A DNA stretch of 64,000 nucleotides from NCBI GenBank assembly GCA_900764215.1, contig CAAFNI010000008.1:1618-65617 (forward strand), written 5' to 3'. This stretch comes from an uncultured Sutterella sp. GTDB taxonomy: Bacteria > Pseudomonadota > Gammaproteobacteria > Burkholderiales > Burkholderiaceae_F. The stretch's first letter is position 1. Every line of letters starts with the position of its first letter. A program made the translations under genes and the position numbers. This document shows positions 1 through 64,000 of this stretch, in pieces. The notes under the pieces are model-generated. The model did no database searches and had not been told where the DNA came from. It saw only the letters and a list, made by a program, of their open reading frames with translations.

Positions 1-477
1 GGCACGCGCAATGGCAACGCGCTGCTGCTGGCCTCCCGAAAGTTCGGACGGCGTATGATGCTCCCACTCGAGCAAACCTACGCGTTGGAGCGCTGCCCGG
101 GCCAGTGTCCGGCGCTCGGAAGCTCCCATGCCGCGATAGAGAAGCGGAAGCTCCACATTCTCGAGGGCAGTGGTCCGAGCCAGAAGATTAAATCCTTGAA
201 AAACGAACCCGAGATACTTGCGGCGCAGAAGCGCACGCTGGTCTCGCGTCAGACTCTCGACGTGCATTCCGCTGAAGAGGTACGCCCCCGCCGTCGGGCT
301 GTCAAGAGCACCGATGATGTTCATGGCAGTCGACTTTCCTGAACCCGATGCGCCCATGATGGCCACGAATTCACCCTCATCTATCGAAAAGCTCACGCCG
401 CGCAAGGCTTCAAAAGCAGCATCACCCGTGCCATAGCGCTTGCGAATGTCAATCAACTCAACAAGAGGCTGTTCCAT
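1..477 (-). CDS. macB: MacB-like ABC efflux transporter ATP-binding/permease protein, N-terminal 159 aa only (continues beyond window start)
   Basis: Reverse translation of 1..477 gives [50 protein letters not shown]...[14 protein letters not shown] (Walker A plus ABC signature). Lies immediately downstream of the HlyD/MacA gene on the same strand. Confidence 0.8.
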
Positions 478-496
478 TGCGTCTCCTCAGGCCGCC

Positions 497-1771
497 TCAA
501 GCGCCCTTCTGTTGATCGACGACGACCTTGTCGCCCTCGGCAATATCGCCCGAGACAATTTCTGTCTGCATGCCGTCGGTTAATCCCGTGACGACGTCTA
601 CACGCACCGGCTTGCCGTCGCGCAGAACGTACACGGTTCTGCTTGCCTGTCCGTGCTGGACCAGCTCCTTCACCTTCTTGGATGCGTTGCCATGAGGCGA
701 AGGCCCTGGCATCATGGCTCCCATCTTCGACTTGCCGCTTTCCGACGCTGTCTTGGGGCGGAAGCGGAAGGCAGAATTGGGCACCAGAAGCACATCCTGC
801 TTGTCAGCCGTCGAAATCGTAGCCGAGGCCGTCATGCCCGGACGAAGCTGCATCTGCTGATTATCGACATTGAGATATGCCGTGTAGGTCACCACGTTCT
901 CCGTCGTCGTCGCACCATAGGAAACCTTTGTCAGTTCGGCAGGGAATCGCCGGTTCGGATAGGCACTGACCGTGAAGTACGCCTTCTGTCCCTGCTTGAC
1001 CACGCCGATGTCCGCCTCGTCAACGGCCACCTCGAGTTCAAGCTGGCTCAGATCAGTGGCAAGCGTCAGCAGCTCAACAGCCTGCAGACTCGCCGCGACC
1101 GCATAGCCTGGCTCAACCGAACGGGCAAGCACCACGCCATCGATGGGCGACTTGATGTCGGCCTTGGACAGGTCATTCTCTGCTGTTTGCAGCGACGCCT
1201 TCGCGTCGGCAATATTCGCATCCGCCACGGCGACCGCCGCCCGTGCCGTGTCGACTGAAGCAGCCTGCGTTTCAAGCTCGGTCTTGCTCGGCATGCTGCC
1301 CTTGGAAAGACGATTTAGCTCCTGCATGCGCTTGAACTTAAGCTCGGCCTCGCGAAGACTGGCCGCACTCTGCCGACGGTTGGCTTCGGCACTTTGGAGC
1401 GACGCACGGTTCTGAAGCACTTTCGCCTCAAGATTGCGCTTGTCCAACACGATGAGGCTCTGGCCTTTCCTGATTTCGTCATTGACGTCTACGCCCACCT
1501 CTCGCACAATGCCCGAGAGTTCGGAACCGATCGAGACGGTGCGCACCGGTGCGAGAGTGCCGTCTGCAGATACGCTCACATGCACGTCCCCGCGTTCAAC
1601 GTCCTCCGTCACATACTTGACGACATTGGAATTCTGCGTACCGGCGTACCAATACCAGGCCCCTGCCACCAATGCCGCCAAAACGCCGCCAGCCACCCAA
1701 AGAACATGCCGCGAGCGGCTTTCGTCCTTAAGCAGAAGCTTCGTGCGATCCTTGTTGTCTTGTTCGGTCAT
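497..1771 (-). CDS. macA: HlyD-family periplasmic adaptor (MacA-like membrane fusion protein)
   Basis: 424-aa ORF with an N-terminal TM segment, coiled-coil and beta-barrel MFP organisation. Its ATGA start overlaps the OMF stop at 1768..1771. Confidence 0.8.
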   Translation of the reverse strand: MTEQDNKDRTKLLLKDESRSRHVLWVAGGVLAALVAGAWYWYAGTQNSNVVKYVTEDVERGDVHVSVSADGTLAPVRTVSIGSELSGIVREVGVDVNDEIRKGQSLIVLDKRNLEAKVLQNRASLQSAEANRRQSAASLREAELKFKRMQELNRLSKGSMPSKTELETQAASVDTARAAVAVADANIADAKASLQTAENDLSKADIKSPIDGVVLARSVEPGYAVAASLQAVELLTLATDLSQLELEVAVDEADIGVVKQGQKAYFTVSAYPNRRFPAELTKVSYGATTTENVVTYTAYLNVDNQQMQLRPGMTASATISTADKQDVLLVPNSAFRFRPKTASESGKSKMGAMMPGPSPHGNASKKVKELVQHGQASRTVYVLRDGKPVRVDVVTGLTDGMQTEIVSGDIAEGDKVVVDQQKGA

Positions 1772-3165
1772 TTTGCACTCTCCTGTGCCTTCCAGGCGCC
1801 GCCCAGGGCGCGGTAGAGCTTAACGTGCTGAAGGGAAAGCTCCGTCATGTTGTTCGTCACGCTCTCCTTGAGGGTTAGGAGGCGCTGCTGCGCCTCCAAC
1901 AGCATCGAATAGTCGCCTAGACCTGATCGATACTCGAGTCCCGTCAATTCGTACGTTTTCTCCGTGTGTTGCAGAGCAGTCTGCAGAAGTGCCGTCCGGT
2001 CCTGTGCGGCCCGGATGCCATTGAGTGCATTGTCCGTCTCCTCAAGAGCCTTAACGATCACGGAGAGATAGCTGGCCTTTGCCTTGTCGAGTGCGGCGGC
2101 GGCCCTTTCTTCCTGCGCGGCCAGACTGCCCCAGTTGAGCACCGGCATTGATAGTGCGCCGATGAGGGAGGCAATGCCCGTCCCGCTCGCCCCAAGCGCG
2201 CCGAGCGTTGCCGCCTGCGTTCCGACGGACCCCGTAAGGGAAAGCGTTGGAAAGTAGCTCTCACGGGCGGCCTTGAGGTCAGCTCCCGACGCAAGAAGCG
2301 CAGCCTGAGCACTTCGGACGTCGGGACGCCTCATGAGCATCTCCGCCGGGATCGAAATCGCCAGCCGCACCGGCGCCTGCGGCACGGGCCCTACGCCCAG
2401 ATCGAGCTGGTCAGCGGGAATAGTCGTCAATCTGGCCAGCGCGTTTCTGTAGGTTGCTTCCGCCGCCTTCAGCTTCGGAAGGTTGGCTTTGGCGGCAGCG
2501 ACCTGAGAGAGCGCATCTTCGGCCTCTGACGTACTGCTCAGACCGGCTCCAGCACGCCATCCGGCGATCTCCGCACTTTCCTCATAGTTCTTGACGGTGT
2601 CCTCGCTCACTCGCAGAAGCGCCTGAGTGGAACGCAAATTGATGTAGGCTTGGGCCGTCTCGGCCTCAACGAGCGCCTGTGCGTCGGCCACGGAGATTTC
2701 GGTTGCAAGCGCCTCATAGCGGCGCGCGGTCTCGTTGGAAAGATCTGCACCGGCAAGGTTCCAAGACCATTTCACATCGGCCGCCGCAGAAAAACCGTTG
2801 CTAGATCCCGCATCCGCATGGCGATGCGATGCGTCGCCGCCGATCGCGGCCTCAGGGAAAAGCGCATATTGCGCTTCCGACAGTCCGGCTCTGGCCGAAC
2901 GCAAAGAAGCGAGCGCCGTGAGCACGTCAGCATTCGCACTGCGGGCCTTGGCAACGAGCGAGGAAAGCTTAGGGTCGTTCCAAGACTGCCAGAAATCGGC
3001 CGGATCGACCGGCGCCAGAGCCTCTATCGATGCACTCCAAGCCTTGGGAGACGCCTCCCCGACCATGGTCCTCATGTCCGGCATCTGCACGGCGCAACCC
3101 GAAAGGAACAGTGCACAGATCAGCATGCCTAGAGCCGACCTCTTCATCATCGTCGGATTCGTCAT
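1768..3165 (-). CDS. Efflux transporter outer-membrane factor lipoprotein, NodT/TolC family
   Basis: 465 aa; lipoprotein signal ...LFLSGCAV; TolC-like repeated coiled-coil/beta architecture. First gene of the OMF-MFP-ABC operon. Confidence 0.8.
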   Translation of the reverse strand: MTNPTMMKRSALGMLICALFLSGCAVQMPDMRTMVGEASPKAWSASIEALAPVDPADFWQSWNDPKLSSLVAKARSANADVLTALASLRSARAGLSEAQYALFPEAAIGGDASHRHADAGSSNGFSAAADVKWSWNLAGADLSNETARRYEALATEISVADAQALVEAETAQAYINLRSTQALLRVSEDTVKNYEESAEIAGWRAGAGLSSTSEAEDALSQVAAAKANLPKLKAAEATYRNALARLTTIPADQLDLGVGPVPQAPVRLAISIPAEMLMRRPDVRSAQAALLASGADLKAARESYFPTLSLTGSVGTQAATLGALGASGTGIASLIGALSMPVLNWGSLAAQEERAAAALDKAKASYLSVIVKALEETDNALNGIRAAQDRTALLQTALQHTEKTYELTGLEYRSGLGDYSMLLEAQQRLLTLKESVTNNMTELSLQHVKLYRALGGAWKAQESAK

Positions 3166-3384
3166 TGTATTTTTTGCTGCATCCGGTCTTTATTGAGAAT
3201 GAACGAGAATCTTGACCGTTCTAGATCCTCACTTTCATTCTCCTACAGTCCTGAACAGCATTCCATAGGCTGCGGGTAAAGGTTTCTGAAGAGCACGTAA
3301 CAAACTTTTGCACGCCGTTTTTTGTTAACATGGGTCATTCCATTGTTCTAAGTCACGCTTCAAGCCGCCATTTTCGGGTCTGTT

Positions 3385-4077
3385 ATGTTCAAGCATCCTC
3401 GCCCCATCCTCATCGTCGACGATGATATCGAGCTCGTCACCCTTCTCGTCGACTATCTGCAATTGGAAGGCTTCGCCCCTGTTGCAGCTCACAACGGCAC
3501 TGAGGCTCTGGAACTCATATCCAAGCAGGAATTCGAAATCGTCGTGCTCGACGTAATGATGCCCGGCATGAGCGGCGTGGAGGTTCTCAAGCGCATTCGC
3601 GAAAAGAGCCAGCTTCCCGTTTTGATGCTCACCGCCAAAGGCGATCCGGTCGACCGCATCATCGGACTGGAACTCGGAGCTGACGACTATGTTCCCAAGC
3701 CCTGCCCGCCGCGCGAACTTGCAGCGCGTCTCAACGCGATACTGCGCCGAACAGCCAACATGCCCTCGGCCATTGCCCCCGTCGAAGCCGGACCTCTGAC
3801 AATCGACCCCGGCCGACGAGAGGCCACCGTCAACGGCAACGTCATCGATCTGACGGGTACTGAGCTTACTCTCCTGGAAGTACTTGCACGCAAAGCTGGC
3901 AGCCCTGTCCCCAAGGACGAGATCTATCAGAAGGTGCTCGGGCGCGTCATGCAGCGCTACGACCGCGCCATCGACGTTCACGTCTCCTCGATCCGCCACA
4001 AGCTCGCCGCCGTGCTCGGAAAGAGCGTTGCGATAGAGAGCATCCGAGGCGTGGGCTATCAACTAGTCGTCCGCTGA
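3385..4077 (+). CDS. OmpR-family response regulator, CpxR-like
   Basis: 230 aa. Receiver motifs LIVDDD, LDVMMP, LTAKG, GLELGADDY. Winged-helix C-terminus LTGTELTLL...DRAIDVHVSSIRHKL closely parallels E. coli CpxR. Confidence 0.85.
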   Translation: MFKHPRPILIVDDDIELVTLLVDYLQLEGFAPVAAHNGTEALELISKQEFEIVVLDVMMPGMSGVEVLKRIREKSQLPVLMLTAKGDPVDRIIGLELGADDYVPKPCPPRELAARLNAILRRTANMPSAIAPVEAGPLTIDPGRREATVNGNVIDLTGTELTLLEVLARKAGSPVPKDEIYQKVLGRVMQRYDRAIDVHVSSIRHKLAAVLGKSVAIESIRGVGYQLVVR

Positions 4078-4110
4078 CCGCCCGCTCGCTGATGCGCCGA
4101 AAAGAAGGAG

Positions 4111-5507
4111 TTGTTCATGTTCAACCGTTGGTTCAACACGCTTTTCGGCAAGCTCTTCGCCGGCTTTTGCGTCGTCATCCTGCTGACGGCCGCCGGCGTT
4201 TGGATGGCCGCCTATTCGGCTCAAAGCCAACAGAATGAAGATATCGGCCGCATTGAGTGGCGATTCATCGCGCCAAATCCGTCGACAGCGCCGTTGGCAT
4301 CTATGAGGTGGCTGGCAAGGAAGGCCTCATCACATGGCTTCTCAACGAACGCCTCAACACCAATCCCATTGTCTTTGTTCTCGACAGCAACGGCAACGAA
4401 ATCTCCGGCCGCAAGATCCCTGAAAAAGCGTATGCAAGTCTCGAAGCAATCCGCAGGCTCTCTGACCGGTCGGACGGCCCGCCTGAAAAACGCCTGCCGG
4501 TAAGAACCATTGAGATCGACAACGAGCCCTGTGAATTCTTCGCCGTCCGCACCGTCGCCTTCCCCGTGCGACTGATCCCGCCTGAACTCCACCATTTTCC
4601 GATTGCGCTGACGCTCTCGCTCGCCGCCTTTTTCACCCTGCTAGCCTCCTGGCTTCTTGCACGCCTGTACACACGCAGCCTTCACACGCTCGACAGCGCC
4701 ATTCGGCGCTTTGCCGACGGCGCCTTCGACACGCGCACCTCAGCCGAACTCTCCAACGGAGACGCCGAGGTTGCGAATCTTGCCCGCGTCTTTGACGGCA
4801 TGGCAGACAAGATTGAATCTCTGATCACGAGACAGAGAAGACTCTTTCACGACGTAAGCCACGAGATCCGCAGCCCGCTCGCCCGCATCGAGGTGGCGCT
4901 TGAGCTTGCTCGTCGCGCCCCTGAGCGCACACAGAATTCGCTTGGACGCATCGAAAAGGAGGTCGGCAACATCAACGCACTCGTCGAATCTCTCCTGACC
5001 TACGCGCGGCTTGAAAACGGCGCCAACATGACGAAGTCCCCCATCGGGCTTGCGGACATCATTGAAGGCGTTGCGGACGACCTCGGGTTTGAAGCCCAAC
5101 AAAAGAATGTCGCAGTAAAAACGATTCTCGAAGGCGATCCCGTCATCAATGCGGACGGCAACCTGCTCGCCAGAGCGCTCGACAACATTGCACGAAATTC
5201 GCTGCGCCACGCACCGGCGCAATCCCAAATCGTTCTATCCCTCTCTTCTGACGCCGAAAGCTTCATCATTCGTTGCCGAGACACAGGGCCGGGCATGCCC
5301 GAGGAGGAGCTCGTCAACATGTTCTCGCCCTTCGTGCGCGGCGCCAACGTCCCAACAGGAACGGGCTTCGGCCTGGGACTCGCCATTGCCAAGCGCAGCG
5401 TGACCGCGCACGGCGGAAGCATACTGGCACGCAACATCAAGCCTCACGGTCTTGAAACCGAGATCCGACTGCCTAAAGCCATGCAGATCAGATGCGACGA
5501 GTCCTGA
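4111..5507 (+). pseudogene. CpxA-like sensor histidine kinase, split by an apparent -1 frameshift near 4257-4275 (frame 1 ORF 4111..4503 carries TM1; frame 3 ORF 4257..5507 carries periplasmic/HAMP/HisKA/HATPase). Could be a sequencing error rather than a true pseudogene.
   Basis: Frame 1 has a start, TM1 (LFAGFCVVILLTAAGVWMAAY) and then non-coding-looking composition. Frame 3 begins after a TGA at 4254-4256 and encodes TM2, the H-box FHDVSHEIRSPLARI, and N/G1/G2 boxes (GTGFGLGLAI). Confidence 0.6.
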
Positions 5508-5526
5508 TTTGCGAAGCGCTGAAAAA

Positions 5527-5568
5527 AGCCTTGCGGCGAATCATCGCGGCAAGGCTTTCCTGTTTTAT
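5527..5568 (+). terminator. Rho-independent terminator after the kinase gene
   Basis: AGCCTTGCGGCG...CGCGGCAAGGCT hairpin followed by TTCCTGTTTT. Confidence 0.55.
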
Positions 5569-5744
5569 GCAACAGTTAATTTTGCTCGATTTTACGCAAA
5601 AAAGCCAGCGTCTTCTTCCATCTTGTCGATATAAGTCAACTTCTTTCGTCATAACATCCTATCCATCCTACTTCAGGCGCACAATGGAAAAACTGACGGC
5701 TTGACCAGCCTTTCAAAAAAATATTCTGGAAGAGGAGAACAGCA

Positions 5745-7796
5745 ATGAGCAACTATCTGACCGAGAATCTTCGTACCGTAGCATTGGTGGGGCACGGCTC
5801 CTGCGGCAAGACTTCCCTCATTGAAGCCATGCTCTACCGCACCGGCATGATTTCAGAACTCGGCTCCATCGAGCGCGGCAACACGATGTGCGACAACGAC
5901 GCACTCGAAAAACAGGTTCAGCACTCCATCCGTCTGGCTGTCGCCCATGTCGACACGGCTCTCCCCGACCTCACCCCCGTGCGCATCCATGTGCTCGACA
6001 CCCCGGGGTACCCCGATTACATTGGTCAGGACATGTCCGCACTTGACGCCGTCAAGTCCGTCTGCGCCGTGGTCGATGCCACCAAGGGCGTAGAGCTTCT
6101 GACGCGACGCATGATGGACATTGCGCAGGAACGCGGGCTGTGCCGCATGATCGCGATCAACAAGTTCGACGCCCCCGACGTCGACCTTGAACAGTTGCTT
6201 AAGGATCTGCAGGAAGTCTGGGGCCCTGGCGTTCTTCCGATCAACCTCCCCGCCAACAACCGCACCATCGTCATCGATTGTTTCGACAGGGACGAAGGAG
6301 AAGCCGACATCCTCAGCGTCGGCGAAGTTCACCGCGCTTTCATTGAAAAGATCATCGAGCAAGACGACGAAATGCTCGAGCATTATCTCGAGGAGGGCAG
6401 CGTTGACCCGCGCACTCTGCATCCCCTCATCACAAAGGCCCTGCGAGAAGGCACAATCATTCCCGTGTGCTTCGTTTCCGCCAAGAATCTGATCGGCATC
6501 CGAGATTTCATGAAGGTCATCATCCGCCACCTTCCCAGTCCGGCCGAAGCCAACGACGCACTATTCATTCATGCCGACGGCACGCCGTTCGTCACGCGTC
6601 CGGAGAAAGATCTCCCGGTCGTCGCCCAGGTCTTCAAGGTCGTCAATGACCCCTACATTGGAAAGATCGGCATCTTCCGCGTGCATCAGGGCACGATTCA
6701 GAAGGACACCACGCTCTACGTCGACGACAACAAGAAAGGCGTCAAGGCTGCTCACCCTCTGCTCCTTCAAGGCAAGAACACCAGCGAAACCGACTTTCTC
6801 AGTCCGGGCGACATCGGTGCTCTCGCCAAGATTGACGAACTTACTTATGGTTCGATTCTGCATTCGGATCCGAACCTCAGCGGCATACGCATGCGTCCGA
6901 TCAACTTCCCGAAACCGATGTTCGGTCTCGCGATTGCACCGTCCCGCCGCGGCGATGAAGCCCGCATGGGCGAAGTCCTCAACAAGATGCTCGCCGAAGA
7001 CCCGACGATGGCTGTCGACCATGACGCTGTGCTCAACGAAACTGTGATTCGCGGCCTGACCGAAATGCACGTCCGTTCAATCCTCGACCGCATGAAGGTC
7101 AACTTCAAGCTTGAGGTCGTCACAGGCACGCCGAGCGTTCCGTATCGCGAAACCATCACTGCTCCGGCCGAGGGCCACGCGCGCCACAAGAAGCAGACGG
7201 GCGGTGCCGGTCAGTTCGGCGAAGTCTACCTGCGCATCGAGCCACTCGAACGCGGCGCCGGCTTTGAGTTCCACGACGAGGTCAAGGGCGGCGTGATCCC
7301 GTTCAACCTGATTCCCGCCGTTGAAAAAGGGGTCCGTGAGGTACTCGATTCCGGCTACTTGGCAGGCTATCCGATTCAGGACGTCAAGGTCACCGTCTAC
7401 GACGGCAAGAGCCATCCAGTCGACTCGAAGGAAGTCGCCTTCGTCGCCGCCGGCCGCAAGGCCTTCCTTGATGCGCTTGCCAACGCTCAACCCAAGATTC
7501 TCGAACCGATCGTACGCATCGAAATTACGGCGCCCGACATGTACATGGGCGACCTCGCCGGCGATCTCGCCAGCCGCCGCGGCCAAGTTTCAGGCACAGA
7601 CTCGTTGCCGGGTGGCCTGATGGAAATCACCGGCGTCGTGCCGCTGTCGGAACTCGACGGTTATGCGACCCGCCTGCACGCACTCACTCAGGGCACCGGC
7701 AGCTGGTCTATGGAACTTGACAGCTACCAGCCCGTCCCGGCTCAAAAGCAGGCTGAACTTGCCGGCAAGTTCCACCGCGAAGACGACGACGAATAA
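5745..7796 (+). CDS. Elongation factor G paralog (EF-G2-like translational GTPase) with an atypical switch II (DTPGY instead of DTPGH)
   Basis: 683 aa. G1 GHGSCGKTS, G3 VLDTPGYPDY, G4 NKFD. EF-G domain IV/V motifs VPYRETIT and KKQTGGAGQFG. Strong SD GGAAGAGGAG upstream. Confidence 0.85.
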   Translation: MSNYLTENLRTVALVGHGSCGKTSLIEAMLYRTGMISELGSIERGNTMCDNDALEKQVQHSIRLAVAHVDTALPDLTPVRIHVLDTPGYPDYIGQDMSALDAVKSVCAVVDATKGVELLTRRMMDIAQERGLCRMIAINKFDAPDVDLEQLLKDLQEVWGPGVLPINLPANNRTIVIDCFDRDEGEADILSVGEVHRAFIEKIIEQDDEMLEHYLEEGSVDPRTLHPLITKALREGTIIPVCFVSAKNLIGIRDFMKVIIRHLPSPAEANDALFIHADGTPFVTRPEKDLPVVAQVFKVVNDPYIGKIGIFRVHQGTIQKDTTLYVDDNKKGVKAAHPLLLQGKNTSETDFLSPGDIGALAKIDELTYGSILHSDPNLSGIRMRPINFPKPMFGLAIAPSRRGDEARMGEVLNKMLAEDPTMAVDHDAVLNETVIRGLTEMHVRSILDRMKVNFKLEVVTGTPSVPYRETITAPAEGHARHKKQTGGAGQFGEVYLRIEPLERGAGFEFHDEVKGGVIPFNLIPAVEKGVREVLDSGYLAGYPIQDVKVTVYDGKSHPVDSKEVAFVAAGRKAFLDALANAQPKILEPIVRIEITAPDMYMGDLAGDLASRRGQVSGTDSLPGGLMEITGVVPLSELDGYATRLHALTQGTGSWSMELDSYQPVPAQKQAELAGKFHREDDDE

Positions 7797-7820
7797 GCAC
7801 CGTTGAACTCAACCCCGGCA

Positions 7821-7855
7821 AGGCCGCCGCGTTCTAACGCGGCGGCCTTTTTTCC
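7821..7855 (+). terminator. Rho-independent terminator after the EF-G paralog
   Basis: AGGCCGCCGCG-TTCTAA-CGCGGCGGCCT followed by TTTTTCC. Confidence 0.65.
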
Positions 7856-7930
7856 TGTATTTCAAGCTCCGCAGACCATTCCTTCCTTATAATCTGTCTC
7901 CTCCACGTTCACTTTCCTAACTTTCATACC

Positions 7931-8161
7931 ATGCCTATCTACGCTTATCGATGCACAAACTGCGGCTTTGAAAAGGATTTTCTTCAGAAGATGAGCGACA
8001 AGCCTCTGACGAAGTGTCCTCAGTGCGGCAAGGATGCATTGGTGAAGGAACTCTCAGCCCCTGGCTTTGAACTGAAGGGCACGGGATGGGCCGCTACGGA
8101 CTTCAACGGCGGCCACAAAGCCCTCCCGGCGTCCCACCGCAAGCCCGACATCTCGAAGTAA
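7931..8161 (+). CDS. FmdB-family zinc-ribbon putative regulatory protein
   Basis: 76 aa MPIYAYRCTNCGFE...KCPQCGK: two CxxC pairs typical of the FmdB family. Commonly found upstream of aspS in betaproteobacteria. Confidence 0.7.
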   Translation: MPIYAYRCTNCGFEKDFLQKMSDKPLTKCPQCGKDALVKELSAPGFELKGTGWAATDFNGGHKALPASHRKPDISK

Positions 8162-8493
8162 ACAGCGCGCTGAACCCGTCCGCTCGCACGACACAAGGCC
8201 GGATGTCCAGGACTGTCAGTCCCAGACAACGGCCTTTGCGCGTTTTCGCATGAGCAGATCTAGATAAAATACCCCAAACTGCCGAGTTTTCCCGTTTTTC
8301 AACTTTCGTTGGCAGTAAACTTAATCATCGTGCGTCTCTGTCCTTTGATAGGCGGCACCGACTGATTCCGCAACGGCGCGACTGCCGCACCGTTGCTTGC
8401 ACCATTGCGGCTCTGCAAAGCCATAGCATTGTCGTTGTAATCGTGTGGCCAACAGCTATCGTATCGCGCGTTGGTCTTTTTCTCGGAGCTTAT

Positions 8494-10305
8494 ATGCGAA
8501 CCGTATACTCTGGCCTGGTTGATGAATCCTTCATCGGTCAGACCGTGACTCTTTTCGGCTGGGCTCATCGTCGTCGCGACCACGGCGGCGTGATCTTCAT
8601 TGACCTTCGCGACCGTGAAGGCATTGTTCAGGTCGTTTGCGACCCGGACCGTCCCGAAGTCTTCGCTACGGCCGACAAATGCCGCAACGAATTCTGTCTC
8701 AAGGTCGTTGGCGTCGTGCGCGCCCGTCCGGAAGGCACGAAGAACGAAACGCTCGTTTCCGGCGGCATTGAAGTTCTCTGCCATGAACTTGAAATCCTCA
8801 ATCCGTCGGTCACGCCTCCGTTCCACCTCGATGACGAAAACCTCTCCGAGACGACGCGCCTGACGTACCGCGTGCTTGATCTTCGCCGCGGCGTCATGCA
8901 GAAGAACCTCCGCACGCGCTACCGCGCTGCCATGGCCTTCCGTAAGTTCCTCGACAAGAACGGCTTCATCGACATCGAAACGCCGATGTTGACGCGCTCC
9001 ACGCCTGAAGGCGCTCGCGACTATCTCGTACCGTCCCGCGTTCAGGACGGTTGCTTCTTCGCCTTGCCGCAGTCTCCTCAACTCTTCAAGCAGCTTCTGA
9101 TGGTTGCCGGTTTTGACCGTTACTATCAGATTGTCAAGTGTTTCCGAGACGAAGATCTTCGAGCCGACCGCCAGCCTGAATTCACGCAGGTTGATATTGA
9201 AACGTCCTTCCTCAACATGGATGAAATCCGCTCCTTGATGGAAGAACTCATCCGCACGGTCTTTAAGGAAGTCCTCGACGTCGACCTCAAGAACCCGTTC
9301 CCGGTCATGAAGTGGGACGACGCCATGGCTCAGTACGGTTCCGACAAGCCCGACCTTCGCGTTCATCTGAAGCTTGTCGAAGTGACCGACGTTGTTGAGA
9401 ATTCCACGTTCAAGGTATTCTCCGGCGTCAAGTCTCTGCACAACGGCAAGGTTGTCGCCCTGCGCGTACCGGGCGCAGCCTCCATGCCGCGTTCCGAAAT
9501 CGACGCCTATACCGAATTCGTCAAGATTTACGGCGCCAAGGGTCTCGCCTACATCAAGATCAATGATCTCTCCAAGGGCCGCGAAGGTCTCCAGAGCCCG
9601 ATCGTCAAGAATCTTTCCGACGAAGAGCTCAACACGATCATCGAACGCACTGGCGCCCAAGACGGCGACGTCGTGTTCTTCGGGGCCGACAAGGCCAAGA
9701 TCGTTTGGGACAGTCTCGGCGCACTCCGCCTGAAGATCGGTCATTCCGAATTCGGCAAATCCCACGGCCTCTTCACGCCGGGCTGGCAGCCGCTCTGGGT
9801 CATCAACTTCCCGATGTTCGAATACTCGGAAGAAGACCAGCGCTGGGTGGCCTGTCACCATCCGTTCACCAGTCCGCTCGACGGCCATGAGGACCTTCTT
9901 GTCTCCGACCCAGAACATGCCTATGCCAAGGCCTACGACATGGTTCTCAACGGTTGGGAAATCGGCGGCGGCTCCATCCGCATTCACCGTGAAGAAGTTC
10001 AGGAAAAGGTCTTTGAAGCCCTCAAGATCGGACCGGAAGAAGCCCGTCAGAAGTTCGGTTTTCTGCTTGACGCCCTCCAGTTCGGCGCGCCTCCGCACGG
10101 CGGCCTCGCCTTCGGTCTCGACCGCATCGTTACGATGATGTGCGAAGCAGACTCCATCAGAGACGTCATCGCCTTCCCGAAGACGCAACGTGCCCAGTGC
10201 CTGTTGACGCACGCTCCGGCTCCGGTTGACGAAAAGCAGCTGCGCGAACTCCACATCCGCCTGCGCAACGAGCCGAAGAAGGAACTTGAAATTGCCGGTC
10301 AGTAA
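8494..10305 (+). CDS. aspS: Aspartate--tRNA ligase
   Basis: Start taken at MRTVYSGL (ATG at 8494), by homology to E. coli AspS MRTEYCGQL. Class II aaRS motifs [33 protein letters not shown]. The track ORF begins 51 nt upstream at a GTG. Confidence 0.95.
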
Positions 10306-10335
10306 TCCGCTGATCTAAGCATTCCACTTTTAGCA

Positions 10336-10376
10336 GAAAGGGCCGCTTGCTCACTCAAGCGGCCCTTTCTGTTTCG
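10336..10376. terminator. Bidirectional terminator between convergent aspS and the primase-like gene
   Basis: AGAAAGGGCCGCTTG-CTCACT-CAAGCGGCCCTTTCT, a 15-bp perfect stem, flanked by T/A-rich runs. Confidence 0.6.
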
Positions 10377-10384
10377 GGTCAGTA

Positions 10385-11452
10385 CTAAGCACCGGAAGTC
10401 TTCTCCGTCCACTCGCTCTTTGCAGGACGGCGACCGCCTGATCTGCGACGCATCCATACGTCGCTCCAATCACATCCTATTGCTTTTGGAATCTCAACCT
10501 CAATCTCAAGTGCGGGATACTCCCTGCGCAACCTGGCAGCAAGTGCATACGCCCCAGCCTGACCGGTGAAGCTCCTGTCGTTGTCGCCAAAAACGACAAC
10601 CTTCTTCACGCCGCCGGGTACTTTCGTGAAGTTCTGAAACCCTCCCACGCTCACCGCGCTCCAAACAGGCATTTTGAAAATCGTTCTTGCCGATAGCGCC
10701 GTTTCAATGCCCTCGGCGATGCCAAGAACGGCTCCAGGCTCCCCAAGCCTGATGAGGCCTCCGCGGGTGCTGCCCGCGTAAAGCTTCTTAGGACACTCGA
10801 CAGGAGCCTTTGCTCCATCAGGCGTAAGGTAGGTTCTATGCAACGTGACGATCCGCCCATCATCGTCAGTGACAAGTGCTAGCATCGCCGGCCAGCGTTC
10901 GTGAGACTTATCGCCATCGTCGAGTTCTTCCCAGTAATCCAGCAACGGATGACTGCGAAGCTCCCCGATCGATCTGCCATAAAGTCCTCGGGAGGCAAGA
11001 TACAGCTTGACTGGATCGGTCGAGGGAACCTTTGAGAGCGCTTGCGCCTCCTGCCAGACCGCTTCGATCTTGGCCAGTCTTCGTCGGCATCTAGCCTCTG
11101 CCACGTTTGGCCTCGTCTCCACACTCCGCAAGGATTTCGTTTCCCCGCGCTGAAATTCCGGAAGTCCCAAAATTCTCTCAAGATAATCGAGCGCATCCAT
11201 AAAACGCTCGCCTCTCCACTTGCGCAAGAGTTCAAGCCCGTCACCGCAACCACAGCCACGACAGAACCAATGTCCATCCAGCTTATCCTTGTAGAATGAA
11301 AAGCGGTCCCTGCCGCCGCAGAGCGGACACGGTCGATTCAAGCGCAGAAGCATTGTCTCTGGAATGCCGGCACCGATAAGAATTTCCAGCCAACGACCGG
11401 AAGCCGCATTCTGAACACGTTGAATTCTCTCCCCCAGTTGCGGATCTTGCAT
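10385..11452 (-). CDS. Primase-like protein: primase-helicase-type zinc-binding domain plus Toprim domain (DUF7146/toprim family), orphan
   Basis: CPLCGGRDRFSF...HWFCRGCGCGDG zinc ribbon; Toprim acidic motifs IAEGIETALSA and VVFGDNDRS. Start chosen at MQDPQLGER, preceded by a perfect SD AAGGAGGA. The track ORF extends to 11524. Confidence 0.7.
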   Translation of the reverse strand: MQDPQLGERIQRVQNAASGRWLEILIGAGIPETMLLRLNRPCPLCGGRDRFSFYKDKLDGHWFCRGCGCGDGLELLRKWRGERFMDALDYLERILGLPEFQRGETKSLRSVETRPNVAEARCRRRLAKIEAVWQEAQALSKVPSTDPVKLYLASRGLYGRSIGELRSHPLLDYWEELDDGDKSHERWPAMLALVTDDDGRIVTLHRTYLTPDGAKAPVECPKKLYAGSTRGGLIRLGEPGAVLGIAEGIETALSARTIFKMPVWSAVSVGGFQNFTKVPGGVKKVVVFGDNDRSFTGQAGAYALAARLRREYPALEIEVEIPKAIGCDWSDVWMRRRSGGRRPAKSEWTEKTSGA

Positions 11453-11530
11453 GCGGTCCTCCTTCATAGAAATCCGGCGCGGGAACCTCTGTCGGGCAGG
11501 GGTTATTGACCCTGTCGGCAACAATATTGC

Positions 11531-12031
11531 TCAGAACCCCCAAAAGTGGCCGTCCCGATCCTTCCACGGATCAGTCGTAAATCCCACCTCGGTCACAACT
11601 CCGTGGATGTCGAACTGCACCCAGCAGGCCATGTCAAAAAGCCCGTCGTCACGAAAACGATACATCCAAGCCGTCTGGTCAATGAGCGAAAAGGTGTACT
11701 TCTGCGCGCACTTGCCAAACAGATTCCAAACATCCTGCTCCGTACTCACGCCCGGCCTGATGAGAGCCATATGCGCTCTGTCGAGCACCTCCTCACGCTT
11801 CACAAGCCTGCCATCAGCATCAAACTCCAGCCACCAGACCTCTTGACCAAAAGGCTGCATAGAATAGACCCAGCGCTGCGTACCAGCACTCGTTTCAACA
11901 GTCGCATGAGGTTCGCCGAGCTCTGCCTCAACCTGAGACTCAGTCATGCCGGAATCCATAAGCTGCGGATGAGCACAGGCTGTCAAAAGCAGACAGGCTG
12001 CAAGCACGCACCCCCACGAACGAGCATTCAT
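11531..12031 (-). CDS. Outer-membrane lipoprotein with two SmpA/OmlA (BamE-like) domains
   Basis: Start at MNARSWGCVLAACLLLTAC (lipobox LTAC). Two repeats resembling BamE: GMTESQVEAELGEP... and GVSTEQDVWNLFG... The ATGA overlaps the upstream small ORF. Confidence 0.65.
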   Translation of the reverse strand: MNARSWGCVLAACLLLTACAHPQLMDSGMTESQVEAELGEPHATVETSAGTQRWVYSMQPFGQEVWWLEFDADGRLVKREEVLDRAHMALIRPGVSTEQDVWNLFGKCAQKYTFSLIDQTAWMYRFRDDGLFDMACWVQFDIHGVVTEVGFTTDPWKDRDGHFWGF

Positions 12032-12291
12032 TTGATCCCCTCTTTGGAACTCCTCTCGGCCTCTACAGGCTGCCGGAGTTCTCTGTAATCGCAGTCGAGC
12101 CCATCGATCAGGCGGCGAAACTCCGCTCTGAAGGCTTCCTTTCCGCAACCGAGCAGTACGGCATCTTCGAACATTTCCTGAAGCATGTCGTGAGCCTCAT
12201 GCCAGTTTTCATTGAGCACCTTGACGCTCTCCGTGCAGGACACGATCGAGCCGTCGACCCTGAGCCACTTTTCCGGCGCCTTCGTTGTCAC
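12028..12291 (-). CDS. Hypothetical 87-aa protein, translationally coupled on both sides
   Basis: 4-nt overlaps with the aldolase stop (12288..12291) and the lipoprotein start (12028..12031). Balanced amino-acid composition. No family recognised. Confidence 0.45.
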   Translation of the reverse strand: MTTKAPEKWLRVDGSIVSCTESVKVLNENWHEAHDMLQEMFEDAVLLGCGKEAFRAEFRRLIDGLDCDYRELRQPVEAERSSKEGIK

Positions 12292-12980
12292 CGCCCTTCT
12301 CCTTGAACAGACTGCTGCCCATAAGTTCTAAAACGCCTCAGGACGTCGTTCATTTCTTCATAGGAAATGAGCTTCGGCTTGCCAAGCTGACAGACAAGAA
12401 CGTACTGGTGAGCCAAATTCTCAACCTCTGCCGCAAGTGCAAGCGCATCATGAAGCGACTTGCCGGCAGCCAGCACGCCATGATGCGACAGCAGGCAGGC
12501 ATTCTTGACAGAAAGCGCCTCTGCCGCAATGCGGGCCAACTGCGGCGTACCAAATGTCGCATAAGGCGCCACATCGATCGAATGACCGCCAGCCGCAGCC
12601 ACCATGTAATGGAATGGCGGAATCGGCATGTCCTGGCAAGCAAGCGCCGTAGCGTGACACGAATGCGTGTGCACAACCGCCTTGACGTCACCCCGGCGCA
12701 GATAGACGCGGGCGTGCATCTCCCACTCGGACGACGCACGCCGCACGCCGCACGCTTCACGCAACGACGGCGGATTCACAAGCGGAGCCCAGACCAGATC
12801 ATCGGGTGCCAGCGTCTCGTAAGGCATCCCTGTCGGCGTAATCAAAAAGCCCTTGACGCCGTCCATCCTGTCGGCGCGTGCGGAGACGTTCCCCGACTTG
12901 TTCACATTGAGTCGGCGCAGATTCATCTCGCGGGCGACTTCAATAAGTTCGGCGCGAAGCGCCTCCGTATCTAACGTCAT
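12288..12980 (-). CDS. Class II aldolase/adducin-family protein (FucA-like). Candidate 5-methylthioribulose-1-phosphate aldolase or dehydratase partner of MtnA.
   Basis: Start at MTLDTEAL. Zn-binding HTHS motif VVHTHSCHATALAC. PTG...SSEW and HYMVAAAGG motifs shared with E. coli FucA. Confidence 0.8.
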   Translation of the reverse strand: MTLDTEALRAELIEVAREMNLRRLNVNKSGNVSARADRMDGVKGFLITPTGMPYETLAPDDLVWAPLVNPPSLREACGVRRASSEWEMHARVYLRRGDVKAVVHTHSCHATALACQDMPIPPFHYMVAAAGGHSIDVAPYATFGTPQLARIAAEALSVKNACLLSHHGVLAAGKSLHDALALAAEVENLAHQYVLVCQLGKPKLISYEEMNDVLRRFRTYGQQSVQGEGR

Positions 12981-12984
12981 AGTT

Positions 12985-14073
12985 TCAGGCCCTGGGCAAC
13001 AAATCAGCAAATACCGTTGCAAGTTCCGTCGGCTTCACGATGCCGCGCTCCGTAATGATGCCCGTTACAAAGCGGTTGTGCGTAACGTCAAACGCCGGAT
13101 TGGCAACGGCCACGTCGGGTGCGGCAATCTGTACGGAACGCACACTGCCGTCGCTGGCAATGCCGTTGACAACGAGAAGCTCGCTAGCGGCGCGGTTTTC
13201 AATCGTTATTTCGCGCTTCCCGTCGTTGATCGTCCAATCGATGGTCGAAGACGGCGCCGCCACATAGAAAGGCACATCGTTGTCTGCAGCTGCAAGCGCC
13301 TTGAGATAGGTTCCTATTTTATTGGCCACGTCGCCGCGACGCGTGATGCGATCGGCACCCACGATCACAAGATCAACATCGCCCTGTTGCATGAGTTGTC
13401 CGCCTGCATTATCAGCGACTAGCGTATAGGGAACGCCGTGCTGACCAAGCTCCCAAGCCGTCAGCAGACCCTGGTTGCGCGGTCGCGTTTCATCTACCCA
13501 GACGTGCAACGGCGTTCCCTGTTCAAATGCCATGTATATCGGCGAGAGAGCGGTGCCGTAGTCAACGGTCGCAAGCCAGCCGGCGTTGCAATGCGTCAGC
13601 ACGTTCACGGGACGGCGCAGCTTGGTGTAGAGGTCGGAGATGAGGGTCATGCCTGCCTCTCCAATGGAGCGGCAGGTCATTACATCCTCCTGCGTCATCG
13701 CCTCTGCCGTCTTGACGGCGGCCTCAAAGCGAAGAGCGGCATCGCGCGGCAAAAGCGTACTCATCATGCGGCGCACGGCCCATGAAAGGTTCACTGCCGT
13801 CGGGCGCGCGTTGGCGATGACTTCTGCCGCCTTTAGCAATGCGTCGTTTTCAGGATTTTCCTTGACGGCGAGCGCCACAGCCCATGCCCCCGCAATGCCG
13901 ATGAGCGGCGCGCCACGAACGCGCATGGTGCGGATGGCCTCCACGCAGTCCCTCCAATCGCTTAGCACCCGTTTTTCAAAGCTATAGGGCAGGAGCGTCT
14001 GATCGACAATCTCGACGGCCGTGCCGCCGTCAAGTGAGCGAATGCTTCGTGTAGGTTCCCCGTAAACTTTCAT
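12985..14073 (-). CDS. mtnA: S-methyl-5-thioribose-1-phosphate isomerase
   Basis: eIF-2B alpha/beta/delta-like fold. Start at MKVYGEPTRSIRSLDGGTAVEIVDQTLLP. Conserved GAPLIGIAGAW and VIVGADRI motifs. Confidence 0.85.
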   Translation of the reverse strand: MKVYGEPTRSIRSLDGGTAVEIVDQTLLPYSFEKRVLSDWRDCVEAIRTMRVRGAPLIGIAGAWAVALAVKENPENDALLKAAEVIANARPTAVNLSWAVRRMMSTLLPRDAALRFEAAVKTAEAMTQEDVMTCRSIGEAGMTLISDLYTKLRRPVNVLTHCNAGWLATVDYGTALSPIYMAFEQGTPLHVWVDETRPRNQGLLTAWELGQHGVPYTLVADNAGGQLMQQGDVDLVIVGADRITRRGDVANKIGTYLKALAAADNDVPFYVAAPSSTIDWTINDGKREITIENRAASELLVVNGIASDGSVRSVQIAAPDVAVANPAFDVTHNRFVTGIITERGIVKPTELATVFADLLPRA

Positions 14074-14599
14074 ATCTTCCCCTTTGCGATAGGACAGGCG
14101 ATGCAAAATGCGCCCGTTTAAATTCCTGCCTGGATCCCAAGATCATCAGTAGGATCGCTTGACGGTCCGGCTCCACCGCCCGGCAAAGCACGCAACGCTC
14201 CAGAATGCCTTCATGTTTTTCTCCGAGCTTCAACATCTTTGCACAGGGGCTGGGCACGCACATTTCCCGAATACGATCCTGCTCGTCTCTCCAGGCGACA
14301 ATTTGAAGGCTGCGGCAAGCTGAGGCTTCCGAACTGCCGACAGCGGCTCTCTTCACCAGAGATAACCAACATGGCAACGATGACGAATCCGCACTCCTGC
14401 AGGTACCTTAGCACATGGTTTGGAATCGAGCATGCGACGACCCCAGCCGGCAATCCAGGAATTACCTCATTTCCTATTGATAACGCATTCGAGGATCGTT
14501 TGCGGAATGACGTTCTTCCGAATTGCGTATCGGGCAACGACTTTGCCTCCAATTGCCGATTCGTAGCACAATGGAACTTCAATCATCAGGGAGGTAATC

Positions 14600-17299
14600 T
14601 TGAATCCCATCCGCCCCAAGCTCAAGCGAGCCCTCTGTCCGGAAAACGTCGCCGTCATCGGCGCCAGCGACAGAACCGCCAGCCGAGGTTCCTTCGTCTG
14701 GCGCGCCGTCGCCCGCTCAAAGCTTCTCAAGAATGCATGGGCAATCAATCCGAAGTACAAGTACATCGGTGAACGCCCCTGCTTCTCGAGCATCAACGAA
14801 GTGCCCGGCAACATTGATCTGGCGGTGATTTCCCTGCGTGCGGACCGCATTCTCAAGGCATTGATCGACGCAGGCGAACGTGGCGTGGCCTATGCGCTCA
14901 TCACCCCGGACGAAAACGCCTACGCAAGCGATGTGACTTGGCTGCAAAAACTGAAGCTCGTGGCCGATCAGTACGGCCTGCGCCTCATCGGCCCCGACTC
15001 ACTGGGGCTCATGAACCCCGGCCTCGGCGTCAACGCGAGCTACTGGCCCAATCTGCCGCGCCCAGGCAACATTGCGCTCATCACACAGTCCGGCATGATC
15101 GGAACCGCACTGCTCGACTATGCACAAGGCGCCGAACTCGGGTTTTCAGGTGTCGTTTCAACGGGGGCCGCGATCGATGTCGACATGCCTGAACTCATCG
15201 ACTACTACGCGAACGACAAAAACACGCGCGTCATCGCCCTGCACATCGAAGGCATTCGCAGACCCCGCGAGTTCTACTCATCACTCCGAGCTGCATGCGC
15301 CCGCAAACACGTCGTCATCCTAAAAGCAGGCAGCGGTTCTGGCTACGCCGCCGACCGAATCGCCTGTTTCAAGATGGGCACAGACGCAGGCAGCGAGGGC
15401 GCCCTCGCAGCACTTGTCGAGCGCGCAGGCGCAACGCTCGTTCCGTCTTTTGAAGAATTCACGGCGGCCGTCTCCGGCTTTGCCACCAACCGTCTGCCCC
15501 GCGGCAACCGCATCGCCGTTATTGCCAACGGATCGGGTTTTGCTTCGCTCACGGCCTCGGCGGCACAAGCCTGCGGCATTGATCTCCACGGTCTCAGCAA
15601 CTCCACCATCAAGGACCTCAAGACTGCCTACCCTTCTCAGCAGATTGCGGTAAACCCCATCAACGTCGGAGCCACCGCTTCACCAGAACGCTATAGAAAA
15701 ACGCTCCAAATCGTCCTTCAGGATCCGATGATTGACGGCGCACTCGTCGTCGTGGCCCCGAGTCCGGTCACGACAATCGACCCCACGCTCAAGCTTCTCG
15801 CCAAAACGGCCGCCGGTTCCTACAAACCCGTCATAACTGCCTGGATGAGCGACCGCATCGCACTGAGCGTGCGCAAACAACTTCGTTCCGTCCCCAACGC
15901 CCCCATATCCGCCATTCAATCCCCAGTGGCCGCAGCGCTAGCCTTCGGTTATCTTGCAGCCGAAGCCCGCAGACGCTCAGATCGCCTGAGCATTCCGCCC
16001 GAATGGTCGGTGGAGCTGAATGCCGCCAAGCTCGCAGAAGCTCGAGCCATCGTCAACGGCGCTCGCCTGGAAGGGCGCCATTCGCTGTCTCCGAGCGAAA
16101 CCGGGCGCCTTCTCGCCTGCTTCGACATCCCTGCTGTGCCGCTTCGCGAAGTCCGAACGCTCGAGGAAGCGGGAGCCGCCGCAGACGAGCTCGGATGGCC
16201 CGTAGCCCTAAAGGTGATCGCCCCAGGCCTGCGGCACAAATCCGACATAGGTGGCGTAGCGTTAGACATCAAGGATCGCGACAACCTTGCTGCCGCTTGG
16301 CAACGCATGAAAAAGAATCTCTACAAATACTCTCCGATGACGCCGATGGAGGGTGCAATCGTCCAGAAAATGGCGCCGCATTCGTCGGTGCGGGAACTGC
16401 ACCTCGCCATCGCCTATGACAACGTGCTTGGTCCTGTTGTCGAGTTTGGCGCCGGCGGCATCGGTTCCGAGCTCTACCAGGACAAGAAGGCCGCACTTGC
16501 ACCGATCACGTTGTGCGAGGCCGCCCGCCTCGTTGAGCGCACTCGCATCGCACGTGCCCTGGGCTCCTATCGAGGGCTGGCTCCGGCCGATAGAACGCTC
16601 GTTGCTCAGATCCTCTGCAGGCTCTCCGTACTTGCAGCCCGCATTCCGGCCATTCGCGATCTTGCCATCAATCCGCTCGTTTGGACTGACGGCGGCGCTG
16701 CGGCAATCGATGCCGATGTAAATCTGAACGAATCCCCCGTCAAGCCAGCACTCGACTACCCTCACCTCACGGTTTGCGCCCCCCCTTGGGAGGAAGGCCG
16801 CAGCGTGACGGTCGGCGACACGGAACTCGCGCTGCGAACCTTCGTGCAAGGCGACTTTCACCCGCTCAAGCGCTTTCTCGGCCGCTTGTCGGACAAAACC
16901 TTCTACCTGCGCTTCCACACGTCCGCCCACCTCTCCGACGAGCGCATCTGCGAACTCACCTCGCTAGACTATGCACGTGAGGGTGCTTGGGCGCTGGCGC
17001 GGAACGGCGAAATCCATGCAGTTGCACGCTGGCGCCTGACGGGAGAACATGACGAGGCTGAATTCGGCATCGTCGTCGAGGACGCATGGCAACGCCGCGG
17101 GCTTGCCCGCGTGCTGATGGCCCACCTTGAAGCCTCCGCTGCCAGACGCGGCGTTACCCGCTTCATCGGTCACGTACTCAAAGGCAACGAGGCCATGCAA
17201 GGCATGATGACGGCCATGGGCTACGTACTCGGCGAAGGCGACCACCGAGACACCGACCCGTGGGTGAAAAGCCTCTCATCTCCTGTGGATCACCTATAA
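14600..17299 (+). CDS. Bifunctional acyl-CoA synthetase (NDP-forming)-like / GNAT protein lysine acetyltransferase (Pat/YfiQ-type)
   Basis: 899 aa. N-terminus LKRALCPENVAVIGAS aligns with Salmonella Pat LEALLRPKSIAVIGAS. C-terminal GNAT motif QRRGLARVLMAHLE. TTG start with a GGGAGG SD. Confidence 0.85.
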   Translation: MNPIRPKLKRALCPENVAVIGASDRTASRGSFVWRAVARSKLLKNAWAINPKYKYIGERPCFSSINEVPGNIDLAVISLRADRILKALIDAGERGVAYALITPDENAYASDVTWLQKLKLVADQYGLRLIGPDSLGLMNPGLGVNASYWPNLPRPGNIALITQSGMIGTALLDYAQGAELGFSGVVSTGAAIDVDMPELIDYYANDKNTRVIALHIEGIRRPREFYSSLRAACARKHVVILKAGSGSGYAADRIACFKMGTDAGSEGALAALVERAGATLVPSFEEFTAAVSGFATNRLPRGNRIAVIANGSGFASLTASAAQACGIDLHGLSNSTIKDLKTAYPSQQIAVNPINVGATASPERYRKTLQIVLQDPMIDGALVVVAPSPVTTIDPTLKLLAKTAAGSYKPVITAWMSDRIALSVRKQLRSVPNAPISAIQSPVAAALAFGYLAAEARRRSDRLSIPPEWSVELNAAKLAEARAIVNGARLEGRHSLSPSETGRLLACFDIPAVPLREVRTLEEAGAAADELGWPVALKVIAPGLRHKSDIGGVALDIKDRDNLAAAWQRMKKNLYKYSPMTPMEGAIVQKMAPHSSVRELHLAIAYDNVLGPVVEFGAGGIGSELYQDKKAALAPITLCEAARLVERTRIARALGSYRGLAPADRTLVAQILCRLSVLAARIPAIRDLAINPLVWTDGGAAAIDADVNLNESPVKPALDYPHLTVCAPPWEEGRSVTVGDTELALRTFVQGDFHPLKRFLGRLSDKTFYLRFHTSAHLSDERICELTSLDYAREGAWALARNGEIHAVARWRLTGEHDEAEFGIVVEDAWQRRGLARVLMAHLEASAARRGVTRFIGHVLKGNEAMQGMMTAMGYVLGEGDHRDTDPWVKSLSSPVDHL

Positions 17300-17324
17300 T
17301 GGCGCGCCTAAAATACTTTTCTTC

Positions 17325-18101
17325 ATGGAATTCACAGCAATGGCCATCCTGTCCAACACCGAATTCGGCATTCTCCGTCTGACCATCAGCCGTGCGCACA
17401 AGCGCAACAGCATCAACGCCGAAATGTTCGACACCATGACGGAGGCCCTCGCTCAGGCCGCCGCTGACGATGCCGTGCGAGTCGTTCTTCTGCAGGGAGG
17501 AGAGCAGATTTTCTCGGCCGGCGCCGACCTTGACGAGATGCGCGCTTCGCCGGATCTGCTCGACCGCGCCATGACGAACTTCTTCGCCGCCCTGCGCACA
17601 TTCCCCAAGCCTGTTGTTGCTCAAGTGATGGGGCCTTGCGTTGGCGACGCACTCTCGATGTTGCTCTACTGCGATCTGGTCTACGCCTCCGATCATGCAC
17701 TGTTCTCCCTGCCCTGCGTTGCCCTGGGACAAACGGCCCGTTTCGGTTCCGCCTACATCATGACCGCCGCTGCCGGCCTGCCCCGCGCAACCGAAAAGCT
17801 CATGCTCTCCGAGCCGATCACCGCTGCCGAAGCGCTCGACATGCGCATCATCACCGGCATTGCCGATGACGAAGCGCTCGACAATCTTGTCGCCTCCAAA
17901 GTCGCACGGCTCGCAGTACTGCCCCCTAATGCCGTGCAAGCCATGAAAGCTCTTCTCACGCACCCGCGCAACAAGGCCCTCGAAAGCCATATCGAGGAAG
18001 AGGAAGCCGTCTGGCGCCGGCAAGCCCGCTCCAGCGAAGCAGCCGAGGCCCTTGCCGCATTCCTTGAAGGCCGCAAGCCTGCCTTCCGACCCGCGGATTG
18101 A
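17325..18101 (+). CDS. Enoyl-CoA hydratase/isomerase (crotonase) family protein
   Basis: 258 aa with crotonase fold motifs (...FSAGADLDEM...). The start may instead be at M6 (17340). Confidence 0.8.
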   Translation: MEFTAMAILSNTEFGILRLTISRAHKRNSINAEMFDTMTEALAQAAADDAVRVVLLQGGEQIFSAGADLDEMRASPDLLDRAMTNFFAALRTFPKPVVAQVMGPCVGDALSMLLYCDLVYASDHALFSLPCVALGQTARFGSAYIMTAAAGLPRATEKLMLSEPITAAEALDMRIITGIADDEALDNLVASKVARLAVLPPNAVQAMKALLTHPRNKALESHIEEEEAVWRRQARSSEAAEALAAFLEGRKPAFRPAD

Positions 18102-18124
18102 CTTTTCCATCATCTCGCACCACA

Positions 18125-18156
18125 GCGCGCACCAAAATGGTGCGCGCTTTTTTTTG
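18125..18156 (+). terminator. Rho-independent terminator
   Basis: GCGCGCACC-AAAAT-GGTGCGCGC followed by nine T. Confidence 0.75.
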
Positions 18157-18386
18157 GTGCACGCCGCCATGACTTCATTGCGCACTCTTTGCTTTCGCCT
18201 AGTTACCCTTCACGAAGAATCCCGGCACCCCTCCATAACATTTACTCTGCCGCAGTCGTTTCAATGATCTAACTTCTTTACCTTAGTAGTTCTGGCATGG
18301 TACTTGCTACGGAAAAGAACAACACACCTGCGACCGTTCGTTTTGGTCACGGTTCCTTGCCAGACTTGATCTTCAGGAGTTCCACC

Positions 18387-19283
18387 ATGAAGCTTTCTCT
18401 TCCGCTTACCGGCCTGCTTTGCGCGGGCATGCTTTTCACCTCCGCCGTTTCCGCCGCCGAACTGACCGGCACGCTCAAGCGCATTCAGCACTCCGGCACC
18501 ATGACGCTCGGCTATCGCGAAGCTTCCGTTCCGTTCTCCTACCTTCAGGCCGACGGCACGCCCACAGGCTACGGCTTTGAGGTCTGCAAGGCCGTCAGCG
18601 AAGCCGTAAAGAAGGAACTCAACATGCCTAACCTGACGATCAAGTATCAGGCCGTCACCAGCGCCAACCGCATTCCGCTCATCCAGAACGGCACAGTTGA
18701 CATTGAATGCGGCTCCACGACGAACTCCAAGGCCCGTCAGCGCGAAGCCGGTTTCGGCATCAACTACTTTGGCGTTCAGGTCACTGCCGCTGTTTGGAAG
18801 GACTCCGGCATCAACGCCATCAAGGATCTTCATAACAAGAATGTCGCCGTCACTTCCGGCACCACTGCCGTCGCGTTGCTCAAGCAGTTTGAAAAGGACA
18901 ACGGCATCAAGATCCGCTACCTGATGACGAAGGACTTCGCCGAAGCCATGCAGCTCGTCGCCAAGAAGCGCGCTGCCGCCTTCGTGATCGACGATGTGTT
19001 ACTCGCAGGACAGATTTCCAATCTGCCCAATGCTCAGGACTTCAAGATCGTGGACGCCTCTCTGTCCGTCGAACCCTACGCTCCGATGTTCGCCAAGGAC
19101 GACCCCGCCTTCAAGGCTCTTGTTGACAAAACCATCGTCGGCATGATGAAGGATGGCACGCTCGACAAGCTCTACAAGAAGTGGTTCGAATCTCCGATTC
19201 CGCCCAAGAACGCCAACCTCAACTTCCCGATGAACAGCGTTACGAAGGAACTCTTCGCCAACCCGAACAGCGACGGCATTTAA
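18387..19283 (+). CDS. Glutamate/aspartate-type amino-acid ABC transporter substrate-binding protein
   Basis: Start at MKLSLPLTG with signal peptide and SD AGGAGT. Type 3 periplasmic binding protein fold. Followed by two permeases and an ATPase. Confidence 0.8.
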   Translation: MKLSLPLTGLLCAGMLFTSAVSAAELTGTLKRIQHSGTMTLGYREASVPFSYLQADGTPTGYGFEVCKAVSEAVKKELNMPNLTIKYQAVTSANRIPLIQNGTVDIECGSTTNSKARQREAGFGINYFGVQVTAAVWKDSGINAIKDLHNKNVAVTSGTTAVALLKQFEKDNGIKIRYLMTKDFAEAMQLVAKKRAAAFVIDDVLLAGQISNLPNAQDFKIVDASLSVEPYAPMFAKDDPAFKALVDKTIVGMMKDGTLDKLYKKWFESPIPPKNANLNFPMNSVTKELFANPNSDGI

Positions 19284-19300
19284 ATCCAAGCCTTTACGGT

Positions 19301-19342
19301 CCCCGGGGCATCAGCTAGCAATCATGCCCCGGGGATCCCTTT
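19301..19342 (+). terminator. Intercistronic hairpin (possible attenuating terminator) between the binding-protein and permease genes
   Basis: CCCCGGGGCAT-N12-ATGCCCCGGGG (11-bp perfect stem) followed by ATCCCTTTT. Confidence 0.4.
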
Positions 19343-19378
19343 TAGATTTAATTCCCCAAAATAAGAGGAACTTCCGCC

Positions 19379-20113
19379 ATGGCACTGAACATGACCCTCA
19401 ACACTCTCTGGGAAACCTCCCTGTTGAGTGATGACCCTTGGTGGCTTTATCTCGTCTACGGCGCCGGCTGGACCATCAGTCTCGCCGTCGCCTCCTTCAT
19501 GCTTGCCCTTGCGCTCGGCACGGTCGTCGGCACTCTTCGAACCGTCGACAACAAGTGGGTGCGAGGTATCTGTGAAGGGTGGATTGAGCTCTTCCGCAAC
19601 ATTCCCCTCATCGTCCAGATCTTCATTTGGTACTTTGTCATCCCGGAACTGATTCCGCCCTACAAGGACTGGATGATTGAGGCCGATCCCGTCACCAGCC
19701 AGTTCCTTTCGGCCTTCCTCTGCATGGGCCTCTTCACCTCATCACGCATTGCCGAACAGGTGCGAGCCGGCATCACGTCCATCCCGTCCGGGCTTCCCAA
19801 TGCCGCTCGCGCCCTCGGTTTTACGGCCCTCCAGCGCTATCGCTTCATCATCCTGCCCATGGCATTCCGTCTCGTGTTGCCGCCGCTGACGAGTGAAGCG
19901 ATGAACCTCATCAAGAACACGGCCGTAGCCATGACGATAGGCCTGCCCGAACTCACCATGCGCGCCAATGAAATGGGCGAAGCCACCTTCCAATTCTTCG
20001 CCGCCTATCTCTGGGCGACGGTTCTCTACATCGCCATCGCGCTGTGCGTCAACCGTCTGATGGCCTGGATGGAATCGCGTTGTGCGATTCCCGGCTTCAT
20101 CGCCGCCAAGTAA
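19379..20113 (+). CDS. Amino-acid ABC transporter permease (GltJ-like)
   Basis: 244 aa, multi-TM, EAA-like permease motif region; part of the operon. Confidence 0.85.
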   Translation: MALNMTLNTLWETSLLSDDPWWLYLVYGAGWTISLAVASFMLALALGTVVGTLRTVDNKWVRGICEGWIELFRNIPLIVQIFIWYFVIPELIPPYKDWMIEADPVTSQFLSAFLCMGLFTSSRIAEQVRAGITSIPSGLPNAARALGFTALQRYRFIILPMAFRLVLPPLTSEAMNLIKNTAVAMTIGLPELTMRANEMGEATFQFFAAYLWATVLYIAIALCVNRLMAWMESRCAIPGFIAAK

Positions 20114-20128
20114 GCAAAGGAGTCGGTC

Positions 20129-20812
20129 ATGGATTTCACTTCGATTACGAACAGCTGGGGCTACATTCTTTCCGGCGCCGCCTACACGATTCAGCTCACG
20201 GCAATCACGGCTGTCGGCGGTCTTTTCCTCGGAACCCTGCTCGCTCTTTGCCACATTTCCGAAAAACGCTGGCTCTCCGCTCCCGCAAAGCTCTACATCA
20301 ATCTGATGCGAGCCGTGCCCCTGGTGCTTGTGCTTTTCTGGTACTTCCTTCTGATGCCTGAAGTTCTGCGCGTCATCCTAGGGCTTGACCACCCGGTGAA
20401 GATCGGCGCCGAAATGACGGCCATCATCACATTCGTGCTCTTTGAAGCCGCCTACTTCGCTGAAATCATGCGTGCGGGCATCCAGTCCGTGAAAAAAGGG
20501 CAGATCCAGGCCGCATACGGACTTGGGTTATCCTATGCTCAGACCATGCGGCACGTCGTGCTTCCTCAGGCAATCCGCCACATGTTGCCCGTGCTTCTGA
20601 CGCAGACAATCATTCTCTTTCAGGACACAAGTCTCGTCTACGTCATCAGCGGCAACGACTTCATGGGATCAGTCTCCAAGATCGCCCAGCGTGACGGACA
20701 GCTTGTTTTGATGTACTCTTTTGCTGCTGTCTGTTATCTTGCCGTCTCCTTGTCCCTCTCCCTGCTGATTCGTCGACTTCAGGCGAGAATGCGAACGGCT
20801 CAGGCTCACTAA
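20129..20812 (+). CDS. Amino-acid ABC transporter permease (GltK-like)
   Basis: 227 aa, multi-TM His/Glu/Gln/Arg/opine family permease. Confidence 0.85.
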
Positions 20813-20838
20813 AAAATTTAAACAGGATATCCCCCATC

Positions 20839-21573
20839 ATGGCAATGATCGAAATCAAGAACATCAGCAAGTGGTACGGCAACTTTCAGGTGCTGAAGGA
20901 TTGCTCCGTTGATGTTGAAAAGGGCGAAGTCGTCGTGGTCTGCGGACCGTCCGGCTCCGGCAAGTCCACCCTCATCAAGACCGTCAACGCGCTCGAACCC
21001 TTCCAGAAGGGTGAAATCATCGTAGACGGCATCTCGGTAGGAGATCCGAAGACGAACCTTCCCCAGTTGCGCAGCCGTGTCGGCATGGTGTTTCAGCACT
21101 TCGAACTCTTCCCGCACCTCTCCATTCGTGAAAACCTCGTTCTTGCCCAGATGAAGGTGTTGGGCCGCGGCCGGGAAGAAGCCACCGAGCGCGGTCTAAA
21201 GCTCCTCGACCGCGTCGGCCTGCTCAAGCATGCCGATAAGTTCCCGGGCCAGATGTCCGGCGGCCAGCAGCAGCGCGTGGCCATTGCCCGCGCCTTGGCC
21301 ATGGATCCGATCTGCATGCTCTTTGACGAACCGACGTCCGCTCTCGACCCGGAAATGATCAATGAAGTGCTTGACGTGATGGTTCAGCTGGCCAAGGAAG
21401 GCATGACCATGATGGTCGTCACCCACGAAATGGGCTTCGCCCGCAAGGTGGCCGACCGTGTGATCTTCATGGACGCCGGCGAAATCATCGAAAACCTCCC
21501 CGCCCAGGAATTCTTCAATTCGCCTCACACCGAACGCGCCCAGCAGTTCCTCTCCAAGATTCTGCAGCACTGA
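20839..21573 (+). CDS. Amino-acid ABC transporter ATP-binding protein (GltL-like)
   Basis: Walker [10 protein letters not shown], signature [15 protein letters not shown], Walker [12 protein letters not shown]. Confidence 0.9.
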
Positions 21574-21598
21574 TCATTCAACGCTCCGGTTTCACAAG

Positions 21599-21633
21599 CC
21601 CCGTCGCTCCTCCGGCGGGGTTTTGTCATTTTT
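21599..21633 (+). terminator. Terminator after the ABC operon
   Basis: CCCCGTCG-CTCCTC-CGGCGGGG followed by TTTTGTCATTTTT. Confidence 0.5.
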
Positions 21634-21655
21634 ACCAACTGTCATTTTTACCAAC
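21624..21655 (+). repeat. Perfect 16-bp tandem direct repeat TGTCATTTTTACCAAC x2 upstream of kdsD
   Basis: Read directly: ttTGTCATTTTTACCAACTGTCATTTTTACCAACcc, about 70 bp upstream of the kdsD start. Confidence 0.8.
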
Positions 21656-21724
21656 CCTCAGCGCCATAGCACGGGTTATCATTAGTCGGTTGTACAGCTT
21701 TTTTTAGCAAAGAAGGACCGCCAA

Positions 21725-22714
21725 ATGAGCAACACTCTTGCATTCGATGCCGCGTCAGCTCTCCAGCTCGGGCAGGAAGTTCTGACCCAGGAGGCCGATG
21801 CACTTACGCACCTGGCTTCGACACTCGGCAACGAATTCACGAACGCCGTTTCGCGCATTCTCTCCTGCAAGGGGCGTCTGATCGTGTCCGGCGTGGGAAA
21901 GTCCGGCCACATCGGCCGCAAGCTTGCCGCCACCTTTGCCTCCACGGGCACGCCCGCCTACTTTGTGCATGCCGCTGAAGCCGCTCACGGCGACCTTGGC
22001 ATGATCACGGCCGATGACGTCGTGCTCGCCATCTCATACTCTGGCGAAACAAACGAACTTCTCACCATCGTCCCCACACTCAGGCGAGAGGGGGCGACGC
22101 TCATCGCCATCACGGGAAATCCGAACTCCAGTCTTGCGTTGCATGCCGACGTGCATCTGAACTGTCATGTCAAGCGCGAGGCTTGCCCGCTCAATCTAGC
22201 TCCCACGACCTCCACAACCGCTACGCTCGCACTCGGCGATGCCCTTGCCGTTGCGACGCTCTCCGCCAAGGGCTTCACCAAGGAAGACTTCGCACGCAGT
22301 CATCCAGGCGGTGCTCTAGGCCGTCGCCTGCTCATCCACGTTCAGGACATCATGCGCACAGGCGCCGACATTCCCGCCGTCCGTGAAGAAGTCGGAGTGC
22401 TGGAAGCTGTTCGCGAGATCACGAAGAAGCATATCGGCATGACTGCCGTCGTCGACGATGCAGGCCGCGTGACCGGGATCTTTACCGAAGGCGACCTCCG
22501 ACGCCTCATTGAGCGTCTCGGAGACATCCGCCCGTGCGTCATGAAGGACGTGATGATCCGAAATCCGAAGACCATCCGAGCCCAGGAGCTGGCCGCCTCC
22601 GCCGTCAAGCTCCTCGACACCTTCCACTGCAATCAGCTGCTCGTCGTTGACGAGGACAACAGGCTCATCGGCGCCCTGCACCTGCACGATCTGATGACCG
22701 CGAAAGTTCTTTGA
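21725..22714 (+). CDS. kdsD: Arabinose-5-phosphate isomerase (KpsF/GutQ family; SIS + tandem CBS)
   Basis: SIS motif VSGVGKSGHIGRKLAATFASTGTPA; C-terminal CBS pair. Followed by kdsC and lptCAB. Confidence 0.9.
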   Translation: MSNTLAFDAASALQLGQEVLTQEADALTHLASTLGNEFTNAVSRILSCKGRLIVSGVGKSGHIGRKLAATFASTGTPAYFVHAAEAAHGDLGMITADDVVLAISYSGETNELLTIVPTLRREGATLIAITGNPNSSLALHADVHLNCHVKREACPLNLAPTTSTTATLALGDALAVATLSAKGFTKEDFARSHPGGALGRRLLIHVQDIMRTGADIPAVREEVGVLEAVREITKKHIGMTAVVDDAGRVTGIFTEGDLRRLIERLGDIRPCVMKDVMIRNPKTIRAQELAASAVKLLDTFHCNQLLVVDEDNRLIGALHLHDLMTAKVL

Positions 22715-22736
22715 TTCATCCTTCGAGAGAGTTGTC

Positions 22737-23270
22737 ATGACCACAGTAACTGAGCGTGCGGCCCGCATCAAAATGGTCGTTCTCGACATCGACGGCGTGA
22801 TGAGCGACGGCACAATCAACGTCTCGGGCACCGGAGAGCTCTACAAGAGCTTTTACGTCCGCGACGGACTCGGCATCAAGATGCTGCAAAAGCACGGCAT
22901 TGAGATCGCCATCATCACCGGACGCACTTCTGACATCGTTGCACAACGCATGAAGGAGCTCGGCATCACCCGCATCTCGCAGGGCCAGCGCTTCAAGACC
23001 ACTGCCTACGAGGCTCTTCTTGAAGAGACCGGGCTCACCGACGAGCAGGTCGCCTATATGGGTGACGACGTACCCGACCTGCCGCTCCTGATGCGTTCCG
23101 GCCTCTCCACGACTCCGGCCGACGGCAACCCTGAGGTTTTGAACTATACTCACTGGCAGTCCCGCTTCCCCGGCGGCCGAGGTGCCGTCAGAGAGCTGTC
23201 CGAACTTATCCTCAAATCCCAGGGCGCATGGGATACACTCGTGCACGCCACCTACGTCCTCGGCAGATAA
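22737..23270 (+). CDS. kdsC: 3-deoxy-D-manno-octulosonate-8-phosphate phosphatase
   Basis: HAD motif VVLDIDGVMSDG; MGDDVPDLP motif; 177 aa. Confidence 0.9.
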   Translation: MTTVTERAARIKMVVLDIDGVMSDGTINVSGTGELYKSFYVRDGLGIKMLQKHGIEIAIITGRTSDIVAQRMKELGITRISQGQRFKTTAYEALLEETGLTDEQVAYMGDDVPDLPLLMRSGLSTTPADGNPEVLNYTHWQSRFPGGRGAVRELSELILKSQGAWDTLVHATYVLGR

Positions 23271-23896
23271 TGATTCACCGCAGCCTAGTCCTCCGCGAAC
23301 GCATCACCGCTATCATCGGCGCTGCTCTGCTGTTGTTGCTCGTCGGCGCAAGCTACTATTACTCGATTCAGACGCGCATCGAAACACTGAAATACATTCC
23401 TAGCGAAACGAGCCCCGACTTTTCAGCTCGCCGCGTCACGCTGACCGACTTTGACGGACGAGGCATTGCAAAGGCCCGTCTCGCCGCCAGCACGATGGAG
23501 CACTTTTCAGACGAACGCATGCGCGCTACGGACGCCAGCTACCATTCCCTTGATCCCGCGAAGCCGCAGCTCTCCCTTATTGGGAATCGTGCCTGGAGCA
23601 ACGACAGTCTCGAGACAATAGAGCTCGAAGGGAACGTGCAGCTGCGTCGAGCTCCCTTTGAGGACGAACCGGTTCTCTTTTTCACAACCGAATACGTAAA
23701 GGGATACCTCGACACCTATCAGTTCGAGACCGACAGGAAGGTCTACATGCGCCGCGGCATCGACACCACGGAAGCCTCAAACGGCATGAAGTACAACAAC
23801 ATCCTGCATACCGTCGAACTAGAAGGCGACGTCGTCTCTGTCTTCCATCCCAACGCGCAGTCCACCGACCATTCCGTCAACGCACCCCAAAAATGA
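23270..23896 (+). CDS. lptC: LPS export system protein LptC
   Basis: Start at MIHRSLVL, overlapping the kdsC stop by 1 nt. Single N-terminal TM then a periplasmic beta-jellyroll. Sits in the conserved position. Confidence 0.75.
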   Translation: MIHRSLVLRERITAIIGAALLLLLVGASYYYSIQTRIETLKYIPSETSPDFSARRVTLTDFDGRGIAKARLAASTMEHFSDERMRATDASYHSLDPAKPQLSLIGNRAWSNDSLETIELEGNVQLRRAPFEDEPVLFFTTEYVKGYLDTYQFETDRKVYMRRGIDTTEASNGMKYNNILHTVELEGDVVSVFHPNAQSTDHSVNAPQK

Positions 23897-24462
23897 AGAA
23901 GTTTATCGTTTTCAGCATCCTTGCCGTCATCGCCGCGCCGACCTGGGCCCTGAGCACAGACAAAAACCAGCCCATCGAAGTTCATGCCGACAAGTTCAAC
24001 GGCGACGAAGTCAAGCAGACCGCCGTTTACTACGGCAACGTCGTCGTCGACCAGGGTTCGATGAACCTTACCGGCGCCCGTCTTGACCTTGCGATCACGC
24101 CCAAGGGCTACCGTCGCGCCACGATCACAGGCTCCCCAGCCCGATTCAAGCAGCAGCGCGATCCGAAGACAAAAGGCGTCGAAGAGTGGGTGCACGCGCA
24201 TGCAAGCCGCATCACCTACGACGAAGAGACGGACAAGATCACGCTTGAAGGCAAGGCTCAACTTTCGCGAAGTGAAAACGGCCAGCAGAAAGACATGACC
24301 AGCGGCGAACGCATCGTCTACGACATGCGCAACGCCCGATCCGAAGTCCACAGCGGTGAAGGCAAGCGCGTCACGACAATCATCGCCCCCCGTTCCAAAA
24401 CTGACTCCAACGCGCAGCGTCAGGGCGCATCTCTTTCCAACTCCACCAAGCTTCAGCAGTAA
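23893..24462 (+). CDS. lptA: LPS transport periplasmic protein LptA
   Basis: Signal peptide MKKFIVFSILAVIAAPTWA; OstA-like fold; ATGA overlap with lptC. Confidence 0.85.
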   Translation: MKKFIVFSILAVIAAPTWALSTDKNQPIEVHADKFNGDEVKQTAVYYGNVVVDQGSMNLTGARLDLAITPKGYRRATITGSPARFKQQRDPKTKGVEEWVHAHASRITYDEETDKITLEGKAQLSRSENGQQKDMTSGERIVYDMRNARSEVHSGEGKRVTTIIAPRSKTDSNAQRQGASLSNSTKLQQ

Positions 24463-24474
24463 CAGGACATCAGC

Positions 24475-25248
24475 GTGACAGAAAACGCACAAGTTAATCA
24501 TCTCCGCACCCATACGCTCGAGGCAACGGGCCTCAAGAAGCACTACGGACCGCGCAATGTCGTCAAGGGCGTCAACCTCGCCGTCAAGTCGGGTGAAGTG
24601 GTGGGGTTGCTCGGCAAAAACGGCGCAGGCAAGACGACAACCTTCTACATGGTCGTCGGTCTTGTCGTTGCCGATGACGGCAAGATTCAACTCGACGGAC
24701 AAGACATCACGCACATGCCCATCTACAAACGTGCGCGCATGGGGCTCTCCTATCTGCCTCAGGAGGCTAGCGTCTTCCGCAAACTCTCCGTTGAAGACAA
24801 CATCCGAGCCATTCTCGAACTCCAAGTGGGCGACGACGGCAAGCCATTGCCGAAGAACGTGATCGAAGCCCGCCTCAACCAGCTGCTAGAGGAGCTTCAG
24901 ATCCAGCACCTGCGCACCAACCAGGCCATTTCGCTTTCGGGCGGCGAGCGCCGCCGCACGGAAATCGCCCGCGCCCTTGCCGCCAATCCTCGCTTCATTC
25001 TGCTCGATGAACCGTTCGCCGGCGTCGACCCTATTGCCGTCATCGAGATTCAGCGAATCGTGCGCTTCCTCAAGGAACGCAACATCGGAGTCCTGATCAC
25101 CGATCACAACGTCCGTGAAACGCTCTCAATCTGCGACCACGCCTACATCATCAACGAAGGCGAGGTGCTCGCATCAGGCACTCCGGTTGAACTCGTCAAC
25201 GACCAAGCGGTACGCAAGATCTATCTCGGCGAAAACTTCCGAATGTAA
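24475..25248 (+). CDS. lptB: LPS export ABC transporter ATP-binding protein LptB
   Basis: [21 protein letters not shown] nearly identical to E. coli Lpt[22 protein letters not shown]; LSGGERRR signature. GTG start. Confidence 0.9.
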
Positions 25249-25253
25249 TCCTT

Positions 25254-26687
25254 ATGGAAACTCATCTCCTCGCCACACTCTCTCAGCAGCAGGTTCTCTC
25301 TCAGGAGCAGCAGCAGTCGCTGCGCATTCTGCAGATGCCGACGCAGGAACTGTTGGGTGAAATCGATCTCATGCTTGAGTCCAATCCTTTGTTAGAAGCG
25401 GAAGAACCTTCTCAGCCCGCTCCTGGCGACGGAGGAACGCAAGGAAAGGAGCGTGAGGACAATCGGGATGACCGTGACGAGGACGATTCCGAGTTTGACG
25501 CCGGACAGGCCGAAACTCCCGTCGATCAACCCTATGAGACTTGGCAAGGCGCACCTTTGGACGAAGCTCCCTTTGAGCGCATCCCTGCTCCCGAATCCTT
25601 CCGAGACGACCTGCTCGCCGATCTCGGCTGCCTGCCGCTCACTCAGCGCCAACATCTGTTGCTCGCCTGCATCGTCGAGGAACTTGACGATCGAGGCTTC
25701 TTTACATCTCCATTCGAGACGCTCACCCGCAGCTATGCACGCATTCTCAAGGAAGAAGGCGTTGAAAACGTAACGGCAACCGAATGGCGCGAAGCACTGG
25801 CCGTCCTGCAGGGCATGGATCCTCCCGGCATCGGCACTGCGGGACCTGTTGAAGCCCTCCTGAAGCAAATAGACCGCATAGATCCCGTCACGATGCACGC
25901 CTCGTCGCTCGAAACGCTCAAGCGCATTGTTGCCCGCCATCTTGACAAGGTGGCGGCCGACAATCGTTCGGCGTTGCTCAAGCTTGCCGGCGGAAAGTCC
26001 GCAATTCTCGACGAGGCACTCCGCACGCTGCGAACCCTGTCACCCTATCCAATCGCGCGCGAGGCCAATACGCTCTACATTGTTCCGGACGTCGTCGTAA
26101 GAACACAGAACGGCGTGAGCACGGCACATCTCAACGCCTCCTCTCACCCTCGCCTTCGCCTCCGATCCGAGACCGCGCAAAGCGAAATCTCCTCCTCGAG
26201 CCGTCGGATTCTCATGGGAGAGGCCAAAGCATTTATTCAGCGCCTTGAGGCGCGTCGCGCCACACTTCAGCGCCTCGCCGATGCCATCGTCGCGCGTCAG
26301 CAGGGCTACTTCGAATGCGGTCCCGCCTCATTGCGGCCGATGACGCTCAGCCAGATTGCCGAAGAACTCGGCCTCTCCGTCCCTACGGTCTCCAGAGCCG
26401 TTTCCGGCAAGTTCATCGCCTGCCGTCAGGGCACGGTCGAAATGCGCTCGCTTTTCAGCTCCGTCTCCTTCAGCAATCAGAGCGGCAACGCCGAAGAACA
26501 GGGAGCATCGGAAATTCAAGCTCTGATCCGCAAGCTTATTGAAGCCGAAGATCCCAGACACCCCCTTTCGGACGAGATGCTCTGTGAACTGCTCCAGAAA
26601 AAAGGCGTGCCCATCGCCCGACGCACTGTCGCCAAATACCGCACCTGTGCCGGCATACCCTCGGCCCGCTCTCGCCGAAAGCTCTGA
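25254..26687 (+). CDS. rpoN: RNA polymerase sigma-54 factor
   Basis: N-terminal Gln/Leu-rich region I; C-terminal RpoN box ARRTVAKYR; HTH region. Confidence 0.95.
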   Translation: METHLLATLSQQQVLSQEQQQSLRILQMPTQELLGEIDLMLESNPLLEAEEPSQPAPGDGGTQGKEREDNRDDRDEDDSEFDAGQAETPVDQPYETWQGAPLDEAPFERIPAPESFRDDLLADLGCLPLTQRQHLLLACIVEELDDRGFFTSPFETLTRSYARILKEEGVENVTATEWREALAVLQGMDPPGIGTAGPVEALLKQIDRIDPVTMHASSLETLKRIVARHLDKVAADNRSALLKLAGGKSAILDEALRTLRTLSPYPIAREANTLYIVPDVVVRTQNGVSTAHLNASSHPRLRLRSETAQSEISSSSRRILMGEAKAFIQRLEARRATLQRLADAIVARQQGYFECGPASLRPMTLSQIAEELGLSVPTVSRAVSGKFIACRQGTVEMRSLFSSVSFSNQSGNAEEQGASEIQALIRKLIEAEDPRHPLSDEMLCELLQKKGVPIARRTVAKYRTCAGIPSARSRRKL

Positions 26688-26752
26688 TTTCCCATTTGGT
26701 ACACTGAACGAAGTTCTCGACTAGACGGCTCCCTCAGGCCGCCCGACGCGCC

Positions 26753-27256
26753 ATGAATCTTCTCGCTCCCCTGCTTACTCTTGAAACCGTTCGCCTTAAT
26801 CTGGACGTCGTGAGCCGCAAGCGCCTCTATGAAGAGGCCGGGCTCGTCTTCGAAACCTCCGCCGGCCTTTCCCACACGGAGGCCTTTGACGCACTCTTTG
26901 CGCGCGAAAAACTCGGATCCACCTGTCTTGGCAGCGGTTGCGCGCTTCCGCACGGTCGTCTCGAGGCCATTGCCGAACCGGCCGCCGTTTTTCTGAGAAC
27001 CGCCGCGCCGCTCTCGCTCGATGCCCCCGATGGCCGCCCCGTTCAGCTGTTCCTCTGCCTGCTCATTCCTGAAAACGATGACGGCATGTATCTGAAGATA
27101 CTGCGCGAGGCCGCCAGTCTCTTCAGCAATAAGCCGCTCAAGAATGCTCTGCTCCACGCAAAATCAGAGATTGAGGTTTGCGAGCTCATTCACAACTGGA
27201 CGCCTCCCTCCGATCTTCACTACGAGCAGGATTTTTCCGACGAGGAAGACATCTGA
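26753..27256 (+). CDS. ptsN: PTS IIA-like nitrogen regulatory protein PtsN (EIIA-Ntr)
   Basis: 167 aa; active-site GCALPHGR; conserved position after rpoN. Confidence 0.9.
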   Translation: MNLLAPLLTLETVRLNLDVVSRKRLYEEAGLVFETSAGLSHTEAFDALFAREKLGSTCLGSGCALPHGRLEAIAEPAAVFLRTAAPLSLDAPDGRPVQLFLCLLIPENDDGMYLKILREAASLFSNKPLKNALLHAKSEIEVCELIHNWTPPSDLHYEQDFSDEEDI

Positions 27257-27281
27257 CCAACGCCCATACGGAGGCAACGCC

Positions 27282-28184
27282 ATGCAACTCATCATCGTGA
27301 CCGGCATGTCCGGCGGAGGCAAATCCATCGCCATCCGCCAGCTTGAGGACTGCGGCTACTACTGCATCGACAATCTGCCTGCTGCCTTTCTGATTCCGGT
27401 GGCCCGAGACCTCTGCACGCACGGCATCAAGTCCGCCGCCGTGGCCATTGACGCCCGAAGCCAAAGTACCTTTGACGGTTCCCTCAAGGCAATCCGCGAG
27501 TTGGAAGAAGCCGGCTTTGACGTACGCATCCTCTTTCTCACAGCTTCAGACCAAGAGCTCGTCAAGCGGTTCTCCGAGACACGCCGCCGTCACCCGCTTT
27601 CGACGCTTGCTGCAAGCCGCGACCAAATCGTCACGCTTCAGGAGGCCATAAGCCGCGAGCGGGATCTGCTGGCCCCCATTTCCGCCGGTGCCGCCTTGAT
27701 GGACACCACAGGCATTCTTTCCTCTCAGCTTCGCGAGTGGGTGAAGGAATTCGTCGGACAACCTCAGGCCAAGATGACGCTTACATTCGAATCCTTCGCC
27801 TTCAAGCACGGGCTTCCCGTCGCGAGCGATTTGGTCTTCGACGTTCGATGCCTGCCGAACCCCTATTACGATACGGCGCTGCGTCCGATGACGGGCCGCG
27901 ACAAGCCCGTCGCAGATTACCTGCGCACCTTCCCAACCGTCATCGACATGGTGGACGACATTGAAGGCTTCATCCGCAAATGGCTCCCGGCCTACATTGC
28001 ACAGAACCGGCACTATCTAACCGTTGCAATAGGCTGTACGGGAGGCCAGCACCGCTCCGTCTTCGTAGCCGAAGAGCTCGGCGCTCGATTTCGCGACACG
28101 GACGGCGTCGTCGTGCGCCATCGCATCATCGAGCAGAAAGCCCTGCTTTCGGGAGAAAAGGCCGTTCAAAACGAAGGCTGCTGA
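27282..28184 (+). CDS. rapZ: RNase adapter protein RapZ (YhbJ)
   Basis: Start at MQLIIVTGMSGGGKSIAIRQLED (P-loop); SD GGAGG. The track ORF is extended 5' to 27144. Confidence 0.9.
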   Translation: MQLIIVTGMSGGGKSIAIRQLEDCGYYCIDNLPAAFLIPVARDLCTHGIKSAAVAIDARSQSTFDGSLKAIRELEEAGFDVRILFLTASDQELVKRFSETRRRHPLSTLAASRDQIVTLQEAISRERDLLAPISAGAALMDTTGILSSQLREWVKEFVGQPQAKMTLTFESFAFKHGLPVASDLVFDVRCLPNPYYDTALRPMTGRDKPVADYLRTFPTVIDMVDDIEGFIRKWLPAYIAQNRHYLTVAIGCTGGQHRSVFVAEELGARFRDTDGVVVRHRIIEQKALLSGEKAVQNEGC

Positions 28185-28185
28185 C

Positions 28186-29262
28186 TCAGAAGAGCGCCGG
28201 CCGGAAGTCCCGCTCATCTCGACAGAGCTTCAAGAGCTTCACTACCGGCGCCGGCAAGCCGACCGACGCCGTATCCTCCGGAGCAAAAAGGGTGAAGCCC
28301 TCCGGTGCGCATCCCGCCGCCAGATCCACGGACATGGGATGAATGATGAGACGATAATGAGTGAACTCATGCACCAGCGGCTCGAATCTGATCGTACGGA
28401 GGATGCCTCCCTCAAGTTCCGGACAAACCGATAGCGGATCCGACGTTTCCATGGAGTCGTCCTTCTGACGAATCGGCGGCGTCCAGAGGCCGTGCCAGAC
28501 GCCTTTTTCCGTACGGCGACGCAGCCAAACAGCGCGCCCCGTAAATGCAAACACCATGATTGCATGCCTCACCGGACGTTCCCGACGAGGCTTCTTGCCC
28601 GGAAAATCAGCTACCCGCCCCGACAGACGAGCGCCGCAGCAGTCCGCCAAGGGACAGGCGCCGCAGTCGGGACTGCGCTTGCAGAGCATCGCCCCGAAAT
28701 CCATCAATGCCTGCGTATAGGCCGGCATGCGGTCGCCTGCCGGCAGAAGCGAGGCGGCAAGCTCGCGGATCGCCTTCACGAAGGCTGGCTGAGCAGCATT
28801 GCCCTCGACCATGAACACGCGCGCAAGTACGCGCTGCGCATTCCCGTCCGCCATGACGGCTCTCTCGCGAAAAGCGAAAGCCGCCACGGCCCCCGCGGTC
28901 GAGGGACCAAGTCCGGGAAGCTTTTCAAGCTCGTGCGCGGTTTTCGGGCACTTCCCATCCATTTCATTCACGATGATCCGCACGGTCTTCAGAAGATTTC
29001 GGGCGCGTGAATAATAGCCTAGCCCGGCCCAAAGAGCCATCACGTCATCGTCGGCCGCTGCCGCCAGAAGCGCCGGCGTCGGGAAGGCAGCCATGAAGGC
29101 ACGATATTTTGGCAGAACCGATATGACCTGCGTCTGCTGCAGCATCACTTCTGAAACGAGTCTCGGATACCAGTCCTCAACCTGCCACGGCAAGTCGTGC
29201 CTGCCGCAGGCTTCATGCCAGTCAACGATTGCATCTGCAAATAACTTCCGGGGATCCCGCAT
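28186..29262 (-). CDS. mutY: A/G-specific adenine DNA glycosylase MutY
   Basis: HhH-GPD fold, 4Fe-4S cluster loop CKRSPDCGACPLADCC, MutT-like C-terminal domain. Start taken at MRDPRKLFADAIVDWH, which aligns with the E. coli MutY N-terminus. The track ORF extends to 29331. Confidence 0.9.
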   Translation of the reverse strand: MRDPRKLFADAIVDWHEACGRHDLPWQVEDWYPRLVSEVMLQQTQVISVLPKYRAFMAAFPTPALLAAAADDDVMALWAGLGYYSRARNLLKTVRIIVNEMDGKCPKTAHELEKLPGLGPSTAGAVAAFAFRERAVMADGNAQRVLARVFMVEGNAAQPAFVKAIRELAASLLPAGDRMPAYTQALMDFGAMLCKRSPDCGACPLADCCGARLSGRVADFPGKKPRRERPVRHAIMVFAFTGRAVWLRRRTEKGVWHGLWTPPIRQKDDSMETSDPLSVCPELEGGILRTIRFEPLVHEFTHYRLIIHPMSVDLAAGCAPEGFTLFAPEDTASVGLPAPVVKLLKLCRDERDFRPALF

Positions 29263-29337
29263 GCCGCATTCCTTGAAATTTCGAGGTAAAGTACGGAGAC
29301 ACTCTACACCAACGGCTTCCCCAGCCTTCATACACTC

Positions 29338-31068
29338 ATGACTGGAAAACTATTCAAAATAGCGGCCGTGCTCGCCGCCTTCGCCGCAACCGCGGGCGGC
29401 GCAGCGGCATTCCCGGGCGCCGACACGCATTCGTCTGAATCGCGCGACGCAGCCCAATCCCTCTATGAGGTCATTGCCGCCGAAATCGCGGCGCACAGAG
29501 AACAGCCCGAAGTCGCACTGGCGCTTCTCGACAAGACGCTTGAGCGCACAAAGTCCTCCGAAGTGGCCGAACTCGCCTGGCGCACGGCTCTTCAGACACG
29601 ACAGCCGGAAATCGTGCTTGATCAGGCTCACGCCTGGGCCGCGATTGATCCGAAGGCTGAACTCGCACAGCGCACGATCCTCGTCAATGCCGTTGAAAAA
29701 GGCCTCCAGTCCGAATATGTCGAACAGTTGTCCCGGCTCTATGCCGGCGCAGAGGACAAGGCCGCGCTGGTTGCAGACGTCACAACCCTTCTCTCCCAGC
29801 CCGAACTCGCCTCCTCCGCACTCGAATCTGTCCTGTCTGCGTACTGGGAGAAAGAGGCCGAAAGCGCCGAGGTCCAGCTTGCCGTCGGTCTCTTCCGGAA
29901 GGCCCGCCACGACATTCCCGGCGCCTGCCGCGCCGGCAGAGCCGCCATTCGGCTCTCGCCTGCGAGCGAACAAGTGCTCACCTCGGCAGCCGATCTCTGT
30001 TGGCAGGCCGATCGAGCCCAGACGGAGGCCATGCTCAAGAACTACCTCTCCAAACATCCAGACGCTGCGGCTGTCAGGCTCATTCATGCCCGGGTGCTCT
30101 CCCGCACTGGCCGAATCGCCGAAGCCATGAAGGACGTTGACCGTGCCGTCAAGGACTCTCCCGACACAGCTCTGATTGCGCTCAACGCCGGCCAAGTGGC
30201 GACGGACTGTCGCGCCTTCCAAAAGGCAGAGCTGTATTTCACCCGCTACATCGACCTTGTGGCCGAACAAAACCCCGAAGCGGACTTCGCAAGCAGCGAC
30301 ATCTGGCTCAAGCTCGCGGGCGTCATGCACGAAAACGGCCGTCACCAAGAGGAGGCGGATGCGCTCGCCTCGCTTACGGACGGCGAGCTTGCGCCTCAGG
30401 CCAGGCTTCGCGAAGCCGCAGCCCTGGCCGAGGTTAAAAGAGTCGAAGACGCACGGGCCGTGCTTCAAAATGCCGCCGAAGACTATCCTGAGCATTTCAA
30501 CCTCTTCACGACTGGAGAGGCTCAGATGCTCATTGAGGCCGGAATGCCCGAAGACGCATTGCTCGTCATGACGTCGGCCTGTGCAAAGCAACCCGACGAC
30601 GTCTCCCTCGCATACGACACGGCGATGATCGCTCAGAATGTCGGCCGGCTGGAGACAGCCGAATCCATCCTCAAGAGCATTCTCTCGGCTGACCCAGATC
30701 ACATTCAGGCCGGCAACGCGCTTGCCTATCTTTGGGTGACGCGTGACACCAACCTGCCCGAAGCTCGACGACTTCTTGAACACGCCTACCGCCTGGCGCC
30801 CGTCGATCCATACGTGCTCGACAGCATGGGCTGGCTCTGCTTCAAGGAAGGCCGCTACGACCAAGCGGCTGAATTTACGCTTGCGTCTCTCAAGCGCCTC
30901 TTTGACGTCGAAGTAGCCTGCCATCTTGTCGAAATTCTCGCCGTTTCCGGTCGTGACCGAGAAGCCGAAAAGCTCTTCCGGGAACTGGAGCAGCGAGCAG
31001 GGGCAGATGCCCGCGTGCTTGACCTAGCCCAACGCCTCAAGTACGACTCTACGGGCACCACCCCATGA
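29338..31068 (+). CDS. Tetratricopeptide-repeat protein with signal peptide (conserved partner upstream of lolB-ispE)
   Basis: 576 aa; signal peptide AAVLAAFAATAGGAAA; multiple TPR-like helical repeats. Confidence 0.7.
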   Translation: MTGKLFKIAAVLAAFAATAGGAAAFPGADTHSSESRDAAQSLYEVIAAEIAAHREQPEVALALLDKTLERTKSSEVAELAWRTALQTRQPEIVLDQAHAWAAIDPKAELAQRTILVNAVEKGLQSEYVEQLSRLYAGAEDKAALVADVTTLLSQPELASSALESVLSAYWEKEAESAEVQLAVGLFRKARHDIPGACRAGRAAIRLSPASEQVLTSAADLCWQADRAQTEAMLKNYLSKHPDAAAVRLIHARVLSRTGRIAEAMKDVDRAVKDSPDTALIALNAGQVATDCRAFQKAELYFTRYIDLVAEQNPEADFASSDIWLKLAGVMHENGRHQEEADALASLTDGELAPQARLREAAALAEVKRVEDARAVLQNAAEDYPEHFNLFTTGEAQMLIEAGMPEDALLVMTSACAKQPDDVSLAYDTAMIAQNVGRLETAESILKSILSADPDHIQAGNALAYLWVTRDTNLPEARRLLEHAYRLAPVDPYVLDSMGWLCFKEGRYDQAAEFTLASLKRLFDVEVACHLVEILAVSGRDREAEKLFRELEQRAGADARVLDLAQRLKYDSTGTTP

Positions 31069-31562
31069 AACGCCGCACCCTTTTGTCACTATCGGCCGCA
31101 GTCTTGATCCTCGGCGGTTGCGCAACCGGAGAAACCCCGCTTTTTGAAAGGAGCGGCCGTTTCTCTCTCGTTTCAATCTCCTCCTCAGGGAAACGCGAGG
31201 CAGTCAACGGCCGTTTCTCTTTGCAGCGAACGCCCGCCAGCCTGCGCCTCAACTTGATGACGCCGCTCAACGGCATCCTCGCCCGCATTGAAGTCACGAC
31301 GCGAGGCGCCGTGCTTCAGACGGCCCGGGACGAACAATCCTTCAGCGCCCCCACCGCCGAAGAGCTCATGGAACGCGTGACCGGCATCTCGGTACCCGTG
31401 GAAGCGCTAGAACAATGGTTAACGACGACCGACGATCAGATTTCTGAATACGGTTGGAGCGTCCGCGTGCTCAAGCGCAGAAGCGACGGCATGCCTGGCA
31501 CGATCCGAGCCTCGTCCGCCGGCTCCGGCGTATCTCTCACTCTCACCATGGACGATGACTGA
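31065..31562 (+). CDS. lolB: Outer-membrane lipoprotein LolB
   Basis: Lipobox LILGGCA; LolB-like beta-barrel region; conserved TPR-lolB-ispE order. Confidence 0.8.
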   Translation: MKRRTLLSLSAAVLILGGCATGETPLFERSGRFSLVSISSSGKREAVNGRFSLQRTPASLRLNLMTPLNGILARIEVTTRGAVLQTARDEQSFSAPTAEELMERVTGISVPVEALEQWLTTTDDQISEYGWSVRVLKRRSDGMPGTIRASSAGSGVSLTLTMDDD

Positions 31563-31564
31563 CA

Positions 31565-32431
31565 ATGTTGTCCGACAGTGCTCTGCTCGGCCTACCCGCC
31601 CCGGCCAAACTCAATCTCTTTCTGCACGTCCTGGGCCGACGCCCGGACGGCAAGCATCTGCTTGAATCCGTCTTCACGCTCATCGATCTGCATGACACGA
31701 TCGATCTTTTCAGACTCGAGGCCCCATCCATCGAGCGCACGGGAAACGTGATCGGTGATCCTGAGAAGGATCTTTGCGTACGCGCGGCACGCCTTCTCAT
31801 GGAAGCCTTCGACGTCAAGGGCGGCGTCCGCATTCATGTCGAAAAACGCATTCCCGCCGGAGCAGGCATGGGCGGCGGCAGTTCCGACGCAGCAACGACA
31901 CTTATCGGCCTCAACCGGCTCTTCGGCCTAAACCTCTCCCGAGAAGTCTTGATGGATATCGGCGAGACGCTCGGAGCCGACGTTCCCTTTTTCATTTTTG
32001 GTCAAACGGGCTTTGTGGAAGGCATTGGCGAGATCATTACACCCCTTGAGATTCCAACCGCATCATATGCCGTCATCTGGCCCGGACGAAGCCTTTCCAC
32101 TGCTGAGATTTTTGCAGCTCCAAACTTGACAAGAAATACCAAATCACTGAAAATAGACATCCTTTCAGGCAAGGCACTGGAAATTTGGCCGAATCTGTAC
32201 GGGCACAACGACCTGCAGAACGTGGCGCAAGCGCTTGAGCACCGGGTGACAGAGAGTCTCGAGTTGCTCGCCTGCGGCACGCACGATGCCAGAATGACTG
32301 GTTCCGGCAGCGCCGTATTCGGCGTCATCGCCAACCCCGGCAGCTACAAGTTGCCGCAGTTGCCGGACGACTGGAAGGGATTTGCCGTAAAGTCACTCCG
32401 TGAACACCCGCTCTCGGCTTGGCTTGACTAA
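31565..32431 (+). CDS. ispE: 4-diphosphocytidyl-2-C-methyl-D-erythritol kinase
   Basis: GHMP kinase motif PAGAGMGGGSSDAA. Confidence 0.9.
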   Translation: MLSDSALLGLPAPAKLNLFLHVLGRRPDGKHLLESVFTLIDLHDTIDLFRLEAPSIERTGNVIGDPEKDLCVRAARLLMEAFDVKGGVRIHVEKRIPAGAGMGGGSSDAATTLIGLNRLFGLNLSREVLMDIGETLGADVPFFIFGQTGFVEGIGEIITPLEIPTASYAVIWPGRSLSTAEIFAAPNLTRNTKSLKIDILSGKALEIWPNLYGHNDLQNVAQALEHRVTESLELLACGTHDARMTGSGSAVFGVIANPGSYKLPQLPDDWKGFAVKSLREHPLSAWLD

Positions 32432-32443
32432 ATAACAATCGGT

Positions 32444-32521
32444 AGGGGTATAGCCAAGCTGGCCTAAGGCACCGGATTTTGATTCCGGCATTCGAAGGTT
32501 CGAATCCTTCTACCCCTGCCA
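32444..32521 (+). tRNA. tRNA-Gln (anticodon UUG)
   Basis: Cloverleaf: acceptor AGGGGTA/TACCCCT, anticodon arm CCGGA-TTTTGAT-TCCGG, T-arm GGTTCGAATCC, 3' GCCA. Resembles E. coli tRNA-Gln. Confidence 0.85.
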
Positions 32522-32658
32522 GCACAAAAACGAAAAGGGATGGGAGGCAACAAATGCACTCCCTTTCTTTTTTCAGGGCCGTCTTTGTGTTACCCTGACG
32601 GCTTCCCTGTTGTTAACTGCGAGAGCGCAAGCCCCCGCCCACGAAAAGAGCTTAAGTC

Positions 32659-33618
32659 ATGGATCCCATGGTTCCGGAAAGTATGATGGTCTTCACGGGC
32701 AATGCCAACCCGAAACTTGCTCAGGCCGTCACGAAATATCTCAACATTCCCCTTGGCTCCGCCACCGTCAACCGCTTCAGCGACGGCGAAGTCATGGTTC
32801 AGCTGCTCGACAATGTGCGCGGCAAGGATGTCTTCATTCTTCAGAGCACCTGCGCTCCGACGAACGACAACCTGATGGAACTCATGATCATGGTTGACGC
32901 CCTCAAGCGCGCCTCCGCCCGCCGCATCACGGCTGCGATCCCCTACTACGGCTATGCCCGTCAGGACCGCCGTCCGCGCTCCACTCGCGTGGCCATCTCC
33001 GCCAAAGTCGTCGCCAACATGCTTCAGTCCGTCGGTGTCGACCGCGTCCTTACGATGGACCTGCACGCCGACCAGATTCAGGGCTTCTTTGACATTCCGG
33101 TCGACAACATCTATGCCACCCCGGTGCTCCTCAACGACCTCGTCGAACGCAAGTACGATGATCTGATGGTCGTTTCGCCTGACGTCGGCGGCGTCGTTCG
33201 CGCACGCGCCATGGCCAAAGCTCTCGAAGTGGATCTGGCCATCATCGACAAGCGCCGTCCGCGCGCCAATGTCGCTGAAATCATGAACATCATCGGAGAG
33301 GTCAAGGGCCGCACCTGCGTCATTACTGACGACATCGTCGACACGGCCGGCACGCTCTGCAATGCCGCCGGCGCCCTGAAGGACCGTGGCGCCAAGCGCG
33401 TGGTCGCCTACATCACGCACCCCGTGCTCTCCGGCGCCGCTGTCGAACGCATCACGAACTCCGCTCTCGACGAGTTGGTCGTCACGGACACCATTCCGCT
33501 GTCTGCCGCCGCCGAAGCCTGCCCGAAGATCCGCCAGGTTTCCTGCGCCGCGATCATCGGTGAAACCCTTTCACGCATTGCCCGTGAAGATTCCGTGAGC
33601 AACCTATTCACGGAATAA
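32659..33618 (+). CDS. prs: Ribose-phosphate pyrophosphokinase
   Basis: 319 aa; PRPP-binding [13 protein letters not shown]. Confidence 0.95.
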
Positions 33619-33690
33619 AAACCTTTTTACTCGTTCCCGCAGTTGGTCGCGACCGCAGGAACCTTTTTCTTAACTTTTAGGAGTCATCCA

Positions 33691-34302
33691 ATGAACATCA
33701 TCGCCACCACGCGTAACGTGCAGGGTACGGGTGCGAGCCGCCGCCTTCGCCGCGCGGACAAGCTGCCGGGCATCGTCTACGGCGGCAATCTCCCCGCTAC
33801 GCCGATCGAGCTCGAACACAATCCGATTTTCTACGCTCTGCGCAAGGAAAAGTTCCACGCCTCGATCCTGACGATGGAACTCGACGGCAAGGAAGAACTC
33901 GTCGTTCTCCGCGCCTTCCAGATGCACCCGTACAAGCCGCAGGTCATGCACATCGACTTCCAGCGCATCAACCCGAACGAAAAGGTCACGATGCGCGTGC
34001 CCCTGCACTTCCAGGGCGAAGAAGAATCCCCGGCCGTCAAGGTTTCCAAGTGCATCGTTTCCCATGCCGTGTCCGCCATTGAAGTGACCTGCATGCCGAA
34101 GGAACTGCCGGAATTCATCGCCGTCGATCTTTCCAAGCTTGAAGCCGGTCAGACGTTCCACGCCTCCATGCTTCAGCTTCCGGAAGGCATTGAAGTCCAC
34201 TCCAAGTCCGGTGAAGACGTTGTTCTCGCCACGGTCGCCCTGCCGGTTGAGGAAGAAGTTCCGGCCGCTGAAGGCGAAGCCGCTGAAACCCCGGCTGCCT
34301 AA
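33691..34302 (+). CDS. rplY: 50S ribosomal protein L25 / general stress protein Ctc
   Basis: Start at MNIIATTRNVQGTGASRRLRR with SD AGGAGT; C-terminal Ctc extension. Confidence 0.9.
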   Translation: MNIIATTRNVQGTGASRRLRRADKLPGIVYGGNLPATPIELEHNPIFYALRKEKFHASILTMELDGKEELVVLRAFQMHPYKPQVMHIDFQRINPNEKVTMRVPLHFQGEEESPAVKVSKCIVSHAVSAIEVTCMPKELPEFIAVDLSKLEAGQTFHASMLQLPEGIEVHSKSGEDVVLATVALPVEEEVPAAEGEAAETPAA

Positions 34303-34337
34303 TAAGTTTCTGATTTGATTCAGATGCTTTGACAGAA

Positions 34338-34370
34338 TCCGCAGGGAACTCCTCCCTGCGGATCTTTTTT
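34338..34370 (+). terminator. Rho-independent terminator after rplY
   Basis: TCCGCAGGGA-ACTCC-TCCCTGCGGA followed by TCTTTTTT. Confidence 0.7.
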
Positions 34371-34581
34371 GTACGAAGGGCATTCCCTTCCGAAGACCCT
34401 GACACGGTCTTTCATACCTCTGCGACCGCTGCCCGAAGCGCCGCCCACAAGCCGTTTGCCCCTTCCAGAAAGTTCGCGTCGTTCGTTATGTGCGGGGAAA
34501 ACGGATCCTTCTCTTTCTCCAGACGTCCGATTGACTTCCGCAGCTAGCGGGACGGCCGTCACAACTTTTCAACACGCATTC

Positions 34582-36390
34582 ATGACGACTTTCTCCGAAC
34601 TCGGCCTGTCCGACTCCATCGTTTCCTCACTTACCGAACTCGGTTTTGAGGAACCCACGCCCATTCAGAACGAAGCCATTCCTGCTCTCCTGACGGGAGC
34701 CGACGTGCTTGGCCGCGCCGCCACAGGCACTGGCAAGACCGCCGCATTCTCTCTTCCGCTCCTTGAACGCCACGTACTTGGACAGGAAGCCGATGCACCG
34801 CTCGTCCTGGTTCTCACTCCGACCCGCGAACTCTGCCTGCAGGTGAGCGAAGCCTTCCACAACTACGGCCGTCAAGCCGGTGTTGTCGTGACCCCGATTT
34901 ACGGCGGTCAGGACTACAGCCGCCAGATTCGTGCCCTACGCCGCGGTACGCATGTCGTCGTGGCTACGCCGGGCCGTGCACTCGATCATATCGGCCGCGG
35001 CACGCTCGACCTCGCGAACATCAAGGCCATCGTCCTCGACGAAGCCGACGAAATGCTCGATCTGGGCTTTGCGGACGAGCTTGACGCCATTTTCGATGCG
35101 CTTCCGGGACACGTTCAGACGGCGCTCTTTTCCGCAACCCTCCCCCCAAAGATCGCCCGAATCGCCGAGACCCGCCTCGTTGATCCTGTCCGCATCACGA
35201 TTGCCAAGGAAAAAACCGCCGAGGGTGAAGCGCCCCGCGTCCCGCAGATAGCCTACGTTGTGGGGCACAACTACCGCACGACGGCTCTCGGCCGCATTCT
35301 TGACCTGGAGGCGCCCGAACTCGCCATCATCTTCACGCGCACCCGCATGGAGGTGGATGACCTTACGGAATCTCTCCGCGCCCGCGGCTTTAGCGTTGAA
35401 GCCCTTCACGGCGGCCTTGATCAGCCGACCCGCGACCGCGTCATGAAGCGCGCCCGCTCCGGGCAGATCGACGCCATCGTAGCGACCGACGTCGCCGCCC
35501 GCGGCATCGACCTCGAAAACCTCACCCATGTGATCAACTTCGGCATCCCGGCATCTTACGAAACGTACGTCCACCGAATCGGACGCACCGGCCGAGCCGG
35601 CCGCACCGGCACTGCCATCACCATTCTCGAACCTCGCGAACATCGTCATCTGCGCGCCATTGAGAGCATCACCAAGGCGCGCATTGAAGTGCGCTCCGTT
35701 CCGTCCGCTACGGACGTCCGCGCTCGCCGCTTGGAAATGATGCGCGGCTCTCTTGCTGAGATTCTCGAAGCTGGCGACCTTGACCGCTTCCGCGTCGTCG
35801 TCGAATCCCTCTGCGAAGAATACGATCCCTTCGACGTGGCGGCCGCCGCCATGAAGCTCGCGCAGGAAAACGAAGGCACCAACGACGACGATACGGAAAT
35901 CCCGGCCTACTCGCCCTTCGAGCGGCCCCGCCGTGAACGCGGCGACAAGCCAGTGCGCGGTGAACGCGCCCCGCGTCGCGAACGCCGTGAAACCCCCGAA
36001 GAAGGCATGACGCGTCTCTTCGTGGGGGCCGGACGCGATCTCGGCATTCGCCCGTCCGACATCGTCGGAGCCATTGCCAACGAAGCCGGAGTGCCGTCGA
36101 AGTGCATCGGCGCCATCGACATCAGCGACCGCTTCACAATTGTCGAGGTCGACTCCGATCGAGTCGAACAAATCATAGACGCCATGGAAGGCGTGCGCTT
36201 CAAGGGACGCGAAACCACGGTCAAGCTTGATCGTCCGCGCCGCGAAGAGCGCGGAGACTTCCGCCGCGAACGCAATGACGACCGCAACTGGCAGCCGCGC
36301 GGCGATGAATCGCGAGAATACCGCGGCGCCAAGACCAAACGCGACTTCCGTCGTGAAGGCAGCTACGACAAGCGTGGCCCTCGCCGCTAA
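34582..36390 (+). CDS. DEAD-box ATP-dependent RNA helicase with DbpA-type C-terminal RNA-binding domain and Arg/Glu-rich tail (DeaD/CsdA-like)
   Basis: Start at MTTFSELGL. Q-motif, AxxGTGKT, DEAD, SAT, HRIGRTGRAG motifs. The track ORF is extended 5' to 34369. Confidence 0.9.
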   Translation: MTTFSELGLSDSIVSSLTELGFEEPTPIQNEAIPALLTGADVLGRAATGTGKTAAFSLPLLERHVLGQEADAPLVLVLTPTRELCLQVSEAFHNYGRQAGVVVTPIYGGQDYSRQIRALRRGTHVVVATPGRALDHIGRGTLDLANIKAIVLDEADEMLDLGFADELDAIFDALPGHVQTALFSATLPPKIARIAETRLVDPVRITIAKEKTAEGEAPRVPQIAYVVGHNYRTTALGRILDLEAPELAIIFTRTRMEVDDLTESLRARGFSVEALHGGLDQPTRDRVMKRARSGQIDAIVATDVAARGIDLENLTHVINFGIPASYETYVHRIGRTGRAGRTGTAITILEPREHRHLRAIESITKARIEVRSVPSATDVRARRLEMMRGSLAEILEAGDLDRFRVVVESLCEEYDPFDVAAAAMKLAQENEGTNDDDTEIPAYSPFERPRRERGDKPVRGERAPRRERRETPEEGMTRLFVGAGRDLGIRPSDIVGAIANEAGVPSKCIGAIDISDRFTIVEVDSDRVEQIIDAMEGVRFKGRETTVKLDRPRREERGDFRRERNDDRNWQPRGDESREYRGAKTKRDFRREGSYDKRGPRR

Positions 36391-36441
36391 AATGACCTTG
36401 CTTCACGCCCCCTTTGGGAGGGTTTGAACCCTGTTTTCTTC

Positions 36442-36465
36442 GGCCGGCTCTGCCGGCCTTTTCAC
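36442..36465 (+). terminator. Terminator after the helicase
   Basis: GGCCGGC-TCT-GCCGGCC followed by TTTTCAC. Confidence 0.5.
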
Positions 36466-36477
36466 GCGTAAAACTTC

Positions 36478-37095
36478 ATGACCGAACAAGGAATTCGATT
36501 GATCGTCGGCCTCGGCAACCCGGGAAGCGAATACGCCCGCACCCGACATAACGCCGGCTTCTGGTTCGTCGACGAGCTCGCCCGCAAGACCGGCGCCTTC
36601 TTCCGCGACGAGCGGAAGTTCCAGGGCGAAGTCTGCAAGACGAAAATCAGCGGCAACGACGTCTGGCTTCTCAAGCCTTCGACCTACATGAACCGCTCGG
36701 GCGATGCCGTAGTGGCGCTGGCGCTTTACTACAAGATCACGCCGGACCAGATCCTCGTCGTTCACGACGAACTCGACCTTCCACCGGGTTGCATGAAGAT
36801 CAAGCTAGGCGGCGGCAATGCCGGCCACAACGGACTCAAGGACATCTCCTCCAAACTCTCTACGCCTAACTTCTGGCGCCTGCGTCTAGGCACGGGCCAC
36901 CCGCGCTCGCTCGGAATGGCTCAGCAGGTGGCAGACTTCGTGCTCTCGGCGCCGTCGTCCGAACACCTGGCAGCCATTGAAGACTGCATCCGCAGCGCTC
37001 TTAACGAGACAGCATCTCTTGCCGAGGGAGATTTCACGGGCGTCTCACGCCGTCTGGCCAAGTACGGCACGCCTCCCAAGAAGGCGGTCGAATGA
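36478..37095 (+). CDS. pth: Peptidyl-tRNA hydrolase
   Basis: LIVGLGNPGSEYARTRHNAGF N-terminus; 205 aa. Confidence 0.95.
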   Translation: MTEQGIRLIVGLGNPGSEYARTRHNAGFWFVDELARKTGAFFRDERKFQGEVCKTKISGNDVWLLKPSTYMNRSGDAVVALALYYKITPDQILVVHDELDLPPGCMKIKLGGGNAGHNGLKDISSKLSTPNFWRLRLGTGHPRSLGMAQQVADFVLSAPSSEHLAAIEDCIRSALNETASLAEGDFTGVSRRLAKYGTPPKKAVE

Positions 37096-37589
37096 AACTC
37101 CTTGTCAGCCGTTGCCTTCTCGGCACACCCTGCCGCTATGACGGGGCCGTGAAGTCGGATCTCCGGGACGCCCTTCGGGCCTCAGGCATCAAAGACGACT
37201 GCTGGGTCAGCATCTGCCCGGAAAGCGACGGAGGCCTGCCCACGCCGCGCGCGCCCTCTGAAATTCAAGGCACGGCCCGCGGCGTGCTTGACGGCCGAGA
37301 CCGCATCATTGATGCTAACGGTCAAGACAACACGATCTGCTTTATGCACGGTGCCCGACTCGCGGCCGACCTCTGCCTCGCGCACGGCATCCAGCTTGCG
37401 CTTCTCAAAGCCAAGAGTCCCTCCTGCGGCTTCGGTCAGATCTACAACGGCACCTTTACGGGCACGCTTGTCGCTGGCAGAGGCCTCACGGCCGAGCTGT
37501 TGTCGGACATCGGCGTGTGCATTTTCACGGAGAACGAGTTCGATCTTCTTCGTGCCGCCGTCAAGACGCAGCAAGATCCCCCTTGCTAA
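37092..37589 (+). CDS. DUF523-family protein (TudS-like putative [4Fe-4S] thiouracil desulfidase family)
   Basis: MKLLVSRCLLGTPCRYDGA N-terminus is typical of DUF523/COG1683. Three candidate Cys ligands. ATGA overlap with pth. Confidence 0.7.
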   Translation: MKLLVSRCLLGTPCRYDGAVKSDLRDALRASGIKDDCWVSICPESDGGLPTPRAPSEIQGTARGVLDGRDRIIDANGQDNTICFMHGARLAADLCLAHGIQLALLKAKSPSCGFGQIYNGTFTGTLVAGRGLTAELLSDIGVCIFTENEFDLLRAAVKTQQDPPC

Positions 37590-37653
37590 AATAAACCGAT
37601 TTTCCTGACGATTTCGTCTGCAACTTATTTTTTGATTTCAACAGAGATTCACC

Positions 37654-38748
37654 ATGGGTTTGAAGTGTGGCATCGTAGGCCTTCCCAACGTCGGCAAGTC
37701 GACGATCTTCAATGCGCTTACAAAAGCCGGCATTGCTGCCGAAAATTATCCGTTCTGCACCATTGAACCGAACGTCGGCGTCGTTGAAGTGCCCGATCCC
37801 CGTTTGAAGGCGCTCTCCGAAATCGTTCGTCCAGAACGTATTGTTCCCGCGGCCGTTGAATTCGTCGACATCGCAGGCCTCGTTGCCGGCGCCAGCAAGG
37901 GTGAAGGCCTTGGCAACCAGTTCCTCGCCAACATCCGTGAGTGCGATGCCATCGCACACATCGTGCGTTGCTTCAATGACGACAACATCGTTCACGTCTC
38001 CGGCAAGGTGGATCCGCTTGACGACATCAACGTCATCAACACGGAGCTTGCCCTCGCCGACCTCCAGACCGTCGAGAAGGCTCTCAACCGCTACAGCAAG
38101 CAGGCCCGTTCCGGCGGCGACAAGGATGCCCTCAAGCTTGTGCTCGTCCTCGAAAAGCTTCTTCCTGCTCTCAACGAAGGCCGCGCTGCCCGTTCCGTGA
38201 AGCTCACGCCCGAAGAGATTGCCGTCGTACGTCCGCTCTTCCTTCTCACGATCAAGCCGACGATGTATGTTGCCAACGTCGAGGATCACGGCTTTGAAAA
38301 CAATCCGCTGCTTGATGCCGTTCGTGAATTTGCGGCCTCCGAACACTCTCCCGTCGTAGCCGTTTGCGCCAAGACCGAAGCCGACATCGCCGACCTCGAC
38401 GACGAGGACAAGGAAATGTTCCTCGCCGACATGGGCATGAACGAACCCGGTCTTGATCGTGTCATCCGTGCCGGGTACGACCTGCTCGGCCTGCAGACCT
38501 ACTTCACGGCCGGGGTCAAGGAAGTCCGCGCCTGGACCATTCATAAGGGTGACACGGCGCCGCAGGCCGCCGGCGTTATCCACACTGACTTCGAACGCGG
38601 CTTCATCCGAGCCCAGACGATCTCCTATGAAGACTTCATTGCCTACAAGGGCGAAAAGGGAGCTCAGGAGGCCGGCAAAATGCGTGCCGAAGGCAAGGAC
38701 TACGTCGTTCAGGACGGCGATGTCATGAACTTCCTCTTCAACGTTTAA
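37654..38748 (+). CDS. ychF: Ribosome-binding redox-regulated ATPase YchF
   Basis: [18 protein letters not shown]; TGS domain at the C-terminus; 364 aa. Confidence 0.95.
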
Positions 38749-38810
38749 GCATTGCGCCCTCGCACCCTGCCTCGCGGAGAAGGGTTCCAGCGCCTGAGTT
38801 TCATAATTGC

Positions 38811-38851
38811 AACGGGAGACCGCCTTCTAGGCGGCCTCCCGTTTTTTCTTT
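38811..38851 (+). terminator. Terminator after ychF
   Basis: AACGGGAGACCGCC-TTCTA-GGCGGCCTCCCGTT followed by a T-rich run. Confidence 0.55.
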
Positions 38852-38900
38852 CGTATCCCGTTATACTGACGGCATCCAAACTATTTGCCCCCATGCTGTC

Positions 38901-39272
38901 ATGGCCACAACCTCCACCAAAAAGCGTCAGGAAATCGGAGAGCGTCTCCGTCACGAACGCGATCGCCTTGGTTATACCAAGCAACAGATTGCCCAGTTGC
39001 TTGGCGTGCAGATCCCCGCTTATGAACGCTTTGAGAACGGCGAGGACGACCCGGGCGTCTACCGCCTGCCTCGTCTGGCAGCCTGCGGCTTCGATGTCTT
39101 ATTCATCATCACGGCTGAGCGTCATGTGCCCGTGGCAGAGGAAAACGAGCTTTTATCTCGCTTCCGCGACCTCTCGCAGCGTGGTCGCGCGTCCATCTTC
39201 TCCACCATGGATGCTCTAGAACGACTGGCTCCCAACCTCAAACAAGAATTTCGCCGCCGCTTCAAGAACTGA
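38901..39272 (+). CDS. XRE-family helix-turn-helix transcriptional regulator (Cro/C1-type), 123 aa
   Basis: HTH region LGYTKQQIAQLLGVQIPAYERFENG. Sits immediately upstream of ahpCF and is followed by its own terminator. Confidence 0.55.
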   Translation: MATTSTKKRQEIGERLRHERDRLGYTKQQIAQLLGVQIPAYERFENGEDDPGVYRLPRLAACGFDVLFIITAERHVPVAEENELLSRFRDLSQRGRASIFSTMDALERLAPNLKQEFRRRFKN

Positions 39273-39278
39273 AGCTCC

Positions 39279-39302
39279 CACCGCCGGAAGCGGCGGTTTT
39301 TT
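39279..39302 (+). terminator. Terminator after the XRE gene
   Basis: ACCGCCG-GAAG-CGGCGGT followed by TTTTTT. Confidence 0.6.
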
Positions 39303-39334
39303 CCGCCTCTCGTAATAGTTTTTTACTTATTCGA

Positions 39335-39363
39335 TTGACAATGGCATAAAAGTTAGCTAACAT
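39335..39363 (+). promoter_or_regulatory. Candidate sigma-70 promoter for ahpC (TTGACA-17-TAACAT)
   Basis: Perfect -35 TTGACA, 17-nt spacer, -10 TAACAT, about 55 nt upstream of the ahpC ATG. Followed by the inverted repeat TGAGAC-N12-GTCTCA. Confidence 0.4.
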
Positions 39364-39417
39364 AACCCCATCAACAAATGAGACTCCTTCTCACACGTCT
39401 CATACCGGAGTTAAAAA

Positions 39418-39981
39418 ATGTCCCTTCTGAACACTGAAATCCTTCCCTTCAAGGCTCAGGCCTATGCCAACGGTGAATTCGTCGAACTGACCGAAGCCTC
39501 CCTCAAGGGTCATTGGTCCATCGTCTTCTTCTACCCGGCCGACTTCACGTTCGTTTGCCCGACGGAACTTGAAGATCTCGCTGAAAACTACGCCGAATTC
39601 AAGTCTCTCGGCGTTGAAGTCTATGCCGTCTCCACGGACACGCACTTCACGCACAAGGCCTGGCATGAGAGCTCCGCCGCCGTGGGCAAGGTTCAGTTCT
39701 CGATGATCGGCGATCCGACCGCAACGCTCGCCCGTAACTTCCAAGTGCTCATCGAGGCCGACGGCCTTGCTGAACGCGGCACGTTTGTAATCAACCCCGA
39801 AGGCAAGATCGTGATCATGGAACATCACGACGGCGGCATCGGCCGCGATGCCTCCGAGCTTCTTCGCAAGGTGAAGGCCGCTCAGTACGTCGCCGCCAAT
39901 CCCGGTCAGGTCTGCCCGGCCAAGTGGCAGCCTGGTGCCGCCACCCTGACGCCGTCTCTTGATCTCGTCGGCAAGATCTAA
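39418..39981 (+). CDS. ahpC: Alkyl hydroperoxide reductase subunit C (2-Cys peroxiredoxin)
   Basis: FTFVCPTE peroxidatic Cys motif; resolving Cys near the C-terminus; 187 aa. Confidence 0.95.
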
Positions 39982-40069
39982 CTTAAGAATCGGCTGATTC
40001 AGACAGGCCGCAGACCCATACGGTCGCGGCCTGTTTCCTTATCCTCACAAGCGAACGCCCTCATCCATC

Positions 40070-41620
40070 ATGCTTGACGCCAACATCAAAGCCCAGCTTC
40101 AAAGCTACTTCACCAAACTCCGCCGTCCCATTGTGCTCAAGGCCGCCCTTGACGGCTCGCAGGACAGCGCCAACATCGAAGCGCTCCTCAAGGAAGTCGC
40201 TGAGCTCTCGGACAAGATTTCCTACGAAATCGAGTCCGATGCCTCCGTTCGCCGTCCCAGTTTTACGGTCTCCCCTCAGGGCGGCCATGAGGGCATCCGC
40301 TTTGCCTGTCTGCCGATGGGCCACGAATTTACGAGCTTTGTGCTCGCACTTCTGCAGACCGGCGGCCATCCGGCCAAAATCTCCGATGAGCAGGCACGGC
40401 AAATCTCCGCCCTGGCAGGAGTGATGAATTTCGAGATCTTCATCTCACTCTCCTGTCACAACTGCCCTGAAGTCGTTCAAGCGCTCAACCTCATCTCGAT
40501 TCTCAATTCGAACGCCAGCGTCACCATCATTGACGGCGCGCTTTTCAGAGACGAAGCCGCCCAACGCAACGTCATGGCCGTTCCAACGGTTTTCCTCAAC
40601 GGTCAACCCTTCCTCTCCGGCCGTCGCGAACTCTCCGAAATTCTTGCCAAGCTCGACACCTCCGTCGCCGAAGCGGCCCAAGCCTCGATCAGCGCCAAAG
40701 CCCCTTTTGACGTTCTCGTTGTCGGCAGCGGTCCGGCAGGCTGCACAGCCGCCATCTATGCCGCCCGCAAGGGATTGCGCACGGGCATCGTCGCCGACCG
40801 GCTTGGCGGGCCGGGCAACGAAACAGCCGACATCGAGAACTTCACGTCCATCCTCAAAACGGACGGCACGGCGCTTGCCGGGAACTTTACGGCGCACCTG
40901 AAGGCTTATGACATCGACATCATTACGCCGCATGCCGTTGCCAAGATCGCCCGCGAAGGCGATTTCTGGAAACTTGTACTGGAAAATGGAGCAGAACTCC
41001 GTTCCAAGACTGTCATCGCCGCTTCAGGCGCCCGCTGGAAGCAGCTTGAGGTCCCTGGCGAAGAAGACTTCAAGGGGCGCGGGGTCGCCTATTGCCCGCA
41101 CTGCGACGGTCCCCTCTTCAAAGGCAAGCGGGTTGCAGTCGTCGGCGGCGGCAACTCAGGCGTCGAGGCCGCCATCGACCTTGCAGGCATCGCCTCCTCC
41201 GTCGTGCTTCTGCAGCGGGGCTCGGAACTTACAGCCGACAAGGTGCTTCAGGAAAAGCTCCGCTCGCTACCGAACGTCACTGTCAAGTTCCGCGCCTGCA
41301 CCTCAAAGCTCACGGGCGAAGAAAAGCTGGAAAAGCTCCACTACCTCAATCGTGAAACAGGCGAAACCGAATCCTTGGACGTTGATGGCTGCTTCGTTCA
41401 GATCGGCCTCAAGCCCAATACCGAGTGGCTTGACGGTGTTGCCGAACTCAATGCCTACGGAGAGATCGCGGTCTCAGACCGTTGCACGACCTCGGCCCCC
41501 GGTCTCTTTGCCGCTGGCGACTGCACTTCCGTCCCCTACAAGCAAATCGTCATCGCTCTTGGCGAAGGCGCCAAAGCCTCTCTGAGTGCTTTTGACTACC
41601 TGATTCGACAAGGTGCCTGA
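40070..41620 (+). CDS. ahpF: Alkyl hydroperoxide reductase subunit F
   Basis: N-terminal thioredoxin-like CHNC; FAD/NAD motifs GSGPAG and CPHCDG; 516 aa. Confidence 0.95.
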   Translation: MLDANIKAQLQSYFTKLRRPIVLKAALDGSQDSANIEALLKEVAELSDKISYEIESDASVRRPSFTVSPQGGHEGIRFACLPMGHEFTSFVLALLQTGGHPAKISDEQARQISALAGVMNFEIFISLSCHNCPEVVQALNLISILNSNASVTIIDGALFRDEAAQRNVMAVPTVFLNGQPFLSGRRELSEILAKLDTSVAEAAQASISAKAPFDVLVVGSGPAGCTAAIYAARKGLRTGIVADRLGGPGNETADIENFTSILKTDGTALAGNFTAHLKAYDIDIITPHAVAKIAREGDFWKLVLENGAELRSKTVIAASGARWKQLEVPGEEDFKGRGVAYCPHCDGPLFKGKRVAVVGGGNSGVEAAIDLAGIASSVVLLQRGSELTADKVLQEKLRSLPNVTVKFRACTSKLTGEEKLEKLHYLNRETGETESLDVDGCFVQIGLKPNTEWLDGVAELNAYGEIAVSDRCTTSAPGLFAAGDCTSVPYKQIVIALGEGAKASLSAFDYLIRQGA

Positions 41621-41721
41621 CGATCAGGAGCGTCTTCTCCTTGAGAGGGTGCAGGCTTCCGCCCGCACCCTCTTTTTGTGGCAAACTTGTTCGCGCAAAG
41701 ACTCAAAGAGAGGATTCCGCC

Positions 41722-43911
41722 ATGCGCTATGTGCGCTCACTCCTGCTAGCCCTCACCACGTTCGCATTCTTCCTGTTGGTGCTTGTCGCCGGACTCTACG
41801 CCTTCATTACGCCTGAACGCGTTTCGGCTCGCATGACCGGTACGCTTTCACAGCACCTCGGGCTCACGATCAAAATGACCGGCCTGCGCATCGACACCCG
41901 CTTGCCGAACCTGAAATTCACAATCACGGATGCTGATCTCGCAGGTGCCGGCGGTGCTGTTCGCGGCAGCGTTCCCACCGCAACTATCACGCTTCACCCA
42001 CTGGCACTCTTCACTCGTAGTCCGCGCATATCCGAAATCACAATCTCAGACGCCTCACTTACCTTCGGCGACACATCTCCCGAAGACGTCCGAAACTGGA
42101 TTGAAAGCACGATCAAGCCTCTCGCCTTCGATGTCGAACGCCTCGTCGTCCACAGAGGCGCCGTCTACCTTTCCTCCCGTCAAACAGGTTCCGAACCTTG
42201 GGCGTACATCAACAATGCCTCCGCTTCGATCAGCAACCTGAGCGAAGCGGGAGCGGCGTACAGCCTCTCAGGCGTCATCAAGCTGCCCGAAATGCTCGGA
42301 AGCGCCAATCTTCGAGGCATCACCGACTGGTCGCAAGGGCTCCTTGCCGCCAAATCCGAGCAACTCTCAGCAACCTTCAAAGGTGAAGTTCGCGGTCGAC
42401 GCACCGAATTCTCCGGACGCGCCGACAAAATTGCTCTCACACGCAGCAGTTCTTCACTCGCCAACCTCTCCGTTTCCTTGAAGTGTTCAGATGACGCCCT
42501 GCTCGAGCTTTCCGCACCGTCTCTGACGATCGACGGACATGTGCTTGACGCCCCCGCTCTGTCAGCTGCCCTCACCCTGACATCTGCCGACGGCGTCCGC
42601 ACCTTGACCGCCTCCACAGTCCTCAAGGCTGACTTCTTCGAACGTCGCTTCGACATACCGGCCATTTCCGTTTCCGGACAAGAACGGCTCTCCGGCGCAC
42701 AAGCCTCCTCCAGCACCGGCACTCTCACTGGTCGACTGTTCTGGAACGCCGCCAACGGCGAAGGCCGTGCAGAACTCAACGGCACTCTTCAAGGCGCATC
42801 CGCCACATTGGACCTATCCCTCTCGAACGCCGTGCCGTTTACAGCTGACCAAGCGCTCTTCCCGCACAGATTTGCTGCGATCCCCCGCATCTCCGGGCGG
42901 GTTGTTTTGGGAGAAATTCCTCTTAGGACAATCATCAACCTAGCGAACTCCGCGACACTCCTGCATGACGTTGACACCTCCATAGACTTCAACATCATGC
43001 TTAAGGCGCCCTACATCGGCGGACACGAAACTTCCGGACGCCTTGTAGCAGGCGCTGGCAAGGCCTTCGTGATCGACGGCGGACTCAAGCTTGCCAACGC
43101 CGTCATCCCCTTTGACGCCGAATGCGACTCCGATGGCGTTTGGCGGCTTCGCAGCAATTGGCGAAACGCTGAAGCCCGCGATCTGTTACCTTCCATTCTG
43201 AACGGCCCGATCTCCGGGACGCTTGAGGCCTGCGGCCTTCTCAAGGATGCCTCCCAAACCACCGCCTCAATCAGGCTCGAAGCCCGCAACGGAGAATTTC
43301 ACGGAGCCGATCTCGAACTAGCCTCGAAGATCATGCATGATGTCCAGCCTGAGGCGCTTCCCACCGGCGCCTTCCTGCGCAGCAGTCGCACTGCCTTCAC
43401 CACGCTCTCATGCAATCTTGGTCTCGACAATGGCGTCTGGACCATTGCCAACGGCGAAGCTGAAGGCAAACACTGGAAGAGCTTCTTTACAGGGGCGTAC
43501 GGACATATCGACACCCGAATCGACTTCAGTGCCGACAACGGTGCGGCCTTCTTCACGATGCCGGCGCGCATTCAAACGGATCCCGTTCTCTGGACGCCCG
43601 ATTGGAGGGCTGCTCTGACTTCAGCGCTCGAACATGTCGGCGAACTTCCCTGGTCGATCGACAATCTGCAAGAACGCCTCCGCCAGGGACTTGAAAATTG
43701 GTGGAACAACCTTGACGCTTCCGAATTCAAGCTGCCTGAATTCGATGCCCAGGATTTCAGCCTGCCCGACTTCACGCTGCCGAAGATCGAGCTTCCCGAA
43801 TGGGCAAACAAGTTCCTCGGCAAGGAAATGGCGCCGAAGAATCCGGCGCCCGCCACTGCGACTGACAAGCTCGATCAGAAGCCCGTCGCTCTCATCGCCG
43901 CTTCCACCTGA
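41722..43911 (+). CDS. AsmA-family protein (large periplasmic/outer-membrane assembly-related protein)
   Basis: Start at MRYVRSLLLALTTFAFFLLVLVAGLYAF (single N-terminal TM), then a long beta-rich region typical of AsmA-like proteins. Confidence 0.6.
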   Translation: MRYVRSLLLALTTFAFFLLVLVAGLYAFITPERVSARMTGTLSQHLGLTIKMTGLRIDTRLPNLKFTITDADLAGAGGAVRGSVPTATITLHPLALFTRSPRISEITISDASLTFGDTSPEDVRNWIESTIKPLAFDVERLVVHRGAVYLSSRQTGSEPWAYINNASASISNLSEAGAAYSLSGVIKLPEMLGSANLRGITDWSQGLLAAKSEQLSATFKGEVRGRRTEFSGRADKIALTRSSSSLANLSVSLKCSDDALLELSAPSLTIDGHVLDAPALSAALTLTSADGVRTLTASTVLKADFFERRFDIPAISVSGQERLSGAQASSSTGTLTGRLFWNAANGEGRAELNGTLQGASATLDLSLSNAVPFTADQALFPHRFAAIPRISGRVVLGEIPLRTIINLANSATLLHDVDTSIDFNIMLKAPYIGGHETSGRLVAGAGKAFVIDGGLKLANAVIPFDAECDSDGVWRLRSNWRNAEARDLLPSILNGPISGTLEACGLLKDASQTTASIRLEARNGEFHGADLELASKIMHDVQPEALPTGAFLRSSRTAFTTLSCNLGLDNGVWTIANGEAEGKHWKSFFTGAYGHIDTRIDFSADNGAAFFTMPARIQTDPVLWTPDWRAALTSALEHVGELPWSIDNLQERLRQGLENWWNNLDASEFKLPEFDAQDFSLPDFTLPKIELPEWANKFLGKEMAPKNPAPATATDKLDQKPVALIAAST

Positions 43912-44162
43912 TTCCTGAGCTCGAGGCGGCGATGCTTTTCCATCAGCATTTCGCGGCTTTCCGGACGGTGAGGATTTAAAACGATGCATTCGCTCACCGG
44001 GCAAAGCTCCCGACACCTGGGGGCATCAAAAAAGCCAATGCACTCCGTACAACGTCCGCCGCGGATTCGAAAAAAACCATCGTCATCCACTATGGCCTCA
44101 TTCGGACATTCTGGCAAACAAACGCCGCAGGAAATGCATTCGTCGGTAATCATCAGCGCCAT
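43875..44162 (-). CDS. yfhL: YfhL-family 4Fe-4S dicluster ferredoxin
   Basis: MALMITDECISCGVCLPECPNEAI ... CTECIG...CPVSEC parallels E. coli YfhL. Confidence 0.8.
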   Translation of the reverse strand: MALMITDECISCGVCLPECPNEAIVDDDGFFRIRGGRCTECIGFFDAPRCRELCPVSECIVLNPHRPESREMLMEKHRRLELRNQVEAAMRATGF

Positions 44163-44165
44163 CAT

Positions 44166-44657
44166 CTACTCCTTCTTGTCAGCGCAGGCTTCAATCAACG
44201 CCTCCAGCACATCCGGCGTCACAAAGCGGGCGGCGTCCTCTGGAGAAAGCTGCGCAATCTCTCGTACAAAAGTTCCGCTCACGAATTGGAACTGATCCGA
44301 AGGTGTCAGAAAAATCGTCTCCACATCAGGCATCAACTGCCGATTCATGCCTGCCATCTGAAATTCATATTCGAAGTCGCTCACGGCCCGAGCCCCTCTA
44401 ATGATCACTTGAGCACCGTTCACAGCAACAAAATCCTTCAGCAACCCATTGAAAGACATCACCGTCACGTTTTCAAACTGTCCACAAAGCCCTCGGGCAA
44501 GCCTCACCCGTGTGTCGAGCGAGAGCAGCGGACGCTTCTTGCGGCTTTCAGCCACCCCCACGACAACGTGTTCAAAGATGCGAGAGGCACGACGCACGAG
44601 ATCGACATGCCCGTTCGTCATGGGATCGAACGTTCCAGGATAAACCGCCGTCGTCAT
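44166..44657 (-). CDS. coaD: Phosphopantetheine adenylyltransferase
   Basis: [21 protein letters not shown] (HxGH nucleotidyltransferase motif). Confidence 0.95.
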
Positions 44658-45346
44658 TTTCTGCTCCTCTTCTCTTTCCTTGACGGACGAGTCAGCCCCG
44701 CCATGACGCTGCCGGCTTTTGCCAGCAGCTCAAAGCGCACCGCGCCTGCGCTACCCGAGCGCACGCGCACGACGCCCAGTGACTCAAGCGCTTCGTCGCT
44801 CAGAAGCTCCTCAGGCGACTCCACATAAAGAAGACCTTCATTCTTCAAAGCATTGAGCGCCGCCCGCGCCGCCTTCACCTGCATGTCAAGGCCAAAGGGA
44901 GGATCAATGAAAATAACGTCGTAGCAGCGTGGGACATCCTGCAAAAAACGGAAGGCATCAGCCACATAGGCCTTCTTGTGCTCATCGCCCCCCAGACGCA
45001 CAAGCACCTGACGGATGCCGGCAATGCCCGGACGGTGAATGTCAAGCCAGTCAACATGATCGGCTCCTCGACTCGCGGCCTCTAACCCCATGGCGCCGGA
45101 CCCGGCAAACATGTCCAGTACATCACGCCCTTCAAAGGTTCCAAAGAGGTGAGTCAACCAATCAAAAACCGTCTCCCTCACGCGCTCGGAAGTCGGCCGA
45201 AGCCCTTCGGCACAAGCTACGGTCACCACGCTGCGCTTCCACCTGCCGGACACAATTCGTACGCTTCCCGCTCCCCTAACGGGGGCGGGCGTTGCTAAAC
45301 TTGAGTTACTTGCGCCCAGGCGCCTTGAATTCTTTCGAACTGCCAT
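44654..45346 (-). CDS. rsmD: 16S rRNA (guanine966-N2)-methyltransferase RsmD; start site uncertain
   Basis: [10 protein letters not shown]...[17 protein letters not shown] and [22 protein letters not shown] motifs align with E. coli RsmD. The track start is only ~10 bp from the divergent ftsY start, so the true start may be an internal GTG. Confidence 0.8.
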
Positions 45347-45355
45347 TAGAGAAAT

Positions 45356-46306
45356 ATGACTGGATCTTCCGAGGGATGGTTTTCCCGATTAAAAAATGGT
45401 CTTGCCAGAACGCGCGTCAATATCGTCGGCCTTTTTTCTGGCGGCGTGATCGACGACGACTTTCTTGAAGAGCTCGAATACGCACTGATCACAGCCGACG
45501 TCGGCGTGCAGGCATCGACTCGTATCCTACAACGTTTGCGCGACACCATTAAGCTCAAGGGCCTTAAAACGCAAGACGAGGTGCGTCTCGCACTTCGCGA
45601 TGAAATTGCGCGCATGCTTGCGCCCGCACAGCGCGAGCTCGACATCGAACAGGCTCATCCGCTCGTCATCATGATGACGGGCGTCAACGGCGCAGGCAAG
45701 ACCACTTCCATCGGAAAGATCTCCAAGTACCTTAGTCAGCGCGGTAAAACCGTGCTTCTCGCCGCAGGCGACACATTCCGTGCCGCGGCCCGCGAACAGC
45801 TCGCCGTCTGGGGCGAACGCAACAAGGTTGAAGTCATAGCCCAGCAAGGCGGAGATCCGGCGGCCGTCGTCTTCGACGCCGTGAGCGCCGGCAAGGCGCG
45901 CGGCACCGACGTCGTCATCGCCGACACCGCAGGCCGTCTACCCACCCAAATCAACCTCATGGAAGAGTTGCGACGCATTCGCCGCTCTCAAGACAAGGCC
46001 ATGTCCGGCGCCCCTCACGAGGCGATACTCGTCGTGGATGGCACCAACGGCCAGAACGCGCTCACTCAGGTTAAGGCCTTCGATGCCGCAGTCGGGCTCA
46101 CAGGCCTCATCGTCACGAAACTTGACGGCACCGCCAAGGGCGGCGTGCTTGTCGCCATTACACAAATGCGTCCGGAAAATCCTTTGCCGATTTACTTCAT
46201 CGGCGTAGGTGAAGCCATCGACGACCTGCAACCTTTCAATGCCGTTCAGTTCGCCAATGCGCTCGTCGGACTTGATCCCAACACTCCCGCTACAGCCCCG
46301 GAATAA
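45356..46306 (+). CDS. ftsY: Signal recognition particle receptor FtsY (short form lacking the acidic A-domain)
   Basis: WFSRLKNGLARTR N-terminus; NG domain GVNGAGKTT, DTAGR, TKLDGTAKGG; 316 aa. Confidence 0.9.
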   Translation: MTGSSEGWFSRLKNGLARTRVNIVGLFSGGVIDDDFLEELEYALITADVGVQASTRILQRLRDTIKLKGLKTQDEVRLALRDEIARMLAPAQRELDIEQAHPLVIMMTGVNGAGKTTSIGKISKYLSQRGKTVLLAAGDTFRAAAREQLAVWGERNKVEVIAQQGGDPAAVVFDAVSAGKARGTDVVIADTAGRLPTQINLMEELRRIRRSQDKAMSGAPHEAILVVDGTNGQNALTQVKAFDAAVGLTGLIVTKLDGTAKGGVLVAITQMRPENPLPIYFIGVGEAIDDLQPFNAVQFANALVGLDPNTPATAPE

Positions 46307-46331
46307 TCAATTTGGAATTGGAGCATACAAG

Positions 46332-47801
46332 ATGCTTTTAGGTGCAGTTGATCTTGGAAGCAACAGCTTTCGCGTCGAGATCGGCCGTGTAGACGGCGAC
46401 CGCATCGTCACTCAGAGCTACTGGAAGGAAACCATCCGCATGGCCGCGGGCTTCGACAAGAATGGAGCACTCACGCCAGAGATGCAAGCCAAGGCACTCG
46501 CCGCGCTGAGCCGCTTCCACGAAAAGCTCGCCGGTCTTCCGCCCTCCCAGGTCCGCGCCGTCGGCACCCAAGCTCTGCGTGAAGCAGCCAACTCTGCCGA
46601 TTTTCTTCCCAAGGCGGAAGCAGCGCTCGGCTACCCCATCGGCATTTTGAGCGGTCACGAAGAAGCCCGCCTAGTCTTCAAGGGGTGCGCACGCACGCTT
46701 CCTCCGTCCGACAGCCGTCGCCTTGTCGTCGACATCGGCGGCGCAAGCACGGAATTCGTCGTCGGTCAGGGATTGGATGCAAAAGAATACGAGAGCTATC
46801 ACGTCGGCTGCGTGAACACGTCGATGAAATTCTTCTCGGACGGCGTCATCACCGCCGAAAAGCTCGACAAGGCCATCGTCGCCTGCTGCGCAGAATTCAG
46901 CGAAGGCGAACACAAGTTCAACGATACGAAGTTCGACGAAGCCTACGGCTCCGCCGGCACCTTCGGCGCCGTCTCCGACATCTGTGTTGCGCAGGGCTGG
47001 AGCGACGGAGAAGTCACGCCCGAACACCTTGAAAAGATCCGCGCACTCCTGCTTCGCGCGGGGAACATCAACAACATCCAGTTTCCGGGCCTCAAGCCGG
47101 ATCGCCGTGAAGTCATCGCGGGCGGCTACGCCGTCCTCTCCGCCGTTTACCGCACCGCAGGCATCAAATCCATGCGCCCCGCCAGCGGCGCCCTTCGCGT
47201 CGGGCTTCTTTATGAACAACTCGGCATTGTCCAAAACCGCGACACTCGCGACATCAGCGTCGATGCGATCATCCGCACCTGCGGCGTAAACCGCGAACAG
47301 GCCGACATCGTGGCGGGCTATGCCGTTGAGTTTCTCCGCATGCTCGATCCCGGCATCGATCCCGCCGCCCTCAAGCGGCTCCGCTGGGCCGCACTGATGC
47401 ATGAGATCGGAACGACGATCTCGACGAGCCGGCATCACCGGCATGGAGAATACATCGTCAGCAACGCAGACCTGCCGGGCTTTACGCGTACCGATCAGCA
47501 GTTCATGGCAAAGCTGATCCTCTCGCAGCGCGGCGGTCTCGGCAAAGTAGAGGACTTCCTCAAAACGGAAACGAACACCAGACAAGTGCTCTCCATGCGT
47601 CTTGCCGTCATCTTCGCACACGCCCGCAAGCCGGCTCCGCTTCCTCTCATCACGATTACGCGCAGCCTGAACAACGCCGTGCTCAATCTCGCAGTCGACC
47701 GATCCTGGCTTGAAGAACATCCGCTCACCGCCTACCTGCTTCAGCAGGAAGCGGATGATTGGAAGAAGGTCGGCCGCGTGATCACGGTCACCACCTTCTG
47801 A
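46332..47801 (+). CDS. ppx: Exopolyphosphatase / guanosine pentaphosphate phosphohydrolase (Ppx/GppA family)
   Basis: Start at MLLGAVDLGSNSFRVEIGRV (ASKHA fold). The track ORF is extended 5' to 46209. Confidence 0.85.
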   Translation: MLLGAVDLGSNSFRVEIGRVDGDRIVTQSYWKETIRMAAGFDKNGALTPEMQAKALAALSRFHEKLAGLPPSQVRAVGTQALREAANSADFLPKAEAALGYPIGILSGHEEARLVFKGCARTLPPSDSRRLVVDIGGASTEFVVGQGLDAKEYESYHVGCVNTSMKFFSDGVITAEKLDKAIVACCAEFSEGEHKFNDTKFDEAYGSAGTFGAVSDICVAQGWSDGEVTPEHLEKIRALLLRAGNINNIQFPGLKPDRREVIAGGYAVLSAVYRTAGIKSMRPASGALRVGLLYEQLGIVQNRDTRDISVDAIIRTCGVNREQADIVAGYAVEFLRMLDPGIDPAALKRLRWAALMHEIGTTISTSRHHRHGEYIVSNADLPGFTRTDQQFMAKLILSQRGGLGKVEDFLKTETNTRQVLSMRLAVIFAHARKPAPLPLITITRSLNNAVLNLAVDRSWLEEHPLTAYLLQQEADDWKKVGRVITVTTF

Positions 47802-47809
47802 GAAGCCTC

Positions 47810-48487
47810 ATGTCCGAATCCGAAGCGCCCCTTCTGCAACTGAACGACGTCAGCGTCGTCTACAACGGCCACGCCGTCCTTGACGGCTTGAGTCTGAGCG
47901 TCGGCCGCGGAGAATTTGTCGTCATTCACGGCAATACGGGGTGCGGCAAAAGCACCATCCTCAGACTCTTCGCCGGGCTCATCGACCCCACCAAGGGAGA
48001 AGTCATCGTTGCAGGCGACCGTATTGACGAGTTCGACGACGCACAGCGCCGATGGCTTCGACGTTCAATGGGCCTCATGATGCAGGAAGAGCTTCTGCTT
48101 CAGGACAGAACCGTTCTCGAAAACGTCATGCTCCCTGCTCTCGCCGCGGATGAAACCGCTGCAGAGGCAAGGCGCAGGGCTCTTCTTGCTCTCAACAAAT
48201 GCGGCGCAGCGGACCTTGCGGACCTTCGTCCTTCGAGTCTTTCGACCGGGCAGCGCCAGATCGCCTGTCTCGCCCGCGCAGTCGTCAACCGCCCGGTCCT
48301 CATCCTCGCCGACGAACCCGCAACGCATCTTGACAAGACCAACGCCCAAACGCTCATCAACCTTCTGGGAGCCTTTGCACTTGCTGGCGTCACCGTCGTC
48401 GCCGCCACACACCAGCATCTTACGCCTGACGGCTGCCGTTCCCGTGAAATCACTCTTTCTACGCTCAACGCAGGAGGCTTAGCATGA
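47810..48487 (+). CDS. ftsE: Cell division ATP-binding protein FtsE
   Basis: Start at MSESEAPLLQLNDVSVVY; Walker A GNTGCGKST; LSTGQRQ signature; conserved ftsY-E-X order. Confidence 0.9.
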   Translation: MSESEAPLLQLNDVSVVYNGHAVLDGLSLSVGRGEFVVIHGNTGCGKSTILRLFAGLIDPTKGEVIVAGDRIDEFDDAQRRWLRRSMGLMMQEELLLQDRTVLENVMLPALAADETAAEARRRALLALNKCGAADLADLRPSSLSTGQRQIACLARAVVNRPVLILADEPATHLDKTNAQTLINLLGAFALAGVTVVAATHQHLTPDGCRSREITLSTLNAGGLA

Positions 48488-49374
48488 GTTTTGCCTCCTC
48501 ACGCATCTGGGCACTCAAGGAAACCTTTCGAGGATTCGGCCAGAACTTTGGCCTCTTCTCACTTGCGACTTTTCTCTCGGCGCTTGCACTTTCCATCCCT
48601 CTCTTCATTTCGACGATTTTTTACGAACTCGCCGAACCCCTCCGTCAGATTCCGACTTCCGTTGAAATCACCGTTTTCACGAAAGCGGGCGCGGACCTCG
48701 AAAAACTCTCCAAGAGAGTCGCCGAAATCGAAATGATCGAGCAAGTCACGGTCGTGCCCAAGGATGATGCCATCAGGAGCCTCAACGAACACCTTGGTCT
48801 CAAGGACAAGACCGTAAAGCACAACCCCTTGCCCGACATCCTGATTGCAACCGTCGGCAGCAACACATCGCCTGCCGGCGTTGACGCCGCCGCAAACCGC
48901 ATCGAAAGAATCGAAGGCGTGGATATGCTGGCCTACGAAACCGACTGGCGCGAAAAACTCGATGCCCTCTCCAATGCGGCACGCTTGGGCCTCTTCTGTC
49001 TTGGCGTCGTCGTGCTCACGCTTGTCATGTTGGTCGTCGCCACCTCCATCAGGCTGACGACCCTCTCCGTCCAGCCTCAGATGAAGGCCCTCTACCTGTT
49101 CGGCGCATCTCCCTCCTTTGCCATGCGCCCGATCGCTTGGCGCGGCCTCCTCCTGATGCTGTCCGCAAGTCTTGGCTCCATTGCCATCACATACGCCGGA
49201 ATTGCAGTTCTAAGCCATCCAATCGCCGCCATAGCACGGCTCTATGAAGTTAATTTAACGCTTGCACTTCCTGCCGTCGACTGGTGCGCGGGCTTTGTCA
49301 TCATCTGCAGTCTCATCGGCTACATCATCGCCCTTCTCTCGGCTCAGGACGCCTGGAGGAAAGCGCGCCGCTGA
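48484..49374 (+). CDS. ftsX: Cell division permease-like protein FtsX
   Basis: 296 aa, 4-TM FtsX topology with a periplasmic loop; overlaps the ftsE stop. Confidence 0.85.
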   Translation: MSFASSRIWALKETFRGFGQNFGLFSLATFLSALALSIPLFISTIFYELAEPLRQIPTSVEITVFTKAGADLEKLSKRVAEIEMIEQVTVVPKDDAIRSLNEHLGLKDKTVKHNPLPDILIATVGSNTSPAGVDAAANRIERIEGVDMLAYETDWREKLDALSNAARLGLFCLGVVVLTLVMLVVATSIRLTTLSVQPQMKALYLFGASPSFAMRPIAWRGLLLMLSASLGSIAITYAGIAVLSHPIAAIARLYEVNLTLALPAVDWCAGFVIICSLIGYIIALLSAQDAWRKARR

Positions 49375-49473
49375 CTGTCTGGCGCAGGCTGGCGATTGTC
49401 TTTTTCGAGTCGCATGCGCCGATCAGTGTTACCATACAGTCTTTTCTGAATTCCCGGCCCGCATTCCTTCCAC

Positions 49474-50403
49474 ATGACAGAGAAACCCAAAGGCACCGCT
49501 CTCGTCGCATACAAGGCACCTTCCGTACCGGCGCTTGTCGGTCCACTCGGAGATCTGGAAGCCTTCATGCGCGCAGCCGAGCGTGCTCCAATCCTGACCC
49601 CTGAGGAAGAACGCTCCCTGGCCATTCGCCTTCGCGACGACGGAGACGTGGAGGCCGCTCAGCAGCTCATTCTCAGTCATCTCCGCCTAGTGATCTCGAT
49701 CGCCCGAGGGTTCCTCGGCTATGGTCTTCCCTACGCAGACCTCATTCAAGAAGGCAACATCGGACTCATGAAGGCCATCCGCCATTACGATCCGGATCGC
49801 GGAGCCCGTCTAATGACCTTCGCCGTACATTGGATACGCTCAGAAATTCAAGAGTACATCATCCGAAACTGGCGCATCGTCAAACTCGCCACAACGAAGA
49901 ACCAGCGCAAGCTTTTCTTCAATCTGCGTCAGATGAAGGAGGACCCTCAGACGGCCCTCACCAACAGCCAAGCCGAACATATCGCGCTCGCGCTCGACGT
50001 CAAGCCCAAGGAGGTTCTCGAGATGGAAGAGCGCCTCTATGGACAGGAGACAAGTATCGACGCCCCTTCGAACACCTCCGGTGATGATGCCGACAGTGCA
50101 TTTACGCCGTCCGACTGGCTCACTCGTGAAAGCGACGAACCCGAAGCCATTCTCGAAGAGAAGGAGCACCAGCGTCTTGAGGGCGAAGGCCTGCAAATGG
50201 CTCTTCGTTCTCTCGACGAACGCAGCCGCCGCATCATCAAAGCCCGTTACTTGAATCTAGACAAGGACGGCAACAGCAAAGCCGTCACGCTGCAGGAGCT
50301 CGCGGCCGAATTCGGCGTTTCGGCAGAGCGCATCCGCCAAATCGAGAAGCTTGCCATCCAGAAAATGCGCCAGGCTCTGGAGCAGGCTCACTTTTCAGAA
50401 TAA
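49474..50403 (+). CDS. rpoH: RNA polymerase sigma-32 (heat-shock sigma factor)
   Basis: RpoH box QRKLFFNLR; regions 2 and 4; 309 aa. Confidence 0.95.
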   Translation: MTEKPKGTALVAYKAPSVPALVGPLGDLEAFMRAAERAPILTPEEERSLAIRLRDDGDVEAAQQLILSHLRLVISIARGFLGYGLPYADLIQEGNIGLMKAIRHYDPDRGARLMTFAVHWIRSEIQEYIIRNWRIVKLATTKNQRKLFFNLRQMKEDPQTALTNSQAEHIALALDVKPKEVLEMEERLYGQETSIDAPSNTSGDDADSAFTPSDWLTRESDEPEAILEEKEHQRLEGEGLQMALRSLDERSRRIIKARYLNLDKDGNSKAVTLQELAAEFGVSAERIRQIEKLAIQKMRQALEQAHFSE

Positions 50404-50410
50404 TCACACA

Positions 50411-50881
50411 ATGTTCAACGTCGTTCTGGTTCATCCAGAAATTCCGCCCAATACCGGCAACGTCATCCGCTTGTGCGCCAACACGGGATGCGCGCTCCAT
50501 CTTGTGAAACCTCTCGGCTTTTCACTTGACGACAAGCACATGAAGCGCGCCGGACTCGACTATCACGAGTACGCCACGATCCGCATCCATGAATCCTGGG
50601 AAGCCTTTCTTGAATCAGAGCACCCCGACATGTCACGCATGTACGCCATGACGACGCACGGTTCGCACCCTTTCGCCGAATCGAGCTTTGCTTCTGGCGA
50701 TTGGTTCGTCTTCGGCAGCGAAGGCTCCGGCCTACCAGAAGGCATCCGAAACACCTTCCCGCCAGAACAACGCATCCGCCTGCCAATGCGGCCGCGGAAT
50801 CGTAGCCTCAACCTCAGCAACGCCGTCGCCGTCACCGTCTTCGAAGCCTGGCGCCAAAACGCTTACGAGGGAGGCATCTGA
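50411..50881 (+). CDS. trmL: tRNA (cytidine/uridine-2'-O-)-methyltransferase TrmL (SpoU family)
   Basis: MFNVVLVHPEIPPNTGNVIRLCANTG is nearly colinear with E. coli TrmL. Confidence 0.85.
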   Translation: MFNVVLVHPEIPPNTGNVIRLCANTGCALHLVKPLGFSLDDKHMKRAGLDYHEYATIRIHESWEAFLESEHPDMSRMYAMTTHGSHPFAESSFASGDWFVFGSEGSGLPEGIRNTFPPEQRIRLPMRPRNRSLNLSNAVAVTVFEAWRQNAYEGGI

Positions 50882-50911
50882 TCCCGAAAGGATCTCCCTG
50901 AACGACTGCAA

Positions 50912-50937
50912 AAAGGGCATCCTTTCAGATGCCCTTT
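50912..50937. terminator. Bidirectional terminator between trmL and the convergent response regulator
   Basis: AAAGGGCATC-CTTTCA-GATGCCCTTT (10-bp perfect stem) with flanking A and T runs. Confidence 0.55.
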
Positions 50938-50961
50938 TGCATGACCGGCGATCGTTTGTCG

Positions 50962-51630
50962 TCAGTCGAGTTCCTTGTCAAGGCCATGTTCAACGGCGTA
51001 AATGGCAGCCTGTACCCGGCTCGAAAGACCAAGCTTGCGAAGGCAGCTCTGAACGTGAACCTTGACGGTGCTTTCGGCAAGGTTCATGGCACGCGCGATC
51101 TCCTTATTCGAGACGCCGCGGGCCAGCCAGGCGAGTGTCTGGCGTTCGCGGCGCGTAAGAGCCGTCATTTCCATGTCCTGCGTGCTTCTCGGCTCCGGAT
51201 CCGCAAAACGGTTGACAAACTTCGTCATCATCTGCGGGGCGATAATGCTTTCGCCGTTATACGCGGAACGGATGGCACGAAGCAGATAGTCCTGATCAAT
51301 CTTCTTGAGCAGATAACCGCGCGCCCCCAAACGAAGGCATTCGGCCAGTGTCTCGCAGTCCTCGCTCACCGTGAGCATCAGAACCGCCAGACTCGGATGA
51401 GACTCATGGATCTGAGCCATGGCTTCGCAACCGTTCATACTCGGCATATCCACGTCAAGCAGAACAACATCGGGGTCAAGCTGCTCAACAAGCTTGACGC
51501 CCTCAAGGCCATCGCTGGCCTCGCCGATCACTTCAAAGTCAGGCTGTCTCTGAAGGAGTGCCTTCACGCCGCTGCGGAACAACGTGTGATCATCGACCAA
51601 AAGAATGCGGATGTTTTGAGTCATTTTTTC
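50962..51630 (-). CDS. NarL/FixJ-family response regulator (receiver + LuxR-type HTH), orphan
   Basis: Start at MEKMTQNIRILLVDDH; receiver Asp LLDVDMP; C-terminal LuxR HTH LTRRERQTLAWLARGVSNKEIA. The track ORF extends to 51774. Confidence 0.8.
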   Translation of the reverse strand, partial: EKMTQNIRILLVDDHTLFRSGVKALLQRQPDFEVIGEASDGLEGVKLVEQLDPDVVLLDVDMPSMNGCEAMAQIHESHPSLAVLMLTVSEDCETLAECLRLGARGYLLKKIDQDYLLRAIRSAYNGESIIAPQMMTKFVNRFADPEPRSTQDMEMTALTRRERQTLAWLARGVSNKEIARAMNLAESTVKVHVQSCLRKLGLSSRVQAAIYAVEHGLDKELD

Positions 51631-51780
51631 CATCCCGGAAGCGGCTCCGACCAAAACGCGGCACGGCCAAGCTGCTTGGCACATTCGGAGTCGAATATTT
51701 TGAACATATCGTTTAATTGTACCAACATCATTCGGCGCATTTTGCTTTAACCACTGCGATTGCCCGCAAATCAAAAAAAA

Positions 51781-51812
51781 GAAAGGCAGCCGAAAGGCTG
51801 CCTTTCTTTTTA
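51781..51812 (-). terminator. Rho-independent terminator of secB (bidirectional-looking)
   Basis: GAAAGGCAGCC-GAAA-GGCTGCCTTTC flanked by an A8 run (plus) and a T5 run. Confidence 0.65.
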
Positions 51813-51828
51813 CAAATCAGAACACCGG

Positions 51829-52341
51829 TCAGGCCTGAGCGGCACCCTCAGACTCGACCTGAGCCTGAGCCAGGCGCTGCTGATAGAGAACTTCGAAGTT
51901 CACTTCAGGCAGGTGAACCGGCGGAACATTTGCACGGTTCATCAGATCGGCGAGATTGGCGCGAAGATACGGATACACCATGGCCGGACAGACCACGTTG
52001 GTAACGTGCTGCAGAGCTTCGAGCGGAATGCCGTGGATGGCGAAGAGGCCTGACTGCGTCCCTTCAACAAGAATAATCACCTTGTCGGCCGCCTTCACCG
52101 TAATGGTGCCGCGGACAGTCACGTCATAAAGGGCCTCGGCAACGGTCTTCTGGCTGACTTCAAACTTGATATCGACCTGCGGCTGCTCCTGTTGCGGCTG
52201 CAGAAGGATTTCAGGGGCATGCGGCATTTCAAGGGAAGCGTCCTTGAGGTAGCAGCGCTGAAGTTGGAACACCGGTTCGGGAGCGGCTTCCTGCTGGGGC
52301 TGCTGATTTTCCTGGGTCTGGGCGTTTTCGTTTTCTGCCAT
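51829..52341 (-). CDS. secB: Protein-export chaperone SecB
   Basis: Start at MAENENAQ; conserved SecB core PVFQLQRCYLKDASLE...; acidic C-terminus. Confidence 0.9.
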   Translation of the reverse strand: MAENENAQTQENQQPQQEAAPEPVFQLQRCYLKDASLEMPHAPEILLQPQQEQPQVDIKFEVSQKTVAEALYDVTVRGTITVKAADKVIILVEGTQSGLFAIHGIPLEALQHVTNVVCPAMVYPYLRANLADLMNRANVPPVHLPEVNFEVLYQQRLAQAQVESEGAAQA

Positions 52342-52482
52342 TTTGGATTCCTTGCCCGGCAGCCTCTCAGGCAACCGGAATTAAACAACTGACGACAATG
52401 CCCGGCAAATTGTTTTCTGCCGGCACCTTCCATGAATATGGGGACGATTTCGAATTAGTCAACTGCTCAGATCAACCGCACT

Positions 52483-52881
52483 CTATTCAAGCGGCATCTT
52501 GGCCTGAAGCCAGCCGACGATACCGCGCTCAAGAATGCTCACCTGCTGAAAGCCAACACCACGAAGGAGACGCGCAACCGGACGGGAGCCGGCGCCGGTC
52601 TGATCAACCAGAATCACCGGACGTTCGCGCTTGAGCTTTCCAAATTCGTTCTGGATCTGGTCGGCCGGAATGTTGCGGCTGTTGGCGATGTGCCCTTTGG
52701 CAAAGTCTGCTGACTGGCGAACGTCGACGATCTGCGCAGCCTGACGATTAATGAGTTCTGTCGCCTGAGCCGGCGACACTTCGGGGGCATAACGCCGGGC
52801 ATTGATGACCGGAATGAGAAGACCGAGAACAGAAACCGCGATCACAACGATCAACAGGCTATTGTCAATAAGAAATTGCGA
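52483..52881 (-). CDS. Rhodanese-domain membrane protein (YibN/GlpE-like)
   Basis: Start at MSQFLIDN with an N-terminal TM; rhodanese domain (active-site Cys not verified by eye). Conserved yibN-secB neighbourhood. Confidence 0.75.
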   Translation of the reverse strand, partial: SQFLIDNSLLIVVIAVSVLGLLIPVINARRYAPEVSPAQATELINRQAAQIVDVRQSADFAKGHIANSRNIPADQIQNEFGKLKRERPVILVDQTGAGSRPVARLLRGVGFQQVSILERGIVGWLQAKMPLE

Positions 52882-53078
52882 CATGTTTATGGTGTTCGAA
52901 TATGAATCAGAAGCCTCGCGGCCCCGCACTCCGGCGAGCGCCGCAAAGGAAGAGGCGAATTTGTTGATTGTAGACGAGAAGCACACTCATCGGGTTCTTT
53001 TGCCGCTATGATGAACGTCATGGAAAGCACGAACCTTCCTTTTGTTTTACCTGTCCTATCCACGTCGCACTTCGCACT

Positions 53079-54341
53079 GTGAAGCCTTCCCGCCTGAATT
53101 TATTCTGCACTGTCTGCCTTGCCGGCGCATTGTGGTTCGCCCCGATGCACGGCAGCTCGGATGCGCTTGCTGCGTCCGCTCAACAGAAGGCCGCTCAGGA
53201 AAAGAAACGCGTCGAAGGCCAACGCGCCAACATAGAACAGAAGCTTCAGAGCCTGCAGGCCGAGCTCAATGCACGAGAAGCACGTAGCGAGGAAGCTAGC
53301 CAGGCGCTCAAAACAGCAGACCAAGCCATCTCGCAGGCCAACCGCAAGCTTCGGGATCTTCGCGAAGAAAAGCGAGGGATCGAGAACGAACTCTCCAAAC
53401 TCCGCAAGAGCGGCAGCAACGTTGCCGACAATCTCAAGGACGCTGAAAATACAGTCGCTCAAATCGCCAAAGCTCAATACCTCAACAGTAGGCGCAGCCA
53501 CTGGCAAAATCTGATCGGCGGTCTCAATCCAAGCACGCTCGCGAGCGACAAGGGCAAGCTCGAATACCTCGCCCGCACTCAGCAAGCAGCCATTGCAGAT
53601 CTAGAGGAACGCCAAAGCAGCATCCGAAACCTCTCCGAAAAACACCTCAAGCAACACCGGGAGCTCGCTCGCATCCAGCAGGAGGAAGAAAAGGAGCGAA
53701 AGTCCCTTCTCAGAGAAAAACAGGAGCGTCAGCAAGCCTACGGCAAGCTGCAGTCCGAGATCAAGTCCCGTCAGGCCCGCATCGACAAGCTCAAAAAGGA
53801 TCAGGCTCGACTGAGTTCGCTCGTAGCCTCAATCGATGCCCGTCTTGATAAGGAACGCCGCCTGGCAGAGGAAGCTGCCAAAAAACAGGCCTTACGACGT
53901 CCATCCAAACCGCAGAATACCTCCTACGCGCCGCAGGTCGGCAGCTTTGGCAAGCTTAAGGGCCGGCTCACCCGTCCGGTCAAAGGGACCGTGGTGGGCC
54001 GCTTCGGAACGGAACGCCAAGATCAAGCCGGCACTGCTTGGCAAGGCATGCAGTTCCGCGCTCCCGAAGGGGCCGAGGTTGCCGCCTGCGCAGCTGGCAA
54101 GGTTGTGTTTTCTGACTGGCTACGCGGCTTCGGGAATCTCATCATCATCGACCACGGCAATACATATATGTCGATTTATGGCAATAACGAAGCGATCTTC
54201 AAAAACGTGGGCGACACCGTCAAACAAGGCGAAACAATTAGCTCCGTAGGCATTTCAGGAGGGCTCGGCGAGCCGGGCTTATACTTTGAACTCCGCTACA
54301 AGGGCAAACCCATCAATCCGCAACCTTGGCTGAAACCATAA
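53079..54341 (+). CDS. envC: Murein hydrolase activator EnvC-like (coiled coil + degenerate M23/LytM domain)
   Basis: Signal peptide; long Q/E/K/R-rich coiled coil; C-terminal LytM-like domain (...GNLIIIDHGNTYMSIYGNN...). Confidence 0.8.
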   Translation: MKPSRLNLFCTVCLAGALWFAPMHGSSDALAASAQQKAAQEKKRVEGQRANIEQKLQSLQAELNAREARSEEASQALKTADQAISQANRKLRDLREEKRGIENELSKLRKSGSNVADNLKDAENTVAQIAKAQYLNSRRSHWQNLIGGLNPSTLASDKGKLEYLARTQQAAIADLEERQSSIRNLSEKHLKQHRELARIQQEEEKERKSLLREKQERQQAYGKLQSEIKSRQARIDKLKKDQARLSSLVASIDARLDKERRLAEEAAKKQALRRPSKPQNTSYAPQVGSFGKLKGRLTRPVKGTVVGRFGTERQDQAGTAWQGMQFRAPEGAEVAACAAGKVVFSDWLRGFGNLIIIDHGNTYMSIYGNNEAIFKNVGDTVKQGETISSVGISGGLGEPGLYFELRYKGKPINPQPWLKP

Positions 54342-54391
54342 ATCACTCCGTCCATTGAGCAGACCCTCTCCCATCGGGCACATAAGAAATC

Positions 54392-55879
54392 ATGCACAAG
54401 CTTCGATCCGTCACTCTGCTGTGCGCAGGCATCTGCGCCGGCGTTCTTTCTACCGTCGGCCTCTCCGCATACGCCGAAAAGCAGCCGGCGGCGCCCCTGC
54501 CTCTCACAGAGATCCGCCAGTTCACGAGCGCCTTCAATGCAATCAAGGATTTCTATGTCGACGACGTCACCGACGCCAAACTGCTTCAGTCCGCCGTTGA
54601 AGGCATGGTGAGCGGTCTGGACCCGCACTCAAGCTTCCTTGACGTCGAGGGCTATAAAGACATGACCGAAAGCACCCAAGGCTCCTTCGGCGGTCTAGGC
54701 CTGGAAGTAACGAAGGATCCGGCCGGCGTTCGGGTCATTTCACCGATCGACGACACGCCGGCAGCCCGTGCCGGCATTCGCGCCGGCGACATCATCACGC
54801 GCATCGACGGAAAGTCTGTGAGCGACATGTCACTCAACGCTGCCGTCAAACTCATGCGAGGCGAACCCAACACCAAGATCGACCTCATCGTAGCGCGCAA
54901 AGGCGCCAACAAGCCTCTCGCCTTCTCACTTACTCGCGCCCTCATCAAGACTCAATCCGTCAAGATGAAAAAACTTGACGGCAATGTGGGCTACATCCGC
55001 ATTTCGCAGTTCCAGGAACGCACAGCCGAGGATCTTTCGAAGTACCTTGGCGAGCTGGCTGAAGACGGTCATCTCGCCGGTCTTGTGCTTGACCTTCGCA
55101 ACGACCCGGGCGGCCTCCTTCAGGCAGCCATCGGCGTCTCCGCCGCTTTCCTGCCAAAAGGCTCTGACGTCGTCTCCACGAAAGGCCGCCAAGCACATTC
55201 CGATTACACTTTTAAGGCGATCGAGTCCGACTATAGGGCAGGAAACGCCGTAAAAGCCCTCTCCACTCTGACGCCGACCGCCAAGAGCGTGCCCATTGTC
55301 GTGCTGATCAACTCATCCTCCGCCTCCGCCTCTGAAATCGTGGCGGGCGCACTTCAGGATCACAAGCGCGCAACGATCATGGGCGACCGCTCCTTCGGCA
55401 AGGGTTCCGTGCAAACCATCATGCCGATGAAGTTCGGCGACAAGACCGTCGCCGTCAAGCTCACGACGGCACGCTACTACACTCCTTCCGGCCGCTCCAT
55501 TCAAGCCAAGGGCATCATCCCCGACGTCTATGTGGACGACACCCCGAAGGGCAACTACCCTTCCTTCCAGATTCGCGAATCCGACCTTACCCATCACCTT
55601 CTCAATCAGGACGACAAAAAGGATGAGGAGGAGTTGCTCAAGGATCTTCCTTATGATGATGAAGAAGGGGAAATTCCGGACTATCAGTACATGTTCGGCG
55701 ACGACAAGGACTGGCAGCTTCAACAAGCCGTCAACTTCCTCAAAAAGAAGCCTGTTCTTGAGTCCAAATATCGCGGCAAGCCACGCGATGTGGTCAAGAA
55801 GCTCAAGGCCGAGGAGGCAGCTGCCAAGCTTAAAGCCGACCGTGCCAAGGCCGCCAAGCCCCAGCCGTCTGAGGACTAA
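54392..55879 (+). CDS. ctpA: Carboxy-terminal processing protease (S41 family, PDZ domain)
   Basis: Signal peptide; PDZ region; S41 catalytic region GSASASEIVAGALQDHKRATIMGDRSFGKG. Confidence 0.9.
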   Translation: MHKLRSVTLLCAGICAGVLSTVGLSAYAEKQPAAPLPLTEIRQFTSAFNAIKDFYVDDVTDAKLLQSAVEGMVSGLDPHSSFLDVEGYKDMTESTQGSFGGLGLEVTKDPAGVRVISPIDDTPAARAGIRAGDIITRIDGKSVSDMSLNAAVKLMRGEPNTKIDLIVARKGANKPLAFSLTRALIKTQSVKMKKLDGNVGYIRISQFQERTAEDLSKYLGELAEDGHLAGLVLDLRNDPGGLLQAAIGVSAAFLPKGSDVVSTKGRQAHSDYTFKAIESDYRAGNAVKALSTLTPTAKSVPIVVLINSSSASASEIVAGALQDHKRATIMGDRSFGKGSVQTIMPMKFGDKTVAVKLTTARYYTPSGRSIQAKGIIPDVYVDDTPKGNYPSFQIRESDLTHHLLNQDDKKDEEELLKDLPYDDEEGEIPDYQYMFGDDKDWQLQQAVNFLKKKPVLESKYRGKPRDVVKKLKAEEAAAKLKADRAKAAKPQPSED

Positions 55880-55952
55880 CACTCTATTCCATGAACAACG
55901 GGCCGAGAATTCATCCTTGCCCCGTTGTTCTATTCGCCGTTCAGCTTCTGGC

Positions 55953-56564
55953 TCAAGGTTTCAAAAAGAGTTCCGTATCGGCGTTGCACTTGAGTCCCGG
56001 GCGAGCCTTGAAGTTCGTCAGCACGAAGCGCTGCCACTGACCTAGAACGGATGCCATCAGAAGAGATGCCCGGCCAGATGCATCAAAGTCAGCAGGAAGT
56101 TCGCCTTCGGCCACCGCTGTGCGAAAACTCTGCTTCAGGCTGGCTTCGAGAGCAAGATGCAGACGTGCGACGCGCTCGACAAGGCGCGGATCCTCATAGA
56201 CGATCACTTGTCCCGTCATGACACGCGTAATGCCGGGGTTGGCATCCGCAAACTGCAGCATCACACTTACACTGGTCCTCACCTGCTCGAGTCCGGACAG
56301 GCCTTCCGATGAGCGAATTCGTCCCATCAGGCCCAGCAGACTGTCTTCGGCAAAATCGATCAGCGCATCGAACATGTCCGCCTTGCTCTTGATGTAGCGA
56401 TAAAGAAGGCCCTCGCTGATATTCATCGCCTCGGCAATGCGCGCCGTGGTGATTTTCTCAAGTTTTGTTTCGTTGAGCATGCCTGCCAAATGTTGCAGGA
56501 TCTCCTTGCGGCGCTCGCCCTTGGCGCGCCTGCGGTGAAGCGTTACCTCGACGGAGTCCGTCAT
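55953..56564 (-). CDS. slmA: Nucleoid occlusion factor SlmA (TetR family)
   Basis: RRKEILQHLAGMLNE...ITTARIAEAMNISEGLLYRYIKSKADMFDALIDFAEDSL is colinear with E. coli SlmA. Confidence 0.8.
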   Translation of the reverse strand: MTDSVEVTLHRRRAKGERRKEILQHLAGMLNETKLEKITTARIAEAMNISEGLLYRYIKSKADMFDALIDFAEDSLLGLMGRIRSSEGLSGLEQVRTSVSVMLQFADANPGITRVMTGQVIVYEDPRLVERVARLHLALEASLKQSFRTAVAEGELPADFDASGRASLLMASVLGQWQRFVLTNFKARPGLKCNADTELFLKP

Positions 56565-56608
56565 GATGTTCTATCTTGTGCAGTAGAGTGTTTTGGGAAA
56601 ACGTAAGT

Positions 56609-58387
56609 TTACAGCGCCGGTTCGAACGGAGCCCAGGCCATCGGTCTGTTAGATTGACTGGACAACGCGTCAAGCGTCTGCTTTGCCTCAAGGACCTTGC
56701 CCGCGAATCCCATGGCCTTGCTCTGCAGAAGAGCCCGCAAAGCGCCTCGCCAAGGCGCATCGACAGGTTCCCAAAACACCGTCTCCGTTCCTGCCGGAAG
56801 CTTCGCCTCGCGGCACGCAAGCTTCAAGGCTTCATCCAAACCACCCTGTGCATCCGCCAAGCCATACTTTACGGCCTGCGCCCCCGTCCAAACGCGCCCC
56901 TGGGCAACGCGTTCAACTTCCTCTCCGGACATAGAGCGCGATTCGGATACCAGTTTTTTAAAATCCGCATACGTACGGTTCACCCCACCCTCAACAAGCC
57001 TGCGCTCCGCCTCGCCAGGTGCTGCTACGGGATTGCCGAAGTCGGATAGCGGCGTTGTTCGATAGCCGCCACGTCCAACCTTCAACTCCTCGCGCAGGCC
57101 CTCGGCATGAACGCTCATCGCAAAGACACCGATTGAACCGGTAATGGAAAGCGGATCCGCCACAATCCGGTCACCCGCCGTCGCTATCCAATAACCGCCC
57201 GAAGCAGCGACATCGCCCATCGAGATGATGACAGGATTCTTTGTCTTCTTCTTATATTCAACAAGCCGTGCACGAATCAGTTCTGCCGCCATGGCATCTC
57301 CGCCCGGGCTGTTGACACGCACAACAAGCGCACGAACCATGGGATCTGCTTCAATCTCATCAATAACGCCATTGATCCCATCGGGCGTCATTCCTCCCAA
57401 ATCAGCCAACCCCGTGATCTCCCCCTCCGCAATGAGTACGGCAATGCTCTCGTCCGTTTGAACACCGTTGGTAACGGTCAGATAAGTCGCAACATCCACG
57501 CTCTTCAGATCCTTCACCACACCGCCTGCATATGTGTCGGCAAGCTTCTGAAGATAAGCGTCGCGCGTCTCGAGTTCGTCAATGAGTCCGGCCTCCTGAA
57601 AAAGAGCCGAAAGCGGCTTGTCGGCAATGCCGTCCTTGGACAGTCGAGCTATGAACTTTTCAACCGTACCATTGACCAGTCCACGGCGAGCCTCCAATCT
57701 GGTCACGAGTCCCGCCCAAGCATCGTCCATGTAGCTCTTTTGAGCCGCCAGACTTTCTGCTGAAGGCTTGCCTGATGTAAAGATCTCGGGAGCGCTCTTG
57801 AAGGCGCCCGCCTTGTGCACTTCAACCTCCAGGCCGGCAGCGCGAAGGAGGGGCCCCCAATAGAGCGTCGTCGAAGAAAGCCCCTTGATCACGGCATCTC
57901 CCATCGGATGAATGCCGACATGGTCGGAATGGGCCGCAATCAGATACTGAGGCTGCGTGTACGAGGTGCTCCAAGTCCAAACCTGACGGCCGCTTTCCTG
58001 ACGATAACGGTCGATTGCCGCACCGATCTCACGAATGGAAGCCATTCCCGCCCCGGAAAGATCATCAACGCGCAGCACGACGCCCGCAATGCGCTCGTCT
58101 CCCGCAGCCCTGTCTAGCGCCTCAACGACATCTGAAAGGCGCGTATTCTCCTCAAGAGAGCCGTGTCCCAGCATGGACAGCATGAAGGGCGGTTCAACCG
58201 GGCCGCTCTCCTTCACCTCGCCTACTAGATTGATACGCAGAAGCGTTCCCTTAGGCAGATCCGGAACCTGTGCGGCCATCCAGCAGACAGCCACCACCAA
58301 AACAAGCGCCAGAAAGAAGAGAAGGTTCACCAGAAGGCGGCGAAAGCCGTCAAGCAACCTGTAGGCTGCGGTGATGCGTGAGAACAT
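56609..58387 (-). CDS. sppA: Signal peptide peptidase SppA (protease IV, 67K type)
   Basis: N-terminal TM; two ClpP/crotonase-like S49 domains; 592 aa. Confidence 0.9.
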   Translation of the reverse strand: MFSRITAAYRLLDGFRRLLVNLLFFLALVLVVAVCWMAAQVPDLPKGTLLRINLVGEVKESGPVEPPFMLSMLGHGSLEENTRLSDVVEALDRAAGDERIAGVVLRVDDLSGAGMASIREIGAAIDRYRQESGRQVWTWSTSYTQPQYLIAAHSDHVGIHPMGDAVIKGLSSTTLYWGPLLRAAGLEVEVHKAGAFKSAPEIFTSGKPSAESLAAQKSYMDDAWAGLVTRLEARRGLVNGTVEKFIARLSKDGIADKPLSALFQEAGLIDELETRDAYLQKLADTYAGGVVKDLKSVDVATYLTVTNGVQTDESIAVLIAEGEITGLADLGGMTPDGINGVIDEIEADPMVRALVVRVNSPGGDAMAAELIRARLVEYKKKTKNPVIISMGDVAASGGYWIATAGDRIVADPLSITGSIGVFAMSVHAEGLREELKVGRGGYRTTPLSDFGNPVAAPGEAERRLVEGGVNRTYADFKKLVSESRSMSGEEVERVAQGRVWTGAQAVKYGLADAQGGLDEALKLACREAKLPAGTETVFWEPVDAPWRGALRALLQSKAMGFAGKVLEAKQTLDALSSQSNRPMAWAPFEPAL

Positions 58388-59090
58388 TCAATCCCCCATT
58401 GGTAAAAACTTGGGCATCCTCCGACCCGAACTTCAGGCGGGACAACTCCCGAATATGTCCAATCGCAAAGTCTGCATACGACTGCACGACACGATTGGCA
58501 AGCTTTCCGTTGCGCATTCGATATCCCGTGCACCAAACCGTCTTCACCCCCATGGCACGTGCGCCTTTGAGATTCATCGGGCTGTCGTCAACGAAGACCG
58601 TATCGGCTGGCGATACTCCCCAGCGTCGACACATCTTGAGGAACATCAGACGACTGGGCTTAGGCCGCCACTCACCCAACGCATACATGTCCGTACTTGC
58701 CACAAGGCCGTCAACAACATGATCTAGCCGGAGCGCTCGCAGCACAGCCTCCGCATAGTTGCGCGGACCATTCGTAAATACCACCTTTAGTCCGGCAAGC
58801 CTTTTCACATCCCTTGCAGGGCAGCCGCTGAAATGAATGAAGGGACATGGATCGAAGTCGTGAGAAAAGCTCAAAAAGTCCCTAGGATCAATGCCGTGAT
58901 GTCTCCACAGTCCCAGGAAAGTGGCGCCGTAGACGCTCCAGTAATGCCTGCGCAACATCGACGCCTCCTCCCAACCCACATTGAGCTCCCGGCATATGTA
59001 TTCATTCATCAGAAGATGAATTTTGTGGAGCATGCCGCCCGACGCCTCAAAGAGGGTGTCATCCAGATCAAATAGCCACAACTTTGGCAT
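58350..59090 (-). CDS. HAD-superfamily hydrolase (subfamily IA; putative pyrimidine 5'-nucleotidase type)
   Basis: MPKLWLFDLDDTLF HAD motif I; 246 aa; its 3' end overlaps the sppA start by ~38 nt. Confidence 0.75.
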   Translation of the reverse strand: MPKLWLFDLDDTLFEASGGMLHKIHLLMNEYICRELNVGWEEASMLRRHYWSVYGATFLGLWRHHGIDPRDFLSFSHDFDPCPFIHFSGCPARDVKRLAGLKVVFTNGPRNYAEAVLRALRLDHVVDGLVASTDMYALGEWRPKPSRLMFLKMCRRWGVSPADTVFVDDSPMNLKGARAMGVKTVWCTGYRMRNGKLANRVVQSYADFAIGHIRELSRLKFGSEDAQVFTNGGLNVLTHHRSLQVA

Positions 59091-59118
59091 ATATTTCCTT
59101 TAATGCGCGCAGCAAATA

Positions 59119-59167
59119 CAAAAAAACTCGGCAATCGTCCGTCATTTTACGGACAACGATTGCCGAG
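59119..59167 (-). terminator. Rho-independent terminator of dksA
   Basis: Long imperfect hairpin CTCGGCAATCGTCCGT...ACGGACAACGATTGCCGAG with a U-run on the minus strand (A7 on plus). Confidence 0.5.
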
Positions 59168-59221
59168 TTCATGGATGCGTTCGATTGAAGGTGCATCAAA
59201 CCGAGCGGGCTACCTGAAACA

Positions 59222-59641
59222 TCAGTCTCCGTAGAGCTTCTGCTTGAGTTCGCGACGTTGCTGAGCCTCGAGAGAAAGCGTGGCGGTCGGTCTAGCCAGC
59301 AAGCGGGCGACCCCGATGGGATCCCCCGTTTCCTCACAGTAGCCGTATTCACCGTCATCAATGCGCTTGATCGCAGCCTGAACCTTCTTCAAAAGCTTGC
59401 GCTCGCGGTCACGGGTACGCAGTTCAAGCGCGTGCTCCTCCTCAATCGTGGCGCGATCGGCCGGATCGGGCACAACCGTCGTTTCGCGAAGATTCACCGT
59501 CGTCTGATCGGCATTTGCACGAAGCTCCGCTTCCATCGTCTGAAGGCGGTTCTTGAAAAATGCAAGCTGGCGCTCATCCATGTAGTCGTCTTCCGACATC
59601 TTCAGGAGCTCGTCAACCGTCAAAAGTTTAGTCGTGCCCAT
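59222..59641 (-). CDS. dksA: DksA-family RNA polymerase-binding transcription factor, Cys-depleted (DksA2-like, predicted zinc-independent)
   Basis: Start at MGTTKLL. Coiled-coil tip DPADRATIEEE matches DksA DPVDRAAQEEE. The zinc-finger positions read CEETG...RPTATLSLEA, so only 1 of the 4 canonical Cys is present. Confidence 0.85.
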   Translation of the reverse strand: MGTTKLLTVDELLKMSEDDYMDERQLAFFKNRLQTMEAELRANADQTTVNLRETTVVPDPADRATIEEEHALELRTRDRERKLLKKVQAAIKRIDDGEYGYCEETGDPIGVARLLARPTATLSLEAQQRRELKQKLYGD

Positions 59642-59815
59642 AACTTCTCGTCTTTGTATTTGAATTGGCATTGCGCGGCCGAACAACAAAAAGCACGGCC
59701 GTCAGGAATATGGCTTTATACAGGAAAACATAGCCCTTTGCCAACTGACAGCGGCCGTTTTATTTCAGTAACTACCCTGACGGGCAATCCGAAAATTAAG
59801 CCGCCCCCGTTGTCC

Positions 59816-60808
59816 TTAGTCCAAACAGGTGGCCAGTCCGCGTCGAATCGCTTCCTCCGGAAGGTTGCGCCCGATGAACACGATCTTCGAGAACGGCTTG
59901 CGATCGCCCCATGCATCAAGCACGTCGCTTACCGCGAGCATGTGCACACCCTGGAAAACGACTCGACGATCAGTGCCCGTCAGATAAAGGACGCCCTTGT
60001 AGCGAAGCATGTCCTGGCCGTAAACGCTCGTGAGCGAAGCAATATAACGCTCGAGCTTCATCGGATTGAACGGACGATCAGACTCATACACAAACGAATG
60101 AATATCGTCGTTGTGATGGTGCATGTGATGATCATTGTTGAAAAAGGCGGGATCAACATCGAGCACGTCGTTCATGTTGAAACCAGTGATGTTGAGCACC
60201 TCGTCAACGGGGCATTCCCCCATGTTGACGCGACGAATCGGAGCTCTGGCATTCATCTGACGAAGTCGGCGCTCCATGGCCTCGACCTCTTCAGCAGTGC
60301 ATAGATCCGTCTTTGAAAGCAGGATGCGATCCGCAAAACCAACCTGGTCTCGCGCCGCGGCCTCCTCATCAAGCGTGTCGGAACCATGCTTGCAGTCGAC
60401 AACCGTCACCACGCCGTCAAGGCGGAAGAAAGCGGCAACCGCATCGTCCATAAAGAAGGTCTGGGCAACCGGTCCGGGATTGGCAACGCCGCTTGTCTCG
60501 ATGACGACATAGTCGAACTTGATCTCGCCCTTGCTACGGCGCAGCCGCAGATCCGTAAGAACCTTGGAAAGATCCCCGCGAATCGTGCAGCAAACGCAGC
60601 CGTTGTTCATGTTCACAATCTGCTCCTTGTCCGTCTGAACGAGCAGATCCGTGTCAATATTCTCTTTGCCGAATTCATTTTCGACAATGGCAATCCTGTA
60701 GTCGTGATTCTCGCTGAGGATGCGGTTCAGCAGCGTCGTCTTGCCGGCGCCGAGAAAGCCCGTCAGGATCGTCACCGGAATTTCCGGCTGTTGTTCTTCA
60801 ACCATCAT
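59816..60808 (-). CDS. COG0523-family GTPase metallochaperone (CobW/ZigA/YeiR-like) with His-rich stretch
   Basis: GFLGAGKTTLLNRIL P-loop; GCVCCT metal-binding motif; His-rich DHHMHHHNDDIH; 330 aa. Confidence 0.9.
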   Translation of the reverse strand: MMVEEQQPEIPVTILTGFLGAGKTTLLNRILSENHDYRIAIVENEFGKENIDTDLLVQTDKEQIVNMNNGCVCCTIRGDLSKVLTDLRLRRSKGEIKFDYVVIETSGVANPGPVAQTFFMDDAVAAFFRLDGVVTVVDCKHGSDTLDEEAAARDQVGFADRILLSKTDLCTAEEVEAMERRLRQMNARAPIRRVNMGECPVDEVLNITGFNMNDVLDVDPAFFNNDHHMHHHNDDIHSFVYESDRPFNPMKLERYIASLTSVYGQDMLRYKGVLYLTGTDRRVVFQGVHMLAVSDVLDAWGDRKPFSKIVFIGRNLPEEAIRRGLATCLD

Positions 60809-60833
60809 TTTTTTGTCCTCGTCAATAACGAAC

Positions 60834-60857
60834 CAACCACGGGCGCACCCGTGGTTG
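60834..60857. repeat. Perfect inverted repeat CAACCACGGG-CGCA-CCCGTGGTTG between rlmI and the COG0523 gene
   Basis: Read directly from the sequence. 10-bp arms, 4-bp spacer, in the 70-bp intergenic region. Confidence 0.6.
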
Positions 60858-60878
60858 CACGTACATTCAGTCTACGCC

Positions 60879-62102
60879 TCAGGGTCTTACCAAGAGGTGA
60901 AGTCCCTTCAGATACTCGCCTTCCGGATACGTCATCAGAAGCGGATGGTCAATGCCGCCGCCAAAGCGACCCACTGCCCAAGCATCAACCTTCGCGTCAA
61001 AAACGGCGCCCGCGACAATCTTCTGGAAAAGATCGACGTCAACCGCCCCCGAGCACGAGAAAGTAAACAGCCGGCCGCCAGGCGTCAGAAGCTTTAAGCC
61101 ATTCAGGTTGATGTCTTTGTAGGCACGGGCAGCACGTTCAACGTGACGATGATTTGAGGCGAACTTCGGAGGATCGAGAATCACCAGATCGAACTTCTCG
61201 CCGGCGTCGCGAAGCTCGCGCAGATACGTGAATACATCCTTGCAGACAAACTTTGCACAATTTCCATCAAATCCGTTTCGCGTTGCATTGGCAGCCGCCA
61301 TGTCAAGCGCCTCCTGAGAGGAGTCGACGGAGATGACTTCGTCGGCGCCGCCCTTTAGAAGCGCCAGAGAAAAGCCGCCCGTGTAGCAGAAGCAGTTGAG
61401 TGCGCGCATGCCGCGGCCATGCACGCGCCGAAACTCTTCGGCAACCTTCTGGGCCGTCAGGCGGCTTTCCCGCTGATCGACATAGAAGCCCGTCTTGTGG
61501 CCAATGCGTACGTCGACGCCGTAGTGCACGCCGTCTTCCACAACCTCGATTGCAGCGGGCGGCTCTTCGCCGCGCAACAGTTCGCTTCGGATCGGCAGAC
61601 CTTCTCGCTGACGCGTAGCGGCGTCCGAACGATCGAAGATCGTCTTTGCTCCCGTGATGCGCATGAGCAGATCGGCGATCAGCCCTCGATGGGCTTCAAC
61701 GCCGGCAGCCTGAAACTGCGTCACAAGGCAGTCGCCATACTGATCGACAATAAGTCCGGGAAGGCCATCGGATTCGCCAAAGACGAGACGCACTGCATTC
61801 GTGCGATCGCGAAGGCAAGCGCGCGCTTCAACAGCATGGCGCAACTTCTTCTCGAACCAAGCAGCATCGATCACGTCGTCTTCCTTAAAGGACCAGCATC
61901 GGGCTCGGATCGTCGACTCGGGAGAGTAGGCCGCCCAAGCGAGGAAACGACCGTCAAAGGAGACTACACGAACGGTCTCACCGCTTTCGGGAGCGCTTTT
62001 TCTGGCATCACGGACCACCTTGTGAACCGCAGTGTCATAGACCCACGGATGACGACGCAGCAGGGAGCGTTCCTTGGATTTTTTCAAAATAAGATCAATC
62101 AT
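60879..62102 (-). CDS. rlmI: 23S rRNA (cytosine1962-C5)-methyltransferase RlmI (PUA + SAM-MTase)
   Basis: LLRRHPWVYDTAV N-terminal PUA; LNCFCYTGGFSLALL and LDPPKF MTase motifs; 407 aa. Confidence 0.85.
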   Translation of the reverse strand: MIDLILKKSKERSLLRRHPWVYDTAVHKVVRDARKSAPESGETVRVVSFDGRFLAWAAYSPESTIRARCWSFKEDDVIDAAWFEKKLRHAVEARACLRDRTNAVRLVFGESDGLPGLIVDQYGDCLVTQFQAAGVEAHRGLIADLLMRITGAKTIFDRSDAATRQREGLPIRSELLRGEEPPAAIEVVEDGVHYGVDVRIGHKTGFYVDQRESRLTAQKVAEEFRRVHGRGMRALNCFCYTGGFSLALLKGGADEVISVDSSQEALDMAAANATRNGFDGNCAKFVCKDVFTYLRELRDAGEKFDLVILDPPKFASNHRHVERAARAYKDINLNGLKLLTPGGRLFTFSCSGAVDVDLFQKIVAGAVFDAKVDAWAVGRFGGGIDHPLLMTYPEGEYLKGLHLLVRP

Positions 62103-62105
62103 GAG

Positions 62106-62981
62106 TTAAATGTCCTCAGGAATGGTAATGACACCTTTAAAAACGGTCGCAGCCGGCCCCGTCATCATGACGGGAGCGTCCGGAGTCTTCAGGCCCTCCC
62201 AGTGAATGGTCAACTCACCGCCACGGGCCTGAATCGTCACCTCCTCGTCGAACAGGCCTCGGCGAATGCCCTCAACGGCTGCCGCACAGGCCCCCGTGCC
62301 GCAGGCAAGCGTCTCGCCCGCACCGCGCTCCCAGACACGAAGCCTGCCGTATGTACGGGAAAGCGCCTGCAGAAATCCCACATTGACGCGGGCGGGAAAG
62401 GCACGAAAGTGCTCCATTTCAGGCCCCACGGCGGCAACAGGTGCAGCATCAACATCCTCGACACAGATCACGGCATGCGGATTTCCCATCGAAACGACGG
62501 AAAACCAGACGTCGCAATCTGATAAATTCGCTTTATATAGCCTCGAGGCGCCTTCCGAACGGAATTCCAACCCGTCCGGCACAAAGGGCAGTTCTTCAAG
62601 AACCTTGCGGGCAGGCCCCATATTCACCGTCACGCGGCCGTCGGGCATGACTTCTGGTTCAATGATGGCTTTCATTGTTTCAACACGAATGCGCGTCTTG
62701 TCTGTGAGACCTTCTTCGCGAACAAAGACTGCAAAGCAACGGGCCCCGTTGCCGCATTGTTCAACTTCATGTCCGTCGCAGTTGAAGATGCGATAGCGAA
62801 AGTCTGCCCCAGGAACTTGAGCCCGTTCCACTATCAAAACCTGATCAGCACCGATGCCGAAGCGCCGATCGGCCAAATAGCGGATCAGTACAGGCGCAGG
62901 CTCGATTTCCTGTCGAATGCCGTCGAGCATCACGAAATCGTTGCCGGCGCCCTGCATTTTTGTAAAACTCAGCTTTCTCAT
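62106..62981 (-). CDS. dapF: Diaminopimelate epimerase
   Basis: FTKMQGAGNDFVMLD; catalytic Cys motifs CGNGARC and ACGTGACA. Confidence 0.95.
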   Translation of the reverse strand: MRKLSFTKMQGAGNDFVMLDGIRQEIEPAPVLIRYLADRRFGIGADQVLIVERAQVPGADFRYRIFNCDGHEVEQCGNGARCFAVFVREEGLTDKTRIRVETMKAIIEPEVMPDGRVTVNMGPARKVLEELPFVPDGLEFRSEGASRLYKANLSDCDVWFSVVSMGNPHAVICVEDVDAAPVAAVGPEMEHFRAFPARVNVGFLQALSRTYGRLRVWERGAGETLACGTGACAAAVEGIRRGLFDEEVTIQARGGELTIHWEGLKTPDAPVMMTGPAATVFKGVITIPEDI

Positions 62982-63006
62982 GTCATCCCTTTATTTTTAT
63001 GCCTTT

Positions 63007-63885
63007 TCAATAGAGTGATTGCTCACCCTTTGGACGAGTTTTAAAGCGGCGGTGCACCCAAAGATACTGATCCGGATATGCACGGATCCACTCCTCGAGT
63101 TCCGCATTGAGCCTTTTCGTATCCGCTTCGAAATCCGCTGTCGGAAAATTCTCCCACGGTTTGGAGATAATGACGTGGTAACCTCTTTCGGTCATCGTTG
63201 CAATGCACCAAAGAACCTTGGCCTTTGTCACTCGCGCCAAGCGCGAAACCATCGGAAGCGTAGCAGCCTGAACGCCAAAGAACGGTACGAAGATGGAATT
63301 CTTGATCCCGTGATCCATGTCAGGCAAATAATAGAACGGCAGTCCCTCCTTGATGGCGCGCAACACAGGACGAAGATCGCTCTCATTGCTTTTGGCAATG
63401 AGAATAGGATCAGAAAAACGCTTGCGCCCTGCCAATACGGCTTCGTCCCAAGCAGGATTGCTCTGCTTCTGATACAGCGACACGCCGCGCACGTAAGTAT
63501 TGAGCGCAATGCCCGCAGCGTCAAGACCGGCAAAATGAGGAGCCACGACAATGACGGGGCTGCCATTGTTGGCCAACAAATTATCCAGCCCCTCGAAAGT
63601 CACGAACTTCTGGATCGTCTCCTTATCGGATTCCCACAGCGTGCCATGGTCAACAGCCGCACGCGCTAGACGCACATAGACACGACGAGCAAGCGAACGG
63701 CGCTCAGCTTCGCTCAGCTCTGGGAAACAGAGTCTCAAATTGGTCTCGATGACATGTCGTCGCTTGGGAATTGCTATCCATAAGACTCTGGCAATGACTT
63801 TCGCAAGCGCTTCACGCACGAACATCGGCAGACTCTTCATCGATCGGACCACGCGGATCCAAAACTTGGCAAAGGCAATGTTCAC
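63007..63885 (-). CDS. lpxL: Lipid A biosynthesis lauroyl/myristoyl acyltransferase (LpxL/HtrB family)
   Basis: 292 aa; HX4D-type acyltransferase region; C-terminal PDQYLWVHRRFKTRP typical of LpxL/LpxM. Confidence 0.85.
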   Translation of the reverse strand: MNIAFAKFWIRVVRSMKSLPMFVREALAKVIARVLWIAIPKRRHVIETNLRLCFPELSEAERRSLARRVYVRLARAAVDHGTLWESDKETIQKFVTFEGLDNLLANNGSPVIVVAPHFAGLDAAGIALNTYVRGVSLYQKQSNPAWDEAVLAGRKRFSDPILIAKSNESDLRPVLRAIKEGLPFYYLPDMDHGIKNSIFVPFFGVQAATLPMVSRLARVTKAKVLWCIATMTERGYHVIISKPWENFPTADFEADTKRLNAELEEWIRAYPDQYLWVHRRFKTRPKGEQSLY

Positions 63886-63888
63886 TTC

Positions 63889-64000
63889 TTGTCTCCCGTC
63901 TGCTTCGGATGCGCCCCAGCAGGAGTCTTATAGCGGTTATAGCTCCACGCGTATTGTTCAGGCATGCGGCGAATGACAGCCTCAATCCGCTGGTTCATCG
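63889..64000 (-). CDS. Second LpxL/LpxM-family lipid A acyltransferase, C-terminal fragment only (gene continues beyond window end)
   Basis: Reverse translation ends ...MNQRIEAVIRRMPEQYAWSYNRYKTPAGAHPKQTGDKK*, matching the conserved LpxL C-terminal motif (EQY.W...R.K). Confidence 0.6.

Follow-up and report, generated by a model that had tools for sequence, protein, structure and literature searches.

An EF-G2-type elongation factor G paralogue of a gut Sutterella, with tyrosine in place of the switch-II histidine

When a paralogue of elongation factor G (EF-G) carries tyrosine where canonical translational GTPases have a switch-II histidine, is this a peculiarity of the gene or of its family, and what does it say about GTP hydrolysis on the ribosome? 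A gene in 64 kb (64,000 nucleotides; hereafter the window) of the chromosome of an uncultured gut Sutterella near S. wadsworthensis raises both questions. EF-G2 proteins are widespread, yet the reports on them conflict – GTPase activity in Thermus, none in Bacteroides, and minimal activity in Mycobacterium. To our knowledge EF-G2 has been studied in these three organisms only, and we know of no beta- or gamma-proteobacterial member that has been characterised. Sutterella is common as a commensal of the human gut, and Bacteroides needs its EF-G2 to colonise the gut; if Sutterella EF-G2 sustains slow translation without GTP hydrolysis in starvation, it would bear on a general strategy of gut bacteria. 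Judged from its sequence, the Sutterella gene is a real, intact, conserved and mostly ordinary member of a described family, ordinary because EF-G2 proteins as a rule lack the ‘catalytic’ histidine.

5745–7796, + strand: EFG II/EF-G2-type elongation factor G paralogue, 683 aa, with domains G+G′, II, III, IV and V (NF009891 profile; full-length alignment to Thermus EF-G)

The open reading frame starts with ATG, and its product matches all five EF-G domains in Pfam (GTP_EFTU, EF-G_D2, EFG_III, EFG_IV and EFG_C) and aligns with Thermus EF-G over its full length (E 6e-117, HMMER). Together with the motifs described below, this bears out a preliminary description of the gene as an EF-G paralogue with all of the domain landmarks. 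The same description took it for an accessory copy with no canonical fusA in the window, and a tblastn search of the 64 kb with canonical EF-G agrees, in that the sole EF-G-like match is at 5763–7760 and no second EF-G-like gene was found there. EFG II proteins are “always accompanied by another EFG” in the genome (Margus 2011, PLoS One 6:e22789), and because of this pairing rule we assume that a canonical fusA is present alongside EF-G2 in the Sutterella genome.

In a comparison with EF-G1, EF-G2 and Tet profiles, as the preliminary description had suggested, the protein scores above the cut-off of NCBIfam NF009891 (PRK13351.1-1, an ‘elongation factor G’ equivalog), with 822.3 bits (cut-off 597) over residues 1–675 of the protein and positions 1–676 of the 681 in the model. 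Scores fall below the cut-offs for canonical EF-G (TIGR00484; 443 bits against 659), the Bacteroides EF-G2 (NF058620, EFG2_Bacteroid; 450 against 1000), the actinobacterial EF-G2 (NF009377; 487 against 890) and Tet(M)/Tet(O) (tet_protect; 247 against 775). The closest PDB matches to the G domain are Thermus EF-G-2 (1WDT, 77 bits) and Mycobacterium EF-G2 (9K0Z, 65 bits), with canonical EF-Gs at 47 bits or less; over the full length, similarity to Thermus EF-G-2 is 363 bits versus 395 bits to canonical EF-G. A PDB search with the representative P0130 ranked canonical EF-Gs first, and a query built from P0231 gave the Bacteroides EF-G2 sequence.

The signature positions of the subfamily point the same way. 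EFG II proteins are marked by Gly16 and Leu25 (Ala and Thr in EFG I) and by Ser at the position of the RGITI Thr, and the beta/gamma subgroup has the G2 pattern xxHSL and no RGITI (Margus 2011, PLoS One 6:e22789). Further signatures lie in domain II (Thr291, Gly333 and Lys/Arg352, equivalent to Thermus EF-G-1 316, 360 and 379) and in a positively charged loop I of domain IV (KK, positions 469–472; Margus 2011). The Sutterella protein has Gly16, Leu25, Ser61, Gly343 (equivalent to 333), Lys362 (equivalent to 352) and an RHKK loop I; it also resembles the beta/gamma EFG II proteins of that study in its VQHSI switch I (xxHSL), in keeping only DxPG of G3, and in having divergent domains I–III and a conserved domain IV. 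It departs from typical EFG II proteins in two respects. Mapping of domain II through an alignment to 1EFG places Gly343 at 360 and Lys362 at 379, but Val299 rather than Thr at 316, where 81% of EFG II members have Thr; and Sutterella EF-G2 proteins share a five-residue insertion, A72–L76, after switch I. On these signature positions and the G-domain similarity to 1WDT and 9K0Z, we assign the protein to the beta/gamma-proteobacterial subgroup of the EFG II (EF-G2) subfamily, which is an already described family. With canonical EF-G (EFG I; TIGR00484) it shares the five domains, about 33–35% identity over the full length and the motifs at the tip of domain IV, but it lacks AHIDAGKT, RGITI and DTPGH and is encoded outside the str operon. 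A search of the fusA2 literature for Burkholderia, Ralstonia, Sutterella, Xanthomonas and Lysobacter found nothing relevant.

Whether the protein belongs to the lineage of the Bacteroides thetaiotaomicron EF-G2 (FusA2, BT_2167; PDB 7UVP and 8DMF) had been left open, and the answer is divided: the two belong to the same ancient subfamily, but to different subgroups. Both are EFG II proteins of gut commensals that lack the switch-II histidine, and both are accessory copies, the Bacteroides one beside an essential fusA. The Bacteroides protein differs in its length (718 aa), in having Ser at the switch-II position (IDCPGSDDF, versus Tyr), in its G1 (GSSGSGKT) and in its G2 (YGYSV within EYGYSV, versus VQHSI); the alignment of the two breaks after query residue 505, the Bacteroides profile scores 450 bits of the 1000 needed, and Cur-dependent regulation is specific to Bacteroides. 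Bacteroides EF-G2 promotes translocation with no GTP being hydrolysed, and carbon starvation induces it. Work by Han et al. in 2023 reportedly concerns a 26-residue region of this protein.

5997–6011, + strand: switch II/G3, D85-T86-P87-G88-Y89; the Tyr89 codon TAC (6009–6011) stands in place of the canonical translational-GTPase His

The switch II of the Sutterella protein reads VLDTPGYPDY (residues 83–92), and Tyr89 aligns exactly with the switch-II His of Thermus thermophilus EF-G (‘vldtpgy’ against ‘iidtpgh’, HMMER), so the replacement noted earlier is correct. The accompanying statement that DTPGH is universally conserved does not hold for this family. Among 80 orthologous loci from beta- and gamma-proteobacterial reference genomes, position 89 is Tyr in 53, Phe in nine, Ala in eight, Leu and Gly in four each, Met in two and His in none, even as the flanking D85, T86, P87, G88, D91 and G94 are 97–100% conserved. 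His occupies the position in five of 146 EFG II family representatives, and just one of the top 146 has the canonical trio of AHxDxGKT, RGITI and DTPGH. The solved EF-G2 structures read DAPGY (Thermus), DTPGY (Mycobacterium) and DCPGS (Bacteroides) at this position; the residue that follows DxPG was left undiscussed by Margus 2011 (PLoS One 6:e22789). Loss of the switch-II His thus marks the EFG II/EF-G2 family and not the Sutterella gene, and since it is the family norm, the change to Tyr is expected here and not a discovery in itself.

5790–5819, + strand: P-loop G16–L25, GHGSCGKTSL; EFG II signature Gly16 and Leu25, with Gly18 and Ser19 replacing the Ile and Asp of AHIDAGKT
5916–5930, + strand: switch I/G2 equivalent V58–I62, VQHSI instead of RGITI; Ser61 at the Mg-coordinating Thr position and His60 at the hydrophobic-gate Ile position
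7182–7220, + strand: domain IV loop I, R480–G492 (RHKKQTGGAGQFG); decoding-centre tip with the positively charged EFG II motif
7401–7430, + strand: domain IV loop II, D553–K562 (DGKSHPVDSK); motif in 122 of 146 unbiased representatives

The other motifs fall into two classes. A G1 P-loop is present as first described, but it is non-canonical, with GHGSCGKT (residues 16–23) against AHIDAGKT; in the 80 orthologues G16, G21, K22, T23 and L25 are 99–100% conserved, G16 and L25 completely so. Switch I has H60 in 79 of the 80 loci and S61 in all of them, with Leu (69) or Ile (10) at position 62, and G4 is NKFD (139–142). The nucleotide-binding pocket is intact, with GxxxxGKT, DTPG, NKxD, SA and a Ser where Mg is coordinated. 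Absent is the set that canonical EF-G uses for hydrolysis activated by the ribosome – the switch-II His, the Ile and Asp of the P-loop, and RGITI, which includes an Arg and the gate Ile. Domain IV is the best conserved domain among the 80 orthologues and contains VPYRETIT (465–472) and KKQTGGAGQFG (482–492); R480, H481, K482 and K483, which precede QTGG, are all invariant in the clade, and the loop I motif occurs in 136 of 146 unbiased family representatives, 72 of which read RHKK. An AlphaFold2 model built with 25 Sutterella sequences (78–86% identity) has a mean pLDDT of 62.5 and a pTM of 0.47, with the G domain below 50, and is too poor in quality for interpretation.

These features suggest that Sutterella EF-G2 most likely binds GTP and acts as an alternative ribosome factor whose GTPase is stimulated by the ribosome weakly or not at all. 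We favour, with somewhat more confidence than doubt, a fuller reading in which this five-domain EFG II factor would bind GTP and the ribosomal A site like EF-G and insert domain IV into the decoding centre, with hydrolysis stimulated by the sarcin-ricin loop being weak or absent; it would therefore serve, beside the canonical fusA product, as an alternative translocase that works slowly, as a ribosome factor in times of stress, or as both. Neither part is assured. The preliminary description had held that Tyr at this position predicts slow hydrolysis or none, and this inference is unsafe because Thermus EF-G-2, with the same Tyr, is reported to be GTPase-active on the ribosome, while the Mycobacterium EF-G2, also with Tyr, has minimal activity; hydrolysis is thus not readable from Tyr alone. 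Nor is translocase activity guaranteed, because fusA(ts) is not complemented by Mycobacterium EF-G2, for which the role of a stress regulator has been described instead.

An alternative that we consider unlikely, though deserving of attention, is a GTPase-active translocase of the Thermus type, in which Tyr89 is tolerated, hydrolysis is activated otherwise (e.g. by another pocket residue such as His60), and the difference from EF-G1 lies in kinetics or conditions of use and not in energy use. Thermus thermophilus EF-G-2 (PDB 1WDT/2DY1), for which ribosome-dependent and intrinsic GTPase, poly(Phe) activity and translocation have been reported, provides the closest solved G domain, and it shares with the Sutterella protein both the Tyr (DAPGY) and the P-loop His17 (GHAGSGKTTL). 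The near-invariance of His60 at the hydrophobic-gate Ile position (79 of 80) and the conservation of the acidic and aromatic G′ residues E205, D207, E212 and Y214 would also fit. The Thermus protein nevertheless belongs to another sub-subgroup with a different switch I (HRTTV against VQHSI), and it is the one of the two whose GTPase and poly(Phe) activities were measured. Three observations argue against this alternative: orthologues accept Ala, Gly, Leu and Met at position 89; the switch-I Arg position, R/K in 128 of 147 EFG II representatives, is Val in Sutterella and variable in its clade; and in the canonical Mycobacterium EF-G1 H88Y nearly abolishes GTPase and R62Q lowers it (Baid & Sengupta 2025; bioRxiv 10.64898/2026.05.25.727771).

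The Mycobacterium smegmatis EF-G2 (PDB 9K0Z/9K10), which ranks second among the PDB matches to the G domain, suggests another course. Like the Sutterella protein it is an accessory copy with Tyr for the catalytic His (DTPGYADF), no RGITI and no P-loop Ile or Asp; it differs in its P-loop (GPSGGGKT, with no His17), its G2 (QRSV) and G4 (TKLD), and its actinobacterial subgroup (NF009377). In Mycobacterium EF-G2 the equivalent Tyr98 is directed away from the gamma-phosphate and the G domain is displaced from the sarcin-ricin loop; the protein has minimal GTPase, neither recycles ribosomes nor complements fusA(ts), and has been described as regulating stress and not as a translocase (Baid & Sengupta 2025; bioRxiv 10.64898/2026.05.25.727771). 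A non-translocating factor of this kind in Sutterella would occupy the factor site of 70S or 50S under stress and modulate or protect ribosomes, with no part in elongation or recycling. We give this reading a rather small probability: conservation in the protein is highest in the decoding-centre loops of domain IV, which fits an A-site factor, and both the Bacteroides and the Thermus EF-G2 do translocate.

It is improbable that catalysis in the beta/gamma clade has been rewired and not lost, with His60 of switch I positioning the water in cis as a relocated catalytic His. The switch-II residue, hydrophobic or small (Y/F/A/L/G/M), would then be dispensable, with the near-invariant His60 next to the Mg-binding Ser; an analogy would be the GTPases whose catalytic Gln is replaced by a hydrophobic residue. 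A weaker proposal, and a likelier one than relocation to His60, is that the protein may parallel Bacteroides EF-G2 as a hydrolysis-independent, energy-saving translocase in a second gut phylum.

3385–4077, + strand: OmpR-family response regulator; best NCBIfam match CpxR, below cut-off (213 bits against 341)
4117–5507, + strand: sensor histidine kinase; best match CpxA, below cut-off; 1-nt deletion near 4273

The gene had been placed next to a CpxRA-like envelope-stress system, and CpxR and CpxA are indeed the best matches of the two adjacent genes, but both lie below the curated cut-offs (174 bits against 486 and 222 against 800 for the kinase), the kinase gene is frameshifted in the window, where one nucleotide near 4273 is missing by comparison with intact orthologues of 461 aa, and the linkage of EF-G2 to the two-component system is found within Sutterella only. 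The contig of one relative (P0001), 98% identical, ends short of the frameshift. Clustering of the flanking ORFs of the 80 loci revealed no universal EF-G2 neighbour, the contexts being lineage-specific. A MacB-MacA-OEP operon adjoins the gene in Sutterella, and three Aquabacterium/Rubrivivax loci (L046, L065 and L067) have the same operon type immediately upstream and in the same orientation; with the architecture that EF-G2 has in common with Tet proteins, this could suggest a ribosomal protection or antibiotic-response protein akin to Tet(M)/Tet(O) and tied to the MacAB-type efflux operon. We regard that as very improbable in view of the tet_protect score (247 bits against 775), the invariant domain-IV loops of EF-G type and the presence of efflux genes near only about 7 of the 80 loci.

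That Tyr89 is a sequencing error at TAC, or a lesion confined to one strain in a gene that is decaying, both raised in the preliminary description, can be set aside with near certainty, as no supporting point was found and Tyr is present in 119 of 120 clusters of close Sutterella homologues (one with 908 members), the ORF is full length at 80 of 80 loci, dN/dS is 0.12–0.21, and one orthologue is 79% identical in DNA yet 92% in protein. The gene is under strong purifying selection. Exact-sequence look-up found no identical copy of the protein on record. Recent horizontal transfer was also considered and ruled out, because the GC content around the gene (0.57–0.58) fits the range of the window (0.54–0.62) and the gene matches the surrounding chromosome in composition.

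5525–5566, + strand: hairpin (5525–5558) and weak T tail after the kinase gene, probable terminator; −28.2 kcal/mol, z −3.3
5680–5685, + strand: −10-like hexamer CACAAT in GGCGCACAAT; putative promoter, from upstream conservation
5733–5737, + strand: Shine-Dalgarno AGGAG, 7 nt before the ATG, read directly from the sequence
7820–7857, + strand: intrinsic terminator after the EF-G2 gene, a 13-bp GC-rich stem (hairpin 7820–7849) then a T run; −31.5 kcal/mol, z −5.1

The gene is probably its own transcription unit, apart from the neighbouring two-component system, consistent with the earlier view that it has its own Shine-Dalgarno sequence and terminators on both sides. The upstream hairpin, which a consensus terminator scan did not report, probably separates it from the kinase gene. 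No credible RNA family emerged when the 5′ leader and the flanks were scanned against Rfam; the top match was isrD at the terminator, with 25 bits against a gathering threshold of 37. The CACAAT block is the only conserved block upstream of seven Sutterella-group orthologues and may act as a promoter element of EF-G2.

The gene under study is a real open reading frame, and it lies in the window among the following features:

497-1771, minus strand, MacA-like adaptor
1768-3165, minus strand, outer-membrane factor
3385-4077, plus strand, OmpR-family regulator
4117-5507, plus strand, histidine kinase, frameshifted near 4273
5745-7796, plus strand, EF-G2 gene, 683 aa
7931-8161, plus strand, FmdB-type zinc ribbon, 76 aa (TIGR02605)
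8443-10305, plus strand, aspS

The EF-G architecture of the protein is complete, with the Pfam domains GTP_EFTU, EF-G_D2, EFG_III, EFG_IV and EFG_C all detected (E-values 1e-7 to 1e-40), and every EF-G motif quoted in the preliminary description is present. Switch II reads V83-L-D-T-P-G-Y89-P-D-Y92, as described there, with the Tyr codon TAC at 6009-6011, and Tyr89 aligns with the switch-II His of Thermus thermophilus EF-G (HMMER, E-value 6e-117, residues 4-672). The strong ribosome-binding site (AGGAG, 7 nt 5′ of the ATG) and the stable hairpins on both sides of the gene (5525-5558, and 7820-7849 followed by a T run) were likewise recovered, and a tblastn search of the whole window with canonical EF-G as query found no other EF-G. 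The sole block common to the upstream regions of the Sutterella-group EF-G2 loci (L001-L009) is GGCGCAnAAT, at 5677-5686 in the window and approximately 55-65 nt before the start codon, which resembles a -10 element. These regions show no evident -35 element, and no Rfam family matches the EF-G2 leader. Sutterella EF-G2 proteins also have a five-residue insertion, ALPDL (A72-L76; window 5958-5972), located after switch I and ahead of the strand that runs into DTPG; it is missing in relatives of 47% identity or less.

Signature positions and G-domain similarity place the protein within the EFG II (EF-G2) subfamily. It passes the NCBIfam equivalog model NF009891 (‘elongation factor G’; 822 bits, cut-off 597) and fails the canonical EF-G model TIGR00484 (443 bits, cut-off 659), the actinobacterial EF-G2 model NF009377 (487 bits, cut-off 890) and the Tet protection protein model (247 bits, cut-off 775). 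Membership of the Bacteroides EF-G2 lineage, which the preliminary description had left open, is not supported by NF058620 (450 bits versus a cut-off of 1000). EFG II proteins have a P-loop signature of Gly16 and Leu25, lack RGITI and have Ser at the Thr position (xxHSL in gamma- and beta-proteobacteria), and are further marked by Thr291, Gly333 and Lys352 in domain II and a positively charged loop I in domain IV (Margus et al. 2011). The Sutterella protein has G16, L25, VQHSI (S61), Gly343, Lys362 and RHKK, the sole mismatch being Val299 where Thr is expected. With the G domain as sole query, the top-scoring PDB entries are Thermus EF-G-2 (1WDT, 77 bits) and Mycobacterium EF-G2 (9K0Z, 65 bits), with canonical EF-Gs reaching no more than 47 bits.

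Judging from the alignments, His is absent from switch II family-wide, and DTPGY in the Sutterella gene, though correctly observed, is what membership of this family leads one to expect. The universality of DTPGH among translational GTPases is a textbook statement to which EFG II is a known exception. An exhaustive HMMER search over 1.84 billion cluster representatives gave 146 full-length sequences among the best 150 matches, just one of which combines AHxDxGKT, RGITI and DTPGH; in the alignment of representatives among these best 150 matches the residue after DxPG is Y in 80, F in 25, A in 10, H in 5 and L in 5, plus others. A one-genome-per-species scan yielded 598 relatives, and we analysed the best 80 of these (48-78% identity; Sutterella, Burkholderia, Paraburkholderia, Ralstonia, Rubrivivax, Variovorax, Pseudomonas, Lysobacter, Luteimonas and others), in which position 89 is Y in 53, F in 9, A in 8, L in 4, G in 4, M in 2 and His in none, giving an entropy of 1.65 bits, whereas the residues on either side are conserved to 97-100%. 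The EF-G2 proteins of solved structure also lack the His: Thermus EF-G-2 (LLDAPGYGDF) and Mycobacterium EF-G2 (LIDTPGYADF) have Tyr, and Bacteroides thetaiotaomicron EF-G2 (7UVP/8DMF; IDCPGSDDF) has Ser. The chain in 7UVP/8DMF has Bacteroidetes EF-G2 features (GSSGSGKT, EYGYSV, DCPGS; 718 aa), but the PDB sequence file names it ‘Tetracycline resistance protein TetQ’, which can mislead searches. Published work already covers the EFG II family with its beta/gamma subgroup, as well as the relaxed G3 motif and the replacement of His by Tyr, and public genomes already carry the gene under the annotation ‘elongation factor G’.

The nearest database clusters are Sutterella proteins, with a 98%-identical cluster of 908 members, one of them named S. 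wadsworthensis, and other named matches to S. megalosphaeroides, S. faecalis and S. seckii. Gene decay is rejected by dN/dS values of 0.12-0.21 against five Sutterella-group orthologues (dS being close to saturation) and by an S. wadsworthensis orthologue with 92% protein identity but only 79% DNA identity; a sequencing error at the Tyr codon is rejected because orthologues also have Tyr, DTPGY occurring in 119 of 120 clusters at 78-98% identity. The GC content of the region is that of the remaining window.

The nucleotide-binding residues G16, G21, K22, T23, S61, D85, T86, P87, G88, N139, D142, S245 and A246 are essentially invariant in the 80-sequence clade, and binding of GTP/GDP therefore appears to be under selection. 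Judged against roles reported for mycobacterial EF-G1 in sarcin-ricin-loop activation, the canonical GTPase-activation apparatus is dismantled at the level of its residues: the P-loop Ile and Asp of canonical EF-G are replaced by Gly18 and Ser19, the switch I Arg and gate Ile by Val58 and His60, and the switch II His by Tyr89. Domain IV is best conserved in the 80-sequence clade, with a mean top-residue frequency of 0.81 versus 0.64-0.73 in the other domains, and both of its tip loops are invariant there, in part through ascertainment because the 80 loci were retrieved by peptide patterns from the same loops; in the unbiased representative set loop I is found in 136/146 and loop II in 122/146. 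These comparisons show a predicted GTP-binding EF-G homologue under purifying selection, with the domain IV tip (the A-site probe) as its best-conserved part. His60 (window 5922-5924), at the hydrophobic-gate Ile position of RGITI and beside the Mg-binding Ser, is present in 79/80 of the beta/gamma-proteobacterial clade (L001-L080), and the position varies in the wider family (H 31, I 27, F 17, M 14); that this clade-specific, nearly invariant switch I His compensates for the lost switch II His seems very improbable.

We propose that Sutterella EF-G2 would bind the ribosome in EF-G fashion and promote or stabilise translocation-like states with little or no ribosome-stimulated hydrolysis, and might act as an alternative factor when EF-G1 is limiting or GTP is scarce. 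Bacteroides EF-G2 supports translocation without hydrolysis, is induced more than 200-fold when carbon is limiting and is required to colonise the gut. The GTPase activity of Mycobacterium EF-G2 is minimal; the protein neither recycles nor complements fusA(ts), and a role under stress has been proposed for it. Its Tyr98, in place of the catalytic His, points away from the gamma-phosphate, and H88Y in EF-G1 nearly abolishes ribosome-dependent GTPase activity. Thermus EF-G-2, with the same Tyr, nonetheless shows GTPase activity, both intrinsic and ribosome-dependent, as well as poly(Phe) activity. Because these precedents diverge, firmness extends to the identity of the protein, loss of its GTPase activity is likely only, and its physiological role is a guess by analogy.

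The neighbouring two-component system had been described as CpxRA-like, and CpxR and CpxA are indeed the best matches of the regulator and kinase, but with scores well below curated cut-offs. Compared with intact orthologues of 461 aa at further Sutterella loci (L081, L082, L085), the kinase gene lacks 1 nt near 4273, the orthologues having GCACGAAAATCC versus GCGC-CAAATCC in the window; approximately 52 N-terminal codons from the ATG at 4117 are out of frame with the 416-codon ORF at 4257-5507, and putting one base back yields a protein of 463 aa that is colinear with them. The break could mark a pseudogene or a fault in the assembly. S. wadsworthensis assemblies have the same gene order with the kinase intact, and other Sutterella species have a regulator but no kinase beside the EF-G2 gene, or several kb inserted. 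Beyond Sutterella, none of the window's EF-G2 neighbours is kept and there is no universal neighbour among the best 80 of 598 loci.

The MacB/MacA/outer-membrane-factor operon (window 1-3165, minus strand) adjoins the EF-G2 gene and is divergent from it in Sutterella (L081-L085), with the regulator between. From the divergent arrangement of operon and two-component system, we infer that the efflux operon is the more likely target of the latter. In Aquabacterium/Rubrivivax (L046, L065, L067) the efflux operon is directly upstream of EF-G2 on the same strand; its presence beside EF-G2 in about 7/80 loci may be chance. In a group of uncultured Burkholderiales (L028, L035, L040, L043, L044, L048, L054, L055, L061, L068, L076) EF-G2 is preceded by a conserved same-strand block that encodes an ABC-2-type permease and two further proteins, one a large membrane protein (about 618 aa) and the other about 351 aa long. 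The small FmdB zinc-ribbon ORF, missed by some gene callers (L081, L084, L085), is directly upstream of aspS, a pair also found in S. wadsworthensis and the orthologue locus L001. Convergent with aspS is a primase-like gene (10385-11524, minus strand; Zn_Ribbon_Prim, DUF7146 and Toprim_3) that is also found at this position in assemblies of S. wadsworthensis; it could be what remains of a mobile element. An 899-aa protein (14600-17299, plus strand) ends in a GNAT domain and also contains CoA-binding, succinyl-CoA-ligase-like and ATP-grasp domains, the architecture of a Pat-type protein acetyltransferase.
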